A stretch of DNA of 64,000 bases from an uncultured candidate division Zixibacteria bacterium (lineage in GTDB: Bacteria > Zixibacteria > MSB-5A5 > RBG-16-43-9). Both the position numbers and the translations under genes were made by a program. The notes below the pieces were generated by a model. That model made no database searches and was not told the DNA's origin. It saw nothing but the letters and a program-made list of their open reading frames with translations. The stretch lies in assembly GCA_963713865.1 (NCBI GenBank), contig OY970208.1:1440001-1504000 (forward strand), in the 5' to 3' direction. Shown here piece by piece: positions 1 through 64,000 of this stretch. Every line of letters begins with the position of its first letter. Within the stretch, counting starts at the first letter, position 1.

Positions 1-303
1 ATAGGGATAAGTGTGGGTAGAATCTGCAGAATAAATAGAAACGTTTATGGTTCTGCTTACCCGGTTTATCTTCCTCCACCAGAATTTAACTGAGTCCGCA
101 CCTACAATCTTTGGTGTTCCCATACTGTCCAGATCAGTTATTTCTGAAGTAAATGAGGTTGAGTCTTCAGCTACTGCTTTCAGTATCGCATCCTTATCTA
201 AATTTGTAGTTGGGCTGGTTGATTTCTTGCAAGCGGAGAAGGACAAAATCATAAAAACTAAAACCACCCCTCCAATTATCCATTTCACTTTACTTCCTTT
301 CAT
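1..303 (-). CDS. Putative lipoprotein, 5' part (runs off window start)
   Basis: Not in ORF track. Read manually: AGGAGG RBS, ATG at 303, MKGSKVKWIIGGVVLVFMILSFSAC-KKST (signal peptide with lipobox FSAC), frame open to base 1. Confidence 0.8.
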   Translation of the reverse strand, partial: MKGSKVKWIIGGVVLVFMILSFSACKKSTSPTTNLDKDAILKAVAEDSTSFTSEITDLDSMGTPKIVGADSVKFWWRKINRVSRTINVSIYSADSTHTYPY

Positions 304-690
304 TTATGACCTCCTTTAGGTTAATATTCTATGGTCTAAAAAATCTTTTTTTGATATCACCTCCCTTTAAGTTGTTTTTATATGTTGTTATACCTGGAAA
401 GGTATTAAAAGGTTTAATTTTTTCTTATTATTAAAATTGGTTTTAGATAAATGAAAATTTATAACAATTATGAAATTATTCTAAATTGAGTGCAGTTATG
501 TAAAGTTAAGCTTGATATATGATGGTAATGTTTGAATCTGTGCTTAGATTTTTAGACCCCCAATTTTTTCATAAAAAAATAGTTGGCTAAAGTTTATTTT
601 TAAGTTATATTTAAATTTAAGAGACTATTTCTAATTTACCGGTCTATAATTCGCCACAGGCGGATACGACCTGCAGGGAAGGAGAAAAGC

Positions 691-1155
691 ATGAACAATA
701 TCAAGATCATAGCAAATCCGGATGTAGCTAAGGTGACTTTTCATGCTGTGCCGGATAAGCCTGGGATAGCAGCTGAGATCTTCGGATTTTTGGGTGAATT
801 AGGTTTTAATGTTGAGCTGGTGGTTTCCACCCCAACTGAAAAGGGAAAAAGTGACATCTCTTTTGTAATTGCCCGAAAAGAAATTTTATCCCTTTTAGGA
901 GTGTTAAGCAATCTAAAGAACAAGGTTCGTACAGAGGAGATTACCCATGATGACAAGATCGCCTTAATCTCGATTACCGGACACGGTTTTTCAGCCCAGC
1001 CAGGGATTGCCGGCAGGGTTTTCAAATCTCTGTCAAAAGCCGGGATAAATTTAGAGACGGTCTCTACCTCCTTACATGCTATTACCTGCGTGGTAAGAGA
1101 AGAGGTTTTGCCTGAAGCTCAAAGAGCTTTAGATGAAGAGTTTAAAGCGGAATAA
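691..1155 (+). CDS. Stand-alone tandem ACT domain protein (aspartate kinase beta-subunit-like)
   Basis: Two ACT repeats (VPDKPGIAAEIF..., GFSAQPGIAGRVFKSLSKAGINL...STS); AGGAG RBS. Confidence 0.8.
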   Translation: MNNIKIIANPDVAKVTFHAVPDKPGIAAEIFGFLGELGFNVELVVSTPTEKGKSDISFVIARKEILSLLGVLSNLKNKVRTEEITHDDKIALISITGHGFSAQPGIAGRVFKSLSKAGINLETVSTSLHAITCVVREEVLPEAQRALDEEFKAE

Positions 1156-1279
1156 AAATAATTCAAGGGCTACAGGGTTTAAGGGTTCCAGGGAAAAGAA
1201 GAATATAAAGTCGCGTAGAGGTGGAGCTTATTTCCACCCCTAAATAATTGAGAAATAAGTTTAGGAAAACAGTATAAGT

Positions 1280-1810
1280 ATGAAGATTGAGAAAGATTTT
1301 AAAAATAAAAAAATACTTCTACTTCAAGCTGATATTACAGATTTAGAAACAGATGCCATTGTGAATGCAGCAAACGATCTTTTATGGATGGGTTCGGGTG
1401 TGGCTGGAGCGATAAGAACAAAAGGAGGGGATGACATTGAGAAAGAAGCAATGTCAAAAGGACCAGCTAAAATTGGTGAGGCAATTGTAACTACTGCTGG
1501 AAAGTTAAAAGCTAAATATGTAATACACGCTGTTTTGATGGGCCAGGATTTACTGACGAGCGAGAATTATATTAGAGATGCGACTTTAAACAGCTTGAAA
1601 AGAGCAGAGGAACTGAAGTTAAATTCAATTGCCTTTCCGGCTCTTGGAACTGGCGTAGGAGGATTTCCTGTGAACAGATGCGCGGAGGTGATAATAAATA
1701 CTACAGCAGGATTTTTAAGGAATAACCAATTTGTAAAAGAAGTGTATTTTGCATTATTCCATAAAAGTGATTTAGATGTTTTTAGTTTAGTATTAGAGAA
1801 AAAAACGTAA
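1280..1810 (+). CDS. Macro domain protein (O-acetyl-ADP-ribose deacetylase-like)
   Basis: ADIT..TDAIVNAAN...GSGVAGAI, VIHAV and SIAFPALGTGVGG motifs. Confidence 0.93.
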   Translation: MKIEKDFKNKKILLLQADITDLETDAIVNAANDLLWMGSGVAGAIRTKGGDDIEKEAMSKGPAKIGEAIVTTAGKLKAKYVIHAVLMGQDLLTSENYIRDATLNSLKRAEELKLNSIAFPALGTGVGGFPVNRCAEVIINTTAGFLRNNQFVKEVYFALFHKSDLDVFSLVLEKKT

Positions 1811-1868
1811 CGCCCGACACGATGGTCAAGCGTTATGAATTGAAGTGTAACAACGTGTAGGTTTGCCC

Positions 1869-2969
1869 CTATAGTTTCTGAGGCAAAGATACGTTCCGAG
1901 ACAGGTGCGAAAAGATGCGGACTAAGGTTAGCACATCCTGACGGTTATGCTCTACTATCGGTTTTAGAAGACCGTAGTTTTTAGTCTTGAGATAATCCGA
2001 ATAAAATTCTGGCACCAAGGAGCTGGGCAGGTCAGTTTCCCTTTTGTTTTTTAAAATATTTCTTTCAATGGTATCCAAACAAAAATCCGGCAGTTGGTTT
2101 TTCCAGGCTCTTCTGGAGAAGTGTAATAAATCGAAATGGTCCTTTTGTAAGTCAGGTCTTATCCCGTAATACCTCATCCTACCTTCTAAAAAAGGAAGAT
2201 CAAAGGCTTTGCCATTAAAGCTGACTATAGATTTTGATTTTATAAGATATTCGGAAAAAGCTTTCAGAACTGCTATCTCCTCTTTAACCTCTAAAGCTAA
2301 GAATTGATGTAATCTGATCTTTTTGTCTTGCTCAATGGTTGCAATTCCGATTAAGATGACTAAATTACCGCTAAATAAGCCCAGGGTTTCTATATCTAAA
2401 AAGATAAAGTCTTTCCAGGGATAAAAAGAGGATAGGCTTAAGATCAAAGGATGAGATTTAGGCAAACGAGAGGATAATACCTGATGGAGTTTCGATCTAT
2501 CTTCTTCGGAGATAATTTGCAGGAGAAATTCTGCTTCCTTTCCCCAGTGAGGATGTGAGATTAAATCTTCAAGGGTCTGATAACCAGCTTTTCTGAGCTG
2601 ATCTTCTCTGAATTCCCTTATCCCGGGGAGAAGAGAAAAGAAGGAAAGTATAGATTTTTCCAGAGTTTCTCTCCCTGGCTTGAAGCATTCCTCTTCGAAT
2701 TCTTCGAAAAGATAAAAGAAGGTACCATACTCATTAGAAATTTTTTCTCCTGGTATAACTTTATTCAGAGGGGAATTTCTGTATCTTTCTACTAATTCCC
2801 CTTTAAATTCTTGAGCCCGGGTATATTCATACTGGGTGAGTTTAGGAGCAAAACCTGTTTTATTTTGTCTTTCTATTTCAGTTCCAGATAGTTCTTTCTC
2901 TTTAACCACCGTCTCTAACTTGCCTAACTTCTGGCTTAATCTCTGGATAATTTTATCGTATTGGGACAT
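1869..2969 (-). CDS. YprB/MrfB-like RNase H-like (DEDD) exonuclease
   Basis: FLDIETLG, SFNGKAFDLPFL, HFDLLH and HNRQDV motifs of the YprB RNase_H_2 family. Confidence 0.85.
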   Translation of the reverse strand: MSQYDKIIQRLSQKLGKLETVVKEKELSGTEIERQNKTGFAPKLTQYEYTRAQEFKGELVERYRNSPLNKVIPGEKISNEYGTFFYLFEEFEEECFKPGRETLEKSILSFFSLLPGIREFREDQLRKAGYQTLEDLISHPHWGKEAEFLLQIISEEDRSKLHQVLSSRLPKSHPLILSLSSFYPWKDFIFLDIETLGLFSGNLVILIGIATIEQDKKIRLHQFLALEVKEEIAVLKAFSEYLIKSKSIVSFNGKAFDLPFLEGRMRYYGIRPDLQKDHFDLLHFSRRAWKNQLPDFCLDTIERNILKNKRETDLPSSLVPEFYSDYLKTKNYGLLKPIVEHNRQDVLTLVRIFSHLSRNVSLPQKL

Positions 2970-3178
2970 TTTTTTACTCTTGTGAACTTTTCACCAGGAA
3001 TAATAATATGAATTTACATAAAATACAATTGATATTTTGACTTGGCATTCGCAATTTGCTGTTCGCTATTAAATATAGGTTTTTTTATTTTTTATTTTCC
3101 ATCTTTCATCTTCCTTATCCCTTTTCTGAAGATTTCTTCATCGTCTCTACTCATTCATCAGTTTGCTTTAAAAAAGGC

Positions 3179-3207
3179 TTGACAAATAACGTTATAAGAT
3201 ATATTTA
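3179..3207 (+). promoter_or_regulatory. sigma70-type promoter of liv operon
   Basis: TTGACA at 3179-3184, TATATT/TATTTA at 3200-3207, AAGGAGG RBS before ATG 3245. Confidence 0.6.
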
Positions 3208-3244
3208 ACTTGAAAAATTATAGTTTCCATAAAGGAGGAAACGG

Positions 3245-4459
3245 ATGAAAAGAAGCTCGAAAGTTTTCCGGGGAGTAATTCTGGGATTAGCCAGTATACT
3301 TTTTTTCTCCTGTGCGAAAAAGGAGGATGTGGTGGTTTTAGGAGAATTTGGTTCCCTGACCGGGGTTACTGCTACCTTTGGTAAATCAACCCAAAAAGGG
3401 ATTCAGATGGCTATAGATGAATTAAATAAAGGGGGAGGAATAGAAGGGAAATTGATTAAAATCGTAGTCGAGGATGATCAATCCAAGCCAGAAGAAGCAG
3501 CAACGGTTGTCAAGAAGCTGGTTAATCAGGATAAAGTGCTTATAGTTTTAGGTGAGGTGGCTTCTTCCAGAAGCTTGGCTGGTGCTCCCATCTGTCAGGA
3601 GGGCAAAGTGCCGATGATCACTCCTTCCTCCACCAATCCCAAGGTAACCCAGGTGGGCGATTATATTTTCAGAGTTTGTTTTATAGATCCTTTTCAAGGT
3701 GAGGTGATGGCTAAGTTTGCCCGGAATACTCTCAAGGTTAGCAAAGCGGCAATATTAAAAGATATTAAAAATGATTACAGTGTTGGGCTGGCTCACTTTT
3801 TCACCGAGACCTTCAAGGCTTTGGGTGGAACAGTTATGGCGGAGGAATCTTATTCTGAAGGAGATATTGAGTTCAGGGCTCAATTGACTTCCCTCAAGGC
3901 TAAAAGTCCTGAGGTTATCTTCATCCCCGGTTATTACACTGAGGTGGGCTTGATTGCCCGCCAGGCAAGGGATTTAGGGATTAACGTTCCCCTGATCGGA
4001 GGGGATGGCTGGGATTCCCCACGCCTGATAGAAATAGGGGGAAAAGCCTTAGAGAATACTTTTTACAGTAACCATTACACTCCAGAGGATCCCAGACCAG
4101 AAATTCAGAATTTTATCTCAGAGTATAAAACAAAATATAATGAGATACCGGATGCAATGGCACCTTTAGGTTATGATGCGACCCGAATAGCCTTTGATGC
4201 TATAAAAAGATCAGGAATTTTGGAGGAGAAGAATATTAAAGAGTCTTATTCTGAGAATCCAAAAGCTAAATCTTTAATGGACGCAGTTAACACCGAGCGA
4301 AATCGGGAACGGATTAGAGATGCTATAGCCCGGACCAGGGATTTCCCGGGAGTAACGGGAGTTATCACCATCGACCAGAATCGTAATGCCAAGAAATCGG
4401 CAGTGGTCCTTAAATACGAAGATGGAAAATATAAATATGTGGAGACGATAAATCCGTAA
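3245..4459 (+). CDS. livJ: Branched-chain amino acid ABC transporter substrate-binding lipoprotein
   Basis: Lipobox FFSC; periplasmic binding protein type 1 motifs (GEVASS, TPSSTN, YIFRVCFID, GGDGW); heads the livHMGF cluster. Confidence 0.9.
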   Translation: MKRSSKVFRGVILGLASILFFSCAKKEDVVVLGEFGSLTGVTATFGKSTQKGIQMAIDELNKGGGIEGKLIKIVVEDDQSKPEEAATVVKKLVNQDKVLIVLGEVASSRSLAGAPICQEGKVPMITPSSTNPKVTQVGDYIFRVCFIDPFQGEVMAKFARNTLKVSKAAILKDIKNDYSVGLAHFFTETFKALGGTVMAEESYSEGDIEFRAQLTSLKAKSPEVIFIPGYYTEVGLIARQARDLGINVPLIGGDGWDSPRLIEIGGKALENTFYSNHYTPEDPRPEIQNFISEYKTKYNEIPDAMAPLGYDATRIAFDAIKRSGILEEKNIKESYSENPKAKSLMDAVNTERNRERIRDAIARTRDFPGVTGVITIDQNRNAKKSAVVLKYEDGKYKYVETINP

Positions 4460-4463
4460 AGAG

Positions 4464-4507
4464 AATGACGGATTCCGAATGACGAATGACTGATAACGGA
4501 TTTCGAA
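4464..4507 (+). repeat. 7-bp-period tandem array, left arm of four-helix-bundle cassette
   Basis: TGACGGA TTCCGAA TGACGAA TGACTGA TAACGGA TTTCGAA at 4466-4507. Confidence 0.85.
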
Positions 4508-4535
4508 TAAAAGAATAATAACCATTGTTAAAAAA

Positions 4536-4907
4536 ATGGCTGTTTATAGAAATTTTGAGGACTTACCAATCAGGAAAGAAGCGAAAGATTTAGCAGTACG
4601 AATATATAAAATAACCAAAGACGATAAACTTAAAAGAGATTTTGGTTTGTCTGAACAGATAAGGAGAACAGCTCTTTCTAAATCAGGCAATATTGCTGAA
4701 GGATTTGATCGAAGTTCGAGGAAAGAATTTATAAAGTATTTATATATAGCCAAAGGCTCTGTCTCAGAGGTGAGAAGCCAACTATTCATCTGTAAAGAAT
4801 TGGGTTATTTAGATAATGGTATCTCAGAAGAACTCTTAGGAAGGACAACATCCCTGACCAGGCAGATTAGCGCTCTCATATCTTTTTTAAAGAAAAGAAA
4901 CCTTTAG
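4536..4907 (+). CDS. Four helix bundle protein (23S rRNA IVP / Avd-like family)
   Basis: FEDL...L.EQIRR.A.S...NIAEGF.R.S.KEF..YL.IAKGS..E..SQL pattern; 123 aa; sits between livJ and livH. Confidence 0.9.
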   Translation: MAVYRNFEDLPIRKEAKDLAVRIYKITKDDKLKRDFGLSEQIRRTALSKSGNIAEGFDRSSRKEFIKYLYIAKGSVSEVRSQLFICKELGYLDNGISEELLGRTTSLTRQISALISFLKKRNL

Positions 4908-4959
4908 AATGAACCAGTCGTTCTCTATATTATTTATCTTGTCAAATCTTCTATTTTTA

Positions 4960-4989
4960 TTAATCATCCGTTATCCGATATCCGTCATT
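4960..4989 (-). repeat. 7-bp-period tandem array, right arm (inverted relative to 4464-4507)
   Basis: TCCGTTA TCCGATA TCCGTCA at 4967-4987; ATCCGTCATT (4980-4989) is the exact reverse complement of AATGACGGAT (4464-4473). Confidence 0.85.
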
Positions 4990-5002
4990 TTAGTTTATAA
5001 TT

Positions 5003-5905
5003 ATGTCTGAATTTCTACAACAGTTGATTAACGGGGTTGCCTGGGGCTCAATTTATGCTTTAATAGCTCTGGGTTATACTATGGTCTACGGGGTCTTAAG
5101 GCTGATAAATTTTGCGCACGGGGATATTTATATGGTGGGGGCTTTTGCTGGATATTATGTGGTTAGGTGGCTAAAGGTATCTGAAGGGCTTACCCTTACA
5201 GGTGTGGTGGGGGTGTTTTTGTTCTCTATGTTAGCCTGTTCTCTTTTAGGATTTGTGATCGAAAGATGTGCCTATAAACCTTTGAGAAAGGCTCCCCGTT
5301 TAACTGCTCTGATCACCGCTATCGGTGTATCTTTGTTTTTAGAGAATGCCGGCCAGCTTATCTTTGGCGCTGACCCGAAGTTCTTTCCACAAATTATAGT
5401 TAAAAAAGACCTTATCTCCAGCGGGGGAGTAATCTTAACTAATCAACAGGTGATCGTCCTGGGAGTATCTTTATTTTTAATGGCATCGCTCCAGCTTTTT
5501 ATTCAGAAGACAAAAACCGGCAAGGCTATGCGAGCGGTCTCTTTTAACCGGGAAGCAGCCTCTTTAATGGGGATCTCCATTGACAGAATTATCTCGATAA
5601 CTTTTGTGGTTGGCTCGGCTTTAGCTGCAGCCGCTGGAATACTGGTAGCCTTGACCAATCCAAAGATAGAGCCATTGATGGGGATAATGCCAGGGATAAA
5701 GGCTTTCGTTGCCGCAGTTTTAGGTGGCATAGGTAATATCCCTGGGGCAATGTTAGGCGGGATGATAATGGGCATCGCTGAGGTAATGGTGGTTGGTTAT
5801 TTATCTTCTACTTACAGAGATGCTATCGCCTTCGCTATTCTCATCTTGATATTATTGTTCAAGCCCTCTGGCTTGATGGGTGGATTTAGGGGGGAGAAAG
5901 TATAG
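5003..5905 (+). CDS. livH: Branched-chain amino acid ABC transporter permease
   Basis: QQLINGVAWGSIYALIALGYTMVYG..INFAHG; KAFVAAVLGGIG. Confidence 0.95.
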   Translation: MSEFLQQLINGVAWGSIYALIALGYTMVYGVLRLINFAHGDIYMVGAFAGYYVVRWLKVSEGLTLTGVVGVFLFSMLACSLLGFVIERCAYKPLRKAPRLTALITAIGVSLFLENAGQLIFGADPKFFPQIIVKKDLISSGGVILTNQQVIVLGVSLFLMASLQLFIQKTKTGKAMRAVSFNREAASLMGISIDRIISITFVVGSALAAAAGILVALTNPKIEPLMGIMPGIKAFVAAVLGGIGNIPGAMLGGMIMGIAEVMVVGYLSSTYRDAIAFAILILILLFKPSGLMGGFRGEKV

Positions 5906-5991
5906 ACCGCCAAAATGAAAAAAGGAAAATGAAAGAAGGAAGATGGGAAAAGAAAAATAGAAAAAGAAATGACGAATATCGAATATAATAT

Positions 5992-6100
5992 GTAGGGGCG
6001 GGGTTACCCCGCCCCAATCCACCAGATGCAGAGGGCGAGGAGACCTCGCCTCTACAGAAATACTGTCATTGCGGGTCCCCGTAGGGGGCGAAGCAATTCC
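5992..6100. repeat. GTAG REP pair plus half of a GTCATTGCG...CGAAGCAAT palindromic element
   Basis: GTAGGGGCGGGGTTACCCCGCCCC (5992-6015) and inverted AGGGCGAGGAGACCTCGCCTCTAC (6032-6055); TGTCATTGCG...CGAAGCAAT follows. Confidence 0.8.
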
Positions 6101-6113
6101 ACTAATAATGAAA

Positions 6114-6177
6114 TGACGAATGAAAGATATCAAATAGCCAATAGCGAAGAACGAACAGTGAATAGCTAAAAAGCGAA
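6114..6177 (+). repeat. Orphan 7-bp-period array (about 9 units)
   Basis: TGACGAA TGAAAGA TATCAAA TAGCCAA TAGCGAA GAACGAA CAGTGAA TAGCTAA AAGCGAA. Confidence 0.75.
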
Positions 6178-6180
6178 CTT

Positions 6181-7179
6181 ATGCAACCTAAAAAAATCAT
6201 CTTCATAATTCTGGTGTTGGGGCTTCTCCTTCTGGTGAATTATTATCTCCCCTCACGAATGAATCCTTATCTTTTTCAGATATTGATCCTCATAGGTATA
6301 AATATCATGCTGGCGGTAAGCCTGAATTTGATAAATGGTTTTACCGGACAATTCTCCATCGGACATGCTGGTTTTATGGCTATTGGTGGATATACTTCAG
6401 CTTTTCTGACCTACTATTTTGGAGCAAATTTGATCCAGAGTTTAAGCTCAATTCTTTTTTTCCCCTGGCTGGCAAAATCGATAATCTTTGTTTTCGCCTT
6501 AATCGCAGGAGGACTTTTGGCCGCCCTGGCAGGTTTGGTTGTAGGGATTCCTTCATTAAGATTAAAAGGAGATTATTTAGCTATAGCTACCTTAGGTTTT
6601 GGGGAGATCATCCGGGTTTTAATCCTGAATATAGATGCAGTTGGTGGTGCCAGAGGGTTTGCGGATATTCCGGGGTACACAAATCTTTTCTGGGTTTTAT
6701 TTTTTATGCTTCTTACTATCATAGTAGTTAGAAATCTGGTCTTTTCCACTCATGGACGGGCATTCCTTTCAGTTAGAGAAGATGAAGTGGCAGCTGAGGC
6801 TATGGGGATTAATACTACTTATTATAAAATATATGCTTTTATAATCGGTGCGTTTTTTGCCGGGATTGCTGGCGGTCTTTTCGGGCATTATCTGATGTAT
6901 CTGCATACTAACAGCTTCACCTTTATGAAATCGATAGAGGTGATTATAATGGTGGTTTTAGGCGGGATGGGCAGTATTACCGGCTCAATACTGGCAGCAA
7001 TTATTATGACCATACTACCTGAATTCTTAAGAATCGTCAAAGACTATCGGATGGTGATTTATTCCCTTACATTAATAATTCTAATGTTGACGCGACCACA
7101 GGGTATATTTGGAGTGGAAGAGTTCAGCCTAAAAATGTTGAGAAATGTGTTTGTTAGAAAAGGACAGGTGGTAAAATAA
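6181..7179 (+). CDS. livM: Branched-chain amino acid ABC transporter permease
   Basis: LNLINGFTGQFSIGHAGF, LRLKGDYLAIATLGFGEI and VREDEVAAEAMG motifs. Confidence 0.95.
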   Translation: MQPKKIIFIILVLGLLLLVNYYLPSRMNPYLFQILILIGINIMLAVSLNLINGFTGQFSIGHAGFMAIGGYTSAFLTYYFGANLIQSLSSILFFPWLAKSIIFVFALIAGGLLAALAGLVVGIPSLRLKGDYLAIATLGFGEIIRVLILNIDAVGGARGFADIPGYTNLFWVLFFMLLTIIVVRNLVFSTHGRAFLSVREDEVAAEAMGINTTYYKIYAFIIGAFFAGIAGGLFGHYLMYLHTNSFTFMKSIEVIIMVVLGGMGSITGSILAAIIMTILPEFLRIVKDYRMVIYSLTLIILMLTRPQGIFGVEEFSLKMLRNVFVRKGQVVK

Positions 7180-7180
7180 A

Positions 7181-7470
7181 GTAAGACGTTAGACGTAAGA
7201 TGTGAGAAGATTATTATAACATCCCGCTTCTGGCGGGACGAAAGAAAGTCTTCGCGGGTAAGGACACCAACGAAGAGCAAAGATTATTTTTTCGTAGTGC
7301 GACCCTTTTCCTAATTACGGATCCGTAGGACAGGGTCGCCAGGAGGAAGATAGAATGTAGGGCAAGGCTTTAGCCTTGCTAAAATAACTTTTGTGAGGAT
7401 ACCAGTGAAGAGCTGAAAAACAATATAAGCAAACCTGAAGGTCCAGAATGGATCTTGAAATTTGTCCTAC
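7181..7470. repeat. Mosaic spacer: heptamer array, TCC/GGA mini-palindromes and GTAG REPs
   Basis: GTAAGAC-type array 7181-7208; TCCCGCTTCTGGCGGGA 7222-7238; GTAGTGCGACCCT...AGGGTCGC 7294-7339; GTAGGGCAAGGCTTTAGCCTTGC from about 7357 with inverted partner ending CCTAC at 7470. Confidence 0.75.
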
Positions 7471-7515
7471 GAAAAATAAAAAACTGAACGATAAACGAAC
7501 AATGTTCACGTTATT

Positions 7516-8283
7516 ATGCCTTTACTTGAGATAAAAAACTGCTCGATGCATTTCGGGGGATTAAAAGCGGTTGACAAATTAGACCTCTTCCTGGAAAAAG
7601 GAGAGCTGGTGGGATTGATCGGACCCAATGGTGCGGGTAAAACAACGTTGTTTAATCTGATTACCGGAGTGTATAATCCCACTTTTGGGGATATAATTTT
7701 CCAGGATAAGAGACTAAATGGTAAAAAGCCCTATCAGATAACCTCCTATGGAGTGGGAAGAACTTTTCAGAATATAAGACTATTCAGTAATCTTACTGTT
7801 TTGGATAATGTCAAAACTGCCTGCCATCTGCATTCCAGAGAGGGGATGTGGAGCTCGGTTACCCGAAGTAAAAGATTTTTTGAGGAAGAAGAGGGACTGA
7901 CCAAAAGGTCTTTGGATCTTTTGAAGACTTTCGGATTAGATTTTCTCAAGGATGAAAAGGCGATTAATCTGCCCTACGGTCAACAAAGAAGATTGGAAAT
8001 TGCACGAGCTCTGGCAACTGAGCCCAAGCTTTTGCTTTTAGATGAGCCAACCGCCGGGATGAACCCTCAAGAGAGCCAAGTTTTGATGGAATTGATAAAA
8101 CAAATCAGAAAGGATTTCGATCTGACTATACTTCTGATCGAGCATGATATGAGGGTGGTGATGGGTTGCTGTGAGCGGATTGCAGTTTTAGATTACGGAG
8201 TCAAAATCGCTGAAGGTCCACCGGAGAAAATAAAAAAAGACCCGAAAGTGATTGAGGCGTATTTGGGAGAGGAGATGGTATAA
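7516..8283 (+). CDS. livG: Branched-chain amino acid ABC transporter ATP-binding protein
   Basis: Walker A GPNGAGKT, RTFQNIRLF, LPYGQQRRLEIARAL, LLLDEP, EHDM. Confidence 0.95.
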   Translation: MPLLEIKNCSMHFGGLKAVDKLDLFLEKGELVGLIGPNGAGKTTLFNLITGVYNPTFGDIIFQDKRLNGKKPYQITSYGVGRTFQNIRLFSNLTVLDNVKTACHLHSREGMWSSVTRSKRFFEEEEGLTKRSLDLLKTFGLDFLKDEKAINLPYGQQRRLEIARALATEPKLLLLDEPTAGMNPQESQVLMELIKQIRKDFDLTILLIEHDMRVVMGCCERIAVLDYGVKIAEGPPEKIKKDPKVIEAYLGEEMV

Positions 8284-8312
8284 AGGTTCAAGGGAGAGAA
8301 ACAAGGGAAAAG

Positions 8313-8452
8313 GTAAGACGTGAGACGTGAGATGTAAAACGAAAATAAAAAATCGTAAGGCTCCGACTTTGACGGAGCGAAAAAATGTAGCGTCGGGCTT
8401 TATACCCGACGAGAATTTATAGTCGTGTAGTGGTAGAGCTTATCTCCATCCT
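8313..8452. repeat. Mosaic spacer: heptamer array and REPs
   Basis: GTAAGAC GTGAGAC GTGAGAT GTAAAAC at 8313-8340; GTAGCGTCGGGCTTTATACCCGACG at 8387-8411; AGTCGTGTAGTGGTAGAGCTTATCTCCATCC resembles 1209-1239. Confidence 0.75.
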
Positions 8453-8471
8453 CGTTAACCAGTGGTGAACA

Positions 8472-9197
8472 ATGATCGAAGATTCAAAATTATTAGAAGT
8501 CGATTCGCTGAATGTATATTATGGGGCTATTCATGCTTTAAAAGGGATATCGTTTTATATTAAAAAAGGTGAGATCGTTACCCTGATTGGTGCAAATGGT
8601 GCCGGCAAATCGACCACCATTAATACTATCTCAGGTCTTCTGAAACCTAAAAAAGGCACGATTACTTTTGAAGGAAAAAGGCTGGATAGACTTTTACCAC
8701 ACAAGATCGTAGAGTCTGGCATTTCTCAAGCACCTGAAGGAAGAAAGATTTTCCCCAACCTTTCAACCCTGGAGAATTTGGATTTGGGAGCTTATTGCCG
8801 GAGAGATAAAGAAGGGATAAAAAAAGACCTGGGAATAGTATTTACTCTTTTCCCCAGGCTGAAAGAAAGGATAAAACAAAATGCTGGTACTTTGAGTGGT
8901 GGCGAACAGCAGATGCTCTCCATTGGTAGAGCCTTAATGTCCCATCCAAAACTTCTGCTTTTAGACGAGCCTTCCCTGGGTTTAGCCCCTATCCTCGTAA
9001 AATCGATCTTCAACACTATATTAGAGATCAATCAGCAGGGAACTACTATTCTTTTGGTTGAGCAAAATGCCCATATGGCTCTGCAAATTGCTCACCGCGG
9101 TTATGTCTTAGAAACCGGCAGGATAGTCTTAGAAGATACCGCTGTGAATCTTTTAAATAATCAGCAGGTGAAAGAAGCGTATCTGGGAGGAAAATAA
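8472..9197 (+). CDS. livF: Branched-chain amino acid ABC transporter ATP-binding protein
   Basis: GANGAGKST, PEGRKIF, LSGGEQQML, LDEPSLGLAP, VEQNA. Confidence 0.95.
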   Translation: MIEDSKLLEVDSLNVYYGAIHALKGISFYIKKGEIVTLIGANGAGKSTTINTISGLLKPKKGTITFEGKRLDRLLPHKIVESGISQAPEGRKIFPNLSTLENLDLGAYCRRDKEGIKKDLGIVFTLFPRLKERIKQNAGTLSGGEQQMLSIGRALMSHPKLLLLDEPSLGLAPILVKSIFNTILEINQQGTTILLVEQNAHMALQIAHRGYVLETGRIVLEDTAVNLLNNQQVKEAYLGGK

Positions 9198-9456
9198 AAA
9201 AAGGCTCAAAGGTTTAAAGGTTCAAAAGCTTAAGGGTAAAAAAAGAAAAGGTAAGACGTGAGACGTAAGAAGTGAGATGACTGTATCGTCCCGCCTTCGG
9301 TGAGACGAAGGAATGTTTCCGAGCTTGATGAATCGAATCCCCTACACAAGCAACCCTGAAAGGGTCGCACTACCTTTTTATTCAACATTCGACATCTGGG
9401 GGACGAGTATAAACGAGATCATCAAGCAGTTGAAAAAATAAAAGTGATATAGAAAC

Positions 9457-9514
9457 TGGAGTGCATCAGCTTGCTGATGCTTAAAAAGATACAAAGCAAA
9501 CTATTGCACTTCAG
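9457..9514. repeat. GGAG-type REP pair left of RAYT-1
   Basis: TGGAGTGCATCAGCTTGCTGATGCT (9457-9481; hairpin GCATCAGC-TT-GCTGATGC) and degenerate inverted copy at 9496-9514. Confidence 0.85.
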
Positions 9515-9547
9515 AAAGTAACAAATACTAACGAAGAATATCTAAAA

Positions 9548-10093
9548 ATGAAAAGTGAATATCTTAAAAAATACAAGCATGCACCTGCTCACCTCTTTTT
9601 GGATACCTATCCCTATTTCATCACTTCAGGAATATATTTAAAGAAATATTATTTCGAAAACGATCAAGAGAAAAAAATATTGTTTGAGATAATAACGGAG
9701 ATATTACAGAAAAATGCAGTGGAACTTTTAGCTTGGGTGATATTATCAAATCATTATCATCTTCTTATAAATTTAAAAGAACCTGTTTACTTGCCAGAAA
9801 TCATAAGGAAAATACATAGTAAGAGCTCAGTAATAATAAATAGAGAAGAGAAAATAACAGATAGAAGGATCTGGCATAACTACTGGGATAGATGTATCAG
9901 AGATGAAAAAGATTATTACTCCAAATTAAATTATATCCATTATAATCCGGTTTAACATAATTATGCGAAAGACCCTTCACAATATGACTTTTCAAGTTAT
10001 AAAGTTTACTTGGAGGAATTAGGAAGCAAGCGATTGACAAAACTTGTAACTGATTATCCTGTAGAAGAACTTGGTTTTAAAGATGATTATTAG
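9548..10093 (+). pseudogene. REP-associated tyrosine transposase (RAYT, Y1/HUH) with in-frame stop at 9953-9955
   Basis: YFIT, AWVILSNHYHLL (HUH), YWDRCIRDE, YIHYNPV-TAA-HNYAKDPSQYDFSSY. The frame continues to TAG 10091-10093 (181 codons); TAA replaces the usual Lys of NPVKH. Confidence 0.85.
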
Positions 10094-10096
10094 AAT

Positions 10097-10183
10097 TGGA
10101 GTGCATCAGCTTGCTGATGCTCAAATAGACAAAAACAAGCTTTTCACTCCAGTGCAAAAAGCAAGAGCAAGCTCTTGCACTCC
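10097..10183. repeat. GGAG-type REP cluster right of RAYT-1
   Basis: Exact 25-bp copy of 9457-9481 at 10097-10121; inverted copies ending CACTCCAG (10152) and GCAAGAGCAAGCTCTTGCACTCC (10161-10183). Confidence 0.85.
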
Positions 10184-10192
10184 TGAGAAATA

Positions 10193-12454
10193 ATGAACGA
10201 GATTATCGAAGCTTTAAAGAAATATAAATGGTACAGGGAACAGATCGTCCATCTTAAAGTAATACAAGCAAAAGCAGGGGAATTTGGTGAGGTTTCTCCT
10301 CCTCTATCTCCTTCTCTGCAGAACTATCTTACTTCCAAAGGGATTAAGAAATTATACTCTCATCAGTCTGAAAGTATAAAGAAAATCAGGGAAGGAATAA
10401 ATTTAATCATTACCACTGGAACTGCCTCAGGCAAAACCCTCTGTTTTAATCTTCCGATCTTGGAAAGATTAGAAAAAGATAAAGGAGCTACCGCTCTATA
10501 TCTTTATCCACTTAAAGCCCTGACTAATGACCAGTTGAAAGTGTTAAAAGAAATGGAGCGTTTTCTTGAGATCAAATTCGAATTCGAATCTGGATCCATT
10601 GGACCTGCTATCTATGACGGAGATACCCCTAAGGAGGGAAGAGCTTCTATCCGAGAAAAATCCAGGATTATCCTTTCAAATCCATATGAGCTTCATCAGG
10701 TCCTGCCCTATCATTACAAATGGGAGAACTTCTTGAAGAATCTGAAATTCGTGGTCATAGATGAGGCACACCGGTATAAAGGGATATTGGGCTCAAATTT
10801 TGCCCTTTTAATCCGCAGGTTCCTTTCAGTGTGCGAAGTTTATGGCTCATCTCCTCAATTTATTCTTTCGTCTGCTTCAATCGCTAATCCGATAGAGTTC
10901 GCAGAAAAGTTAACCTCCAAAAGTTTTGAGTTGATAGACGAAGATGGCTCACCCCGGGGAAGAAAATTTTACTTATTCTGGAACCCATCTAAATATAAAG
11001 AAAGGTCGGTTCATGTTCAGACCAAAGACCTTTTAGTTCACTCGGTGAAAAATAATCTTCAGACTTTGTGTTTTGTGGTTTCCCGAAGGCTTTCTGAGCT
11101 TATCTCTTTCTGGATAAAGAATGAAGAACCAAAACTGAGAATTTCCTCTTATCGTGCCGGATATCTCCCTTTAGAAAGAAGAGAGATCGAAAGGAAATTA
11201 AGACTGAAAGAATTGGAAGGGGTGGTCTCGACCACAGCTTTGGAATTAGGAATAGATATAGGCGGGCTGGATTGTGTTATCATCTCAGGGTATCCGGGAA
11301 CAATTGCTTCTTTTTTTCAACAGGCAGGTAGAGCCGGTAGGAAAACGCAGGATTCCTTAGTTATTTTCGTAGGGTTTGAAGATGCACTGGATCAGTATCT
11401 TTTGAAACATCCTGAAGTTTTATTGTCTGGAAATTTTGAAAATGCCGTAATCGACCTGTCCAACCCCTATATTTTGAGCGGGCATCTTTTGTGCGCTGCA
11501 TCAGAGCTACCCATAAAAAAAGATAATTATCAATCCTTAGGACCGATAACCAGAGAGATATTAGAATCTCTTCAAAAAGAAAATTTAGTCCGAGAGACTC
11601 CTGAAGGTTTTATCTATTGCGGAAAAGAAAGACCACAGCAGGTTGTCTCATTAGACAGTATCTCCAGCCAGCAGGTGAAGGTGGTCTGTGAAGACCAGAT
11701 TCTGGAGACCCTGGATTTACAAAGGGCTTATGCGGCAGCTCATACTGGTGCAGTTTTGATTCATCAAGGAGAAAGCTATATCGTGGAGGAATTGGATTTA
11801 AAGAATCTGAAAGCTAAAGTAAAGAAGGAAGAGGTGGACTATTTTACGGAGAGCATAGATATAGATGAGGTGAAGATAATCGAGGAGGAGGAAAGGAAAG
11901 TTTTCCGGGATTTCAGTTTATTTTTGGGTAAGGTAGAGGTTCAGGATAAATATATTGGATATAAGATCAAAAAATACGAGCAGGTGGTCAATTTTGTTCA
12001 ATTAGACTTACCTCTGATTATTTTCCAGACTATGGGGCTATGGTTTGATTTGCCAATTCATCTAAGAAACGAGTGTGAGTTCAGGGGTCTGGATTTTGCC
12101 GGAGGTATGCATGCGGTTGAGCATGCGATGATTTCTATCTCTCCTCTTTTGGCGATGTGCGACCGCAGGGATTTAGGTGGAGTTTCTTATCCATTTTATC
12201 CTGAAACGGGCAAGGCATTGATCTTCATCTACGATGCGTATGAGGGCGGGATAGGCATCTCAGAGAAATTGTTTGAAACCTTCAAAGCTTTAGTGCAGAT
12301 GACCCATAATCTGATCAAAGATTGCGAATGCGAGGAAGGCTGCCCGACCTGTATTTTATCTTCTAAATGCGGTAATAATAACCGCCCGATGGATAAAGAA
12401 GCAGCCCTTTATATTCTGGAGAATATGCTTAAGAACATATCGAATGTCGAATAG
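10193..12454 (+). CDS. DEAD/DEAH-box helicase with C-terminal DUF1998 Zn-binding domain (MrfA/YprA/Hrq1 family)
   Basis: TGTASGKT, DEAH, ELGIDIG, QQAGRAGR; C-terminal YDAYEGGIG and CECEEGCPTC...C. Confidence 0.92.
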   Translation: MNEIIEALKKYKWYREQIVHLKVIQAKAGEFGEVSPPLSPSLQNYLTSKGIKKLYSHQSESIKKIREGINLIITTGTASGKTLCFNLPILERLEKDKGATALYLYPLKALTNDQLKVLKEMERFLEIKFEFESGSIGPAIYDGDTPKEGRASIREKSRIILSNPYELHQVLPYHYKWENFLKNLKFVVIDEAHRYKGILGSNFALLIRRFLSVCEVYGSSPQFILSSASIANPIEFAEKLTSKSFELIDEDGSPRGRKFYLFWNPSKYKERSVHVQTKDLLVHSVKNNLQTLCFVVSRRLSELISFWIKNEEPKLRISSYRAGYLPLERREIERKLRLKELEGVVSTTALELGIDIGGLDCVIISGYPGTIASFFQQAGRAGRKTQDSLVIFVGFEDALDQYLLKHPEVLLSGNFENAVIDLSNPYILSGHLLCAASELPIKKDNYQSLGPITREILESLQKENLVRETPEGFIYCGKERPQQVVSLDSISSQQVKVVCEDQILETLDLQRAYAAAHTGAVLIHQGESYIVEELDLKNLKAKVKKEEVDYFTESIDIDEVKIIEEEERKVFRDFSLFLGKVEVQDKYIGYKIKKYEQVVNFVQLDLPLIIFQTMGLWFDLPIHLRNECEFRGLDFAGGMHAVEHAMISISPLLAMCDRRDLGGVSYPFYPETGKALIFIYDAYEGGIGISEKLFETFKALVQMTHNLIKDCECEEGCPTCILSSKCGNNNRPMDKEAALYILENMLKNISNVE

Positions 12455-12515
12455 CGAATGACGTATAAAGAAGAAGGAAGATGAAAAAAATCGTTCATCG
12501 TCCAGGCTGAAGTTT

Positions 12516-14129
12516 ATGAATGAAATAAAAAATTACTATCCGGTTCTTGTCCTTCTACTTTTGTGCGCATTATTATACGTTGTGGGAATTAACTCCATCT
12601 CAATAACAGATCCAGATGAAGCTTTTTATGCTGAGACTGCCGGGGAAATGCTTGCTCATCACAGTTTTCTTGCTCCACTTATCTTTGAAAAGCCTCAGTT
12701 TGAAAAACCTCCTTTGTTTTACTGGATGCTCATACTCTCATTTAAGCTCTTTGGGATAAGCACATTCTCAGTCAGGTTAGTCCCAGCATTTTTCGGGATA
12801 ATCGGGGTTTTGGGCACATATCTTTTCATGAAAAAAATATTCGACGAGAAGATCTCATTTTATTCCTCTTTAATTCTGGCGACGAACTTTTTAGTTTTTG
12901 TCTCCTCCCGTATGGCGCTAACCGATATAGTCTTTTCTGTATTTGTAGCATTCAGTCTTTACAGTTTTTACATCTGGCATAAGTTAAAAAGAAGTAATTA
13001 CCTGATTGCGTTTGCAATATTTTCCGCTTTAGCGGTTTTAACCAAAGGCCCTTTAGGAATTGTGATTCCCGTGCTTGCGGCTATTTTGTTTTTAATCTTA
13101 ACAAAAGATTCCGCTGGTTTAACGAATTTTATGTTTAATAAATGGTGGCTGGTGTTTTTAGGGATAAGCCTTCCCTGGTATATCTATGCCTCTTTGAAAT
13201 TTGGCAAAGAATTTTTATGGGAATTTTTTGTACACGACCACTGGCATAGGATTCTTTATGCCGAGCATAAGAATTTTGATAAATGGTACTTTTACCCCTC
13301 GGTAATTTTAACAGGGATGTTTCCCTGGACTTTTTATTTTTTACGGTCAGGGGTAAATTTCAAGAAATACAAAAGCGTTTACCTGTTTCTTTTTTCCTGG
13401 ATACTGGTGGTATTTTCTGTTTTCAGCCTGGCTCACTCTAAACTGGCAAGTTATATAGTTCCTTTAGCTCCTGCTCTGGCAGTGATTTTAGGTATCTCTT
13501 TAGCTTCTTTAGAAGGAAAATCCAGGAGGACGGTTCTCATAGGGGTTTTGGATATAATTTTGGGGATCGGCTTATTTTTTTCTCTCGGTTTTCTTAAAAG
13601 AGATTACCCCGGTTTATATTTACAGGGATTCATAATTTCTGGCGTATTTTCCTGCTTTCTCATAATAGCAGGCATATTTCTGATTTTTAATAAATTTAAA
13701 CCGGCGATAATTTTGAATGTATCAGGATTTGTATTATTTGTTTTAATCGCAGACTTCATTATGCCTAATAAATTAGAAATTGCCTTTACAAACAGAGATC
13801 TGGTAAAAATAGTTTCCGAATATAATTATTTTAATCAACCTATAGTGTGTGACAAAATGTATGTAAGGGGAGCATATTTTTATACTCATAATCCGGTCCT
13901 GGTATTGGATACAGATAAAAATCCTTTCTGGAGCAGACATCCCCTGGAAGTATTATCCAGGGATGAAGAGGTTTTAAATTATTTTGAAGACAAAGAAAAA
14001 GTTTTATGCGTGATAAAAAGTGGTGATTTAGAACGTCTTAACCGGGTATTCTCTGATAAAAGAGTAAATAAAATTATCTCCAACAGTTTAGACAGATTGG
14101 TAGTGTTGTGTCAGAAATCCCATCCCTGA
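12516..14129 (+). CDS. ArnT-like glycosyltransferase (GT39/PMT family)
   Basis: DPDEAFYAETAGEM, FEKPPLFYW, LTKGPLG, SKLASYIVP; polytopic membrane protein. Confidence 0.88.
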   Translation: MNEIKNYYPVLVLLLLCALLYVVGINSISITDPDEAFYAETAGEMLAHHSFLAPLIFEKPQFEKPPLFYWMLILSFKLFGISTFSVRLVPAFFGIIGVLGTYLFMKKIFDEKISFYSSLILATNFLVFVSSRMALTDIVFSVFVAFSLYSFYIWHKLKRSNYLIAFAIFSALAVLTKGPLGIVIPVLAAILFLILTKDSAGLTNFMFNKWWLVFLGISLPWYIYASLKFGKEFLWEFFVHDHWHRILYAEHKNFDKWYFYPSVILTGMFPWTFYFLRSGVNFKKYKSVYLFLFSWILVVFSVFSLAHSKLASYIVPLAPALAVILGISLASLEGKSRRTVLIGVLDIILGIGLFFSLGFLKRDYPGLYLQGFIISGVFSCFLIIAGIFLIFNKFKPAIILNVSGFVLFVLIADFIMPNKLEIAFTNRDLVKIVSEYNYFNQPIVCDKMYVRGAYFYTHNPVLVLDTDKNPFWSRHPLEVLSRDEEVLNYFEDKEKVLCVIKSGDLERLNRVFSDKRVNKIISNSLDRLVVLCQKSHP

Positions 14130-14317
14130 TTCTATGGTTTTTTGATATATTAATCGAATAGTTAAAATCAGTTTGGGGAGTTTCTCTCAATATTCCAACA
14201 AAAGACACGGGAGTATAAACCTTTCCTACGGATCCGCTTAGAGGACAGGCTTGCCAAAGTTAAAAATAAAGCTAAAGCTTTATAATAAATTATTTTCAAA
14301 ATAAAATTAAAAAACAC

Positions 14318-14346
14318 TTGACAATCTCCTGATTACTTGTTATAAA
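14318..14346 (+). promoter_or_regulatory. sigma70 promoter upstream of cobalamin riboswitch
   Basis: TTGACA 14318-14323, 17-nt spacer, TGn-TATAAA at 14341-14346. Confidence 0.7.
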
Positions 14347-14351
14347 AGAAA

Positions 14352-14497
14352 TGAATCTGTAAGGGAAGGCGGTGAAAATCCGTCACAGCCCCGCTACTGT
14401 TAACGGCTACGAAAGCTTTTTTGAGCCACTCCCGTAGGGGAGGAAGGTAAAGCAAGTAGGTCCGAAGCCGTAAAGTCAGGAAACCTGATAGGTTCAA
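14352..14497 (+). ncRNA. Cobalamin riboswitch
   Basis: AAGGGAA, GGTGAAAATCC, CAGCCCCGCTACTGT, GCCACT...GGAAGG, AGTCAGGAAACCTG (B12 box); P1 TGAATCT/AGGTTCA; upstream of a BtuB-like receptor. Confidence 0.92.
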
Positions 14498-14588
14498 ATC
14501 CCTGAGGTAGGGATAAATTATGAATCATCCCTACTTGATGAAATCAGGTTAACTCTTCGCGGGAGGAGTTTTATGGGAAGGTAATTTG

Positions 14589-14619
14589 ACCCAGCTTCAC
14601 TGTGAAGACTGGGTTTTTT
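14589..14619 (+). terminator. Intrinsic terminator of riboswitch expression platform
   Basis: ACCCAG-CTTCAC-T-GTGAAG-A-CTGGGT followed by a T run, upstream of ATG 14686. Confidence 0.8.
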
Positions 14620-14685
14620 GTTTTCGAGATTCGATCTTTGAATATTTGAGGATTTAAACTTTTAAATTATAGAAAGGAGGATGAG

Positions 14686-16701
14686 ATGAAAAGATTATTG
14701 ATCCTCGGTCTAAGTTTGCTTTTTTCGATTAGCGGCAGGGCGGAAGAATCATCTGAACTTGCCAGAGGTGGAAAAGTATATCCGCTTGAGCCTGTTATCG
14801 TTACTGCTACCCGGTATCCGGAATATCTCAAAAATATCCCGATCCATTCCACTTCTTTAAGCTTTTCCAGGTTGAAAAACTTCAATTTCCTGTCTTTAGG
14901 TGAGGTCTTAAAGAATTTCTCTGCTGGAGAGGTCAACTCCTCCGGTTCCTTGGGGCAGGTGCAGACTTTGAGCCTGAGAGGTTCTTCCTCATCTCAAGTA
15001 CTGTTTTTGTTAGAGGGGAGAAGAATAAACTATATTACGAACGGGATTTTCAACTCAAGCGATCTCTCTTTAGAGAATCTGGATAAAGTTGAAATAGTTC
15101 GCGGGCCGCTTTCCTCTTTATATGGTGCTAATGCCTTAGGAGGGGTGGTTAATTTAATCCCGGCTCTACCTTTGAAAAAAAATTTATCCATCTCGGTTCA
15201 AGGCGGGGTAGAAAACACCTTAATTTCTTCTATCAATTTCAGCTCGGGGATAAAAAGTCTCAGATTCGATTCAGGTTTAGAAAACAAGAAAACCAAGGGG
15301 GAAAGAGAAAATTCAGATTATTCTGCTCTGTTCTTTCATTCTAACCTTTTTTACCATTTATCCTCCAATGCTTATTTTAAGCTCTATCTCCTGACTCAGA
15401 GAGATGATTTAGGTCTTCCCGGACCGGTTCCTGACCCGATGAATATACCGGCTTTCGGCAATTCGGAGGTCTCATCGCTTTTTGATCATCAGAAGGACAA
15501 GAATTTCTCCCTGGATTTTACTTTCAATTTCTGTTCAGAAGAAAAATCCCAGGAGGTTTTAACCCGTCTTTTCTTTGACAGGAAGAAGATGAACTACTCC
15601 ACCCGCTATGATTTTTTAGGCGAAGTAGATGAAAATTATTCTTATCTTACTAAAAACTTAGGTGGGTTTATCCAGTACTCCTTTTTACTTAAAAATGTAA
15701 ACCGAATCCTTTTTGGCATAGATTTCTCCTCTGATCTACTTGAGGCCCGGAAGTCCTCCGCTTATGTTGCCTCCCAGACAAATTCTACTCTATCCTGGAA
15801 TCCAAACTCGAATAATTTTGGCATGTGGGGAAATTCCTCGTGGAATATAAGCAGGTTCACCTTTCAAGCAGGCACAAGATATGATCTTCCCAGTGATTTT
15901 GAAAGGTCCTTCTCTCCCAGTTTAGGTTTAATCTATCATTTAGGAGATGATTTCTCCTTAAAACTTAATTATGGAAAAGCCTATCGAGCCCCTACTTTCA
16001 ATGACCTTTACTGGCCGGATGGGGGGAATAAGGATTTAAAACCGGAAAGGGGCAGAAATTATGAAACCGGCTTGTCGTTTAACAGTAAGAGGATCTCCGG
16101 TCAAATTTCCTTATATTACCGTAAGGTAAAGAATCTGATCTCCTGGCAGCCACTGGGCGAGAACGGTTTATGGCAGCCTTTTAACTTAGACCTTTTTAAT
16201 TCTAAAGGGATAGAATCAGAACTGGATTATAAACTCTCGGAGGGCTTCGATCTGAACTTGAATTATACCTATAATAAAGGAGAGGAAATAAAAAAAGAGC
16301 TGGTCTATGATGATTTCTTTTCCGGAGAGAAGAGGTTTGAGGAACTGAAAAGGAAGGCACGCTTTCTGCCTGAGAACATTTTGAATCTGAATCTAAATCT
16401 GAAAATATTCTCGTCTTTTTCCGCTCAGGTCTCTTTCAATTACCGCAGTGGTAAGCTGAACTATTACCCGGATTATTCTTTCTATCCGGAGATAAAATAT
16501 CTGACCAAGAAGCTTCCAGCTTATGCTAATTTCGATCTTAATTTTAATCAGGAAATCAGGAACTTCACCTTCTTCTTGAAAATAAATAACCTCTGGGGGG
16601 ATAAAACCCCAACCCAGTTCGGAAACTCCATCTCGGATTTAGATTACCCCAACCCGGGGAGGAAAATATTTGGCGGAATTAAATTTGAGATCCGAAATTA
16701 G
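14686..16701 (+). CDS. btuB: TonB-dependent vitamin B12 receptor (BtuB-like)
   Basis: Signal peptide, VIVTATR TonB box, plug motif VEIVRGPLSSLYGANALGGVVN, YRAPTFNDLYW; downstream of a B12 riboswitch. Confidence 0.85.
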   Translation: MKRLLILGLSLLFSISGRAEESSELARGGKVYPLEPVIVTATRYPEYLKNIPIHSTSLSFSRLKNFNFLSLGEVLKNFSAGEVNSSGSLGQVQTLSLRGSSSSQVLFLLEGRRINYITNGIFNSSDLSLENLDKVEIVRGPLSSLYGANALGGVVNLIPALPLKKNLSISVQGGVENTLISSINFSSGIKSLRFDSGLENKKTKGERENSDYSALFFHSNLFYHLSSNAYFKLYLLTQRDDLGLPGPVPDPMNIPAFGNSEVSSLFDHQKDKNFSLDFTFNFCSEEKSQEVLTRLFFDRKKMNYSTRYDFLGEVDENYSYLTKNLGGFIQYSFLLKNVNRILFGIDFSSDLLEARKSSAYVASQTNSTLSWNPNSNNFGMWGNSSWNISRFTFQAGTRYDLPSDFERSFSPSLGLIYHLGDDFSLKLNYGKAYRAPTFNDLYWPDGGNKDLKPERGRNYETGLSFNSKRISGQISLYYRKVKNLISWQPLGENGLWQPFNLDLFNSKGIESELDYKLSEGFDLNLNYTYNKGEEIKKELVYDDFFSGEKRFEELKRKARFLPENILNLNLNLKIFSSFSAQVSFNYRSGKLNYYPDYSFYPEIKYLTKKLPAYANFDLNFNQEIRNFTFFLKINNLWGDKTPTQFGNSISDLDYPNPGRKIFGGIKFEIRN

Positions 16702-16955
16702 AACAGGCGATTCATGAATTACCCTTCAGGTCTCTTGTTTAAAGAGGTAAGAGAGGGAGATTTCTGAAGATTAAAATTTTAGTTTAATTATAAAAGCGTC
16801 TAAAATAAATCCTGATGCTACTAATTCTGGGCAGGGATCAGAAATTTTACCCCTATTTCGCTTGCTCTCGAGAAAATATTTTTTTGAGTCTCTTAATCCT
16901 TATGATAAATTAATTCTCCGAATTGCCGATTAAATAATTTAGAAGAAGGGGAAAT

Positions 16956-18929
16956 ATGGATTCGTTTCAAGATAAAATAAAGGATTTAGAGAAGAAAGAC
17001 CGGTATCTGTGGATTTTAATGTCTCTGGTTTTCCTTCTTTTTGTTGCTTTCATCACCTCTTTAGTTTTCTACTCTGATATCAGAAGATTTTATGAAGAAG
17101 AGTTGGGGGGTTATTCCTTCAATCTCCTTTTTATAGGTTTCTTAGGACTTTCCCTTTTATTCTTAGCCTATATTATCACCCAGGAGATCTCTTTAAAGAA
17201 ATTCCGGGTTAAACTGATCGAGGAAAGAGCCTCCACCAGTGCTTTAGAAAGACGTTTCCAAGAGATAAAAGATTTATTTGAGATCAGCAGTTTGGTTAAT
17301 AGCAAAACAGACCTGCCTTCTATTTTAGATACCATGACCAAGGATATAATCTTCTGCCTGCAGGCAGATCAATCCTCATTGATGTTTTACAATCCGAATA
17401 TTGACAAGTTAGAATGTATTGCCGCCTATGGATTGGACAGTGAAAAGATTAAAGGTAATGAGCTGGAGCTGGGCAAAAGCGTTTCCGGCTGGGTAATCAA
17501 AAATAATCAGCCGCTGCTTCTGCAGGATGAGGTCAACCCCTCTCAGTATGATGGTTACGTGGAAAACGATCGTAATATTACTTCTGCTCTGTGTGTCCCC
17601 TTGAGAGTAAACGGGCTGGTTAAAGGGGTGTTAAACGTAAACCTGATTAATGGTACCAGGAAATTCGATGAGGATGACCTCCAGCTTTTATCCATTTTTG
17701 CAGAAAGTGTCAGCATTGCTATTGAAAAAGCTTCCCTTCATCAAGAACTGAAAGAAAGGATGAATCAGCTTATCCAGGCTGAGAAATTCAAGGCAGTGGG
17801 GAAATTGACCAGCGCACTGATGCACGATTTTAATAACTTTTTGTCCATTATTATCGGGAGAGCTCAGCTCTTGTCGGTTCAGACTAACGATCCCAATCTG
17901 TCCAAACATGCTGAGGCAATCGTAAAGGTCTCAACCCAGGCAGCTGATATAATTCAACGCCTGAATCAATTTGGCGTGCCGATTCCGGAAAAGGAATTCG
18001 GAAATTTAGATTTAAATCAGATAATCAAGGAGGCGTTTGAACTTACCAGGCCTAAATGGAATGCATGGGCAAAATTGAAAGGGATAAAGATAAAAATTGA
18101 ACAGGAGCTTTCCCAGCTTCCTCCGGTATTTGGTAATCCGGCAGATTTGAGAGAAGTAGTAATAAATATGATCTTAAACTCCATCGATGCCCTTTCCAAA
18201 GGGGGAGTAATTTCCTTTCGTACCTGGCAGGAGGAGCAATATATTTATCTTTCGCTAAAAGACAACGGGATAGGGATGAATGACGAGGTTAAAAAGAAGC
18301 TTTTCGATCCTTTCTTCAGTTCCAAACCTGAAAAAGGAAACGGCCTGGGATTAGCAGTAGCACAGAGTATAATTCTTCAGCATAACGGTAAAATCACAGT
18401 TGAAAGCAAAGAAGATAAAGGGACTACCTTTATTATCAGAATGCCGGTATCCAAAGTAAAGGAAAAAGAGGAAGAGACTGCTAAAACAGAGCCGCCTCTG
18501 GAAAAGGTGAGCGTACTTCTTATTGAAGATAATGAAGACCTGCAAGGGGTTTTAGCGGAGATGCTTTCAGACGAAGGTTATGAGGTCAAAGCAGCTAACA
18601 GTGGAACCGAGGGGATCTCTTTACTAAAGATAGAAAAATATGATTTGATTATCTCCGACTTAGGCATATCCGGAATGACCGGCTGGGACTTTGCAGCTGA
18701 GGCTAAAGAGATAAATCCCAAAATACCGGTTATCCTGGTCAGCGAGTGGGGAGATCAGATTTTGACCAAAGAAGCTAAAGACCTGGGAGTAGAATTAATT
18801 TTGTCCAAGCCCATAAAAAGAGAAGATCTAAAGAGAGCTATCGATAAAGCCCTGAAGCTCAAACCCAAAAAAGCAGAAGCTCCAATCGAGCCTCCCTCCA
18901 AAGAAAAGAATTTTGTCCGCGCGTTATAA
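16956..18929 (+). CDS. Hybrid sensor histidine kinase (2 TM, GAF, HisKA, HATPase, receiver)
   Basis: SALCVPL GAF, HDFNN H-box, DNGIGM and GNGLGL ATPase boxes, LLIEDN...IISDLG...KP receiver. Confidence 0.92.
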   Translation: MDSFQDKIKDLEKKDRYLWILMSLVFLLFVAFITSLVFYSDIRRFYEEELGGYSFNLLFIGFLGLSLLFLAYIITQEISLKKFRVKLIEERASTSALERRFQEIKDLFEISSLVNSKTDLPSILDTMTKDIIFCLQADQSSLMFYNPNIDKLECIAAYGLDSEKIKGNELELGKSVSGWVIKNNQPLLLQDEVNPSQYDGYVENDRNITSALCVPLRVNGLVKGVLNVNLINGTRKFDEDDLQLLSIFAESVSIAIEKASLHQELKERMNQLIQAEKFKAVGKLTSALMHDFNNFLSIIIGRAQLLSVQTNDPNLSKHAEAIVKVSTQAADIIQRLNQFGVPIPEKEFGNLDLNQIIKEAFELTRPKWNAWAKLKGIKIKIEQELSQLPPVFGNPADLREVVINMILNSIDALSKGGVISFRTWQEEQYIYLSLKDNGIGMNDEVKKKLFDPFFSSKPEKGNGLGLAVAQSIILQHNGKITVESKEDKGTTFIIRMPVSKVKEKEEETAKTEPPLEKVSVLLIEDNEDLQGVLAEMLSDEGYEVKAANSGTEGISLLKIEKYDLIISDLGISGMTGWDFAAEAKEINPKIPVILVSEWGDQILTKEAKDLGVELILSKPIKREDLKRAIDKALKLKPKKAEAPIEPPSKEKNFVRAL

Positions 18930-19049
18930 TCCCGTACAAGCATTCATCTATAATCTATTAATTTTAAACCCTTAAATCTAAGTTTCGTTTTGAAGGATTG
19001 AACCCTCTTATTCGGTATTCGCTTCTATAATATTTTTGGATTGAAGGTT

Positions 19050-19125
19050 GCAGGGGGTTCATCCCGTTTTTGGAGGGATGAACCCTTACTTCTTAAAAAA
19101 AGGGCGTATTGCCTTACGGTCCTAT
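19050..19125. repeat. Two REPs between convergent genes, one with a loop insertion
   Basis: GCAGGGGGTTCA[TCCCGTTTTTGGAGGGA]TGAACCCTTAC at 19050-19089; AGGGCGTATTGCCTTACGGTCCTAT at 19101-19125. Confidence 0.7.
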
Positions 19126-19139
19126 ACGTCTACTGAAAT

Positions 19140-21399
19140 CTATCTCAACAAAATCATCTTTCTGGTATCAGAGTAATCCCTGGTTTTCAACTGATAGAAA
19201 TATATTCCGCTTGCCACTTCTTTACCTGAATTGTCTTTCCCATCCCAGAATACCTGATAATATCCAAGCAGCCTTTCATCATCCACCAATGTTCTCACCA
19301 ACTGCCCCCGAATATTATAAATCTTCAATGTGGTATGGATGGGGCTATGAACTATGAGCTGTGAGCCATAAACCGTGAAGGGTATGGTGGTGTTGGGATT
19401 AAAAGGATTAGGATAGTTCTGGAAAAGCTCAAAAGAGTTAGGGATATTGTTCTGAACTGGTTCATCCGGCACGGAGGTGGGCACACCAAGATATGCTACC
19501 CCTCCAGAAGTAGCAAACCACTTGTTTCCTGAGCCATCTATGGCTATAGCATATACAAAATCATCAGGCAGTCCGCTGTTTATGGTGTTATAAGTAGTCC
19601 AGTTAGTCCCATCAAATTTACTCACCCCACTACCAAAAGACCCTAACCACTTATTATCTGAACCATCCACAATAACTGAATAAACATCATTAGAAGCCAA
19701 GCCACTGTTAGAGGTGTTATAAGTAGTCCAGTTGGTCCCATCAAATTTGCTTACACCATTCAAGGTCCCGAACCACTTATTATCTGAACCATCTACGACC
19801 ATAGACTGAACATACTTAGAAGCCAAGCCACTGTTAGAGGTGGTATAGGTAGTCCAGTTTGTCCCATCAAATTTGCTTACACCATTCCAGGTCCCGAACC
19901 AGATGTTTCCTGAACTATCTATGGCTATAGACCAAACATCATCGTAAACCAGAACCGCTATTGGATTCGTTGTATGTAGTCCAGTTTATCCCGTCAAACT
20001 TACTTACACCATCAGCAGTTCCGAACCATTTATTCACTGAGTCATCAATAACTATAGATCTTACCCAGTTTCTTACCAAACCGCTATTGGATTCGTTGAA
20101 AGTAGTCCAATTGATACCATCAAACTTACTTACCCCACTACCCCAAGTTCCGAACCATTTGTTCCCGGAATCATCTACTGCTATAGAGAAAACATCATTG
20201 GCAGCCAATCCGCTGTTAGAGGTGTTAAAAGTTTCCCAGTTTGTCCCATCGAACTTACTTACCCCGGATTCCCGGGTTCCGAACCACTTATTTCCTAAAC
20301 CATCTATGCTCATAGACCTGACAAAATTATCCACCAGACCATTGTAGCAATTATTATAAGTTGTCCAGTTGGTCCCATCGAATCTGCTCACCCCACTACC
20401 AAAAGTCCCGAACCATTTATTACCAGAAGTATCTGAAGTTATAAACCAGATAGAATCATTGGCTAAACCACTGTTGGAGGTGTTATAAGTAGTCCAATTG
20501 GTCCCGTCGAATTTGCTCACGCCAGAAAACCAGGTGCCAAACCACTTATTGTCCCATTTATCTATGGCCATAGAAAAAATCTCATTAGAAACCAGACCAC
20601 TGTTACCTGTATTATAGTTAGTCCAATTGGTTCCATCAAATTTGCTTATTCCAAAATCAAAAGTACCAACCCATTTGTTATCTGAACTGTCTATGGCAAT
20701 ATAAGTAACTGCATTTGAAATCAGTCCGCTATTTGACCGGTTATAGTTGGTCCAGTTGGTTCCATCAAATTTATCCACACCATAAGCGGCAAACCAGATA
20801 TTCCCATATCTATCTACGGCCATGGAAAAAACCCAGTCAGAAGAGAGCCCGCTGTTAGAGGTATCATAGGTAGTCCAGTTTGTCCCATCAAATTTGCTTA
20901 ATCCGCTTCCATAAGTCCCGAACCATTTGTTCCCTGAACTGTCTATAGCTATCGAAATAATATGATTATTAACCAGGCCGCTGTTAGAGGTGTTATAAGT
21001 AGTCCAGTTGGTCCCATCGAACTTGCTCACTCCACCAGCCGTAGTCCCGAACCACTTGTTACCTGAACCATCTACGGCTACAAAAAAGACAAAGTTAAAA
21101 GCCAAACCGCTGTTAGCATTGGTATAGTAAACAACGTCCGTTAAGGGATTGGTAATGCTCCTTTTTACCACACCTCCTGTGGTCCCCTGCCATAGATAAT
21201 CTCCTTCTATTGCTAAGCCATAAACAAGTCTGTCATTGGTGTAGCTTTTCCAGACCTCCTGGGCTCGGGCAATGTTTGTTAGAAAAAGGATTATAAGAAG
21301 GAGAAATGTGAATTTGAATAAAGACGGGAGGGGACAAGCCCCTCCCCTACAAAAAATCCTCTTTATATGCGATGGTATGATAATATTTAAGTTTCTCAT
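19140..21399 (-). pseudogene. Secreted beta-propeller (Reg_prop/PorZ-like repeat) protein with FlgD/T9SS-type CTD; +1 frameshift at about 19953
   Basis: ORFs 19939-21441 and 19140-19826 join into 752 aa if one base of AGCGGTTCTGG is removed (NSG-LVYDDVWSIAID...); span 2260 = 3n+1; paralog of 21742-23997. Could be a sequencing error. Confidence 0.8.
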
Positions 21400-21710
21400 C
21401 TTATTCTCTCCTCTTAAGGTTGAGAGCAATCGGTGTAACATAAGGAAGGTGCGGAACCTCCTTTGAAAAGATAGTTGATCAGGTAAACAGTATCGGCTAC
21501 GGAAACACGCTTATCACAGTTTGCATCTGCCATACCCATAACTGGAACAGGAGGAGGACCAAATTTAAAAAGATAATTAATAAGATAGGTTATATCGTTT
21601 ACATCGATTCGACTATCGTTATTAACATCCCCGTGACTTACCGCCACCAGAGCTCTAAAAGCATTAGCCCTGCCCCAGCCGTAGAATTTATCCCAGCAAA
21701 GAGTATCTTC
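20084..21710. repeat. Direct duplication copy A (copy B 22682-24308, offset 2598)
   Basis: 20084-21264 appears identical by eye to 22682-23862; scattered substitutions follow out to about 21710/24308. Confidence 0.9.
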
Positions 21711-21720
21711 CAGTTCTTCC
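21414..21720 (-). pseudogene. 3' remnant of an S8 peptidase-dockerin gene
   Basis: EDTLCWDKFYGWGRANAFRALVAVSHGDVNND...YLFKGGSAPSLCYTDCSQP matches the end of 24012-25754; no catalytic domain or credible start. Confidence 0.8.
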
Positions 21721-21741
21721 CACCTACACGTCTGCTAAAAA

Positions 21742-23997
21742 CTATCTCAACAAAATCATCTTTCTGGTATCAGAATAATCCCTGGTTTTTAATTGATAGA
21801 AATATATTCCGCTTGCCACTTCTTTGCCTGAGTTATCTTTCCCATCCCAGAATACTTGATAATATCCAGGCAGCCTTTCATCATCCACCAATGTTCTCAC
21901 CAACTGCCCCCGAATATTATAAATCTTCAAGGAGGTGTGGATGGGACTATGAACTATGAGCTGTGAGCCATAAACCGTGAAGGTTATGGTGGTTGTTGGA
22001 TTAAAAGGATTAGGATAGTTCTGGAAAAGCTCAAAAACAAGCGGGATATTTGGCTGTTCTTCTTCAGGCACGGAGGTAGGTGAACCAAGATAACCCACCC
22101 CATCTCCAGTGGCAAACCACTTGTTCCCTGAACCGTCTAAAACTATGGCGTCTATATAATCTCCTGGTAAGCCACTATTCCAGGTGTTATAAGTGGTCCA
22201 GTTAATTCCATCAAACTTACTCACTCCACTGCCAAAAGTCCCAAACCACTTATTACCTGAACCATCTATAGCCATACAGCTAATCTCGTTAGAAACCAGT
22301 CCACTGTTTGAAGTGGTATAATTTGTCCAGTTAGTATCATCAAACACGCTTACTCCACCATCAGTGCCGAACCACTTGTTATTTGAATAATCGACTATTA
22401 CGTAATAAACATCATCGTTAGCTAAACCACTATTTGTGGTATTATAAGTTGTCCAGTTTATCCCATCAAACTTGCTAACACCATCCCAGGTTGCAAACCA
22501 TTTATTATTTGAACTGTCTATGGCGATAGACCAAACCGCATCATAAATTAGCCCGCTATTGGAGTCATTATAAGTAGTCCAGTTTATTTCATCATACTTA
22601 CTTACACCACCCCAAGTCCCAAACCATTTGTTCCCCGAACCATCAACTACTATACTGGTGATAAAATCGTCAGCTAATCCACTATTGGATTCGTTGAAAG
22701 TAGTCCAATTGATACCATCAAACTTACTTACCCCACTACCCCAAGTTCCGAACCATTTGTTCCCGGAATCATCTACTGCTATAGAGAAAACATCATTGGC
22801 AGCCAATCCGCTGTTAGAGGTGTTAAAAGTTTCCCAGTTTGTCCCATCGAACTTACTTACCCCGGATTCCCGGGTTCCGAACCACTTATTTCCTAAACCA
22901 TCTATGCTCATAGACCTGACAAAATTATCCACCAGACCATTGTAGCAATTATTATAAGTTGTCCAGTTGGTCCCATCGAATCTGCTCACCCCACTACCAA
23001 AAGTCCCGAACCATTTATTACCAGAAGTATCTGAAGTTATAAACCAGATAGAATCATTGGCTAAACCACTGTTGGAGGTGTTATAAGTAGTCCAATTGGT
23101 CCCGTCGAATTTGCTCACGCCAGAAAACCAGGTGCCAAACCACTTATTGTCCCATTTATCTATGGCCATAGAAAAAATCTCATTAGAAACCAGACCACTG
23201 TTACCTGTATTATAGTTAGTCCAATTGGTTCCATCAAATTTGCTTATTCCAAAATCAAAAGTACCAACCCATTTGTTATCTGAACTGTCTATGGCAATAT
23301 AAGTAACTGCATTTGAAATCAGTCCGCTATTTGACCGGTTATAGTTGGTCCAGTTGGTTCCATCAAATTTATCCACACCATAAGCGGCAAACCAGATATT
23401 CCCATATCTATCTACGGCCATGGAAAAAACCCAGTCAGAAGAGAGCCCGCTGTTAGAGGTATCATAGGTAGTCCAGTTTGTCCCATCAAATTTGCTTAAT
23501 CCGCTTCCATAAGTCCCGAACCATTTGTTCCCTGAACTGTCTATAGCTATCGAAATAATATGATTATTAACCAGGCCGCTGTTAGAGGTGTTATAAGTAG
23601 TCCAGTTGGTCCCATCGAACTTGCTCACTCCACCAGCCGTAGTCCCGAACCACTTGTTACCTGAACCATCTACGGCTACAAAAAAGACAAAGTTAAAAGC
23701 CAAACCGCTGTTAGCATTGGTATAGTAAACAACGTCCGTTAAGGGATTGGTAATGCTCCTTTTTACCACACCTCCTGTGGTCCCCTGCCATAGATAATCT
23801 CCTTCTATTGCTAAGCCATAAACAAGTCTGTCATTGGTGTAGCTTTTCCAGACCTCCTGGGCCCGGGCAACGTCTGTTAGAAAAAGGACTATAAGAAGGA
23901 GAAATGTGAATTTGAATAAAGACGGGAGGGGGCAAGCCCCTCCCCTACAAAAAATCCTCTTTATATGCGATGGTATGATAATATTTAAGTTTCTCAT
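21742..23997 (-). CDS. Secreted beta-propeller repeat protein with FlgD/T9SS-type C-terminal domain
   Basis: About 13 repeats of about 44 aa (D.SGNKWFGT..GVSKFDGTNWTTYN..NSGL); LFQNYPNPFNP...WDGKD..G.EVASGIYFYQL...KMILLR; start ATG 23997 after GAGGAG. Confidence 0.88.
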   Translation of the reverse strand: MRNLNIIIPSHIKRIFCRGGACPLPSLFKFTFLLLIVLFLTDVARAQEVWKSYTNDRLVYGLAIEGDYLWQGTTGGVVKRSITNPLTDVVYYTNANSGLAFNFVFFVAVDGSGNKWFGTTAGGVSKFDGTNWTTYNTSNSGLVNNHIISIAIDSSGNKWFGTYGSGLSKFDGTNWTTYDTSNSGLSSDWVFSMAVDRYGNIWFAAYGVDKFDGTNWTNYNRSNSGLISNAVTYIAIDSSDNKWVGTFDFGISKFDGTNWTNYNTGNSGLVSNEIFSMAIDKWDNKWFGTWFSGVSKFDGTNWTTYNTSNSGLANDSIWFITSDTSGNKWFGTFGSGVSRFDGTNWTTYNNCYNGLVDNFVRSMSIDGLGNKWFGTRESGVSKFDGTNWETFNTSNSGLAANDVFSIAVDDSGNKWFGTWGSGVSKFDGINWTTFNESNSGLADDFITSIVVDGSGNKWFGTWGGVSKYDEINWTTYNDSNSGLIYDAVWSIAIDSSNNKWFATWDGVSKFDGINWTTYNTTNSGLANDDVYYVIVDYSNNKWFGTDGGVSVFDDTNWTNYTTSNSGLVSNEISCMAIDGSGNKWFGTFGSGVSKFDGINWTTYNTWNSGLPGDYIDAIVLDGSGNKWFATGDGVGYLGSPTSVPEEEQPNIPLVFELFQNYPNPFNPTTTITFTVYGSQLIVHSPIHTSLKIYNIRGQLVRTLVDDERLPGYYQVFWDGKDNSGKEVASGIYFYQLKTRDYSDTRKMILLR

Positions 23998-24308
23998 CTC
24001 ATTCTCTCCTCTTAAGGTTGAGAGCAATCGGTGTAACATAAGGAAGGTGCGGAACCTCCTTTGAAAAGATAGTTGATCAGGTAAACAGTATCGGCTACGG
24101 AAACACGCTTATCACAGTTTGCATCTGCCATATCCGAAACCGGAACAGGAGGAGGACCAAATTTAAAAAGATAATTAATAAGATAGGTTATATCGTTTAC
24201 ATCGATTCGACTATCGTTATTTACATCCCCGTGACTCACTGCCACCAGGGATTTGAAAGCATTAGCCCTGCCCCAGCCGTAAAATTCGTCAAAGCAGGGA
24301 GTATCCTC
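22682..24308. repeat. Direct duplication copy B
   Basis: Partner of 20084-21710. Confidence 0.9.
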
Positions 24309-25754
24309 AGGGTAGAGCGTATCTCCTTCCCAATAAGTGTGTCCAACCGTATCATCTGCTGTATGGCGCAAAACCTCATATACCTGTTCAGCAGTTAATA
24401 CCTCATTCGGTATCAATTTTTTTCGATGGGTAATTACTAAAGATGTTATACCAGAAACGAAAGCAGTTGAGGTTGAAGTTCCGCTTGTATAACCATAGGG
24501 CTGAATGGCTGTTACGATGTATGACCCGGGAGCGACCAAATCTATATGTGAACCGTAACTGCTCTCCCACCAACTAGTTAATTCTGTTACTCTATCGTCA
24601 TTCCAATTGGTGGCACCCACTGCCAGAGTTTTGGTAGAAGTGGCAGGATAGTAAGCGTGATATTTAGTTGGTTCTCCTCCATTCCCCATACCGGTAATAG
24701 TTACAATTCCTCCATTATAAGCGTATTCAAGGGCATCCTCTACTACCTGATCTGTACGTGGAAGAGGATACTTCATATCAATCAAACGGGCTAAAGATAT
24801 GTTTATCACCTTAGCCCCCATATTTGTGGCATAATAAATTGCTAGTGATACTGCCTTAGCTGTAATGGAAATATAGAGAGTATCATTTCTTACAATGTAA
24901 GTATCTACTTTAAGATTCATTAATTTACATTTCCAATTTATACCAGCGACATCTTGGCAGTAATTAGTTGAGTCTGTTTCTGAACCTATAATAGCCGCCA
25001 TCTCAGTACCGTGTAGAGAAAGATTTGGATCCACAAAAGGTGTGCTGTCTGCAAAATTCCATCCAAGGCTGTCATCAACGTAATTGTTGCCATCATCGTC
25101 TACACCAGGTAATCCATTCCTTTCTGCATAGTTAACCCAGATCCTGTTTTGAAGCTCTGACAGAAATCTGTCAATGCCTGAATCTACTATAGCCACAATC
25201 AGATTTGTATCCCCTTTCTCAATCTGCCAGGCCTCTGGGGCTTTTATATCCGCCCTTAGCTTTGTCTCAGGACCATCAGGACCAAAGGGATGCCCATCGT
25301 TATAAAGACCCCATTGGGAAAATTCATATTCGTCGGACCATCTAAAGAACCAATCGCACGGGTAAACCTCCAGCGGTCGTAGATACATATTGGGTTCTGC
25401 ATATTCTATATCAGTAAGATTTTTATAAGTTTCCACGGCGTTTAAAATGTCAGTTGTATCTGGCAAAGACAAAACATAAATTCTGCCCATGCCTATCTGA
25501 TTATACAGCTCAAGCTTCTGCGGGTCAAGGCCTGCAGAGCTGAAAATCTGCTCAATTGAAATAACACCAAATAATTGGTTCAGGCTGTCAATTGAAGAAA
25601 TGCCTGTATAACCTATGGTCTGCAAGTTCAAAGACTGAGTTGTTTTAATAATTAGCTTTCCTGGTTCAAAATCCATATTCGGCTCTTGGGCTAAGGTATA
25701 GTTGACTATAATCAAAAAAGCAAATACCGTCAATCCTAAAATAAATTTTTTCAT
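24012..25754 (-). CDS. Secreted S8 (subtilisin-like) peptidase with C-terminal dockerin-like domain
   Basis: Signal peptide; triad motifs AIVDSG, HGTEMA, SGTS; paired GDVNND/ADANCD...YLINYLF dockerin-like repeats. Confidence 0.9.
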   Translation of the reverse strand: MKKFILGLTVFAFLIIVNYTLAQEPNMDFEPGKLIIKTTQSLNLQTIGYTGISSIDSLNQLFGVISIEQIFSSAGLDPQKLELYNQIGMGRIYVLSLPDTTDILNAVETYKNLTDIEYAEPNMYLRPLEVYPCDWFFRWSDEYEFSQWGLYNDGHPFGPDGPETKLRADIKAPEAWQIEKGDTNLIVAIVDSGIDRFLSELQNRIWVNYAERNGLPGVDDDGNNYVDDSLGWNFADSTPFVDPNLSLHGTEMAAIIGSETDSTNYCQDVAGINWKCKLMNLKVDTYIVRNDTLYISITAKAVSLAIYYATNMGAKVINISLARLIDMKYPLPRTDQVVEDALEYAYNGGIVTITGMGNGGEPTKYHAYYPATSTKTLAVGATNWNDDRVTELTSWWESSYGSHIDLVAPGSYIVTAIQPYGYTSGTSTSTAFVSGITSLVITHRKKLIPNEVLTAEQVYEVLRHTADDTVGHTYWEGDTLYPEDTPCFDEFYGWGRANAFKSLVAVSHGDVNNDSRIDVNDITYLINYLFKFGPPPVPVSDMADANCDKRVSVADTVYLINYLFKGGSAPSLCYTDCSQP

Positions 25755-25802
25755 CTTACACCCCGTTATTTTATAGATAAATATTTTTATTAGCCTCTAT
25801 TT

Positions 25803-25850
25803 AAAAAATAAAAACACCCAGCTCTCCTATTAATAACAGAAGAGCTGGGT
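25803..25850 (-). terminator. Intrinsic terminator within the 5' leader of the S8 peptidase gene
   Basis: ACCCAGCTCT/AGAGCTGGGT 10-bp stem followed by T runs on the minus strand, about 50 nt before ATG 25754. Confidence 0.7.
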
Positions 25851-25951
25851 TAACCATATAAACTTTCGGCAATCGCTATCTCGAGAGAGATATAGAGAAT
25901 TTCTCGAAAACATAATAGCCCTCTTATCAAAAAAGATTGATTTCCTCTTTA

Positions 25952-25980
25952 AATTTAAACTACTAAAATCTTGTTGTCAA
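25952..25980 (-). promoter_or_regulatory. sigma70 promoter for the S8 peptidase leader
   Basis: TTGACA (25980-25975), 17 nt, TAAATT (25957-25952). Confidence 0.6.
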
Positions 25981-26218
25981 GCTTTTTTGTATAAATTAAT
26001 TTTAAATAACAAATAGCAGAGATCTATCCGCTTTTTAGTAGGGCAAACCATTTCATTATGTAAATAATCATTTTATTATTCATAAACTCCAACAAAACAA
26101 AGATAGTTGATGTAATATATTTTCACAGGCTCAGGCGTCTGCCTGGGTCTTCTTGTTTTGTTGGACAGAGGAGATTTTTCTTGACAAACAGGGTTAAATT
26201 TTTTATTTAATTCAGACT

Positions 26219-26743
26219 ATGAAGATAGATTTGAGATCGCTGAGGGATGAAGTTAACTATTTAGAGCTGGAAGAATCACCATCCCCTTCAGGCGGATTGA
26301 AGCTTGAGGCCGAGGGAGCGGAGTTCTCCTGCCCGGTGAAGTTGAATTTGAAATTATTGAAATCCGGGAAGAATTATATAGGGAAAGGCGAAATCGAAAC
26401 TAAAATCAGCTTAGAATGTTCCCGTTGTCTAAAAAAATTCACTCAAATCCTTAAATCGGAAATCAGATTTCTCCTCAAAGAGGAAAAAGACCAGCTGGTA
26501 CTGGAATCAGATGATAGGGAAAATCAGGTTCAACCCGGAAGTTTTTTCAGGTTAGATGATCTGGTAAGGGAAAGTTTAATACTCGCCCTGCCTTTTAAGC
26601 CATTATGTGCTGAGGATTGTAAAGGGCTTTGTCCGGTTTGCGGTATCGATTTGAATCTGTCAACCTGTAAGTGTAAAAAGGATTTAATCGATCCCCGCTG
26701 GGAGAAGCTGAAGGATCTGAAATTGGGGGGAAAGAATAAGTAA
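26219..26743 (+). CDS. yceD: DUF177/YceD family protein
   Basis: CSRCL, PLCAEDCKGLCPVCG.DLN...C.C, DPRW; directly upstream of rpmF. Confidence 0.92.
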   Translation: MKIDLRSLRDEVNYLELEESPSPSGGLKLEAEGAEFSCPVKLNLKLLKSGKNYIGKGEIETKISLECSRCLKKFTQILKSEIRFLLKEEKDQLVLESDDRENQVQPGSFFRLDDLVRESLILALPFKPLCAEDCKGLCPVCGIDLNLSTCKCKKDLIDPRWEKLKDLKLGGKNK

Positions 26744-26815
26744 AAGAGTAAGAAGTAAAACATAAGATGTGAGAAGAAAGAAGAAAAATAGATAAAAGAT
26801 AATTGAGGAGAAAAA

Positions 26816-26998
26816 ATGCCACTTCCTAAAAGAAGACATTCCAAAGCCAGGGGAGCCAAGAGAAGAACCCACTGGAAACTTGATACCCCGAATGTTACCA
26901 GATGCTCTCATTGTCATCAGCCTAAACTCCCTCATCATATCTGCCCTAATTGCGGGTATTACGATGGGAAAGAGATTATAACCATTGAGGAGACCTAA
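26816..26998 (+). CDS. rpmF: 50S ribosomal protein L32
   Basis: MPLPKRRHSKAR..KRRTH, CSHC...PHHICPNCGYYDG. Confidence 0.97.
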   Translation: MPLPKRRHSKARGAKRRTHWKLDTPNVTRCSHCHQPKLPHHICPNCGYYDGKEIITIEET

Positions 26999-27064
26999 AC
27001 CTTTTTAAGTAGTTCAGTCTTAAATATTGCATAAGGACTTGTCTTTAGCAGGGAGGAGTAAATT

Positions 27065-28096
27065 TTGATCCGGATTGCCTTAGATGCTATGGGTGGCGAT
27101 TATGCACCTCAGTCTATAGTCGAAGGTGCCTATTTAGCCTTTTCCGAATTTGGACCCAGAGGAAAGAAAAGCAGGGAAGATTTTCAAATCACCCTGATTG
27201 GAGAAGAGGATAAAATAAATAAGGAACTTTCCCGGCTGAATTTGCAGAACTCTTTTTTCACCATAGAAAAGGCTACAGAATATATAGGGATGGAAGAACA
27301 TCCCACTGATACGATTAAGAAAAAAAATTCATCTCTTACCGTGGGAACTAGATTACAGAAAGAGAAAAAGGTGGATGCTTTTATCTCCAGCGGGAATACA
27401 GGAGCGGTGATGGCTACCTCCCTTTTGACCTTAGGTCGATTAGAAGGGGTTAGCCGGCCAGCTATTGCTACCTGTTTGCCAACGGAGAAAGGAGTGGCGA
27501 TCATTTTGGATGTTGGGGCTAATGCTGAATGTAAAGCTATAAATCTTTATCAGTTTGGAATAATGGGGGGTATTTATGCATCCCATATTCTAAGAAAGGA
27601 ATCGCCTAAGGTTGGGCTTCTCTCTATTGGCGAGGAAAGCACCAAAGGGAATGAGTTAGTATTTGAAGCCTATAAGCTTCTGGAGAAGGGTCCGGTTAAT
27701 TTCGTGGGGAATGTAGAGGGAACCGATCTGTTGAAGGGAACCTGTGATGTGGTGGTAACAGATGGATTTGTGGGTAATATAGTTTTGAAACTCACAGAAA
27801 GTATTGACGGATTTTTAACCTCTCTGGTTCATAAAAGGGTTAAACAGAGTTTGCTTTTCAGGTTGGGTGCTTTTCTTTTAAAAATCTCCATCCGGGATTT
27901 AAGAAAGGTTTTAGATTATGCCGAGTATGGTGGGGCTCCTCTTTTAGGATTGAATGGTGTGTGTATTATCTGTCATGGCAAGTCTTCTCCCAAAGCGATC
28001 AAGAATGCCATAAAGGTTGGCATAGATATGGTTAAGGAGAAAGTAAATGAGCTAATTCAGGAGAAACTTTCTAATAATAATTTAATCAAGGGATAA
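27065..28096 (+). CDS. plsX: Phosphate acyltransferase PlsX
   Basis: IALDAMGGDYAP, SGNTGA, LDVGAN, TDGFVGN, GGAPLLG, HGKS. Confidence 0.97.
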   Translation: MIRIALDAMGGDYAPQSIVEGAYLAFSEFGPRGKKSREDFQITLIGEEDKINKELSRLNLQNSFFTIEKATEYIGMEEHPTDTIKKKNSSLTVGTRLQKEKKVDAFISSGNTGAVMATSLLTLGRLEGVSRPAIATCLPTEKGVAIILDVGANAECKAINLYQFGIMGGIYASHILRKESPKVGLLSIGEESTKGNELVFEAYKLLEKGPVNFVGNVEGTDLLKGTCDVVVTDGFVGNIVLKLTESIDGFLTSLVHKRVKQSLLFRLGAFLLKISIRDLRKVLDYAEYGGAPLLGLNGVCIICHGKSSPKAIKNAIKVGIDMVKEKVNELIQEKLSNNNLIKG

Positions 28097-28098
28097 AG

Positions 28099-29112
28099 AT
28101 GTTAGAAAAAAAAATTACAGGGCAAAATAAATATAATGCGGTTATTACTGGAACAGGTTCCTCTGTCCCTGAAAGGATTTTAACAAATGCAGATTTAGAG
28201 AAGATAGTGGAAACCTCAGATGAATGGATAACTAGCCGCACCGGGATTAAAGAAAGGAGGATTGCAGATAAAGATACGGCTGCCTCTGATTTATCTTTAC
28301 AAGCGTCAAGGCGAGCGATGGAAGAGGCTAAGGTAAAATCAGAGGAGATCGATTTGATCATTATTGGAACCGTTACTCCGGATTTCCTTTTGCCCTCAAC
28401 TGCCTGTATCATTCAAGATAAATTGAAAGCAAAAAATGCTGCAGTTATGGATATAGTTGCTGCCTGCAGTGGATTTATCTATGGGCTTTCGATTGCGCAG
28501 GCTTTTATCAATTCCGGAAAATATAAAACGATTTTGGTTATCGGAGTAGAAGTTTTAACAAGGATAACAAACTGGACTGACAGGAATACCTGTGTCCTTT
28601 TCGGAGATGGAGCTGGTGCGGCTATTGTTCAGAGTTCTGATGAAGAGAATAAGGGGTTTTTAGCCACCTACATCTCTGGAGATGGCTCCTTAGCTAATCT
28701 TTTACATATTCCGGTTGGCGGCACCAGGACCCCTTTGACTAAAGAAAATATCGATAGAGGGGACCAATATATCAAGATGGCAGGAAGTGAGGTGTTTAAA
28801 TCAGCGGTCAGGTCGATGGGGGATGCGGCTATGCGGGTCCTGAATGAGGCGGGAGTCTCATCGGACCAGGTTGATCTTTTGATTCCGCATCAAGCTAATA
28901 TCAGGATAATTGAGGCAACCGCTAAAAGGCTTAAAATACCTAAGGAAAAGGTTTTCGTGAATATAGCTAAATATGGGAATACTTCATCTGCTTCTATTCC
29001 TATTGCCTTAGATGAAGCTAGAAGAGCTGGCTTGATAAAACCAGGGAATATTACTCTTTTGGTAACCTTTGGTGGGGGATTTACCTGGGGTTCAGCGTTG
29101 ATCAGATGGTAA
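28099..29112 (+). CDS. fabH: 3-oxoacyl-ACP synthase III
   Basis: AACSGF, PHQAN, YGNTSSASIP catalytic motifs. Confidence 0.97.
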   Translation: MLEKKITGQNKYNAVITGTGSSVPERILTNADLEKIVETSDEWITSRTGIKERRIADKDTAASDLSLQASRRAMEEAKVKSEEIDLIIIGTVTPDFLLPSTACIIQDKLKAKNAAVMDIVAACSGFIYGLSIAQAFINSGKYKTILVIGVEVLTRITNWTDRNTCVLFGDGAGAAIVQSSDEENKGFLATYISGDGSLANLLHIPVGGTRTPLTKENIDRGDQYIKMAGSEVFKSAVRSMGDAAMRVLNEAGVSSDQVDLLIPHQANIRIIEATAKRLKIPKEKVFVNIAKYGNTSSASIPIALDEARRAGLIKPGNITLLVTFGGGFTWGSALIRW

Positions 29113-29182
29113 AAAGTAAGTAGCAGGCAGCTAGTAGCAAGGAGCTTAAAGAAAGAAGATAAAAACTGATTACGGGTAAAAA

Positions 29183-30133
29183 ATGAGCGATAAAAAATTT
29201 GCGTTTCTTTTTCCAGGTCAGGGTTCTCAATATGTGGGGATGGCTAAGGATTTATATGAATCTTCTCCACAGGTAAAAGAGCTTTACGATAGAGCTTCGA
29301 AAATCTTAGGATACGATTTAGCTAGAGTCTGTTTCGAAGGACCAGAGGAGGTGTTAGTCCAAACTAAATATACCCAGCCAGCTATCTTTGTGCACAGCCT
29401 TTCACTTTATCATTTTTTAGAAAAGGATGGGATCGAACCTTCTTATGTGGCAGGTCACAGTTTAGGTGAATATTCAGCGGCGGTTAGCGCTGGGATTTTC
29501 TCATTTGAGGATGGGCTTTTTGCGGTGAAGAAGCGCAGTAGTTTGATGCAGAAAGCCTGTGATAAGGAAAAAGGGACTATGGTTGCAATCATTGGTTTGT
29601 CCAGAGATAAAATTCTGGAGATCTGTAAACTAGCCTCAGAGTTTGGTATAATCCAGCCAGCTAATTTCAATTCCTCAGACCAGGTAGCTATAACCGGAGA
29701 TCTTAAGGGAGTGGAAAAGGGAGCGGAGTTGGCTAAGGAGGCTGGAGCTAAAAGGGTAATTATGCTTACAGTGGGGGGAGCTTATCATTCTCCTTTGATG
29801 AACTCAGCTAAAGATGGAATGGCTGAGGTTCTGAATAAGGTAAAGATAAATCAGGGGAAGGTGTGGTTGATTGCAAATGTTACTGCCAGACCGGTGGATG
29901 ATCCGGTAGAGATAAAAAATCTTTTAGTAGAGCAGATAACCAGTCCGGTTCTCTGGCATCAGTCGATGGAATATCTTTATGGACAAGGGATAAGAGATTT
30001 TGTTGAAATAGGACCCGGAAAAGTTTTGCAAGGACTGTTAAGAAGATCCTTTAAAGAGATTAATCTATACGGGATAGATAAACTTTCTGAACTTGAGAAG
30101 TTCAGAGATGATTATAAAACGGTGAAGGTTTGA
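29183..30133 (+). CDS. fabD: Malonyl-CoA:ACP transacylase
   Basis: FPGQGSQ, GHSLGE, AYHS, EIGPGKVL. Confidence 0.97.
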   Translation: MSDKKFAFLFPGQGSQYVGMAKDLYESSPQVKELYDRASKILGYDLARVCFEGPEEVLVQTKYTQPAIFVHSLSLYHFLEKDGIEPSYVAGHSLGEYSAAVSAGIFSFEDGLFAVKKRSSLMQKACDKEKGTMVAIIGLSRDKILEICKLASEFGIIQPANFNSSDQVAITGDLKGVEKGAELAKEAGAKRVIMLTVGGAYHSPLMNSAKDGMAEVLNKVKINQGKVWLIANVTARPVDDPVEIKNLLVEQITSPVLWHQSMEYLYGQGIRDFVEIGPGKVLQGLLRRSFKEINLYGIDKLSELEKFRDDYKTVKV

Positions 30134-30879
30134 AGATGGAATTAAAAGGGAAAGTAGCTTTAATTACCGGTGCGGCTCAGGGAATAGGAAAAGCAATTTC
30201 TGAGAAATTAGCTTCCTTAGGAGTCAATTTGATTATCTGGGACGTAAATTTTGAATTGGCTGAAGAAATAGCTCAGGAATTGAAGGATAAAACTAAGATA
30301 AATGTATTAGCTCAAAAAGTGGATGTCTCGAATTACTTGTCAGTTGAGGAAAGCTTTAAAAAATCTCTGGAGAAATTTCAGCAGATCGATATTTTGGTGA
30401 ATAATGCAGGAATAACCCGGGATGGTCTTTTGATTCGGATGAGTGAAGAGGATTGGAATAAAGTCATAGATGTAAATCTAAAAGGTGCATTTAATTTATG
30501 TAAAGCTGTCTCAAGAATTATGCTTAAACAAAAATCCGGGAAAATCTTAAACATAAGCTCAGATGTGGGTATAATGGGGAATATTGGACAGGTAAACTAT
30601 TCAGCCTCCAAGGCTGGGATTATCGGTTTGACTAAATCTTTAGCCAAGGAGTTAGCTTCTCGTGGTATAACGGTTAATGCTATTGCTCCTGGATATATCA
30701 AGACCGAGATGACTGAAAAAATTTCAGAAGATGCTAAAAAGGCTTTTCTTTCATTGATCCCTTTGAAAAGAGAAGGATTACCGGAAGATGTGGCTAATTT
30801 GGTTGCCTTTTTGGTCTCAAATGAAGCAAGCTATATTACCGGACAGGTTATACAAGTAGATGGGGGACTGTTAATGTAA
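30130..30879 (+). CDS. fabG: 3-oxoacyl-ACP reductase (start may be ATG 30136)
   Basis: TGAAQGIG, NNAGITRD, YSASK, VDGG. Confidence 0.97.
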   Translation: MKMELKGKVALITGAAQGIGKAISEKLASLGVNLIIWDVNFELAEEIAQELKDKTKINVLAQKVDVSNYLSVEESFKKSLEKFQQIDILVNNAGITRDGLLIRMSEEDWNKVIDVNLKGAFNLCKAVSRIMLKQKSGKILNISSDVGIMGNIGQVNYSASKAGIIGLTKSLAKELASRGITVNAIAPGYIKTEMTEKISEDAKKAFLSLIPLKREGLPEDVANLVAFLVSNEASYITGQVIQVDGGLLM

Positions 30880-30971
30880 AAGATGGTTTAAGGGTTCAAG
30901 GAATAAAGAGAAAAAGTGATAAATAGATAAAAAACAATCCGTGAGACGCGGATAAAAGAGGAGGTGAAAAG

Positions 30972-31217
30972 ATGGCGTCAATTGAAGAAAAAATAAAAGA
31001 GATTATTGTAGAGCAGTTGGGGGTGGATCCAGCTCAGGTTATTCCAGAGGCTTCATTTGTAAATGACTTAGGTGCAGATTCTCTGGACACGGTAGAGTTA
31101 GTAATGGCATTAGAGGAGGAGTTTAATCTGGAAATACCGGATGAGGAAGCAGAGAAAATTTCCACAGTTGGACAGGCTATCGAATATATTAGGTCAAATA
31201 GTGCTAAGGAGGCGTAG
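30972..31217 (+). CDS. acpP: Acyl carrier protein
   Basis: [24 protein letters not shown]. Confidence 0.98.
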
Positions 31218-31272
31218 AATTCTGAAAAATCTTTCTAAGTATGAGAAAGATTAACAAATTCAATGGAGTTAA

Positions 31273-32514
31273 ATGAAGAAGAGAGTTGTTATTACCGGAT
31301 TAGGGGTTATCTCTCCTGTGGGCAACAATGTTGAAGAGTTCTGGGAAGCTTTGATTAGCGGGAAATCTGGAGCAGGTAAAATTTCTAGATTTGATACTTC
31401 TAATTACACTACCAGGATAGCAGCGGAGGTAAAGGGTTTTGATCCTTTGAATTATTTAGAAAAGAAGGAAGCCCGCAGGATGGATTTAAGTGAACAATAT
31501 TCTTTAGCTGCCGCTTTTCAAGTAATGCAGGATGCTAAACTGGATTCTAATTCTTATGTTCCGGAAAAAACCGGTACGATTATCGGGAGTGGAATTGGAG
31601 GTGTGGATACCTTAGAAAAGCAACATTCTGTCCTTTTAAAAGATGGACCTGGTAGGGTAAGTCCTTTCTTCGTACCGATGATGATTATCGATATGTCTGC
31701 TGGTTTGGTTTCTATCAAGTATAATCTTAAAGGACCAAATTATGCTACAGTCTCTGCCTGTGCTTCTGGTGCAAATGCGATTGGAGATGCTTTTAAGATT
31801 ATTCAGAGAGGGGATGCAGAGGTTATGATAGCTGGAGGTAGCGAAGCTTCAATAACTCCTCTTTCCTTAGCAGGTTTTTGTTCTGCCCGAGCTCTTTCCA
31901 CCAGGAATGAAGAGCCAGAAAAAGCCTCAAGGCCTTTTGACAAATTAAGGGATGGTTTTGTGATGGGTGAAGGTTCCGGGATGATTGTCTTAGAGAGTTT
32001 AGAACACGCTCAAAGAAGGGGTGCTAAAATCTATGCGGAGATGATTGGGGTGGGGATGAGTTCGGATGCTTATCATATCACTGCTCCAGCTCCAGGTGGA
32101 GAGGGGGCAGCCCGAGCAATGAAACTTGCTCTTCGAGATGCGGAACTTGAGCCGGAAGATGTAGATTATATCAATACCCATGGGACTTCAACTGATTTAG
32201 GAGATATCAGCGAGACTCAGGCCATAAAAAATGTTTTCGGAGAAAGAGCTTATAAAATTCCCGCTAATTCAACCAAATCAATGATTGGTCATCTCTTAGG
32301 AGCTGCAGGTGCAGTTGAGTTGATCGCGGTTTTAAAATCGATGGAAAAGGGGGTTTTACATCCTACCATAAACCAAGAGGTTTCTGATCCTGAGTGTGAC
32401 TTAGATTATGTAGCAAATCAGTCCCGAGAAACACGGATAAGGGTAGCTTTAAGTAACTCCTTTGGCTTTGGAGGGCACAACATCACCCTGATTGTAAAAA
32501 GATTCAAAGATTAG
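31273..32514 (+). CDS. fabF: 3-oxoacyl-ACP synthase II
   Basis: [27 protein letters not shown]. Confidence 0.97.
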
Positions 32515-32538
32515 AACTCTTCATACTTCTATGGTCTT

Positions 32539-33288
32539 ATGAAATTTGGACTTGGCAGGTTCATTAAATACTTACTTTCCAAACCAAAAAATCAAGCAAT
32601 GGTGGGTTTGGAATTAAGGTTAGGGTATAAGTTTAAAAATAAAGATCTTTTGATTGAATCTCTGACTCATCGCTCCTCCTTAAAAGAACAAGGCAAGCAG
32701 AGGGGGGCTTCTTATGAAAGACTTGAATTTTTAGGTGATGCGGTCTTAGGATTATCAGTCAGTCGTTTTTTATTTGAGAATTTTCCTGATCAAGATGAAG
32801 GGGAACTAACCAAACTCAAAGCTACCTTAGTGAGTGAAGCTAATCTTGCTCGAAAAGCCAAGCTTATCTCTTTAGGGAAACATCTCTTTTTAAGTCCGGA
32901 GGAGGAAAAATCTGGTGGCAGGTTAAGAACTTCTATCCTTTCTGATTCCTATGAAGCACTTTTAGGTGCAATTTTCTTAGATGGTGGACTGGAAGCAGCT
33001 GTACAGTTTATTCAAATGCAAATCTTGAGAAACTTAAAAGAGACGACGCTGGATAGGTCTTTTCAGAATTATAAGGGTGAACTTTTAGAATATCTTCAAG
33101 CTGAAGGGGAGGGTATTCCAAAATATGAAGTCCTGGAGGAAAGTGGGCCGGATCATCAAAAAATGTTTACCATCGGGGTATATTCAAAAGGAAGACGTCT
33201 GGGAACAGGGAAGGGAGCAAGTAAAAAAGAAGCAGAACAGAATGCAGCCAAGATGGCATTAGAGGAGTTCGAAAAAAATTTAAATTAA
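32539..33288 (+). CDS. rnc: Ribonuclease III
   Basis: ERLEFLGDAVL signature plus C-terminal dsRBD (GPDH...G.G.SKKEAEQ.AA). Confidence 0.97.
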   Translation: MKFGLGRFIKYLLSKPKNQAMVGLELRLGYKFKNKDLLIESLTHRSSLKEQGKQRGASYERLEFLGDAVLGLSVSRFLFENFPDQDEGELTKLKATLVSEANLARKAKLISLGKHLFLSPEEEKSGGRLRTSILSDSYEALLGAIFLDGGLEAAVQFIQMQILRNLKETTLDRSFQNYKGELLEYLQAEGEGIPKYEVLEESGPDHQKMFTIGVYSKGRRLGTGKGASKKEAEQNAAKMALEEFEKNLN

Positions 33289-33290
33289 AT

Positions 33291-34448
33291 ATGGAATTCT
33301 GGTTTAGTAAAGAACAAAAGGAGCTTAAAGCTCTTAGCAGAGAAATAGCCCTGGGGAAAATTCAACCTAAAAGGGAATATTATGATGAAACTGAAGATTT
33401 CCCCTGGGAGATAGTGAAGGATTTATCTTCAGCCAAGCTTTTTGAGGTTTATATTCCTGAGGATTATGGTGGTAAAGGCGGGGGAGTAACTGAGCTTTGT
33501 ATTGTTACTGAAGAGCTATCGAGGGTATGTGGTGGAACTGCCTTAGCCTATGCTGGAACAGCTTTAGGTTCATATCCTATCTTGCTTTTTGGAAATGAAG
33601 AGCAGAAGAAAAAATATTTGCCCAGTATAGCTAAAGGGGAGAAATTAGCCGCTTTCGGTTTGACAGAAGCCAATGCCGGAAGCGATGTTTCAGCTATTCA
33701 AACTCAGGCAAAACCTATGGAAGATGGTTATATCCTGAATGGAACCAAGCAGTGGATTACCAATGGAGGAGAAGCTGAGATTTATACCATAATTGCGGTT
33801 ACTGATAAGACAAAAGGTGCCAGAGGTGCCAGCGCCTATATAATAGAAAAAGGGTTTAAAGGTTTTTCCTTTGGAAAAAAAGAGAAGAAGATGGGGATAA
33901 GAGCCTCTGCCACCAGGGAGCTAATTTTTAATGATTGCTTCGTGCCCAAGGAAAACCTCTTAGGGAAAGAAGGGACAGGTTTTATCGTGGCAATGAAGAC
34001 CTTTGATAAAACCAGACCCGGCGTGGCAGCTCAAGCTCTGGGGATTGCTCAGGGGGCTTTAGATGAAGCTTTAGAATATTCCAAAAAAAGGGAACAGTTT
34101 GGTAAAAGCATCTCCTCTTTTCAGGATATACAATTCAAATTAGCAGATATGGCTACTCAGATAGAAGCGGCAAGAGCTTTAATCTATTCAGTGGCAAAAC
34201 TTATTGATTCTGGAGTGGAAAAGGTCTCAAAAGTATCTTCTATGGCTAAAGTCTTTTCCTCAGATGTAGCAGTTAAAGTGACCAGTATGGCTTTACAGAT
34301 CTTCGGAGGATATGGTTATCTTAGGAACTATCCAGTAGAGAAGATGATGCGCGATGCCAAGATCACCCAGATTTATGAAGGGACGAATGAGGTCCAGAGG
34401 AATATAATCGCATTGAACTTGATTAAGGAGATCGCCACTCGGAAATAG
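33291..34448 (+). CDS. Acyl-CoA dehydrogenase
   Basis: LTEANAGSD, NGTKQWITNG, REQFG, FGGYGY, IYEGTNE. Confidence 0.95.
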   Translation: MEFWFSKEQKELKALSREIALGKIQPKREYYDETEDFPWEIVKDLSSAKLFEVYIPEDYGGKGGGVTELCIVTEELSRVCGGTALAYAGTALGSYPILLFGNEEQKKKYLPSIAKGEKLAAFGLTEANAGSDVSAIQTQAKPMEDGYILNGTKQWITNGGEAEIYTIIAVTDKTKGARGASAYIIEKGFKGFSFGKKEKKMGIRASATRELIFNDCFVPKENLLGKEGTGFIVAMKTFDKTRPGVAAQALGIAQGALDEALEYSKKREQFGKSISSFQDIQFKLADMATQIEAARALIYSVAKLIDSGVEKVSKVSSMAKVFSSDVAVKVTSMALQIFGGYGYLRNYPVEKMMRDAKITQIYEGTNEVQRNIIALNLIKEIATRK

Positions 34449-34466
34449 AAAAAAGAAAAAAAATAA

Positions 34467-34575
34467 TATCCGATGTCGAATATCGAAAGACGAAAAATTT
34501 TGTAGGGACAGGCCTGCGTGTCTACCCTAATGATTTTTATAAGAACATGGTAGGGGCAATTTATGGATTACCCCT
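34467..34575 (+). repeat. Heptamer array plus two GTAG REPs
   Basis: TATCCGA TGTCGAA TATCGAA AGACGAA at 34467-34494; GTAGGGACAGGCCTGCGTGTCTACCCT at 34502-34528; GTAGGGGCAATTTATGGATTACCCCT at 34550-34575. Confidence 0.7.
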
Positions 34576-34589
34576 TCAATTTAATTATT

Positions 34590-35447
34590 ATGAAAGAACA
34601 GACTTGGAGATTTATTGATACTGGCAAAAATGGTCCTTATTTCAATATGGCGGTAGATGAAGTCCTTTTGCACTCAGTTCAGAAAGGGTGTCCACCAGTT
34701 TTACGTCTTTATCAATGGAATCCAGCTACTATTTCGATAGGCTATTTTCAGGAAGTAGAAAAGACTGTGGGTTTAGATAAATGTAATAAATCGGGGATTA
34801 AACTTGTCCGGAGAATAACTGGTGGAAGAGCAGTTCTACATAATGAAGAGCTGACCTATAGCTTTTGCGGTTCCTCAAAAGCTTTTCCAGAGTTCGGTCA
34901 AAATGTTACAGAGACATATCAGATGATTTCTGGAGCCATTTTATTATCTCTAAAGATTTTAGGGATTGAAGCTCAATGGGTTAAACCTTCAAGGGAAGGG
35001 AGAAATATGAAAAACTCATTCGCTGTAAAGGGAGATAAATTATCTGAAAAAAATTTTTTCGACCTGCCCTGTTTTTCCAGTTTTTCCAGATACGAGATCA
35101 GCTTTCAGGGTAAAAAGCTTATAGGGAGTGCCCAGAGAAGGTTTGGTGACTTTTTTCTTCAACACGGCTCAATTTTATTAAAGAAAGAAGATTTGAGATT
35201 AACTTATTTTCTACCTAAGGATAATTCCTTTAAGAAAATATATGTAGAGGAGAACTCTACCAGCCTCGGAGAAATAAGAGGTGGAGAGGTTTCGTATCTC
35301 GAAATCATTCGATCATTAAAACAAGGATTTGGTAGATTTTTTAAAAAAGATTTTGACGAAAGTTTATTAACCCCGGATGAACTCAAAAATACTCAAAGAC
35401 TTATAGAAGAGAAATATTCCAAGGACGAGTGGAACTTAAAATTGTAA
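34590..35447 (+). CDS. Lipoate-protein ligase / octanoyltransferase (LplA/LipM family)
   Basis: NMAVDE, SIGYFQ, RRITGGRAVLH, KLIGSAQ, QHGS. ATG 34563 lies in a REP, so ATG 34590 is preferred. Confidence 0.9.
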   Translation: MKEQTWRFIDTGKNGPYFNMAVDEVLLHSVQKGCPPVLRLYQWNPATISIGYFQEVEKTVGLDKCNKSGIKLVRRITGGRAVLHNEELTYSFCGSSKAFPEFGQNVTETYQMISGAILLSLKILGIEAQWVKPSREGRNMKNSFAVKGDKLSEKNFFDLPCFSSFSRYEISFQGKKLIGSAQRRFGDFFLQHGSILLKKEDLRLTYFLPKDNSFKKIYVEENSTSLGEIRGGEVSYLEIIRSLKQGFGRFFKKDFDESLLTPDELKNTQRLIEEKYSKDEWNLKL

Positions 35448-35746
35448 AATTTAGCGCAATTTAAATCTAAAATAGCGTAATATTCTGCGTTTAGTTAAGT
35501 CTCCATATAACAAATAGTTAAATATTCTTAATCAGCGTTATCAAAAGATTTATCTTCACCTTTTGCGAAACAAATACTTAAATTAAAAAATAGGATAAGA
35601 ATTTCTAAACTTGGTTGATTTAATTTGTTGTTAAATAAGAACTTAAAAATGATGGATTCTGAGCCTGAAATCTATAATATGGGCATATTTTTTGTGTATA
35701 TAATTGTGTGGTATTTCCTCCTTCTTTCATATTAAAACCTCCTAGG

Positions 35747-35777
35747 ACCCCTGCTTACCAAGAAGGTAAGCAGGGGT
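35747..35777. other. Perfect 13-bp hairpin in a long intergenic region
   Basis: ACCCCTGCTTACC-AAGAA-GGTAAGCAGGGGT. Confidence 0.8.
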
Positions 35778-35879
35778 GAAAAATGAAAGAAAGGAAAAAT
35801 TTAAAAAGATTTAGTTTAACCCTTTATTATGAATTATGAAGGGGGAAATAAATAATTTATATTATGTTCAAAAAAAATC

Positions 35880-35908
35880 TTGACAATTTTAATAAGCTCT
35901 TATAATAT
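35880..35908 (+). promoter_or_regulatory. sigma70 promoter of TonB locus
   Basis: TTGACA at 35880-35885 with TATAAT/TAATAT at 35901-35908. Confidence 0.6.
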
Positions 35909-35971
35909 GTAATTTTAGATTATGGATTGAACTTAAGAAAATGGAAACTTTAACCAGTAAGGAGGAAAGAG

Positions 35972-38900
35972 ATGAAAGTTTTTAATGGGTTTAAGGTATT
36001 TCTATTTGTCTTTTCTCTGGTTTTATACCTGATATTTTCTACCTCGGTTAATGCTGGAATAACTGGTAAGCTCGCTGGCAAGGTTATAGATGATGCTACT
36101 GGCGAACCACTGTTCGGAGCTACGATATTGATCGAGGGCACAAGTATGGGGAATAAGGCCGGTCCGGATGGTTCTTATTATATTATCAATATTTCTCCAG
36201 GGAACTATTCGGTAATCGCCTCTATGATCGGCTACACCTCAGTTAAGGTAGAGAAAGTCCAGGTTATCGTTGACCAGAACGACTGAGGTTAGTTTCAGAC
36301 TGAAAACCCAGGCCGTGACTTTGAAGAAAAGCATTACGGTTGTAGCTGAACGACCTATAATCGATAAAGGGGTAACGGCTAATTTAAGGACCATCACCTC
36401 AGAACAGATAGCGCGTATGCCCGTGAGTGAGGTTACGGACGTTTTGAAATCGCAAGCCGGGTTTGTGACCAGGAATATGGAGCTGCACGTAAGGGGTGGA
36501 AGGGCAGGTGAAGTCTTATATATAGTTGATGGGGTAGCGACTAAGGATGTCTTAGGTGGCCTTGGTCTGGTAAGTGCAGGGATGAACATCTCCACGAGTG
36601 ATATTCAGGAAATAGACGTGTTAAAAGGTGGTTTTGATGCTGAGTTTGGTGGTAGTCAATCAGCCGCAGTAAATATTATAACCAAGGAGGGGAGTAGCAA
36701 AAAGACCGAAGGAAGGATAGAATTTTTAACCGACGATTTAGGGTCATCCTCCTTAAATAAGTATTCTTTCAATTCGGATAAGCTGGAATTCAGCGTGGGT
36801 GGTCCGGAGTTCCTTTTCTCCAAATTTATCTTGCCTTCTTTTATTACCCGGGACTTCTTACCCTTTTTCGGGATCAATCTGAATGGTGAAAATCTGACTT
36901 ACCGGATTAGTGGAAGCGTTAACAAAACCGATACTTATATGGATGTAAACCAATGGGCTACTCCCCAAACCAGAAAGTTATTCAGGGTGGATGATTTCTT
37001 GGGCTTCAAAATCCCGGAGAGGATGAATAACCAGTATTCTGCTCAAATAAAGACTTCATATAAGATCAGCCCTTCCAAGAGGCTTATTTTTTCCTATTCT
37101 AGAAACTGGGATAGATCCACCGTTTATTATAATCCGACTTCTGCTACCAGAGGAGATTGGAATATATGGAGGTATAGATATACCCCTTCTACCTTGCCGC
37201 AAGTTGAGAGTAAAACCAGTAACTTTAGCCTGCGGTTTACTCATAATGTAAGCAAAAGCACTTTCTACGAGATAAGCCTTTACAGGTTCAATTACGATAA
37301 GCTGCTCGCTCCTGGAGATCCTGATAACCCGGGAGGGTATCTCACACCGGGTGACTTTCTCGATCAAAACCTGTGGGAGAGTTTTACTGATCTGAATCAT
37401 AATGGGAGCTGGGATACTGCGGAGCCGTTTGTGGATGTGAACGGAAATAAAGCTTACAATAAAGGTGAGCCATTTGAAGACAGGAATGGGAATGGCAAAT
37501 GGGATAGTGCGGAGCCCTTTGTAGATACGCGCGATAGCGATAACCCAGCAGATACAGGGAATGGAAAGTATGACCCGGAGAAGGCGGCTATATCCCTTGG
37601 GGGGTATCTTCTTGATACCTGGGGGACAAAAGGCGTGGATAGAGGTGAACCTTACTGGGATGGGGATTCGCTCTTAGGTGAACCTTTTACAGATATAGAC
37701 GGCGATGGGGTATACGATAGTACCCGAGGAGATTTATGGGTTCCTTATTATGATGACTTGAACAGGAACAGTGTTTACGATGGCCCAACCTCTGACCCCT
37801 GTCCAGGTTTAGAGCATTGTGAAACCAGGATACCTTATATAGACCGTAATCATAACGGGCTTTATGATAAACCAAATTATAGATGGGATCCAGGAGAGGC
37901 TTACACGGACCTGAACGGGAACGGGAAATATGACGGGCAGGATTACTTTTATGATAGCGGTTATGAGGCAAGATGTTATTATCAGGACAGGTCAGAAAAC
38001 CGCCTGGGTCTGAGATTCAAACTGACCAGCCAGGTAACTAAAGAGCATCTTTTGAGTTGTGGATTCTCAATTCAGAGCTCAAAGGTTTCGTTGATAGATA
38101 TCAGGTATCCTTATACTAACTATACTGGGACTGCGGATGGTGGCCCCTGGCCAACCAAGGGGGTTTTCAGGGAGTTCTGGACGCATAAACCAACCTATGG
38201 AGACATCTGGATATCGGACAACTTAGAGTATGGCGCGATGATCGCCAAATTAGGTATCCGGCTTGATTTCTTCTCGCAGTCAAATGATTTACTCTGGATG
38301 CCATTGGAGGAAAGGATCATGATCAGTGAGGATCAAAGCACCCCAGTTAGTATCTCAAAATACAGAGCCAAGGTATCTCCCCGCTTAGGGGTATCCTATC
38401 CCATACTGGAGAAAGCAAAGGTGTTTTTCTATTACGGACATTTTTACCAGCTGCCGGAACTTCAGTGGATGTTCGGACGTCCTACCCAGGGCTCAACCGC
38501 CAATAGACTTTATGGTAATCCCAATCTCGGATGGTCCAAGATGATAGCTTATGAGTTCGGCGTTCAGTATGCCATCTCGGATGTTTATGCTTTGAATGTC
38601 TCTGGATTCTATAAGGATTATTTCGATCTGTTTAATACCCAGAATATTCAAGTTGGTCCAGATGAGTGGAATTTCTGGACAAATATAGATTACGCCAGAG
38701 CCAGAGGGGTTGAAACTGAGCTGGAGAAAAGATATGGTGGATACATAACCGGAAAATTAAACTATCAGTATTCCTTTGCCTTTGGCAAGAGTTCAGAGGA
38801 AGCCTCGAACTATTATAACCCAAACGCTATTTTCCATCAGGAATACCCTCTGGATTGGGATGTCAGGCATCAGCTTACCTTGAACCTGGATCTAAGGGTT

Positions 38901-39341
38901 TCTAAAGCTGACCATCCAAAGATCTTTGGCTTAAAGATGCCAAACAACTGGGGAGTGAACGTTATCTGGCAGTATAGAACCGGTTTCCCCTTCACCCCGG
39001 CTTCAACTTATCCCGGGATATCATCTACTTTGAGACGGAATGAGAATCCGGTCCCTTACTCCAAAAGGATGCCCTCTTCCAGCAATATAGATTTACGCTT
39101 CAATAAAGACTTCGATATCTGGAAATTGAGTTATTCCTTCACCCTCTGGATAAATAATGTGTTAGATCGTAAGGATGTTGCCGATGTTTATTCCAATACC
39201 GGAAGAGCGAATACCAGCATGAGTTATTACTCAGATTATTACCAAGATAACATCACCCTTCCCGGAATTGAGATTGACAAGAGCCCTTATAATTATGAGC
39301 CTGGAAGGAACATCAGGGTAGGTCTGGCGATCTCCTTCTAA
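35972..39341 (+). pseudogene. TonB-dependent receptor with carboxypeptidase-regulatory-like N domain; +1 frameshift at 36278-36279
   Basis: ORFs 35972-36286 and 36270-39341 fuse into 1122 aa if one A of CAGAACG is removed (VIVDQ-TTEVSF); span 3370 = 3n+1; plug HVRGGR..EVLYIVDG, GGFDAEFG; terminal Phe. May be a sequencing error in a functional gene. Confidence 0.8.
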
Positions 39342-39398
39342 AACTTAAGGAGTTTATTAATGTTCTTTTTGGGAAACAAAAAAGCGAGGAGGTTTGTA

Positions 39399-42005
39399 AT
39401 GAGGTACAGATTTAAATTAAAAATTTTATTTACTTTATTTTTAATGATTAGCTTTTCTGGTCTATCCCTTTACTCAGTCAAAGCCCGGAACAGGGTTCAG
39501 ACAGATAAGCCGGAAGGCTTATCTACCTTGCAGAAACCTGCCGCATCCCCTTGCAGTCAGCAGAGAACTCACCGGGTAGCAAAATACTGCTTTACCTTGA
39601 CTAACTGGGGTTTCATCGGGAGTGAGCTGGAGCGACGCTATGAATCTCAAGGTGGCTGTTTCAACCCCAATCCTACTGAAAATGTTCTCGCACCTTCATT
39701 TGAATTTCCCTGTGGAACCCAACTAGAGTATCTGTTTCAGGGAGCATTATGGATAGGTGCGATAGTAGAGGGAGAGACTTTGGTAACCGTGGGAGCAGAT
39801 GGCTGGCTGGCAACTAACGAGATGTATCCGGACTTCTCTCCTGACGGTTGTATAAAGGAAAAAACCACCCGTCTGGCCACCCCCAACTGTAATCCAACCC
39901 CTGCGGAGATGTTGGATGGGGCTGTTTCGGAACAGGATATCATCGCAGTTTATTATGATACCTTAACGGAAGGTGTAGACCAAGATGAATATGATCAAAG
40001 GCCTCATAAGCCTCTGGGGATAAAGGTCACCCAGAAAAGTTATAGCTGGAGCTATGACTATGCGGAGGACTTCGTTCTGATCGACTTCGATATTGCCAAC
40101 ATAAATAAAAGTAAAGAGATAAGGAATCTATATATCGGTCTGTATATTGATGCAGATGTGGGTTCTATGGACGACAATGACGCTTTTACTGATGATATCA
40201 CCGGCTTCAGGTCCACTTATCTCTCCCCGCTTTGGCCGGATACTAATTTCTACCAGGATACTATTAATATCGGCTATATTGCGGATAACGATGGGGGTTT
40301 AAGTAAGGGAAGGCGGTCGAGAGAGGGGTACCCGACCAGTGTTACTGGGGTGAGGGTGGTTCGAGCACCTACGCCCAATACCATCTTTAACTGGTGGATG
40401 TCCCAGTCAGATGTTACCTTAGACTGGGGACCCCAGAAAAAGGCTAATTGGGAGGCCTATCTAAAAAAATACGGCGATTGGTGTAATGGTGCGAAGGGGA
40501 CGCCCTGTGGTGATCGGGCTAAATATTTTGTAATGTCTAATGGGGAACATGATTATGACCAGATTTACACTTGTGTTGATAAGCAGGCTGAGGGCTGGGA
40601 ACCGCCGCCCACTAATTGTGTGGATATGGCTAATGGTTATGATACCCGTTATCTATTCTCTTTTGGTCCGATTGAGCTTTTGAAGCCGGGGGAATCTAAG
40701 AAGGTTACTGTGGGGTATGTAGCCGGTGAGAATTTTCACTACAAGGATAATCCCATAGAAACAAGCAACCCCCAAACTTTTTACAATAACCTGGATTTTA
40801 GTGATTTTGCTAATAATGCTCGTTGGTCAGGCTGGGTATATGATAATCTTGGGGTTGATACAGATGGCGACGGTTATGTGGGGAAGTGCGCCAGGGATAC
40901 GGTTGCTGATACCTGTCTTTTCTATTATGAGGGAGATGGGATACCAGATTTTAAGGGTCCGCCGCCGCCCATTCCACCAGATTTAAAATTTGAGACCAGT
41001 CAGGGTAATATAAAGGTGATCTGGAATGGTAAAAATACAGAAGAGGGGAAGGATCATTTTACAGAGACTAAAGATTTTGAGGGTTACAGGATATATATGA
41101 GCTATACAGGGTTGGCAAACGACTGGATACTTTTATCTTCCTATGATTTCGAAGATTATAATATGTGGAGGTTAAAACCCAAGGCGGGCGGGTATGATAC
41201 GATCTGGTTAGATGAAAAACTCAAACCTGAAAATCTAATTGAGTGTTTTGGGGATAGTCTTGGGGATACGCTTTTGAGTGTTTTGAGAAAAAATCCTGAT
41301 TATTATAACACGAATAATCCCTTTGTTTATCCTGGTCCGGATACATTGAAATACAACTGGTATAAGATAGCTCCAATGGATAAGCTGTTCTTTGGTCTGC
41401 AGGACTGGAATAATGATTTGAAGGGATTGAGGGATTACGATTCCGCTACGGTGGCTTACGCTGATAGTGTGGATAATGGCTTAATTCCTCCTTCAGATAC
41501 CATAAGGGATGTCTACTATAATTGTAAATTTTCCATACCGGCTGCTCGACCTTACAGTTTCCCGATCTGGGTTTCAGTAGTCGCTTTTGATGCTGGCAAT
41601 GCTAAGACCAAATTAGGACCTTTACAGTCATCCAAAGGGGTAACCGCTAAGATGGTCTTTCCAATGGATTCTCCGGAGGAAGCTCACCAGAAAGGCACGA
41701 AGGTAGCAGTGGTGCCTAATCCGTTTAAGATCTCTGACAATTATGTATTCCCGGAAGGTCGTCAGACTGGAACAAGCTCATCAGAGATGCGGATATTTTT
41801 CCATTACCTGCCTACTGAATGCACCTTAAGGATATTTACCTTAGATGGGGACCTGGTTCTTGAGACACAATATAAAGGTGAGGATGGGATCTATTCCTGG
41901 AATTTGTTAAACCGGAACAATCAGTTTGTAGTCTCGGGGATTTATCTTTATAGCGTTGAATCGAAATGGGGAAATGAGTTAGGTAAATTTGTTATTATCA
42001 AATAG
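39399..42005 (+). CDS. Large secreted protein with T9SS-type C-terminal domain (alternative start 39360)
   Basis: Signal peptide; YLFQGALWIGA, DFEGYRIY; CTD VVPNPF...IFTLDGDLV...SGIYLYSVES...GKFVIIK; GAGGAGG RBS before 39399. Confidence 0.8.
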   Translation: MRYRFKLKILFTLFLMISFSGLSLYSVKARNRVQTDKPEGLSTLQKPAASPCSQQRTHRVAKYCFTLTNWGFIGSELERRYESQGGCFNPNPTENVLAPSFEFPCGTQLEYLFQGALWIGAIVEGETLVTVGADGWLATNEMYPDFSPDGCIKEKTTRLATPNCNPTPAEMLDGAVSEQDIIAVYYDTLTEGVDQDEYDQRPHKPLGIKVTQKSYSWSYDYAEDFVLIDFDIANINKSKEIRNLYIGLYIDADVGSMDDNDAFTDDITGFRSTYLSPLWPDTNFYQDTINIGYIADNDGGLSKGRRSREGYPTSVTGVRVVRAPTPNTIFNWWMSQSDVTLDWGPQKKANWEAYLKKYGDWCNGAKGTPCGDRAKYFVMSNGEHDYDQIYTCVDKQAEGWEPPPTNCVDMANGYDTRYLFSFGPIELLKPGESKKVTVGYVAGENFHYKDNPIETSNPQTFYNNLDFSDFANNARWSGWVYDNLGVDTDGDGYVGKCARDTVADTCLFYYEGDGIPDFKGPPPPIPPDLKFETSQGNIKVIWNGKNTEEGKDHFTETKDFEGYRIYMSYTGLANDWILLSSYDFEDYNMWRLKPKAGGYDTIWLDEKLKPENLIECFGDSLGDTLLSVLRKNPDYYNTNNPFVYPGPDTLKYNWYKIAPMDKLFFGLQDWNNDLKGLRDYDSATVAYADSVDNGLIPPSDTIRDVYYNCKFSIPAARPYSFPIWVSVVAFDAGNAKTKLGPLQSSKGVTAKMVFPMDSPEEAHQKGTKVAVVPNPFKISDNYVFPEGRQTGTSSSEMRIFFHYLPTECTLRIFTLDGDLVLETQYKGEDGIYSWNLLNRNNQFVVSGIYLYSVESKWGNELGKFVIIK

Positions 42006-42035
42006 CTTAGCCAAGCTAAAGGAGAGGAGTTAGAT

Positions 42036-42968
42036 ATGAGAAGATTACCTATTATAATTTTGATGCTTTTCATCCTCCCGTCTTTGGCCTGGGGACAGAG
42101 GAAAACCGGAACAGCAGGTGCCCAGTTTTTAGAGTTAGGAGTCTCAGCTCGAGCTGCGGGGATGGGGGAAGCTTTTTTGGCTGTGGCAGATGATGCCTCT
42201 GCACTTTATTATAATCCTTCAGGCTTAACTCAAATAGGTCAGAAAGAGCTCGTACTGAGTCATGTGGATTATATTGCCGGGATCACTTACGATTTCGGAG
42301 GTATATCTATCCCTACCAGTAGATTAGGAGGGGTGGTAGGTTTAGGGATTTATTTTTTGAATTCCGGGGATATTCCAAATATAACTACTAGCACCACGGA
42401 TCCGTCGAAGCCAGATCAAACTTACCAGGCAAAAGAATATGCACTTGCCCTAACCTACGCCCGAAGCTTGACTGACCGTTTCTCTATTGGGACCACCTTG
42501 AAATTTATAGATGAGCTCTACGAGGAGGAACGCGCTAATGGTTGGGCTGTAGATATCGGCACTATGTATAAGACCGACTTTAAGAATTTCAGAATCGGCG
42601 TGATGATGAGTAACTTTGGGTCCGATCTCAAATTCATTAAGGAAGCATATCCTTTACCAATTAATTTTAAATTCGGCATTTCGATGGAGCCTGTTACTTT
42701 CGGAGAACACAAGGCTGTGATCGGTTTAGAACTTTGCCATCCCAGTGATAATTTGGAGAAGTTCAATTCCGGGGTGGAATATTGGTACCGGGATATTCTG
42801 GCCCTGAGGGTAGGAAATCAGTTTGGATACGATTCCGGGGATTTTAGCTTTGGAGCAGGTGTGAAGTTACCCTTTTATAACAAGACCAAGCTGAGAGTGG
42901 ATTATGGTTATCACGATTTCGGATTTTTGAGCGAGGTGCATAGAGTTACTCTAAATCTTAGTTTTTAA
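42036..42968 (+). CDS. PorV/PorQ family outer-membrane protein
   Basis: GTAGAQFLELGVSARAAGMGEAF..ADDASALYYNPSGL; beta-barrel ending in Phe. Confidence 0.85.
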   Translation: MRRLPIIILMLFILPSLAWGQRKTGTAGAQFLELGVSARAAGMGEAFLAVADDASALYYNPSGLTQIGQKELVLSHVDYIAGITYDFGGISIPTSRLGGVVGLGIYFLNSGDIPNITTSTTDPSKPDQTYQAKEYALALTYARSLTDRFSIGTTLKFIDELYEEERANGWAVDIGTMYKTDFKNFRIGVMMSNFGSDLKFIKEAYPLPINFKFGISMEPVTFGEHKAVIGLELCHPSDNLEKFNSGVEYWYRDILALRVGNQFGYDSGDFSFGAGVKLPFYNKTKLRVDYGYHDFGFLSEVHRVTLNLSF

Positions 42969-43004
42969 TTGAGCCCTTAACATTTTAAAAAGGAGTTTAT
43001 CAAG

Positions 43005-44924
43005 ATGAAGAGATGGACGGGTTTAACCTTTTTGCTTCTGGTTTTCTTGTTTTTCTCTGCTTGTAGTAAGCTTAGTAAAAAGGGGACTGCTCCCTCAAAC
43101 GTACCCCCAGAGGTCTTTATAGTTAATATTCCTACAGATTCAACCCAGTTTAGTAGCCTGGATACGCTCTACTGGTACGGATTTGATCAGGATGGGTATA
43201 TCACTAATTATCAATATCTGGTAATCGAGGATACGGTAATTGTTGATACGGTAACTCACGATACGATCATTACTATACCTAAAGATTCTGATGGATATAT
43301 TTTGTCTTCTTTTGTACAAACGATAGAAAGTATGAGTCCTGAAAATTGGAATGATAGTTACTTATCTAGTACCTTAAAGATAGATAGATCTTATATCCAT
43401 GCGGTCGATTCAGCCGGAACCTTTGATAAAGTTATGTTTTTCGCCTCTCCGGATACCTCGGCGGTTGTTCCTCAGTATTTCTTCGTAAGAGCTGTGGATA
43501 ATGAGGGGGCTGTTTCCAAGATCTGGAAACCTGATTCAGAAAAAGGAAGTAATTTTCGATTCTTTAAAAGAACTAATACTCCACCGAATACTTCAATTAA
43601 ATATGATACTACAATAGTCGAGTATTGTTTACCTGAGACGACAATTGATTGGGGAGGAATAAGGATCGGCTGGTCCGGCATTGACCCGGATTATAAGAAA
43701 AATCCTCCCTTGACCTATTCTTGGAAGCTTTATGGTCCGTATGCCTCAAAACCTCCGAAAGATATAGATACAACCAAAGATCTCTACTACTACTCCTGGG
43801 ATGGCATCACTAACTCTCCTTGGGTGGATAGCACTTCCCGGCTTTTAGTCAATCTGATTAATGGTTCAGTTGGGGGGGAAGATATAGGCTATGGCTGGTA
43901 TCAGTTCAGGGTCCAGGCAAGGGATGATGCCTTTGTGCCTGACCCGACTCCTGCGATTGCTACATTCAAGATCATAAAACCACCTTTCCTCTTTTCAAAG
44001 TATGACGAGAAAAGTGTGCTTTTAGTGGATGTTACAAACGGCGGAGGATTATATTATCCACATAGAGATTCATTGCGGGCGTTCTATATGGGATTCCTGC
44101 AAGAGCTCGAAGACTCAACTATAATTCAAAGATTTTCTTTTACCACGCTAAATCCTCCTCCGGAAACTCTTCTCTCTCAGTATAAATTAGTTATTTACAT
44201 AAATGAGGGCAGATTTTCTGCAATCCAGGGAAGGTATAATTTTCCTTCAACCGAGAGAGACACCGGCTTCATTCAGATTGAAAGATATCTCAGAGTAGGT
44301 GGTAGGGTCTGGATGATCGGGTATAATAACTTCGGGTTATTAGATGATCTGTGTAACCCTCAGTATATGCCCATCGTACCCGGAAACCAGAGCTATGGTT
44401 ATACAGAAACAGCAGTAAGAGTGGCTAACTATTTCTTTGGAGTAGTTGGATATTTTAATCCAGCTATGGGAGGATGCATTGATAGAACTGAGGAGATGAT
44501 TGCAGCTGAACCATATGAAACTCACCCTGAGCTACCGCTATTAGAAGTTGACAGTGTGAAATTAAAAGTTCTTCCCGGTGCTACTGACAACGGCTATTTC
44601 TATGGCATTCAGACATCAGGTGTGTCCTTAAAAGGAATTCCCAGGGCTGGTTTTGAGAGGATCTGGAATTCTAATTATAATGAACGGCTTTATACCTTTA
44701 TATCTTACAAAGGCACAGCCTCACAGTTACACGGAACGGCTTGCGCCTCCAGAGCCTATAGCCTTAATCCCTTGACCTATTATGACGAAAACGGACAACC
44801 CATCTTACAGTGGCGAACTGCAGAGTTCTGCTTCCCGGCTTTTGCTATGAAAAAGGAACCGATGCAAAGAATGATGGAAAAGATGGTGAGATGGTTTTTA
44901 GATGAACAGCCCTATCTTCCTTGA
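43005..44924 (+). CDS. Lipoprotein of unknown function
   Basis: Lipobox FSAC; W.G.D.DG, FFVRAVDNEG and FRVQARD..PDPTPA Ig/FnIII-like motifs. Confidence 0.75.
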   Translation: MKRWTGLTFLLLVFLFFSACSKLSKKGTAPSNVPPEVFIVNIPTDSTQFSSLDTLYWYGFDQDGYITNYQYLVIEDTVIVDTVTHDTIITIPKDSDGYILSSFVQTIESMSPENWNDSYLSSTLKIDRSYIHAVDSAGTFDKVMFFASPDTSAVVPQYFFVRAVDNEGAVSKIWKPDSEKGSNFRFFKRTNTPPNTSIKYDTTIVEYCLPETTIDWGGIRIGWSGIDPDYKKNPPLTYSWKLYGPYASKPPKDIDTTKDLYYYSWDGITNSPWVDSTSRLLVNLINGSVGGEDIGYGWYQFRVQARDDAFVPDPTPAIATFKIIKPPFLFSKYDEKSVLLVDVTNGGGLYYPHRDSLRAFYMGFLQELEDSTIIQRFSFTTLNPPPETLLSQYKLVIYINEGRFSAIQGRYNFPSTERDTGFIQIERYLRVGGRVWMIGYNNFGLLDDLCNPQYMPIVPGNQSYGYTETAVRVANYFFGVVGYFNPAMGGCIDRTEEMIAAEPYETHPELPLLEVDSVKLKVLPGATDNGYFYGIQTSGVSLKGIPRAGFERIWNSNYNERLYTFISYKGTASQLHGTACASRAYSLNPLTYYDENGQPILQWRTAEFCFPAFAMKKEPMQRMMEKMVRWFLDEQPYLP

Positions 44925-44955
44925 TTTGTTTTGAAAAGTAGTTCCTTTTTTTCTT

Positions 44956-44987
44956 AAAAGAGACCAGGTTTTATCCTGGTCTCTTTT
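44956..44987. terminator. Bidirectional intrinsic terminator
   Basis: AAAAGAGACCAGG-TTTTAT-CCTGGTCTCTTTT between convergent genes. Confidence 0.85.
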
Positions 44988-47293
44988 TATTTAGAGGGAT
45001 GGAGTGAAAGAAGTGAATCGACCAATCTGAGCTTCTCCTGGGCGAGTTTTAATTCAGGCAAAAGTTTTAAAGCTAACTGGAACTCCTGTTTTGCAAAAGT
45101 AAGATTACCTGACTTAGCAAAAACCAGGCCTAAATTGTAATGATAGGTTGGGTGATCCGAATTGAGTTCTGTAGCCTCCTGTAATTCCCTAATTGCTAAC
45201 TGGTATTCTTTATTCAGGTCATACAGGTTACCTAAAGTGGCATGAGCTTCAGCAAAATCGGGTTTGAGCTCGATAGACCGGAGTAAGCTTTGCTGTGCCA
45301 GATCAATTTCTTTCTTTTGTAGATAGATTAATGCAGAGTTGTAAGCCGCATAGGCTTTTAATCCGCTCATCCCTTCTCGAGCTGGATCATCCTTTGAAAA
45401 GATAAGACCTAAATTATAATCTAAGTTCTCAGATTTGCTCTTTTCACTTAAAAGTAGCTCATATTCCCGCAGGGCTTCATCTGGTTTTCCTTGTTTTTGA
45501 TAAATCATCCCCAGATAGAATCTTAAACTCGTAGAGAAAGGATAGATGGTTGTGGCGGCATTCAGTGTGCTTTCTGCTAAAGGAAAATTTTCTTCTTTCA
45601 GAAAGGCTAAGGATAGGTTTATATAAGCTTCCGGGTAATAGGGTTTTATTTTTAAAGCTTCCTTTACTTGTTCTACGGCAGAAGGATAATCACCCTTGAT
45701 CCGGTATAGCACCGAAAGGTTATTATAAGCTTTTTCCTGTCCGGGGTGAAGCTTTAACTCCTCAAGGAATTCATCTTCTGTACGGGAGTAGTTTCGCTCG
45801 CGAAAATAGATATTCCCTAAATTAAGATGAGCTCTCCTTAAATCAGGGTCTTCTTTGAGAGCTAAAAGATATTGTTCTTTCGCCTTTTGAAGCTCACCTT
45901 TCTTAAGATAAAGATTCCCTAGACTGTAATAGGCTTGAGCGAAATTTGTTTTGCTTAGGTTATAAAAATTTGAATTGGTTAATAAAAAGAATAAAAGGAA
46001 AAGGATTGAACTCAAAAAGAGTTTTTTAAAAGAGCCTCTTCGGATAAATTCATAAAGTTGGATTATAGCAAAAGAGGAAAAGATGATCAAAAAGGGTAAA
46101 ACCGGTAGGCGAAATCGAGAGCTGACAAAAAAGAGTAGAACCGAAAAAGAGTAGAAGAGAATAAAACTCAAAGGTAGAAAATATCTTTTCCAGCTCTTCA
46201 GGCTGAGGGCAATTCCTACAAGGCTCAATGGTCCTATTAGCCAGAAACCTAAGGGAAGTATACGGATTAGAGATGAGTATCTTCTGAAGAAATATATATC
46301 CTGGTTATTGCTGATCTCAAAGGAATTCCAGAAAAGGTATAATTTTTTAATGAACAAAGATAAAAATTTAGCCGGGGAATGAGTTGCGAAATCTATCCCT
46401 TTTTTAAAATAATAATCCGAAACCTCAGATGGTTGGGGGAGTTTATTGGTAGCCTTCTGCACTTCGTAAACTGCATCCTGATATTCCCAGTCGTCTCCAT
46501 AAGGGGGGAGAAAAGCGCTGGTTCCATCAGCTTCCGGGTTGTTCCCGATATAGAAGTTTATCCCTCCCTGAGAGGAGATCAAAACGAAATCTTTTCCAAC
46601 TAAATAGTTTCTTAAAGTTACAGGAAGGATAAGAAGAACAAGGCCTAAGAGGAAAAATAATGAGTAAACGAGCTTTTTCTTCAAATTGAATTTTAAAAAT
46701 AAGAATATCCAAATCAGGACAAAAGGGATGAAAATCAAGATGTTCGGTCGGGTGATAGCGAAAAGGCCTGAGACTAAACCTGCCGCGAAGAATCCGGAGT
46801 TTTTAGGGTTTTCTTCCGCCCGGTGTAAAAGCAAGATTAACAAAACCCCGAAGAAAACTAACAGGAAATCCAGCAGAAGCTCATCTTCATAGTAAATGGA
46901 GATTCCATAGATGGCTGCAAAGAAAGCTGAGAGACAGGCTACTCTACGATTGAAGAGTTTTCTGGATAGAAAATAGATTAGTAGCACCGAGAAAGAGCCG
47001 ATCAGATGCTGGAACAACCTGGGGATAAAATAGTTATGGCCAAAGAGTTTATAGATTATCCCCAAGAAATAAGGATAAAAGGGTGCCCGGAAAAAAACCT
47101 GGTCCCCAATCCAGTTGCCCCGGGCAATGGATTGTGCCCAGAGGTCGTGATATAACGGGTCCATTGTGAGTGAATAAAAATTGGGACTGGACTTGATCTG
47201 TAATAAATAGATCAAACGCAAGATGAAGCTGAAGATGAAAATCCCCCAGAGAAAATATCGCTCTTTTTTCTCTTGAACAATTTTTGAGCTCAC
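44987..47293 (-). CDS. GT39/PMT-like membrane glycosyltransferase with C-terminal TPR repeats
   Basis: DPLYHD.WA, FFRAPFYPYFL, RPNIL, GGINFYIGNN, RFRLP, then multiple TPRs. GTG 47293 is preferred because the longer ORF start crosses a REP and a promoter. Confidence 0.85.
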   Translation of the reverse strand: MSSKIVQEKKERYFLWGIFIFSFILRLIYLLQIKSSPNFYSLTMDPLYHDLWAQSIARGNWIGDQVFFRAPFYPYFLGIIYKLFGHNYFIPRLFQHLIGSFSVLLIYFLSRKLFNRRVACLSAFFAAIYGISIYYEDELLLDFLLVFFGVLLILLLHRAEENPKNSGFFAAGLVSGLFAITRPNILIFIPFVLIWIFLFLKFNLKKKLVYSLFFLLGLVLLILPVTLRNYLVGKDFVLISSQGGINFYIGNNPEADGTSAFLPPYGDDWEYQDAVYEVQKATNKLPQPSEVSDYYFKKGIDFATHSPAKFLSLFIKKLYLFWNSFEISNNQDIYFFRRYSSLIRILPLGFWLIGPLSLVGIALSLKSWKRYFLPLSFILFYSFSVLLFFVSSRFRLPVLPFLIIFSSFAIIQLYEFIRRGSFKKLFLSSILFLLFFLLTNSNFYNLSKTNFAQAYYSLGNLYLKKGELQKAKEQYLLALKEDPDLRRAHLNLGNIYFRERNYSRTEDEFLEELKLHPGQEKAYNNLSVLYRIKGDYPSAVEQVKEALKIKPYYPEAYINLSLAFLKEENFPLAESTLNAATTIYPFSTSLRFYLGMIYQKQGKPDEALREYELLLSEKSKSENLDYNLGLIFSKDDPAREGMSGLKAYAAYNSALIYLQKKEIDLAQQSLLRSIELKPDFAEAHATLGNLYDLNKEYQLAIRELQEATELNSDHPTYHYNLGLVFAKSGNLTFAKQEFQLALKLLPELKLAQEKLRLVDSLLSLHPSK

Positions 47294-47299
47294 AGTGGA

Positions 47300-47328
47300 A
47301 ATATATCCTGGCTTCAAGGATTTGTCAA
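47300..47328 (-). promoter_or_regulatory. sigma70 promoter giving a probable leaderless transcript
   Basis: TTGACA (47328-47323), 17 nt, TATATT (47305-47300), 6 nt, GTG. Confidence 0.65.
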
Positions 47329-47532
47329 CATAATCGAGTGAAAGCTCTTTTGTCTTTTGTAGGGAGGGGTTCATCCCCTCCCGTTTTTGGCTATGATTTT
47401 TTGTATTTTTAAACTTCCACACGCGGAGTTTGATGTTGTTTTTGTAAATATTTTAAGATTATACTCCAACTCCTCCTCTCCTCAAGCGTAATTCTTTTAA
47501 CAAGAGAACTTTAAAAGGAAAGTCGAAAAGCT

Positions 47533-48264
47533 ATGAAAAAAATATTATACCTTATTCCAATTCTTATTTCTATAATTTATTTTTCCTTAGCTTCTGGAGA
47601 AAAAAAGCCGGTTAAAGGTCCCAAGCTCTTTTTACCGGAAAAAGAGTGGGATTTCGGCTATATCCCTCAGAATTCAACCGTTTCTCATTTTTTCAAAATC
47701 AAGAATATCGGGGATGATACTCTGCTTATCGTAAAGGTTAGACCTGGTTGTGCTTGCACCTTTGCTCCCTTGAAAAAAGACCTCTTAGCACCACAGGAGA
47801 GTACCTCTCTGGAGGTTGTTTTTAATTCCAAAAACTATCAGGGTCTAAAATCTATGGCTGTGGCTATCTTTTCGACTGACACTTCAAATATCTCGGATAT
47901 CAATTTCACTGCCAATATAGAAAATGAATTTCCTCTTATTCAGGTCGAGCCGTTACAGGTTAAGTTCGACTCTTTGAGAATAGAAAAATCAAATCCGAAA
48001 AAAGTAACCATCTCGAACAAATCCAATTTTCCTCTTCAGATGTTGGTAGTTGAAAAACCCAGAGATTTTATCGATTTTCAACTCTCCAAAAGCAGCTTAA
48101 ACCCAAAAGAGAAGGTTGAGATTTTATTCCAGATTGATCCTAAAGCTATTCCCGGACCTTTCAAAACCAATCTGACACTTGATTTCTCCAATGGTTCAAC
48201 TGTTCAAAGTTCAGAGAAAATGAGATATACCCTGCCGATTAGCGGAATCATTATATCCAAATAG
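47533..48264 (+). CDS. DUF1573 domain protein (Ig-like, secreted)
   Basis: WDFGYI...HFFKIKNIGDDTL.I..V.PGCACT motif; signal peptide. Confidence 0.8.
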   Translation: MKKILYLIPILISIIYFSLASGEKKPVKGPKLFLPEKEWDFGYIPQNSTVSHFFKIKNIGDDTLLIVKVRPGCACTFAPLKKDLLAPQESTSLEVVFNSKNYQGLKSMAVAIFSTDTSNISDINFTANIENEFPLIQVEPLQVKFDSLRIEKSNPKKVTISNKSNFPLQMLVVEKPRDFIDFQLSKSSLNPKEKVEILFQIDPKAIPGPFKTNLTLDFSNGSTVQSSEKMRYTLPISGIIISK

Positions 48265-48780
48265 ATGAGCTCAAATAGAAGTATTCTTAAGATTATTTTC
48301 CAGGCAGTTTTAATCGTTGTTTTCTCCCTTTTTATAGGAGTGATATATAATATCTTCTCAGGGGGAGGTATCTCTATTAAAGGAAGCTGGAGCAAAAAAG
48401 TGTTTTCGGATAGTCTGGTCGTTCCCTATTCATATGATAATGCTGACCCTTCAGCTATAACCTTAACCCAGGCCATGACCTATTTCCAAACTCACAACAC
48501 CATTTTTTTAGATGCCAGATTGGAGGGAGATTACAAAGCTGGTCATATCCCCAAGGCTTTGAATCTGCCCTTTGAGGAATTTGAACAGTACTATCCTGAG
48601 ACGGAGCCTCTATTGTCCAGGGGGGAAAATATAATTACTTATTGTGACGGGACCGAATGTGAAGCCAGTCTATTTCTGGCTCGCATATTAAAAGAAAGAG
48701 GTTTTAAAAACTTAAAGATTTTTTTTGGTGGATGGACTGAATGGAATAAAGCCGGACTCCCGGTGGAAAAATCCTTATAG
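48265..48780 (+). CDS. Membrane-anchored rhodanese-like protein
   Basis: FLDAR...YKAGHIPKALNLP, ITYCDGTEC, GGWTEW. Confidence 0.9.
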   Translation: MSSNRSILKIIFQAVLIVVFSLFIGVIYNIFSGGGISIKGSWSKKVFSDSLVVPYSYDNADPSAITLTQAMTYFQTHNTIFLDARLEGDYKAGHIPKALNLPFEEFEQYYPETEPLLSRGENIITYCDGTECEASLFLARILKERGFKNLKIFFGGWTEWNKAGLPVEKSL

Positions 48781-48786
48781 CATTAT

Positions 48787-49245
48787 ATGAAAAAAATAGT
48801 TAGTAGTCAATGGCTGGTTTTGCTTTTCAGATTAATGGTTGGAATAACCTTTGTTTATGCTAGCCTGGATAAGATCGCTCATCCGGATGAATTTGCCCGG
48901 GCTGTGTATAATTATAGAATTTTACCAGGTTTTCTAATTAATATTTTTGCCATCACCTTGCCCTGGATAGAGTTTTTCTGCGGGCTTTTTCTGATATTGG
49001 GACTTTTTATTGAGAACGCTTCCCTTTTAATTTTGTTCCTTTCATTCGTCTTCGCCCTTGCCCTTTCGCTGAATTTCCTGCGAGGGATAGATATCGCATG
49101 CGGTTGTTTTACCACTGACCCCAATGCTAAGAAAGTAGGGACGATGCATTTGATTCAAGACATTTTTTTACTTTTAATGAGCATACAGATCTTTCTATAC
49201 AATCGCAATTTTCTAAGCCTGCAAAAACTTTTTCAGAAAAAATAG
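48787..49245 (+). CDS. MauE/DoxX family membrane protein
   Basis: ASLDKI.HP..F...V.NY, LPWIE, RGIDIACGCF. Confidence 0.88.
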   Translation: MKKIVSSQWLVLLFRLMVGITFVYASLDKIAHPDEFARAVYNYRILPGFLINIFAITLPWIEFFCGLFLILGLFIENASLLILFLSFVFALALSLNFLRGIDIACGCFTTDPNAKKVGTMHLIQDIFLLLMSIQIFLYNRNFLSLQKLFQKK

Positions 49246-49248
49246 AGT

Positions 49249-49275
49249 GTAGGGGCGAGGTAACCTCGCCCCTAC
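49249..49275. repeat. Perfect GTAG REP palindrome
   Basis: GTAGGGGCGAGG-TAA-CCTCGCCCCTAC; same family as 5992-6055. Confidence 0.85.
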
Positions 49276-49340
49276 AGAAGTATTTAGCTATTCTGAAAAT
49301 TAGCAGAGGCACAGTATGATCTGTCATGTAACTAAGCACT

Positions 49341-50369
49341 TTAATCTTTTCTTTTACCTTTAATTATTCCCTTTTCGGTGATTATGGCAGTTATCAGATT
49401 GACTGGAGTAATATCAAATGCCGGCGAGAAAGCTTTAACTTTCAGAGGTGCAATACTCTTGCCTTGGATATGTGTAACCTCTTCAGAAGACCTTTCCTCG
49501 ATTTTTATTTTATCCCCACATTCAAGTGAATGATCGAAGCTGGAGCTTGGTGCAGCCATATAGAAAGGAATTTTATGAAATTTGGCTAACACGGCTAAAT
49601 TGTATGTCCCGATCTTGTTAGCCGCATCTAAATTCTTTACAATCCTATCAGCTCCAGTGATTATACAATCGATCATCTTCTTTTGCATTAAAAAAGCTGC
49701 CATATCGTCGCAGATCAAAGTAGTATCAATTCCCTGCTGTAGAAGTTCCCAGGTAGTTAATCTTGCTCCCTGCAGGATCGGACGGGTTTCATCCACATAG
49801 ACTTTTATCTTCTTGCCTTGTTTTTTAGCTATAAAGATCGGAGCCAGAGCGGTTCCGATTCCGCCTGTGGCTAAGGCACCAGCATTGCAGTGAGTGAGCA
49901 CCCTGGACCCATTTTTTAATAGCTTTGCTCCGTTTTCTCCAATCTTTTGACACATAATTCTATCTTCTTGATGGATCAAAAAAGCCTCTTTTAGAAGCCT
50001 TCTGTTTTTACTTTTGCTATCGTAATCCTCAAATCTCAAAGCGATTTTTCTCATCCTCTCTAAAGCCCAGGAGAGGTTAACGGCAGTTGGTCGGGTGGAT
50101 TTTAAAATTGAGATAACCCGATCCAATCTTTTATTGTAATCATTTTTGTCTTTGTATTTTCTGTTCATCATTCCCAAAACTGCCCCATAAGCTGCGACTA
50201 TCCCGATAGCTGGTGCACCGCGAATCTTAAGGTCTTTAATCGCTTTTGCCACCTCTTTATAGTCTTTATATTCTAAATATGAAACCTTCAAAGGAAGTTT
50301 TGTCTGATCTAATATCCTGATTCTGTTTTTTACCCAATCCATAGTTTTGAATTTTAATTTAATATCCAC
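49341..50369 (-). CDS. mtnA: S-methyl-5-thioribose-1-phosphate isomerase
   Basis: ILDQTKLP, IRGAPAIG, RPTAVNL, THCNAGALAT, DETRP.LQGARLT, NKIGTY; GTG 50369 after AAGGAG. Confidence 0.95.
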   Translation of the reverse strand: MDIKLKFKTMDWVKNRIRILDQTKLPLKVSYLEYKDYKEVAKAIKDLKIRGAPAIGIVAAYGAVLGMMNRKYKDKNDYNKRLDRVISILKSTRPTAVNLSWALERMRKIALRFEDYDSKSKNRRLLKEAFLIHQEDRIMCQKIGENGAKLLKNGSRVLTHCNAGALATGGIGTALAPIFIAKKQGKKIKVYVDETRPILQGARLTTWELLQQGIDTTLICDDMAAFLMQKKMIDCIITGADRIVKNLDAANKIGTYNLAVLAKFHKIPFYMAAPSSSFDHSLECGDKIKIEERSSEEVTHIQGKSIAPLKVKAFSPAFDITPVNLITAIITEKGIIKGKRKD

Positions 50370-50435
50370 TTTTTCTCCTTGAAAGGGATAGTGTTCAATT
50401 TGGATTAAATTTATCAATCACTATCTTGCTGCATC

Positions 50436-50550
50436 TGTCATTGCGAGTGACTAAAAGGAGCGAAGCCCCGCCGTTTTTGGCGGGGTTTCGTAGTTCCACC
50501 TAAGGCGAGACTCCTCGCAATGACAGAGACGCATGGCAATACGTCTCTAC
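50436..50550. repeat. TGTCATTGCGAG...CTCGCAATGACA palindromic element with nested mini-palindromes, plus a REP
   Basis: Terminal inverted repeats 50436-50525 enclosing CCCCGCCGTTTTTGGCGGGG (50466-50485); AGAGACGCATGGCAATACGTCTCTAC ends at 50550. Confidence 0.75.
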
Positions 50551-50555
50551 ACACT

Positions 50556-50975
50556 TTACATTCCAATTATCTGCACGATTATTTCCCTGTTCCTGGGTCG
50601 TTCGTCAAAATCCACCAATACAATCTGCTGCCAGGTGCCCAAGATCAAATCTCCCTTGGTAAAGGGAAAAGTCTTAGATGCACCCAGAAGAGCTGCGCGT
50701 ATATGTGCATGGCCGTTATAATCGCCCCAGGTTAGATGATGAGCATATTCGATATCCTGAGAGGCGATCCTGTCAAAAGCTAAAGGTAAATCCTTCAACA
50801 AGCCTGGCTCATATTCGAGTGTGGTAATACCAGCAGTTGAACCCGGAACAAAAACTGTTGCCTGACCTTCGCTCAATCCGGAATCATTGATTATCCTCTG
50901 TACCTCAGAAGTGATGTCCAATATATCAGTGTTTCCTCTGGTTTTTATTTTGAAGGACTTGGTGATTATGTTCAT
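50556..50975 (-). CDS. yjbQ: YjbQ / UPF0047 family protein
   Basis: GSTAGIT..E.EPGL..D, NGHAHIRA, LGTWQQIVLVDFD. Confidence 0.92.
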   Translation of the reverse strand: MNIITKSFKIKTRGNTDILDITSEVQRIINDSGLSEGQATVFVPGSTAGITTLEYEPGLLKDLPLAFDRIASQDIEYAHHLTWGDYNGHAHIRAALLGASKTFPFTKGDLILGTWQQIVLVDFDERPRNREIIVQIIGM

Positions 50976-50989
50976 AAAATGTTAGATTT

Positions 50990-51148
50990 GCAGGGGCGGG
51001 GCTTGTCCCCGCCCCTGTCAGATTTCGTTGATGTGGACACCAACGAAAGAGTAATTCAAATTTTTGCCGTCGGGTCACAGGGGACCCGACGGGTACCTAA
51101 ATAAAATGCAAGGGCACGTTGTCCCGTCAACTACGGGATGCCTCTAAC
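50990..51148. repeat. Cluster of four REP-like hairpins
   Basis: GCAGGGGCGGGGCTTGTCCCCGCCCCT; TTCGTTGATGTGGACACCAACGAA; CCGTCGGGTCACAGGGGACCCGACGG; AGGGCACGTTG[TCCCGTCAACTACGGGA]TGCCTCTA. Confidence 0.75.
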
Positions 51149-51151
51149 CAA

Positions 51152-52465
51152 TTATATCTGATAAACTATCTTCCCGTCCACAATTGTAAAACAAGCTTTC
51201 CCTTTTAATTTTTTTCCGCTAAAAGGTGAGTTTTTCGATTTGGATTTGAATTCCTTTGGTTCTACGACCCAGCTTACCTCTGGATCTATTACGGTCAAGT
51301 CAGCAGGCATACCTGCTTTAATCTGGCCGGCATTTAATCTTAAAATCTTTGCAGGATTTAGTGTTAACATAGTAATAGCCTCAGTCCAGGATATAACCTT
51401 TTTCTCAATCAACTCTGTGATTATTAATCCTAAAGCGGTTTCTAAACCCACCAGACCAAAAGGAGCGGCATCGAACTCTACGTCTTTTTCCTCAATTGAA
51501 TGGGGTGCATGGTCTGTAGCGATGCAATCGATTGTCCCATCTTTCAGTCCTTTTTTCAAAGCCTCAATATCTTTCCTGGTTCTTAAAGGTGGATTTACTT
51601 TCGCATTGGTATCAAAGGTCTTTATTACTTCATCTGTCAGTGAGAAATGATGAGGAGTTACCTCGCAGGTGATTTTAATCCCCCTTTTTTTTGCTTCACG
51701 TATTAGATTTACTGAGCCTTCAGTTGAGACATGAGCAATGTGCACTTTTGCTTTAGTAAATTCCGTTAATTTAATGTCTCTGGCAATCATTACCTCTTCT
51801 GCTGCTGAGGGGATACCTCTTAACCCTAGAACAGTAGAGACAAAACCCTCGTTCATCACTCCATCTGAAGACAAAATTAAATCTTCACAGTGTGAAATGA
51901 TCGGGAGATCATACATCTTACTGTATTCTAAAGCAGATCTCATTATAGCCGGATTATGAATCGGTTTACCATCATCTGAGATAGAAATAGCTCCAGCTTT
52001 GACTAAATCTGCAATCTCAGTCAGCTCTTTGCCTTTTAGACCTTTTGTTGCTCCTGCGACTGGATAAACTTTACACTTAGATTTCTTAGCTTTCTCGTAA
52101 ATAAATTTAACTGCTTCCTGGTTATCGATGGGTGGCTCGGTGTTAGGCATACAGCAGATGGAGGTAAATCCTCCTGCTACTGCGGCGGTAGAGCCGGTGA
52201 AGATGGTTTCCTCATCTTCCCTGCCCGGCTCTCTTAAATGAGTATGCATATCGATTAAACCCGGAGTTACTATTTTATCATAGGCATCGATAATCTCAGG
52301 TGAAAATCTGATCCTTTTTTTAGGGATTAGTTTCTTGGTCTCTATCTTAAGAATCTTTCCGTCACGTATGTAAATATCCCCAATCTTATCTGACCTGGAA
52401 GCCGGGTCGATAATCCTTCCGCCTGCCAAGATTATCTCAGCCTCAACCGATTTATTCTTGTTCAA
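51152..52465 (-). CDS. pyrC: Dihydroorotase (type I)
   Basis: PGLIDMHTHLREPG, MPNT, EVTPHH, KVNPPLR, IATDHAPH, SKNSPF; TTG 52465 overlaps the end of pyrB. Confidence 0.96.
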   Translation of the reverse strand: MNKNKSVEAEIILAGGRIIDPASRSDKIGDIYIRDGKILKIETKKLIPKKRIRFSPEIIDAYDKIVTPGLIDMHTHLREPGREDEETIFTGSTAAVAGGFTSICCMPNTEPPIDNQEAVKFIYEKAKKSKCKVYPVAGATKGLKGKELTEIADLVKAGAISISDDGKPIHNPAIMRSALEYSKMYDLPIISHCEDLILSSDGVMNEGFVSTVLGLRGIPSAAEEVMIARDIKLTEFTKAKVHIAHVSTEGSVNLIREAKKRGIKITCEVTPHHFSLTDEVIKTFDTNAKVNPPLRTRKDIEALKKGLKDGTIDCIATDHAPHSIEEKDVEFDAAPFGLVGLETALGLIITELIEKKVISWTEAITMLTLNPAKILRLNAGQIKAGMPADLTVIDPEVSWVVEPKEFKSKSKNSPFSGKKLKGKACFTIVDGKIVYQI

Positions 52466-53390
52466 CCTTTGCTTCTCCTCCACTTAAAAGGTACAGAACT
52501 GCCATCCGGATTGCAACCCCATTGGTCACCTGGTTTAATATCACTGAATAGGGACCATCTGCAACCTCCGGAGTTATCTCTATTCCTCGATTTATGGGTC
52601 CAGGATGCATTATGGTAAAATTCGGATTTAACTTTTTAAGCCGTTCTGCGTTTATCCCGAATTCATTTGAATATTCCCTTAATGAAGGCAAGAGTCCACC
52701 TTTTTGTCTTTCTAACTGGATTCGCAAGACATTGACTACGTCCGCTCCCTCTAAAGCCTGGTCTAAATTCGAGTAAACAGCTACACCCATCTTTTCAATC
52801 TCATAGGGCATAAGGGTAGTTGGTCCGCATACAGCGACAGAGGCTCCCATTGTTTTCAAGCCCCAGATGTTTGATCTGGCAACCCGGCTATGTTTTATAT
52901 CTCCAACTATCACCACCCTCAGACCTTCGAGCTTCTTATATTTCTCCCGTAAGGTAAATAAATCTAAAAGTCCCTGAGTTGGATGTTCATGTGCACCGTC
53001 GCCGGCATTGATTATGGACGAAGTTAAGCATTGAGTTAAAAAGTAGGGAGTCCCTGATGACTGGTGTCTTATTACCACTATATCGATCTTCATCGCCTCA
53101 ATATTTTTGACTGTATCTTTAAGGGTTTCACCTTTTTTAACACTGGAAGTAGAGGTAGAGAAGTTCACCAGATCAGCGGATAATCTTTTTTCTGCCAGTT
53201 CAAATGAGATTCTGGTTCGGGTAGAAGGCTCATAGAAAAGATTAAGTACGGTTGCTCCACGCAGAGTGGGCACTTTTTTGATGGGTCTTTCCAGGATTTC
53301 TTTAAAGGTTTCAGCAGTATCTAAGATCAGGTCTATCTCCTCTTTTAAAAGACCTTCTAAACCTAAAAGATGCCTGCTTCTTAGTGTCAT
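52452..53390 (-). CDS. pyrB: Aspartate carbamoyltransferase catalytic subunit
   Basis: FYEPSTRTR, HEHPTQ, MHPGP, QVTNG. Confidence 0.97.
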   Translation of the reverse strand: MTLRSRHLLGLEGLLKEEIDLILDTAETFKEILERPIKKVPTLRGATVLNLFYEPSTRTRISFELAEKRLSADLVNFSTSTSSVKKGETLKDTVKNIEAMKIDIVVIRHQSSGTPYFLTQCLTSSIINAGDGAHEHPTQGLLDLFTLREKYKKLEGLRVVIVGDIKHSRVARSNIWGLKTMGASVAVCGPTTLMPYEIEKMGVAVYSNLDQALEGADVVNVLRIQLERQKGGLLPSLREYSNEFGINAERLKKLNPNFTIMHPGPINRGIEITPEVADGPYSVILNQVTNGVAIRMAVLYLLSGGEAKVEQE

Positions 53391-53497
53391 CTATTCCTCG
53401 TTATGTTAAAGTATTGGTTTATGATACATTCATAAGACATCATCTACCAATTGGTTACTATTCAATAAATCGATAATTTCTTGAGTCAACAAAAAAA

Positions 53498-54130
<633 letters not shown>

Positions 54131-54155
54131 TTATAAATTTCATCACTTTTATTTT

Positions 54156-54190
54156 CCCTTTACTAATCTCGCTGGATTAGTTTAAAAGGC
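54156..54190 (-). promoter_or_regulatory. PyrR-binding RNA element
   Basis: CCTTTTAAA-CTAATCCAGCGAGATTAG-TAAAGG fits the ARUCCnGnGAG consensus; TTGACA at 54225-54220 upstream. Confidence 0.85.
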
Positions 54191-54276
54191 TGAATGAAAT
54201 AATATAAACCCAGATACATTGTCAAGTGTTTTTTTGAAGTTTATGAAAAAATAAATAACCAATAGCCACTGAAGGA

Positions 54277-54304
54277 GTAGAGGCACGACATGTCGTGCCC
54301 CTAC
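54277..54304. repeat. GTAG REP palindrome
   Basis: GTAGAGGCACGACATGTCGTGCCCCTAC. Confidence 0.8.
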
Positions 54305-54561
54305 CAATCTATACTTTATGCAACTGGATGCATTTAACTTATCTCTGCTTGCATAACAAAGCTCGCTGTTTAAAAATTTCGCATTTTGCAATTGAACTTC
54401 TTTTAAAATTATCCTTGACAATCCTTTTATCTTGATATAATGTCGAGACTTGTGAAAAGTGTTTTTTGAGTAAAAGTATAAGGTTAATTATTGCACACTG
54501 TTGTTTCAAAGGCAGAATATTTGCTTTAAGAAGATTGGATTCATAATCTTGAGGGGAGAGA

Positions 54562-57540
54562 ATGAAAAAGCCCGGAACAATTTCAGTCCTTACAATCCTT
54601 CTAATCTTCAACTCTGCTTATTCTATCTCCGGAGAACTTAACCAGGATTTAAAGGAGAGGCTAAATTCTTTAAAGGAAGATGAATATATTTCCTGCTTGG
54701 TGATGTTCAAAGATCAAATTAAGCCAAAAGATTTAGAGCTTAATCGTCTCTTAAAGACTCTACCAGAAAAACATTCGAGTATAATCTATAAGCTTAGAGA
54801 TAAAAAAGAAAAAGCTCAAAGTGATATTCTGAAATATTTAGAGGAACAGAAAAGTAGCGGTTCAGTTAAAAGTTATAGAAGTTTCTGGATCGTTAACGGA
54901 CTTCTGGTAACCGCTACTAAAGAGGAGATAGAGAAAATCGCTTTACGTCCAGAGGTGGAGATGGTTTCTCCAAACTATCCTGTTTCCCTTATCGCACCGG
55001 TATCTGAACAGGTAAACTCTTCTAAAGCTGGTGTAATCGATTATTTTCAGGCTATAGGCGTCAGGGAGCTATGGAAGATGGGTTATACCGGCAAAGGCAG
55101 GTTAGTTTGTGGGTTTGATACGGGTGTGGAAGGGTCTCATCCAGCGCTTTTTTCCAACTGGAAAGGAGGTTTACAAGGAGGAGATGGTAGTGAGTGGTAT
55201 GATCCTTATGGTTCAAGTTTTCCTGTGGATGCCAATGGACACGGAACTCATACTATGGGGATAATGGTGGGTAAAACTACTGCTGAGACTTTAGGTGTAG
55301 CTTTTGGAGCACGCTGGATTGCAGCCGGAGTTATTGACCGGGGCAGAAATTTTGAAGAGACAATAGCTGATATATTACAGGCTTTTGAATGGGCAACTGA
55401 TCCAGATGGAAATCCTGCAACCATGGATGACGTTCCGGATGTGATTAATAATTCCTGGGGAATACCTTTAGCAGCAAAACCGCCTTGTGATCAGACCTTC
55501 TGGTCTGCAATCGATAATGTTGAGGCGGCCGGGATAGTAGTTGTTTTTGCTGCAGGGAATGAAGGTCCTTCTAATAGCTCCATAAGAACTCCGGCGGATA
55601 GAACCACTTCTCCTACAAATAGCTTTTCAGTTGGGGCAGTGGATGCTCAGGTTTATGGTTTTCCGATTGCATCATTCAGCAGTCGGGGTCCCTCAGGCTG
55701 TGATAATATAACCATTAAACCAGAGATCTGCGCACCAGGAGTTAGTATCCGCTCAAGCTATCTAAATGGAACCTATAAAGCCTTAAGCGGAACCTCAACT
55801 GCGGCTCCTTTCGTTTCCGGAGCAGTTGCTCTTTTAAGGGAATTTAATCCTGAAGCAACAGTTGAGGAGATAAAAAATGCGCTCCTTCTTTCAAGCACAG
55901 ACTTAGGTTCTATAGGTGAGGATAATGACTATGGCTGGGGATTGCTCGATCTTAAGAAAGCATTAGACTTTTTACCTCCACCACCTTTTCCCAAGGTATG
56001 GCTTGATAGTGTTTATATGGAAAAAGATACTTTAGTCTATCCGGATGGACGAAAAAGAGCAAAAATCTATCTGGTTTTAAAAAATTATGGGGGAAGGGTT
56101 GATTCACTTAGTCTTGTTCTAAAGACTATGGATTCTTCAGTGACTGTTATTGAAGATAGCTTGTATCTCGATTCAATAGGTTCTAAGATGATAGAAGTTA
56201 ATGTGAATTCACCCCTGGTCGTATCCTATGGCAATGATCTTCCTTTGGATTATCCTGCAATTTTTTATCTTAAGCTGTATGACAGCTCCAGAAAATATGA
56301 GGACAGTCTTCAATTCTCAGTTATCCTTAATCCAGTTTCAAATCACAATTTGGGTGAACACGATATCGGTAATGTAACCTTTACGATTTCTAATTCAGGC
56401 AGATATGGATTAGGGGATGGTACGATCGCTCCTTCAGGAGGCAAGGGTTTCAGATTTCCAAAATCTGGAGAAGACAATCTTTTCGAAGGAGCTTTTTTAG
56501 TCGGGAAGTCAAAAGAGCAGGTAATGGATGCGGCAAGAGATGAAAGTGGTAAATCTTCAGAAAATGATTTTGTGCCCGAAGGATTGTTGACTATCTATAC
56601 ACCCGGTGAGTTGTCCGATCAAGACGGGATAGGGATTTTCTCAGATAGCGGAGCTGAAAATCGAATTGGAGTAGAGATCGTGCAGAAAAGTTTTGCTTTT
56701 GCTAATCCTCCGGATGATGATTATGTCATCCTGGAATTTAATTTAAAGAATGAAACCTCAGATACCCTACGGGGGATTTACCCAGGACTTTGCTTTGACT
56801 GGGATATTAATCTTTTTTCACCTAAAGACGACCTGGTTGGTCGCGATTCAATTTCAAACATCCCTATAGTTTATCAATATGATTCAACTTCATCGGTTTA
56901 TTTGACCATTTTCCCCTTGAACCATCCTCCAGCTTCCTATAAACTGATTAATAATCAGCTCTATCTTTATGATGGATTTACTGAAGAAGAGAAATATTTA
57001 TTCTTAAGTGGTGATACCCTGATAGCATCAGATACTGCTTCTATTCTTTGTGCAGGTGACTGGTCTATCATCTCTTCTTGCGGGCCATTTAATATCCCTC
57101 CGGAGGAAAGTATAATGGTTGGTTTCGCGGTAGTAGCTGGCAATAGCCTTTTAGATCTTAAGGAGAATATCAAATCTGCAAAGGTAAAATATTATGATCT
57201 GAGAACTGAGGTTGAATCACCAGAGGAGCACCTGGTTCCTACTGATTATAATTTAGGACAGAACTATCCGAATCCTTTTAACCCCGCCACCACCATTCCC
57301 TTCTGTTTAAAGGTTCAAGGTTCAACGTTCAAGGATCCCCTCCACACTACCCTAATTATTTACAATATCCTGGGTCAAAAGGTGAGGGCTCTGGTAGATG
57401 AAAATAAATTACCAGGTAGATATGTAGTTATCTGGGATGGAAAGGATGAAAAAGGGAAAGAGGTTTCCAGCGGGATCTATTTCTATCGATTGGAAACCAG
57501 TGGATTTAAAGAAACTAAGAAGATGATTTTATTAAGATAA
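54562..57540 (+). CDS. Secreted S8 peptidase (bacillopeptidase F-like) with prodomain and FlgD/T9SS-type CTD
   Basis: FDTG, HGTHTMG, NNSWG, FAAGN, SGTSTAAP; CTD LGQNYPNPFNP...WDGKD...SGIYFYRL...KMILLR. Confidence 0.92.
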   Translation: MKKPGTISVLTILLIFNSAYSISGELNQDLKERLNSLKEDEYISCLVMFKDQIKPKDLELNRLLKTLPEKHSSIIYKLRDKKEKAQSDILKYLEEQKSSGSVKSYRSFWIVNGLLVTATKEEIEKIALRPEVEMVSPNYPVSLIAPVSEQVNSSKAGVIDYFQAIGVRELWKMGYTGKGRLVCGFDTGVEGSHPALFSNWKGGLQGGDGSEWYDPYGSSFPVDANGHGTHTMGIMVGKTTAETLGVAFGARWIAAGVIDRGRNFEETIADILQAFEWATDPDGNPATMDDVPDVINNSWGIPLAAKPPCDQTFWSAIDNVEAAGIVVVFAAGNEGPSNSSIRTPADRTTSPTNSFSVGAVDAQVYGFPIASFSSRGPSGCDNITIKPEICAPGVSIRSSYLNGTYKALSGTSTAAPFVSGAVALLREFNPEATVEEIKNALLLSSTDLGSIGEDNDYGWGLLDLKKALDFLPPPPFPKVWLDSVYMEKDTLVYPDGRKRAKIYLVLKNYGGRVDSLSLVLKTMDSSVTVIEDSLYLDSIGSKMIEVNVNSPLVVSYGNDLPLDYPAIFYLKLYDSSRKYEDSLQFSVILNPVSNHNLGEHDIGNVTFTISNSGRYGLGDGTIAPSGGKGFRFPKSGEDNLFEGAFLVGKSKEQVMDAARDESGKSSENDFVPEGLLTIYTPGELSDQDGIGIFSDSGAENRIGVEIVQKSFAFANPPDDDYVILEFNLKNETSDTLRGIYPGLCFDWDINLFSPKDDLVGRDSISNIPIVYQYDSTSSVYLTIFPLNHPPASYKLINNQLYLYDGFTEEEKYLFLSGDTLIASDTASILCAGDWSIISSCGPFNIPPEESIMVGFAVVAGNSLLDLKENIKSAKVKYYDLRTEVESPEEHLVPTDYNLGQNYPNPFNPATTIPFCLKVQGSTFKDPLHTTLIIYNILGQKVRALVDENKLPGRYVVIWDGKDEKGKEVSSGIYFYRLETSGFKETKKMILLR

Positions 57541-57546
57541 TTTTTT

Positions 57547-57664
57547 GTAGCGGAAACCTTCAGGTTTCCATCTCTTTCAAGTAAAAATGGAAGGCTAAAG
57601 CCTTCCGCTACAGAAAACTTTAAGGGGATAAATAGGTATGGGCAGGTTTGAAACCTGCCCATAC
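57547..57664. repeat. REP pair plus perfect palindrome between convergent genes
   Basis: GTAGCGGAAACCTTCAGGTTTCC...GGAAGGCTAAAGCCTTCCGCTAC at 57547-57611; GTATGGGCAGGTT-TGA-AACCTGCCCATAC at 57636-57664. Confidence 0.85.
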
Positions 57665-57671
57665 ACTCTTT

Positions 57672-58157
57672 TTAAGTTCTAAAAAATACCTTCCAGTTTT
57701 TCTGACTCAATATTATTCTCAAAAGAGGATAGCCTAAAAAATAACATGCTATTATCTCTCCAGTGCCGACATAAGCAACTGTTAACCAGTAGGGTAGCTT
57801 GAAGAGAAAATGCAGGTAAAGGCTCACTCCAAAGGCATTCAAAAACACTGGTGGTAAGGGAGCAAGAATAGGTTTTCCTTTTTTAGATATAAGGAAAGTA
57901 AGAAAGCCTGCCAGCAAGGTTAGAAGACTTCCACCCATAATGTCATAAATACCCAAGCCTCCGAAAATATTAGCCAGTAAACAGCCCAGGAAAAGACCGG
58001 GGATAGCGGAGGGGGTTAAGTAAGGCAAAATCGTTAAAGCCTCAGAAACCCTGATCTGAACAGGTCCATAACTTATTGGTGCAAGAAGTACAGTTATTAT
58101 AGCATAAAGAGCCGCAATTATTCCGGCTTGAGCAATATATTTATTTGATAAAGACAT
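57672..58157 (-). CDS. queT: QueT family transporter
   Basis: IAALY..IT..LAPISYGPVQIRVSEAL, AIPGLFLGCLLAN. Confidence 0.88.
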   Translation of the reverse strand: MSLSNKYIAQAGIIAALYAIITVLLAPISYGPVQIRVSEALTILPYLTPSAIPGLFLGCLLANIFGGLGIYDIMGGSLLTLLAGFLTFLISKKGKPILAPLPPVFLNAFGVSLYLHFLFKLPYWLTVAYVGTGEIIACYFLGYPLLRIILSQKNWKVFFRT

Positions 58158-58229
58158 CAGAACCAGTCAGCGTTACAATTTTCTGACTAATAAAAAGTCT
58201 GAAAGAGACAATTGTCAACAAAAAAATCC

Positions 58230-58258
58230 TTGCCTTTAGCCCTAATTGGATTTATTAT
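58230..58258 (+). promoter_or_regulatory. sigma70 promoter of purD
   Basis: TTGCCT, 17 nt, TATTAT; GAGGTG RBS before ATG 58300. Confidence 0.55.
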
Positions 58259-58299
58259 AAATTCTTAAATAAAGGTTTGAGATTTCAGAAGAGGTGAAA

Positions 58300-59583
58300 A
58301 TGAAGATATTGATCGTTGGTGGGGGTGGTAGAGAACATGCCATTGCCTGGAAGCTTTCACAATCTCCTTTAGTTAATAAAATCTATGCGGCACCCGGAAA
58401 TGCCGGTATAGCTAATTTAGGAGATTGCGTGGAGATCTCGTCTGAGGATATCACGGGCTTGACGGATTTTGCACTGAGGAATACAATTGACCTGACGGTG
58501 GTGGGACCAGAACTACCTTTAACCCTGGGGATTGTGGATGAGTTCGAGAGAAGGAATCTAAAGATCTTTGGGCCAAAAAAAGAAGCCGCCTTAATTGAAG
58601 GGAGCAAAGGATTTGCCAAAGAGTTTATGAAGAAATATCATATCCCCACAGCCAGCTTCAAAATCTTTGAGCAAAAAGAGGAAGCAATAGATTTTGTCCG
58701 CTCCTCAGAATTTCCACTGGTGATCAAAACGGATGGGCTGGCAGCTGGAAAGGGTGCTTTTGTAGTTGAGGATTTGAAAAGCGCTGAAGAGGCAGTAGAG
58801 AAAGTAATGGGGGAGAAAATATTTGGTGAAGCGGGGAACAGAGCAGTAGTGGAGGATTTCCTGACAGGCGAAGAAGTAACTATCTTGGCTTTTACTGATG
58901 GCAAAACCATTCTTCCAATGGTTTCCTCTCAAGACCACAAAAGAATTTATGACGGGGATAGGGGTCCAAACACTGGAGGTATGGGAGCATATTCACCAAC
59001 TCTAATGGTAAATGATAAGATGATAAAAAAAATCACCGAGGAGATTTTAGAACCAACTATTTTTGGTCTAAATAGAGAAGGAAGGATTTACAAGGGAGTT
59101 TTATACGCTGGGTTGATGATAACTGAATTGGGTCCCAAAGTCATCGAGTTCAACTGTCGATTTGGTGACCCTGAGACCCAGGTGGTTCTTCCTATGTTGG
59201 AGAGTGACCTGGCTGCTATATTCCTTTCCATCGTGGAAGAAGAGCTTGACTTACAAGATGTAGAGTGGAAAGATGGCTCAGCCGTTTGTATTGTTTTAGC
59301 TTCCGGAGGTTACCCGGATAAATATGAAAAAGGGAAAGAGATCTTCGGATTGAATAAAGTAGGGAATTCAGATATTATGATTTTTCATGCCGGAACCAAA
59401 AAGGCTGGAGATAAGATAGTTACCAACGGGGGAAGAGTCTTAGGAGTAACAGCTTTTGACACAACCATGGAAGGGGCTTTGGGTAAAGCCTATTCAAGCA
59501 TAGATAAAATAAAATTTGCCGGGATGCATTATAGACACGATATCGGTTATCGAGCCACTAATGTCAGAAGAGAATACTTTTAA
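58300..59583 (+). CDS. purD: Phosphoribosylamine-glycine ligase
   Basis: GGGGREHA, GLAAGKG, QDHKR, GPNTGGMG, EFNCRFGDPETQ. Confidence 0.97.
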   Translation: MKILIVGGGGREHAIAWKLSQSPLVNKIYAAPGNAGIANLGDCVEISSEDITGLTDFALRNTIDLTVVGPELPLTLGIVDEFERRNLKIFGPKKEAALIEGSKGFAKEFMKKYHIPTASFKIFEQKEEAIDFVRSSEFPLVIKTDGLAAGKGAFVVEDLKSAEEAVEKVMGEKIFGEAGNRAVVEDFLTGEEVTILAFTDGKTILPMVSSQDHKRIYDGDRGPNTGGMGAYSPTLMVNDKMIKKITEEILEPTIFGLNREGRIYKGVLYAGLMITELGPKVIEFNCRFGDPETQVVLPMLESDLAAIFLSIVEEELDLQDVEWKDGSAVCIVLASGGYPDKYEKGKEIFGLNKVGNSDIMIFHAGTKKAGDKIVTNGGRVLGVTAFDTTMEGALGKAYSSIDKIKFAGMHYRHDIGYRATNVRREYF

Positions 59584-59754
59584 AAAAGGTTCAAAGGCTC
59601 AAAAGTTTAATCGTTAAAACATTAAAATACAATGATAGATGACAAATTAAAGATAAAAAATATTGCAACGAAAAACTATTCCGTTATAATAAGATTGAGA
59701 TTGCAGGGATAGAACATTGTTCTGTTCAATTTATTTTGTAAATAAGGAAACATA

Positions 59755-60222
59755 ATGAAGAAAAATAAAGTATTGATCGTTATGGGAAGTGATTCGGATA
59801 GGGAGGTGATGAACAAGACTGCAGAAGCTCTAACTGATTTTGGGATCGGGTTTGAAATGGTCATTTCCTCTGCTCATCGTAATCCGGAAAAGACCAGGAA
59901 ATTAGCAAAAGAGGCGGAGAGAAAAGGGTTTAAAGTGATCATCGCTGGTGCCGGAATGGCGGCTCATCTGCCGGGAGTTATGGCGGCTTATTCAAAACTT
60001 CCGGTTATCGGCATACCTCTACTTTCAGCTCCTTTTAAAGGTCTGGATTCGTTTTTTTCTATCCTGCAAATGCCTTCAGGTGTTCCAGTTGCTACTATGT
60101 CCGTAGGAATCCCTGGGGCGAAAAATGCGGCGATTTTTGCAGCGGAAATTTTGGCGTTGTCGGATGAAAAATTAAAGAAGAGGCTTAAAGGTTTAAAGGT
60201 TCAAAAGTTCAAGGGAAAATGA
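59755..60222 (+). CDS. purE: N5-CAIR mutase
   Basis: MGSDSD, SAHR, AGMAAHLPG, QMPSGVPVAT. Confidence 0.96.
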   Translation: MKKNKVLIVMGSDSDREVMNKTAEALTDFGIGFEMVISSAHRNPEKTRKLAKEAERKGFKVIIAGAGMAAHLPGVMAAYSKLPVIGIPLLSAPFKGLDSFFSILQMPSGVPVATMSVGIPGAKNAAIFAAEILALSDEKLKKRLKGLKVQKFKGK

Positions 60223-60224
60223 AT

Positions 60225-60250
60225 GTAGGGACAGAACATTGTTCTGTCCT
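60225..60250. repeat. GTAG REP, ACAGAACA-T-TGTTCTGT family (also 59703-59727 and 63413-63435)
   Basis: GTAGGGACAGAACATTGTTCTGTCCT; three copies in the window. Confidence 0.8.
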
Positions 60251-60379
60251 TATGAATTTTATATAGGTATAATTAATAGGATGCTTTATGGACTGAGTAG
60301 AAGCATACAGTAATCAGGGGTGGGGTTGTGCCCTGTATGCTGTCTACTACCTACTGTCTACTAACCTAAAGGAGGTAAA

Positions 60380-60937
60380 ATGTTAATCGCCTTATTATTT
60401 CTGCTAATCGTCTTCGGAGTACCGATTTTGATTATAATCGGAATCTATAACCGGTTGGTGGTTTTGAGGAATCGGGGGGATAATGCCTGGCATCAGATTG
60501 ATGTGCAGTTAGAGAGAAGGGCAGATTTAGTACCCAATTTAGTTGAGACCGTTAGAGGGTATGCAGCTCATGAGAAAGGTGTTTTTGAAGCGGTAACAAA
60601 AGCCCGAACCCAATGGGCTCAAGCCGGAAGTGTTAAGGAGAAAGCAGAAGCGAATGAAATGCTTACTTCCGCCCTGAAGACCCTTTTCGCAGTAGCAGAG
60701 AATTATCCGGATTTAAAAGCAAATCAGAATTTTCTGATGCTTCAGGAGGAGTTAGCTGGGATCGAAAGCAAGATTGCTTATGCCAGGCAGTTTTACAATG
60801 ATACAATCTTAGCCTATAACAACGCCCAGCAGGTTTTCCCCTCAAATATCATTGCGAATATGTTCAACTTCAAACTCAGAGAGTATTTCGAGGTGGAAGA
60901 GGCTGGCAAAAGAGCAGTGCCGAAAGTGGGGTTCTGA
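60380..60937 (+). CDS. lemA: LemA family protein
   Basis: [41 protein letters not shown]. Confidence 0.95.
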
Positions 60938-61007
60938 GAAACAGGCTAAAGGCGGAAAACTGGTAGGTCAGACATTCCTGTCTGACAGTAAATAAAAGAG
61001 GCTGTAG

Positions 61008-61778
61008 ATGAAAATCCCAAAAGCCAAAACAATTGAACTAATTGATGAGAAAATAAAACAGTTTGAGCAGGTGGCAAGAAATGCAACATACGAAAACCAA
61101 TATAAAGAAGAGTATCAGTTGGCTTATCATGGGACTGAAATGCTCCTAACTGAATTATTTTCTGAAGATGAAACAAAGAATTTCAGGATTGAAGTGACTA
61201 TCCCACTTTCAATTCGGGCAGGTGAAGAAATTGATTTTACTGAGGAAGTTCGGGGATATAAAGAACATATTAGTAAGTGCATTACACAACTAAAAGCATA
61301 CAGAGAAAGGATTGATAATTTTTGGTCAGACGAGGAAGAAACAACTACAAGAACATCTATGATGCCTTTTGTTGCAATGAGTTTTGATGAAGCCGATAAA
61401 GAAATTAATCAGCATGTGACCGGAATTCTACAGGCATTGCAAGTTGATTTTGAAACAGGGGAGCGTTATTCCAAGGACAGTATCCCAGAGAAAGTACAGA
61501 GTCGAATTCGTAGTGCTGACCTCTTCATAGGTATCTTTGTTAAGCGGGACAAATTAGAAAGTGGTGGTTATTCAACACCAGGCTGGTTACTCAAAGAACT
61601 TGGTATTGCGCAAGGAGCTAAAAAAGATGTTATTGCCTGGGTCGAGCAAGGCATAAAGGATATCGCCGGATTGAACTGGGAGAAAGAGGTTATTTACTTT
61701 GTGCGGGAGGATGTAAAAGAAATGGAGAAGGCTACGATAAAGTTTCTGGAAGCACTCAAGGTGCATAAACTGATTTGA
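61008..61778 (+). CDS. Helical N-domain plus TIR / nucleoside 2-deoxyribosyltransferase-like domain protein
   Basis: FVAMSF...IPEKVQSRIRSADLFIGIF...WLLKELGIAQGAKK.VI pattern with conserved Glu; family judged by motif only. Confidence 0.65.
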   Translation: MKIPKAKTIELIDEKIKQFEQVARNATYENQYKEEYQLAYHGTEMLLTELFSEDETKNFRIEVTIPLSIRAGEEIDFTEEVRGYKEHISKCITQLKAYRERIDNFWSDEEETTTRTSMMPFVAMSFDEADKEINQHVTGILQALQVDFETGERYSKDSIPEKVQSRIRSADLFIGIFVKRDKLESGGYSTPGWLLKELGIAQGAKKDVIAWVEQGIKDIAGLNWEKEVIYFVREDVKEMEKATIKFLEALKVHKLI

Positions 61779-61785
61779 ACGTGAT

Positions 61786-62337
61786 ATGTCTGACAGTAAG
61801 AATCAAAGAACAGACAGAACAGACAAGAATGTCTGTTCTACCAATGATCTCAACGATGGGCTTCAAATCACCAGAAGGAAACTTCCACACTGGACATTGA
61901 AAGGCTCAACCTATTTTGTTACTTTTAGAACGGCTAAAAGACAGGCAGGAATGCCTATCCTCCTATCCATTGAAGAACAGAAACTGGTTTTGGAACATGT
62001 AATTAATCATAATGAGAGGTTTTATATGCTAATTGCCGCTGTTGTAATGCCTGATCATGTTCATTTATTACTGGCACCAGAAGAAAAATATAGACTAAGT
62101 AGAATAATGAAAGGGATTAAAGGTGTCACCGCTCGACATATTAACTTAAAAAGAGGAACTTCTGATTCTATCTGGTTTGAAGAATCCTTCGATAGAATTA
62201 TAAGAGATCAGAAAGAATTGAACGAGAAATTGAATTATATGTTGAATAATCCAATTAAGAAAAATTTAGTTGATGACCTCTGGCAATATCATGGTTGGTA
62301 TTTCAAAGAGAGATATGGCAGATATAATGTTAAATAA
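61786..62337 (+). CDS. REP-associated tyrosine transposase (RAYT, Y1/HUH)
   Basis: RRKLPHW....TYFVTF, VVMPDHVHLL (HUH), IKG, W..ESFDRIIR, YM.NNP. Start uncertain because the N-terminus overlaps REP DNA. Confidence 0.88.
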   Translation: MSDSKNQRTDRTDKNVCSTNDLNDGLQITRRKLPHWTLKGSTYFVTFRTAKRQAGMPILLSIEEQKLVLEHVINHNERFYMLIAAVVMPDHVHLLLAPEEKYRLSRIMKGIKGVTARHINLKRGTSDSIWFEESFDRIIRDQKELNEKLNYMLNNPIKKNLVDDLWQYHGWYFKERYGRYNVK

Positions 62338-62443
62338 AAACAGACAGGAATGTTTGTTCTACCGGAAATAAAATGGTAGGTCAGACATTCTTGTCTGACT
62401 ATAATCACCGAACAGACAGGAATGTCTGTTCTACCGATTGTTT

Positions 62444-63340
62444 ATGATCTACGAGCAAATAGCAGAAAACAAAAGAAAAAGTATTTTTCTCCTTTTCTTA
62501 TTCATAGTCTTTCTCCTTTTCTTGGGGTGGGTTTTTGGTGAAGCTTATCAATCAGGTGAAGCCGGACTTATTATCGCTCTGGTAGTTGCTATTGTAATCT
62601 CTTTTGTTACCTTTTTCTATGGCGATAAAATGGTTTTAGGGATAAGTCAGGCAAAGCCGGTTGATCCCAAAGAAAATCCTTATCTTTATAATGTTATCGA
62701 AGGACTGGCTATTGGGGCTGGTGTTCCTGCACCTAAGGCTTATATTATCGACGACACTGCCCCGAACGCTTTTGCTACTGGAAGAAATCCACAGAATTCA
62801 GCCATTGTTGTTACAACTGGTCTTTTGCAGAAGATGGATCGGCTGGAACTGGAAGGTGTAATTGCTCACGAGATGTCGCATATAAAAAATTTCGATATCC
62901 GCTATGCTACCCTAGTAGTGGTCTTGGTTGGAACTGTGGCTTTGCTTTCTGACTGGATGGGCAGGAGTTTTTTCTACGGAAGGGGGAGAAGAGATAGAAG
63001 AGGTGGCGGGAATGCGATTTTTATCCTTTTAGCTTTGATCCTGGTGATTTTAGCTCCGGTGATTGCCAAATTGATTCAGCTCGCCATTTCCAGACAGAGG
63101 GAGTATTTAGCAGATTCCTCAGGAGCACTCCTTACCCGTTATCCAGAAGGGCTGGCTTCGGCTTTAGAGAAAATCTCAAAAGATACCGAACCATTAGAGG
63201 TGGCGAATAAGGCAACTGCCCATCTTTATATCGTTAATCCCTTGCTTGATCACCGGGGTAAGTTGAATGATCTTTTTTCGACTCATCCTCCGACAGAGGA
63301 AAGGATTAAGCGACTAAGGGCGATGACGTTTGTCAAATAA
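62444..63340 (+). CDS. htpX: Zinc metalloprotease HtpX (M48)
   Basis: PNAFATG, GVIAHEMSH (HExxH), SRQREYLAD, FSTHPP. Confidence 0.95.
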   Translation: MIYEQIAENKRKSIFLLFLFIVFLLFLGWVFGEAYQSGEAGLIIALVVAIVISFVTFFYGDKMVLGISQAKPVDPKENPYLYNVIEGLAIGAGVPAPKAYIIDDTAPNAFATGRNPQNSAIVVTTGLLQKMDRLELEGVIAHEMSHIKNFDIRYATLVVVLVGTVALLSDWMGRSFFYGRGRRDRRGGGNAIFILLALILVILAPVIAKLIQLAISRQREYLADSSGALLTRYPEGLASALEKISKDTEPLEVANKATAHLYIVNPLLDHRGKLNDLFSTHPPTEERIKRLRAMTFVK

Positions 63341-63455
63341 CAGATGAAAGATGACAGATAAAAAAATAAACGCGTAGCCGAGCCTTCAAGACTCAGCCGT
63401 AGAGATTGTAATGACAGAACAATGTTCTGTCCTACAAATAGAAATAGAGGACAAA

Positions 63456-64000
63456 ATGGCAAAAAAGCTTTTTATCTTCGAGGATGACAAATTTACAAAC
63501 TTTTACCCTCTGACCTATAATCGTCCGGTATATGAGCTTCTATGCGGGATTACAAAATTAAAGGATAAACTGATTCCTCTTTATCCTGAAGCTGAGGTTA
63601 TTCTTTTATGTCGGGATTATTTAACTGAGGTCTTAAGGCAAAAAGGCTCTGGTAAAGTTAATAACTTCAGTATTAAAAAAGAAGACCAGCTCCTTTTTAT
63701 TAATGGGCGTATATTAGCAGAAAATAAGCTTCCTCAAAAAATAAAATTTTCTGGAAAAGAGATAGGGTTTACCTTTAAAAGTGAACTTGTTGCCCTGAAT
63801 CTGAAAGGCGAGGATTTTAAAAAATATGAAGATGAGGTTAAAACCTTATACATGAAAGACAAAATCAGGTCGATAATTAAAAGGATAAAAACAGTAGAGA
63901 TTAAAGTTGGTATTATAAACTATCTCTGGGATCTCATAAAATTAAATCCGGAAGAGATAGAAAAGGATTTCAAAAGACTTTTTCAGGTCAAGAAAAATGA
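63456..64000 (+). CDS. Putative sugar nucleotidyltransferase, GlmU-related (partial, runs off window end)
   Basis: Not in ORF track. Read manually: MAKKLFIFEDDKFTNFYPLTYNRPVYELLCG...INGR...YLWDLI..N; GAGG RBS; open to the end. Confidence 0.75.
   Translation, partial: MAKKLFIFEDDKFTNFYPLTYNRPVYELLCGITKLKDKLIPLYPEAEVILLCRDYLTEVLRQKGSGKVNNFSIKKEDQLLFINGRILAENKLPQKIKFSGKEIGFTFKSELVALNLKGEDFKKYEDEVKTLYMKDKIRSIIKRIKTVEIKVGIINYLWDLIKLNPEEIEKDFKRLFQVKKN

Follow-up and report, generated by a model that had tools for sequence, protein, structure and literature searches.

Organization of the livJ-livH interval

The 64,000-nt stretch of DNA analysed here (the window) carries a liv operon in which livJ and livH are separated by a 526-nt cassette (positions 4464-4989) that contains one 123-aa gene of the PF05635/TIGR02436 family. 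The cassette and its neighbours are organized as follows, in window coordinates:

3245-4459, + strand: livJ-like gene for a periplasmic branched-chain amino-acid binding protein (PF13458, Peripla_BP_6, E 1.3e-57; ORF list)
4464-4511, + strand: upstream arm of six imperfect TGACGRA units, with more G than C on the sense strand (sequence, repeat search, TRF)
4536-4907, + strand: four-helix-bundle family gene, 123 aa, PF05635/TIGR02436, Avd-like, co-oriented with the liv operon (profile matches)
4955-4989, + strand: downstream arm, inverse units at 4966-4989 plus a degenerate stretch (sequence, repeat search, TRF)
5003-5905, + strand: livH permease gene, the downstream neighbour (PF02653, BPD_transp_2, E 8.5e-43)
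6181-7179: second BPD_transp_2 permease gene (Pfam profile)

In the element between livJ and livH, a PF05635 gene occupies the loop, with an array of a 7-nt unit on one side and its inverted counterpart on the other. The element begins 5 nt past the livJ stop codon, and 13 nt separate the end of the downstream arm from the livH ATG. The upstream units, read directly at 4466-4507, are TGACGGA TTCCGAA TGACGAA TGACTGA TAACGGA TTTCGAA, exactly the six left-hand 7-mers that the initial annotation had placed in a 526-bp unit at this position. Reverse complements of all six had also been claimed on the right; inverse units do lie there, at a count of about three (ATCCGTT ATCCGAT ATCCGTC). Two perfect 10-bp inverted repeats proposed along with them are both exact, with AATGACGGAT at 4464-4473 the reverse complement of 4980-4989, and GATAACGGAT at 4492-4501 that of 4966-4975. 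The repeat search returned longer, imperfect arm pairs at 4464-4496/4957-4989 (33 nt, 79% complementary) and 4478-4512/4955-4989 (35 nt, 77% complementary), and TRF detected period 7 with 4.0 copies at 4463-4490 and with 2.7 copies at 4966-4984. One extra ATCCGTC unit follows position 4979 in metagenome contigs of related strains from three of four runs.

Scored for local inverted repeats, the two spacers give 31, a level attained in 3 of 2000 shuffles and in 1 of 400 segments drawn at random from the genome. By itself, a perfect 10-bp inverted repeat is weak evidence, since 74 of 2000 shuffles contain one. The frame at 4536-4907 (+) is the only ORF of cargo size in the cassette, and profile searches found no recombinase or transposase domain there, which bears out the description of a sole cargo protein unaccompanied by a recombinase. 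By eye, no target-site duplication is evident at the boundaries (taaagag/AATGACGG ... CCGTCATT/ttagttt) or in orthologs; given how old the insertion is, a duplication could have been lost since. Between positions 3000 and 9600, promoter- and terminator-like sites number 13 and 8, against 14.2 and 6.5 expected from shuffles, in a scan that perhaps does not cover the promoter type of this lineage.

A PF05635 gene between inverted arrays is a recurrent unit

The genome to which the window belongs (G000; one contig, 2.72 Mb, 40% G+C) gives seven PF05635 matches, and a six-frame HMM search recovers the seven genes plus one remnant. All seven paralogs have a period-7/8 array and its inverse around the gene, each with a different unit: GTAGACA, GATNACA, GYTCAAAG, GTGATTA, TGACGRA, GTTTAARA and TAGGTRA. 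The seven cassettes are found in mRNA and tRNA operons, share the orientation of the adjoining genes and each have their own flavour; tRNA genes flank two of them. In this genome, inverted array pairs spaced 300-1500 nt apart are essentially confined to PF05635 genes.

This arrangement extends far beyond one genome. An order-level sample of 36 loci was assembled from the seven of G000 and 29 more from 29 of the 30 relatives searched. The arm score is at least 24 in 34 of these 36 loci, as opposed to 23 of 400 random segments, and the best period is 7 or 8 in every one. A wide sample comprised 80 loci from many phyla, 74 of them with enough flank; here 60 of 74 score at least 24, compared with 37 of 600 mismatched upstream/downstream pairs, and the period is 7 or 8 in 54 of those 60 cassettes. 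The median array has about 4 units (interquartile range 3.3-4.3). Both flanking genes are co-oriented with the cassette gene in 35 of 62 loci, a flank is opposed in two, and the remainder are uncallable. No 23S-like sequence flanks any of the loci collected. The initial annotation had suggested looking among homologs for inverted period-7/8 arrays, and with 7/7, 34/36 and 60/74 loci carrying them, the livJ-livH locus belongs to a widespread gene-plus-repeat design that is little described. Our literature search returned no paper that links PF05635/IVS proteins to heptamer arrays; the supplements of PMC2700814 may bear on this point.

Repeat flavour goes with protein sequence signatures, also between different sites, as anticipated by the proposal that flavour should co-vary with protein clade. 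Over pairs at different sites, drawn from 49 of 61 cassettes, protein identity correlates with shared arm 5-mers (Spearman 0.32), a value reached by none of 500 label permutations, and the mean Jaccard index is 0.256 at ≥65% protein identity and 0.02 below 40%. Because related cassettes are not independent, the correlation shows coupling, not cause, and could reflect co-inheritance alone.

The arms also have a fixed polarity: in 47 of 51 order-level and 54 of 60 wide-sample cassettes, the sense strand of the upstream arm contains more G than C. When 4455-5000 is folded as RNA in silico, the arms are paired with each other in the MFE as well as the centroid structure (-125.6 kcal/mol, z -2.72), in agreement with the pairing suggested earlier. 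Were pairing selected for in the sense RNA, G.U mismatches should be favoured. The observed arm mismatches are symmetric, with 77 G.U versus 74 A.C in 51 cassettes and 64 versus 59 in 60 cassettes, so that the arms resemble two opposite arrays of one conserved word, able to pair, rather than a compensatory stem. Selection for sense-RNA pairing is therefore not matched by these mismatches, and a plain stem leaves both the polarity and the conserved unit unexplained.

Solo arrays in the liv operon and the genome

Arrays without a gene recur downstream in the same operon, and at least one array lies at every liv junction:

5912-5965, sense (+) strand: solo GGAAAAR array directly after the livH stop (TRF, cross-genome comparison)
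7179-7209, + strand: solo GTRAGAC array, 2 nt after the livM stop (array scan)
8301-8345, + strand: solo GTRAGAC array after the livG stop (array scan)
9198-9279, + strand: solo GYTCAAAG (period 8) and GTRAGAC (period 7) arrays after the livF stop (array scan)

Outside the window, arrays also border the 23S gene (G000 1313064-1316113). At 80% self-match, G000 holds 2, 11, 74, 45, 13, 4, 2 and 7 arrays of period 5, 6, 7, 8, 9, 10, 11 and 12, respectively; a looser threshold yields 240 merged arrays in about 15 flavours. The genome thus contains many copies of tandem, imperfect, intergenic 7-/8-nt units in several flavours, and the livJ-livH cassette belongs to this genome-wide set of arrays. 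Cyanobacterial STRR sequences are short tandemly repeated heptanucleotides of this kind. Like STRR sequences and the Geobacter metallireducens arrays of PMC2700814, as its main text presents them, the arrays here consist of intergenic tandem 7-/8-nt units, about 4-5 per array, occur in several flavours per genome and often form opposite-strand pairs at variable distance. The main text of that paper differs in naming no four-helix-bundle or IVS-type gene between the pairs; its supplements may.

One account of the arrays is a flavour-coded system acting in trans, in which each PF05635 paralog would be a host regulator or RNA-handling factor reading its own 7/8-nt code, the roughly 200 post-stop solo arrays would be its targets, and the placement of the gene between its own sites would mean autoregulation. 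Several observations fit this account. Between co-oriented genes, 91 arrays are G-rich on the sense strand and 21 on the antisense strand, and the sense arrays begin a median of 12 nt past the upstream stop codon. Position and flavour are conserved across genera, the post-livH GGAAAAR array being kept in G001, G004, G006, G007, G009 and G024 (with G000, seven genomes in three genera). Moreover, 111 of 204 solo arrays have at least 8 heptamer words in common with the arms of a cassette from the 51 sampled; random 35-mers reach this level in 5 of 1000 cases and flavour-permuted arrays in 36 of 612 (the threshold used was at least 8 shared 7-mers; at three or more, 514 of 1000 random 35-mers pass). 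The paired hepta/octanucleotide arrays of Geobacter metallireducens are likewise annotated, in the main text of PMC2700814, as sites of unidentified global regulators. Against these points stands the persistence of abundant flavours in genomes without the cognate gene. GTRAGAC gives 29-80 pattern hits in all nine family genomes, with a cognate cassette protein in congeneric G001 only, and TGACGRA gives 42-60 hits in G004, G009 and G026, all of which are without the gene of the TGACGRA-type (A-type) cassette at E<=1e-25 or >=55% identity. At the livJ-livH site itself, four of ten copies have a broken gene (G006, G008, G009 and G024), and all four retain their arms. We consider the trans-acting account unlikely.

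A low probability also attaches to the converse account, in which the arrays form an independent STRR-like repeat system and the gene is a passenger that persists or spreads only between array pairs, for example by same-flavour recombination; the arms would be useless to the gene, and the stem at the liv site would be an ordinary operon hairpin setting the livJ:livHMGF ratio. Arrays outnumber cassettes about 30:1 and do not need the gene, three of 19 livJ-livH gaps in outgroup genomes hold a simple hairpin followed by a T-run, and REP hairpins replace the cassette at another site (see below), all of which speaks for such a system. It leaves unexplained why such arms enclose genes of one family at 34 of 36 loci in the order and at 60 of 74 in the sample from many phyla, why flavour tracks protein clade, and why the protein is under strong purifying selection.

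Two other ideas about the arrays were considered. Fresh relics of dead cassettes are ruled out, since the six-frame HMM search found a single ORF remnant in the genome. A stop-codon function is, for the most part, a by-product of composition and period: 81 of 157 sense arrays close all three reading frames, compared with 61 +/- 5.7 within-unit-permuted arrays and 184 of 2000 other intergenic segments, and the excess is modest only.

History of the livJ-livH site and turnover elsewhere

Such a cassette fills the livJ-livH gap in all ten genomes of the order with an assembled junction (G000 and nine relatives, from four genera and two families; most other genomes of the order are without a liv operon). 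In other orders of the class, the same synteny is found in 19 genomes, and in all 19 the gap is 11-176 nt long and contains no such gene. The empty state is therefore ancestral and the insertion old. Specifically, the cassette was inserted into an originally short livJ-livH spacer in an ancestor of several genera of this lineage.

The orthologous gene is surrounded by the TGACGRA flavour in G001, G006, G007, G008, G012 and G024. The spacers inside the cassette cannot be aligned across these genomes; the TGACGRA unit is kept, the number of units varies, and a one-unit indel distinguishes strains at this site. The unit has thus been retained while synonymous sites became saturated, and arm length shifts by whole units.

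A second, B-type cassette with GGAAAAR arms, the flavour of the solo array after livH, occupies livJ-livH in G004, G005 and G009, which belong to three genera. Its gene is 50-53% identical in G004 and G005 and carries a frameshift in G009. Phylogenies of the neighbouring 750 nt of livJ and 900 nt of livH group the genomes by genus and not by cassette type, which means that at least two exchanges or differential losses of the type have taken place. No cassette-free allele or joint was found in the contigs of four metagenome runs. Since its insertion, the cassette has been inherited vertically with the operon; it is a fixed resident at this site and no active transposon.

Other sites show turnover. 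Congeneric G001 has ten cassette copies, two of them GTAGACA cassettes at different sites. An AGCTNGT cassette is present in G001, G002, G003 and G004, is reduced to two arms by deletion of the ORF in G005, and is absent from G000, G006 and G007, which have GC-rich REP-type hairpins instead; the pattern at this site is one of repeated loss, not gain. One further G001 cassette is an internally deleted remnant in G000, and of another only a piece of the right arm and the 3' end are left, near 60150-60320 in the window. Elsewhere, then, cassettes have been lost, internally deleted or replaced. An A-type cassette also lies upstream of mutL in G015 and G016, which represent two other families.

The initial annotation had cast the element as a candidate transposase-free mobile cassette and proposed a search for empty livJ-livH sites in relatives. 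An active element of this kind, in which the protein alone or with host enzymes moves the gene and its arms, and the arms are ends with several binding sites, would account for the whole-unit presence and absence of the AGCTNGT cassette between close genomes, for the alternation of two cassette types at livJ-livH against the flank trees, for the A-type copies upstream of mutL and for the two GTAGACA cassettes of G001 at different sites. The symmetric arm mismatches also fit sites read at the DNA level, and an idea of Ralph and McClelland, as quoted in the relevant part of PMC4990558, holds that the IVS ORF serves mobility. At livJ-livH, however, recent mobility is not supported: all ten junctions within the order are occupied, as they have been since before the genera split, and empty sites occur only in the other orders, which largely contradicts the proposal.

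Comparison with MITEs and non-autonomous transposons leads in the same direction. The cassette is alike in being short, intergenic, flanked by inverted repeats and devoid of a transposase. It differs in its vertical inheritance at livJ-livH, in the conserved non-transposase gene inside it, in the target-site duplication not seen, and in having no near-identical copies; neither paralog comparison nor the six-frame HMM search of G000 found one, the paralogs being 24-50% identical to the cassette protein and the total only seven genes and one remnant. No transposase and no occupied and empty alleles among close relatives are found at livJ-livH, and where such alleles occur at other cassette sites, they are mostly losses, as at the best-resolved polymorphic site. 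Together with the lack of a recombinase domain and of any empty allele or joint in the metagenomes, this makes present-day mobility quite unlikely. The simple mobile-element reading is corrected because the cassette at livJ-livH behaves as a long-lived operon resident.

The cassette protein

The 123-aa protein matches PF05635 over profile positions 1-105 of 106 (E 5e-30, 104.3 bits versus a cut-off of 33.8) and TIGR02436 (E 3e-30, 104.6 bits versus a cut-off of 24). It carries the family core motif tested (Q..RR....S...N[IL]AEG, with a length of about 110-130 aa), and Q41, S48, N52, A54, E55 and G56 show no variation among 10 aligned relatives. With 25 K+R versus 16 D+E and a net charge of +9, the protein is basic. 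The alignment profile matches the solved chains 2gsc_A (E 1e-24) and 2rld_A (E 9.5e-15). The bAvd-like family PF22296 is matched by five of the 10 aligned relatives; the cassette protein does not match it at E<=5 and in Pfam matches PF05635 only, with no HEPN or other remote family at E<=5. A four-copy complex prediction scored 0.34 against a mark of 0.42, which is evidence neither way. An anti-phage defence role was considered and discarded, as PADLOC returned 0 matches for the cassette protein and one weak match among 10 relatives.

Intact orthologs show dN/dS values of 0.105 (G000-G001), 0.067 and 0.071, with dS up to 1.8 (G000 versus G007), and the protein is under purifying selection. In G000, the usual W13 is R. 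This substitution, which the initial annotation had read as possible decay, is real and unique to G000, as are I50K, S52G, A46T and G113S at otherwise conserved positions. The G000 copy, with W13R, I50K and S52G, may be in early decay or losing function; given the intact frame and the long-term dN/dS of 0.07-0.10, decay is no more than possible. That the copy is already a relic without present function is quite improbable, despite the five unique changes, a higher dN to the G007 outgroup (0.121 versus 0.094 for G001), the four broken orthologs and a right arm reduced to about 3 units, because its frame is intact over 123 codons, its Pfam score (104 bits) greatly exceeds the cut-off, and its dN/dS to G001 is low.

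Proposed processing and recognition of the arms

We favour an IVS-type cassette as the overall explanation, with a probability of roughly 0.6: an old PF05635 gene between inverted heptamer arrays that would ride on its operon and whose arms would be processed or recognised. ORF-bearing 23S rRNA intervening sequences (IVSs; Coxiella, Leptospira and others) are the natural comparison. The Coxiella IVS, according to the part of PMC4990558 that describes it, is 428 nt long, has a 28-bp terminal stem that is cut by RNase III in vitro, and encodes an ORF of the PF05635 family. The livJ-livH cassette has cargo of the same protein family, a similar size (526 nt versus 428 nt), terminal inverted repeats with a predicted long stem around the ORF, no recombinase of its own, and a place in a highly transcribed polycistronic unit. 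It is unlike these IVSs in its place within an ABC-transporter operon, between two protein-coding genes (with tRNA genes on either side of other copies), and not in helix 9, 25 or 45 of 23S rRNA, and its arms are arrays of a 7-nt unit with clade-specific flavour.

By analogy with 23S rRNA IVSs, the cassette would ride on liv operon transcription and have no promoter of its own. Pairing of the arms in the transcript would enclose the ORF in a stem some 30-45 bp long, and RNase III would cut this stem, as it does in 23S rRNA intervening sequences with the same gene family. The cut would free the mRNA of the small protein, capped by the stem, and part the livJ mRNA from the livHMGF mRNA. We regard this route as plausible, at slightly under even odds. 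An RNase III gene is present within the window.

The arms may be more than a stem. Their conserved, clade-specific units, fixed polarity and size of about 4-5 units suggest unit-wise recognition, and we tentatively propose that a nucleic-acid-binding factor, perhaps the cassette's own basic protein, reads the arrays one unit at a time. The proposal of reading by the cassette's own product is kept at this tentative level because arrays outlive their genes.

A broader extension, which we consider improbable, would make PF05635 proteins and period-7/8 arrays a genome-wide, flavour-coded punctuation of polycistronic transcripts. Ring-shaped Avd-like proteins, or a shared host factor, would read unit-wise the G-rich arrays that directly follow stop codons or surround rRNA and tRNA genes, and a gene packed between its own code words would be expressed, processed and inherited as a self-contained unit. 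If true, it would account for the orphan 'IVS protein' family as well as for the long-puzzling heptanucleotide repeats found in cyanobacteria, Geobacter and many more bacteria.

To our knowledge, PF05635/TIGR02436 is a very large family with no function outside DGR Avd, and we know of no explanation, over decades, for the tandem heptanucleotide arrays of several bacterial groups. The livJ-livH locus connects the family with the arrays within a single lineage, and the comparative evidence for this is unusually clean, consisting of a dated insertion, a flavour kept at saturated divergence, unit-by-unit arm dynamics and strict polarity; in addition, the cassettes and about 200 solo arrays share a common flavour repertoire. 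Should the arms be processing or recognition sites, they would offer a testable route to the function of both the family and the repeats, as well as compact parts for splitting operon mRNAs.

Relation to Avd and to operon hairpins

Homology between PF05635 and Avd has been stated (PMC10053308). The cassette protein and DGR Avd belong to sequence-related four-helix-bundle families, and both are small and basic. Unlike a DGR, the cassette has no adjoining reverse transcriptase and no template/variable repeat pair, and its neighbours are liv genes.

REP/BIME-type hairpins are found within operons, for example between malE and malF. As in malE-malF, a stable stem here lies just past the gene for an ABC-transporter binding protein and could set the ratio of binding protein to permease; in contrast to REP/BIME elements, this predicted stem encloses a conserved gene of 372 nt and consists of periodic units. 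The liv operon also contains true REP hairpins, with a RAYT gene, at separate positions.

Arrays and a cassette remnant in the window

The livH–livM junction combines several repeat types, and a four-helix-bundle cassette survives in part near the far end of the window:

5905–6181: livH–livM junction, comprising an array of GGAAAAR units, a few copies of TGACGAA, hairpins of REP type and an array of TAGCGAA units
~60150–60320, minus strand: remnant of a cassette with GTAGACA-type units

Ortholog comparison revealed that the GGAAAAR array is kept in both position and unit sequence in three genera. The livH–livM gap in outgroups measures only 4–60 nt. Despite this conserved array, no GGAAAAR-type gene was found in G000, the genome containing the window. 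Of the GTAGACA cassette, a portion of the right arm and the gene's 3' end are all that remain in G000, next to a period-8 GGTTCAAA array; the orthologous site in a congeneric relative (G001) carries a full cassette.

Hairpins and a transposase-family gene in the liv operon

The liv intergenic regions also expose GC-rich hairpins of a tgtagNgc-stem-loop type, exemplified by tgtaggggcggggttaccccgcccc, and a transposase-family ORF lies directly 3' of livF:

~5990–6025, 7222–7245, 7355–7385, 8385–8415, 9290–9310: GC-rich hairpins
9548–9955, plus strand: 135-aa ORF matching NF047646, a family of REP-associated tyrosine transposases (E = 4e-27)

The hairpins look like REP elements of this ORF. Elsewhere in G000 (1914906–1914975), similar hairpins stand in place of a four-helix-bundle cassette.

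Arrays bordering RNA genes and reading-frame closure

Outside the window, arrays border the 23S rRNA gene at locus L184:

G000 1312950–1312984 and 1316164–1316203: arrays flanking the 23S rRNA gene

The array immediately 5' of the gene consists of GTAGACA units and the one immediately 3' of GYTCAAAG units; the 23S match spans 3050 nt versus the 2925-position model. Near loci L004 and L006, tRNA genes likewise have arrays between them. With a period of 7 or 8, a stop codon within the unit recurs in all three reading frames. Genome-wide, 81 of 157 sense-strand arrays leave no frame open; when the arrays are permuted within units the number is 61 ± 5.7, and among other intergenic segments the share is 9%.

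Other features of the window

32638–33033, plus strand: RNase III gene of G000 (PF14622, E = 1.4e-36)
19516–21116, 22556–22863, 23447–23714: long tandem repeats, unit 126–129 bp

The tandem repeats reach up to 12.5 copies with 68–86% matches and probably belong to a minus-strand region that codes for repetitive protein. The window that holds the livJ–livH cassette also contains the RNase III gene of G000.
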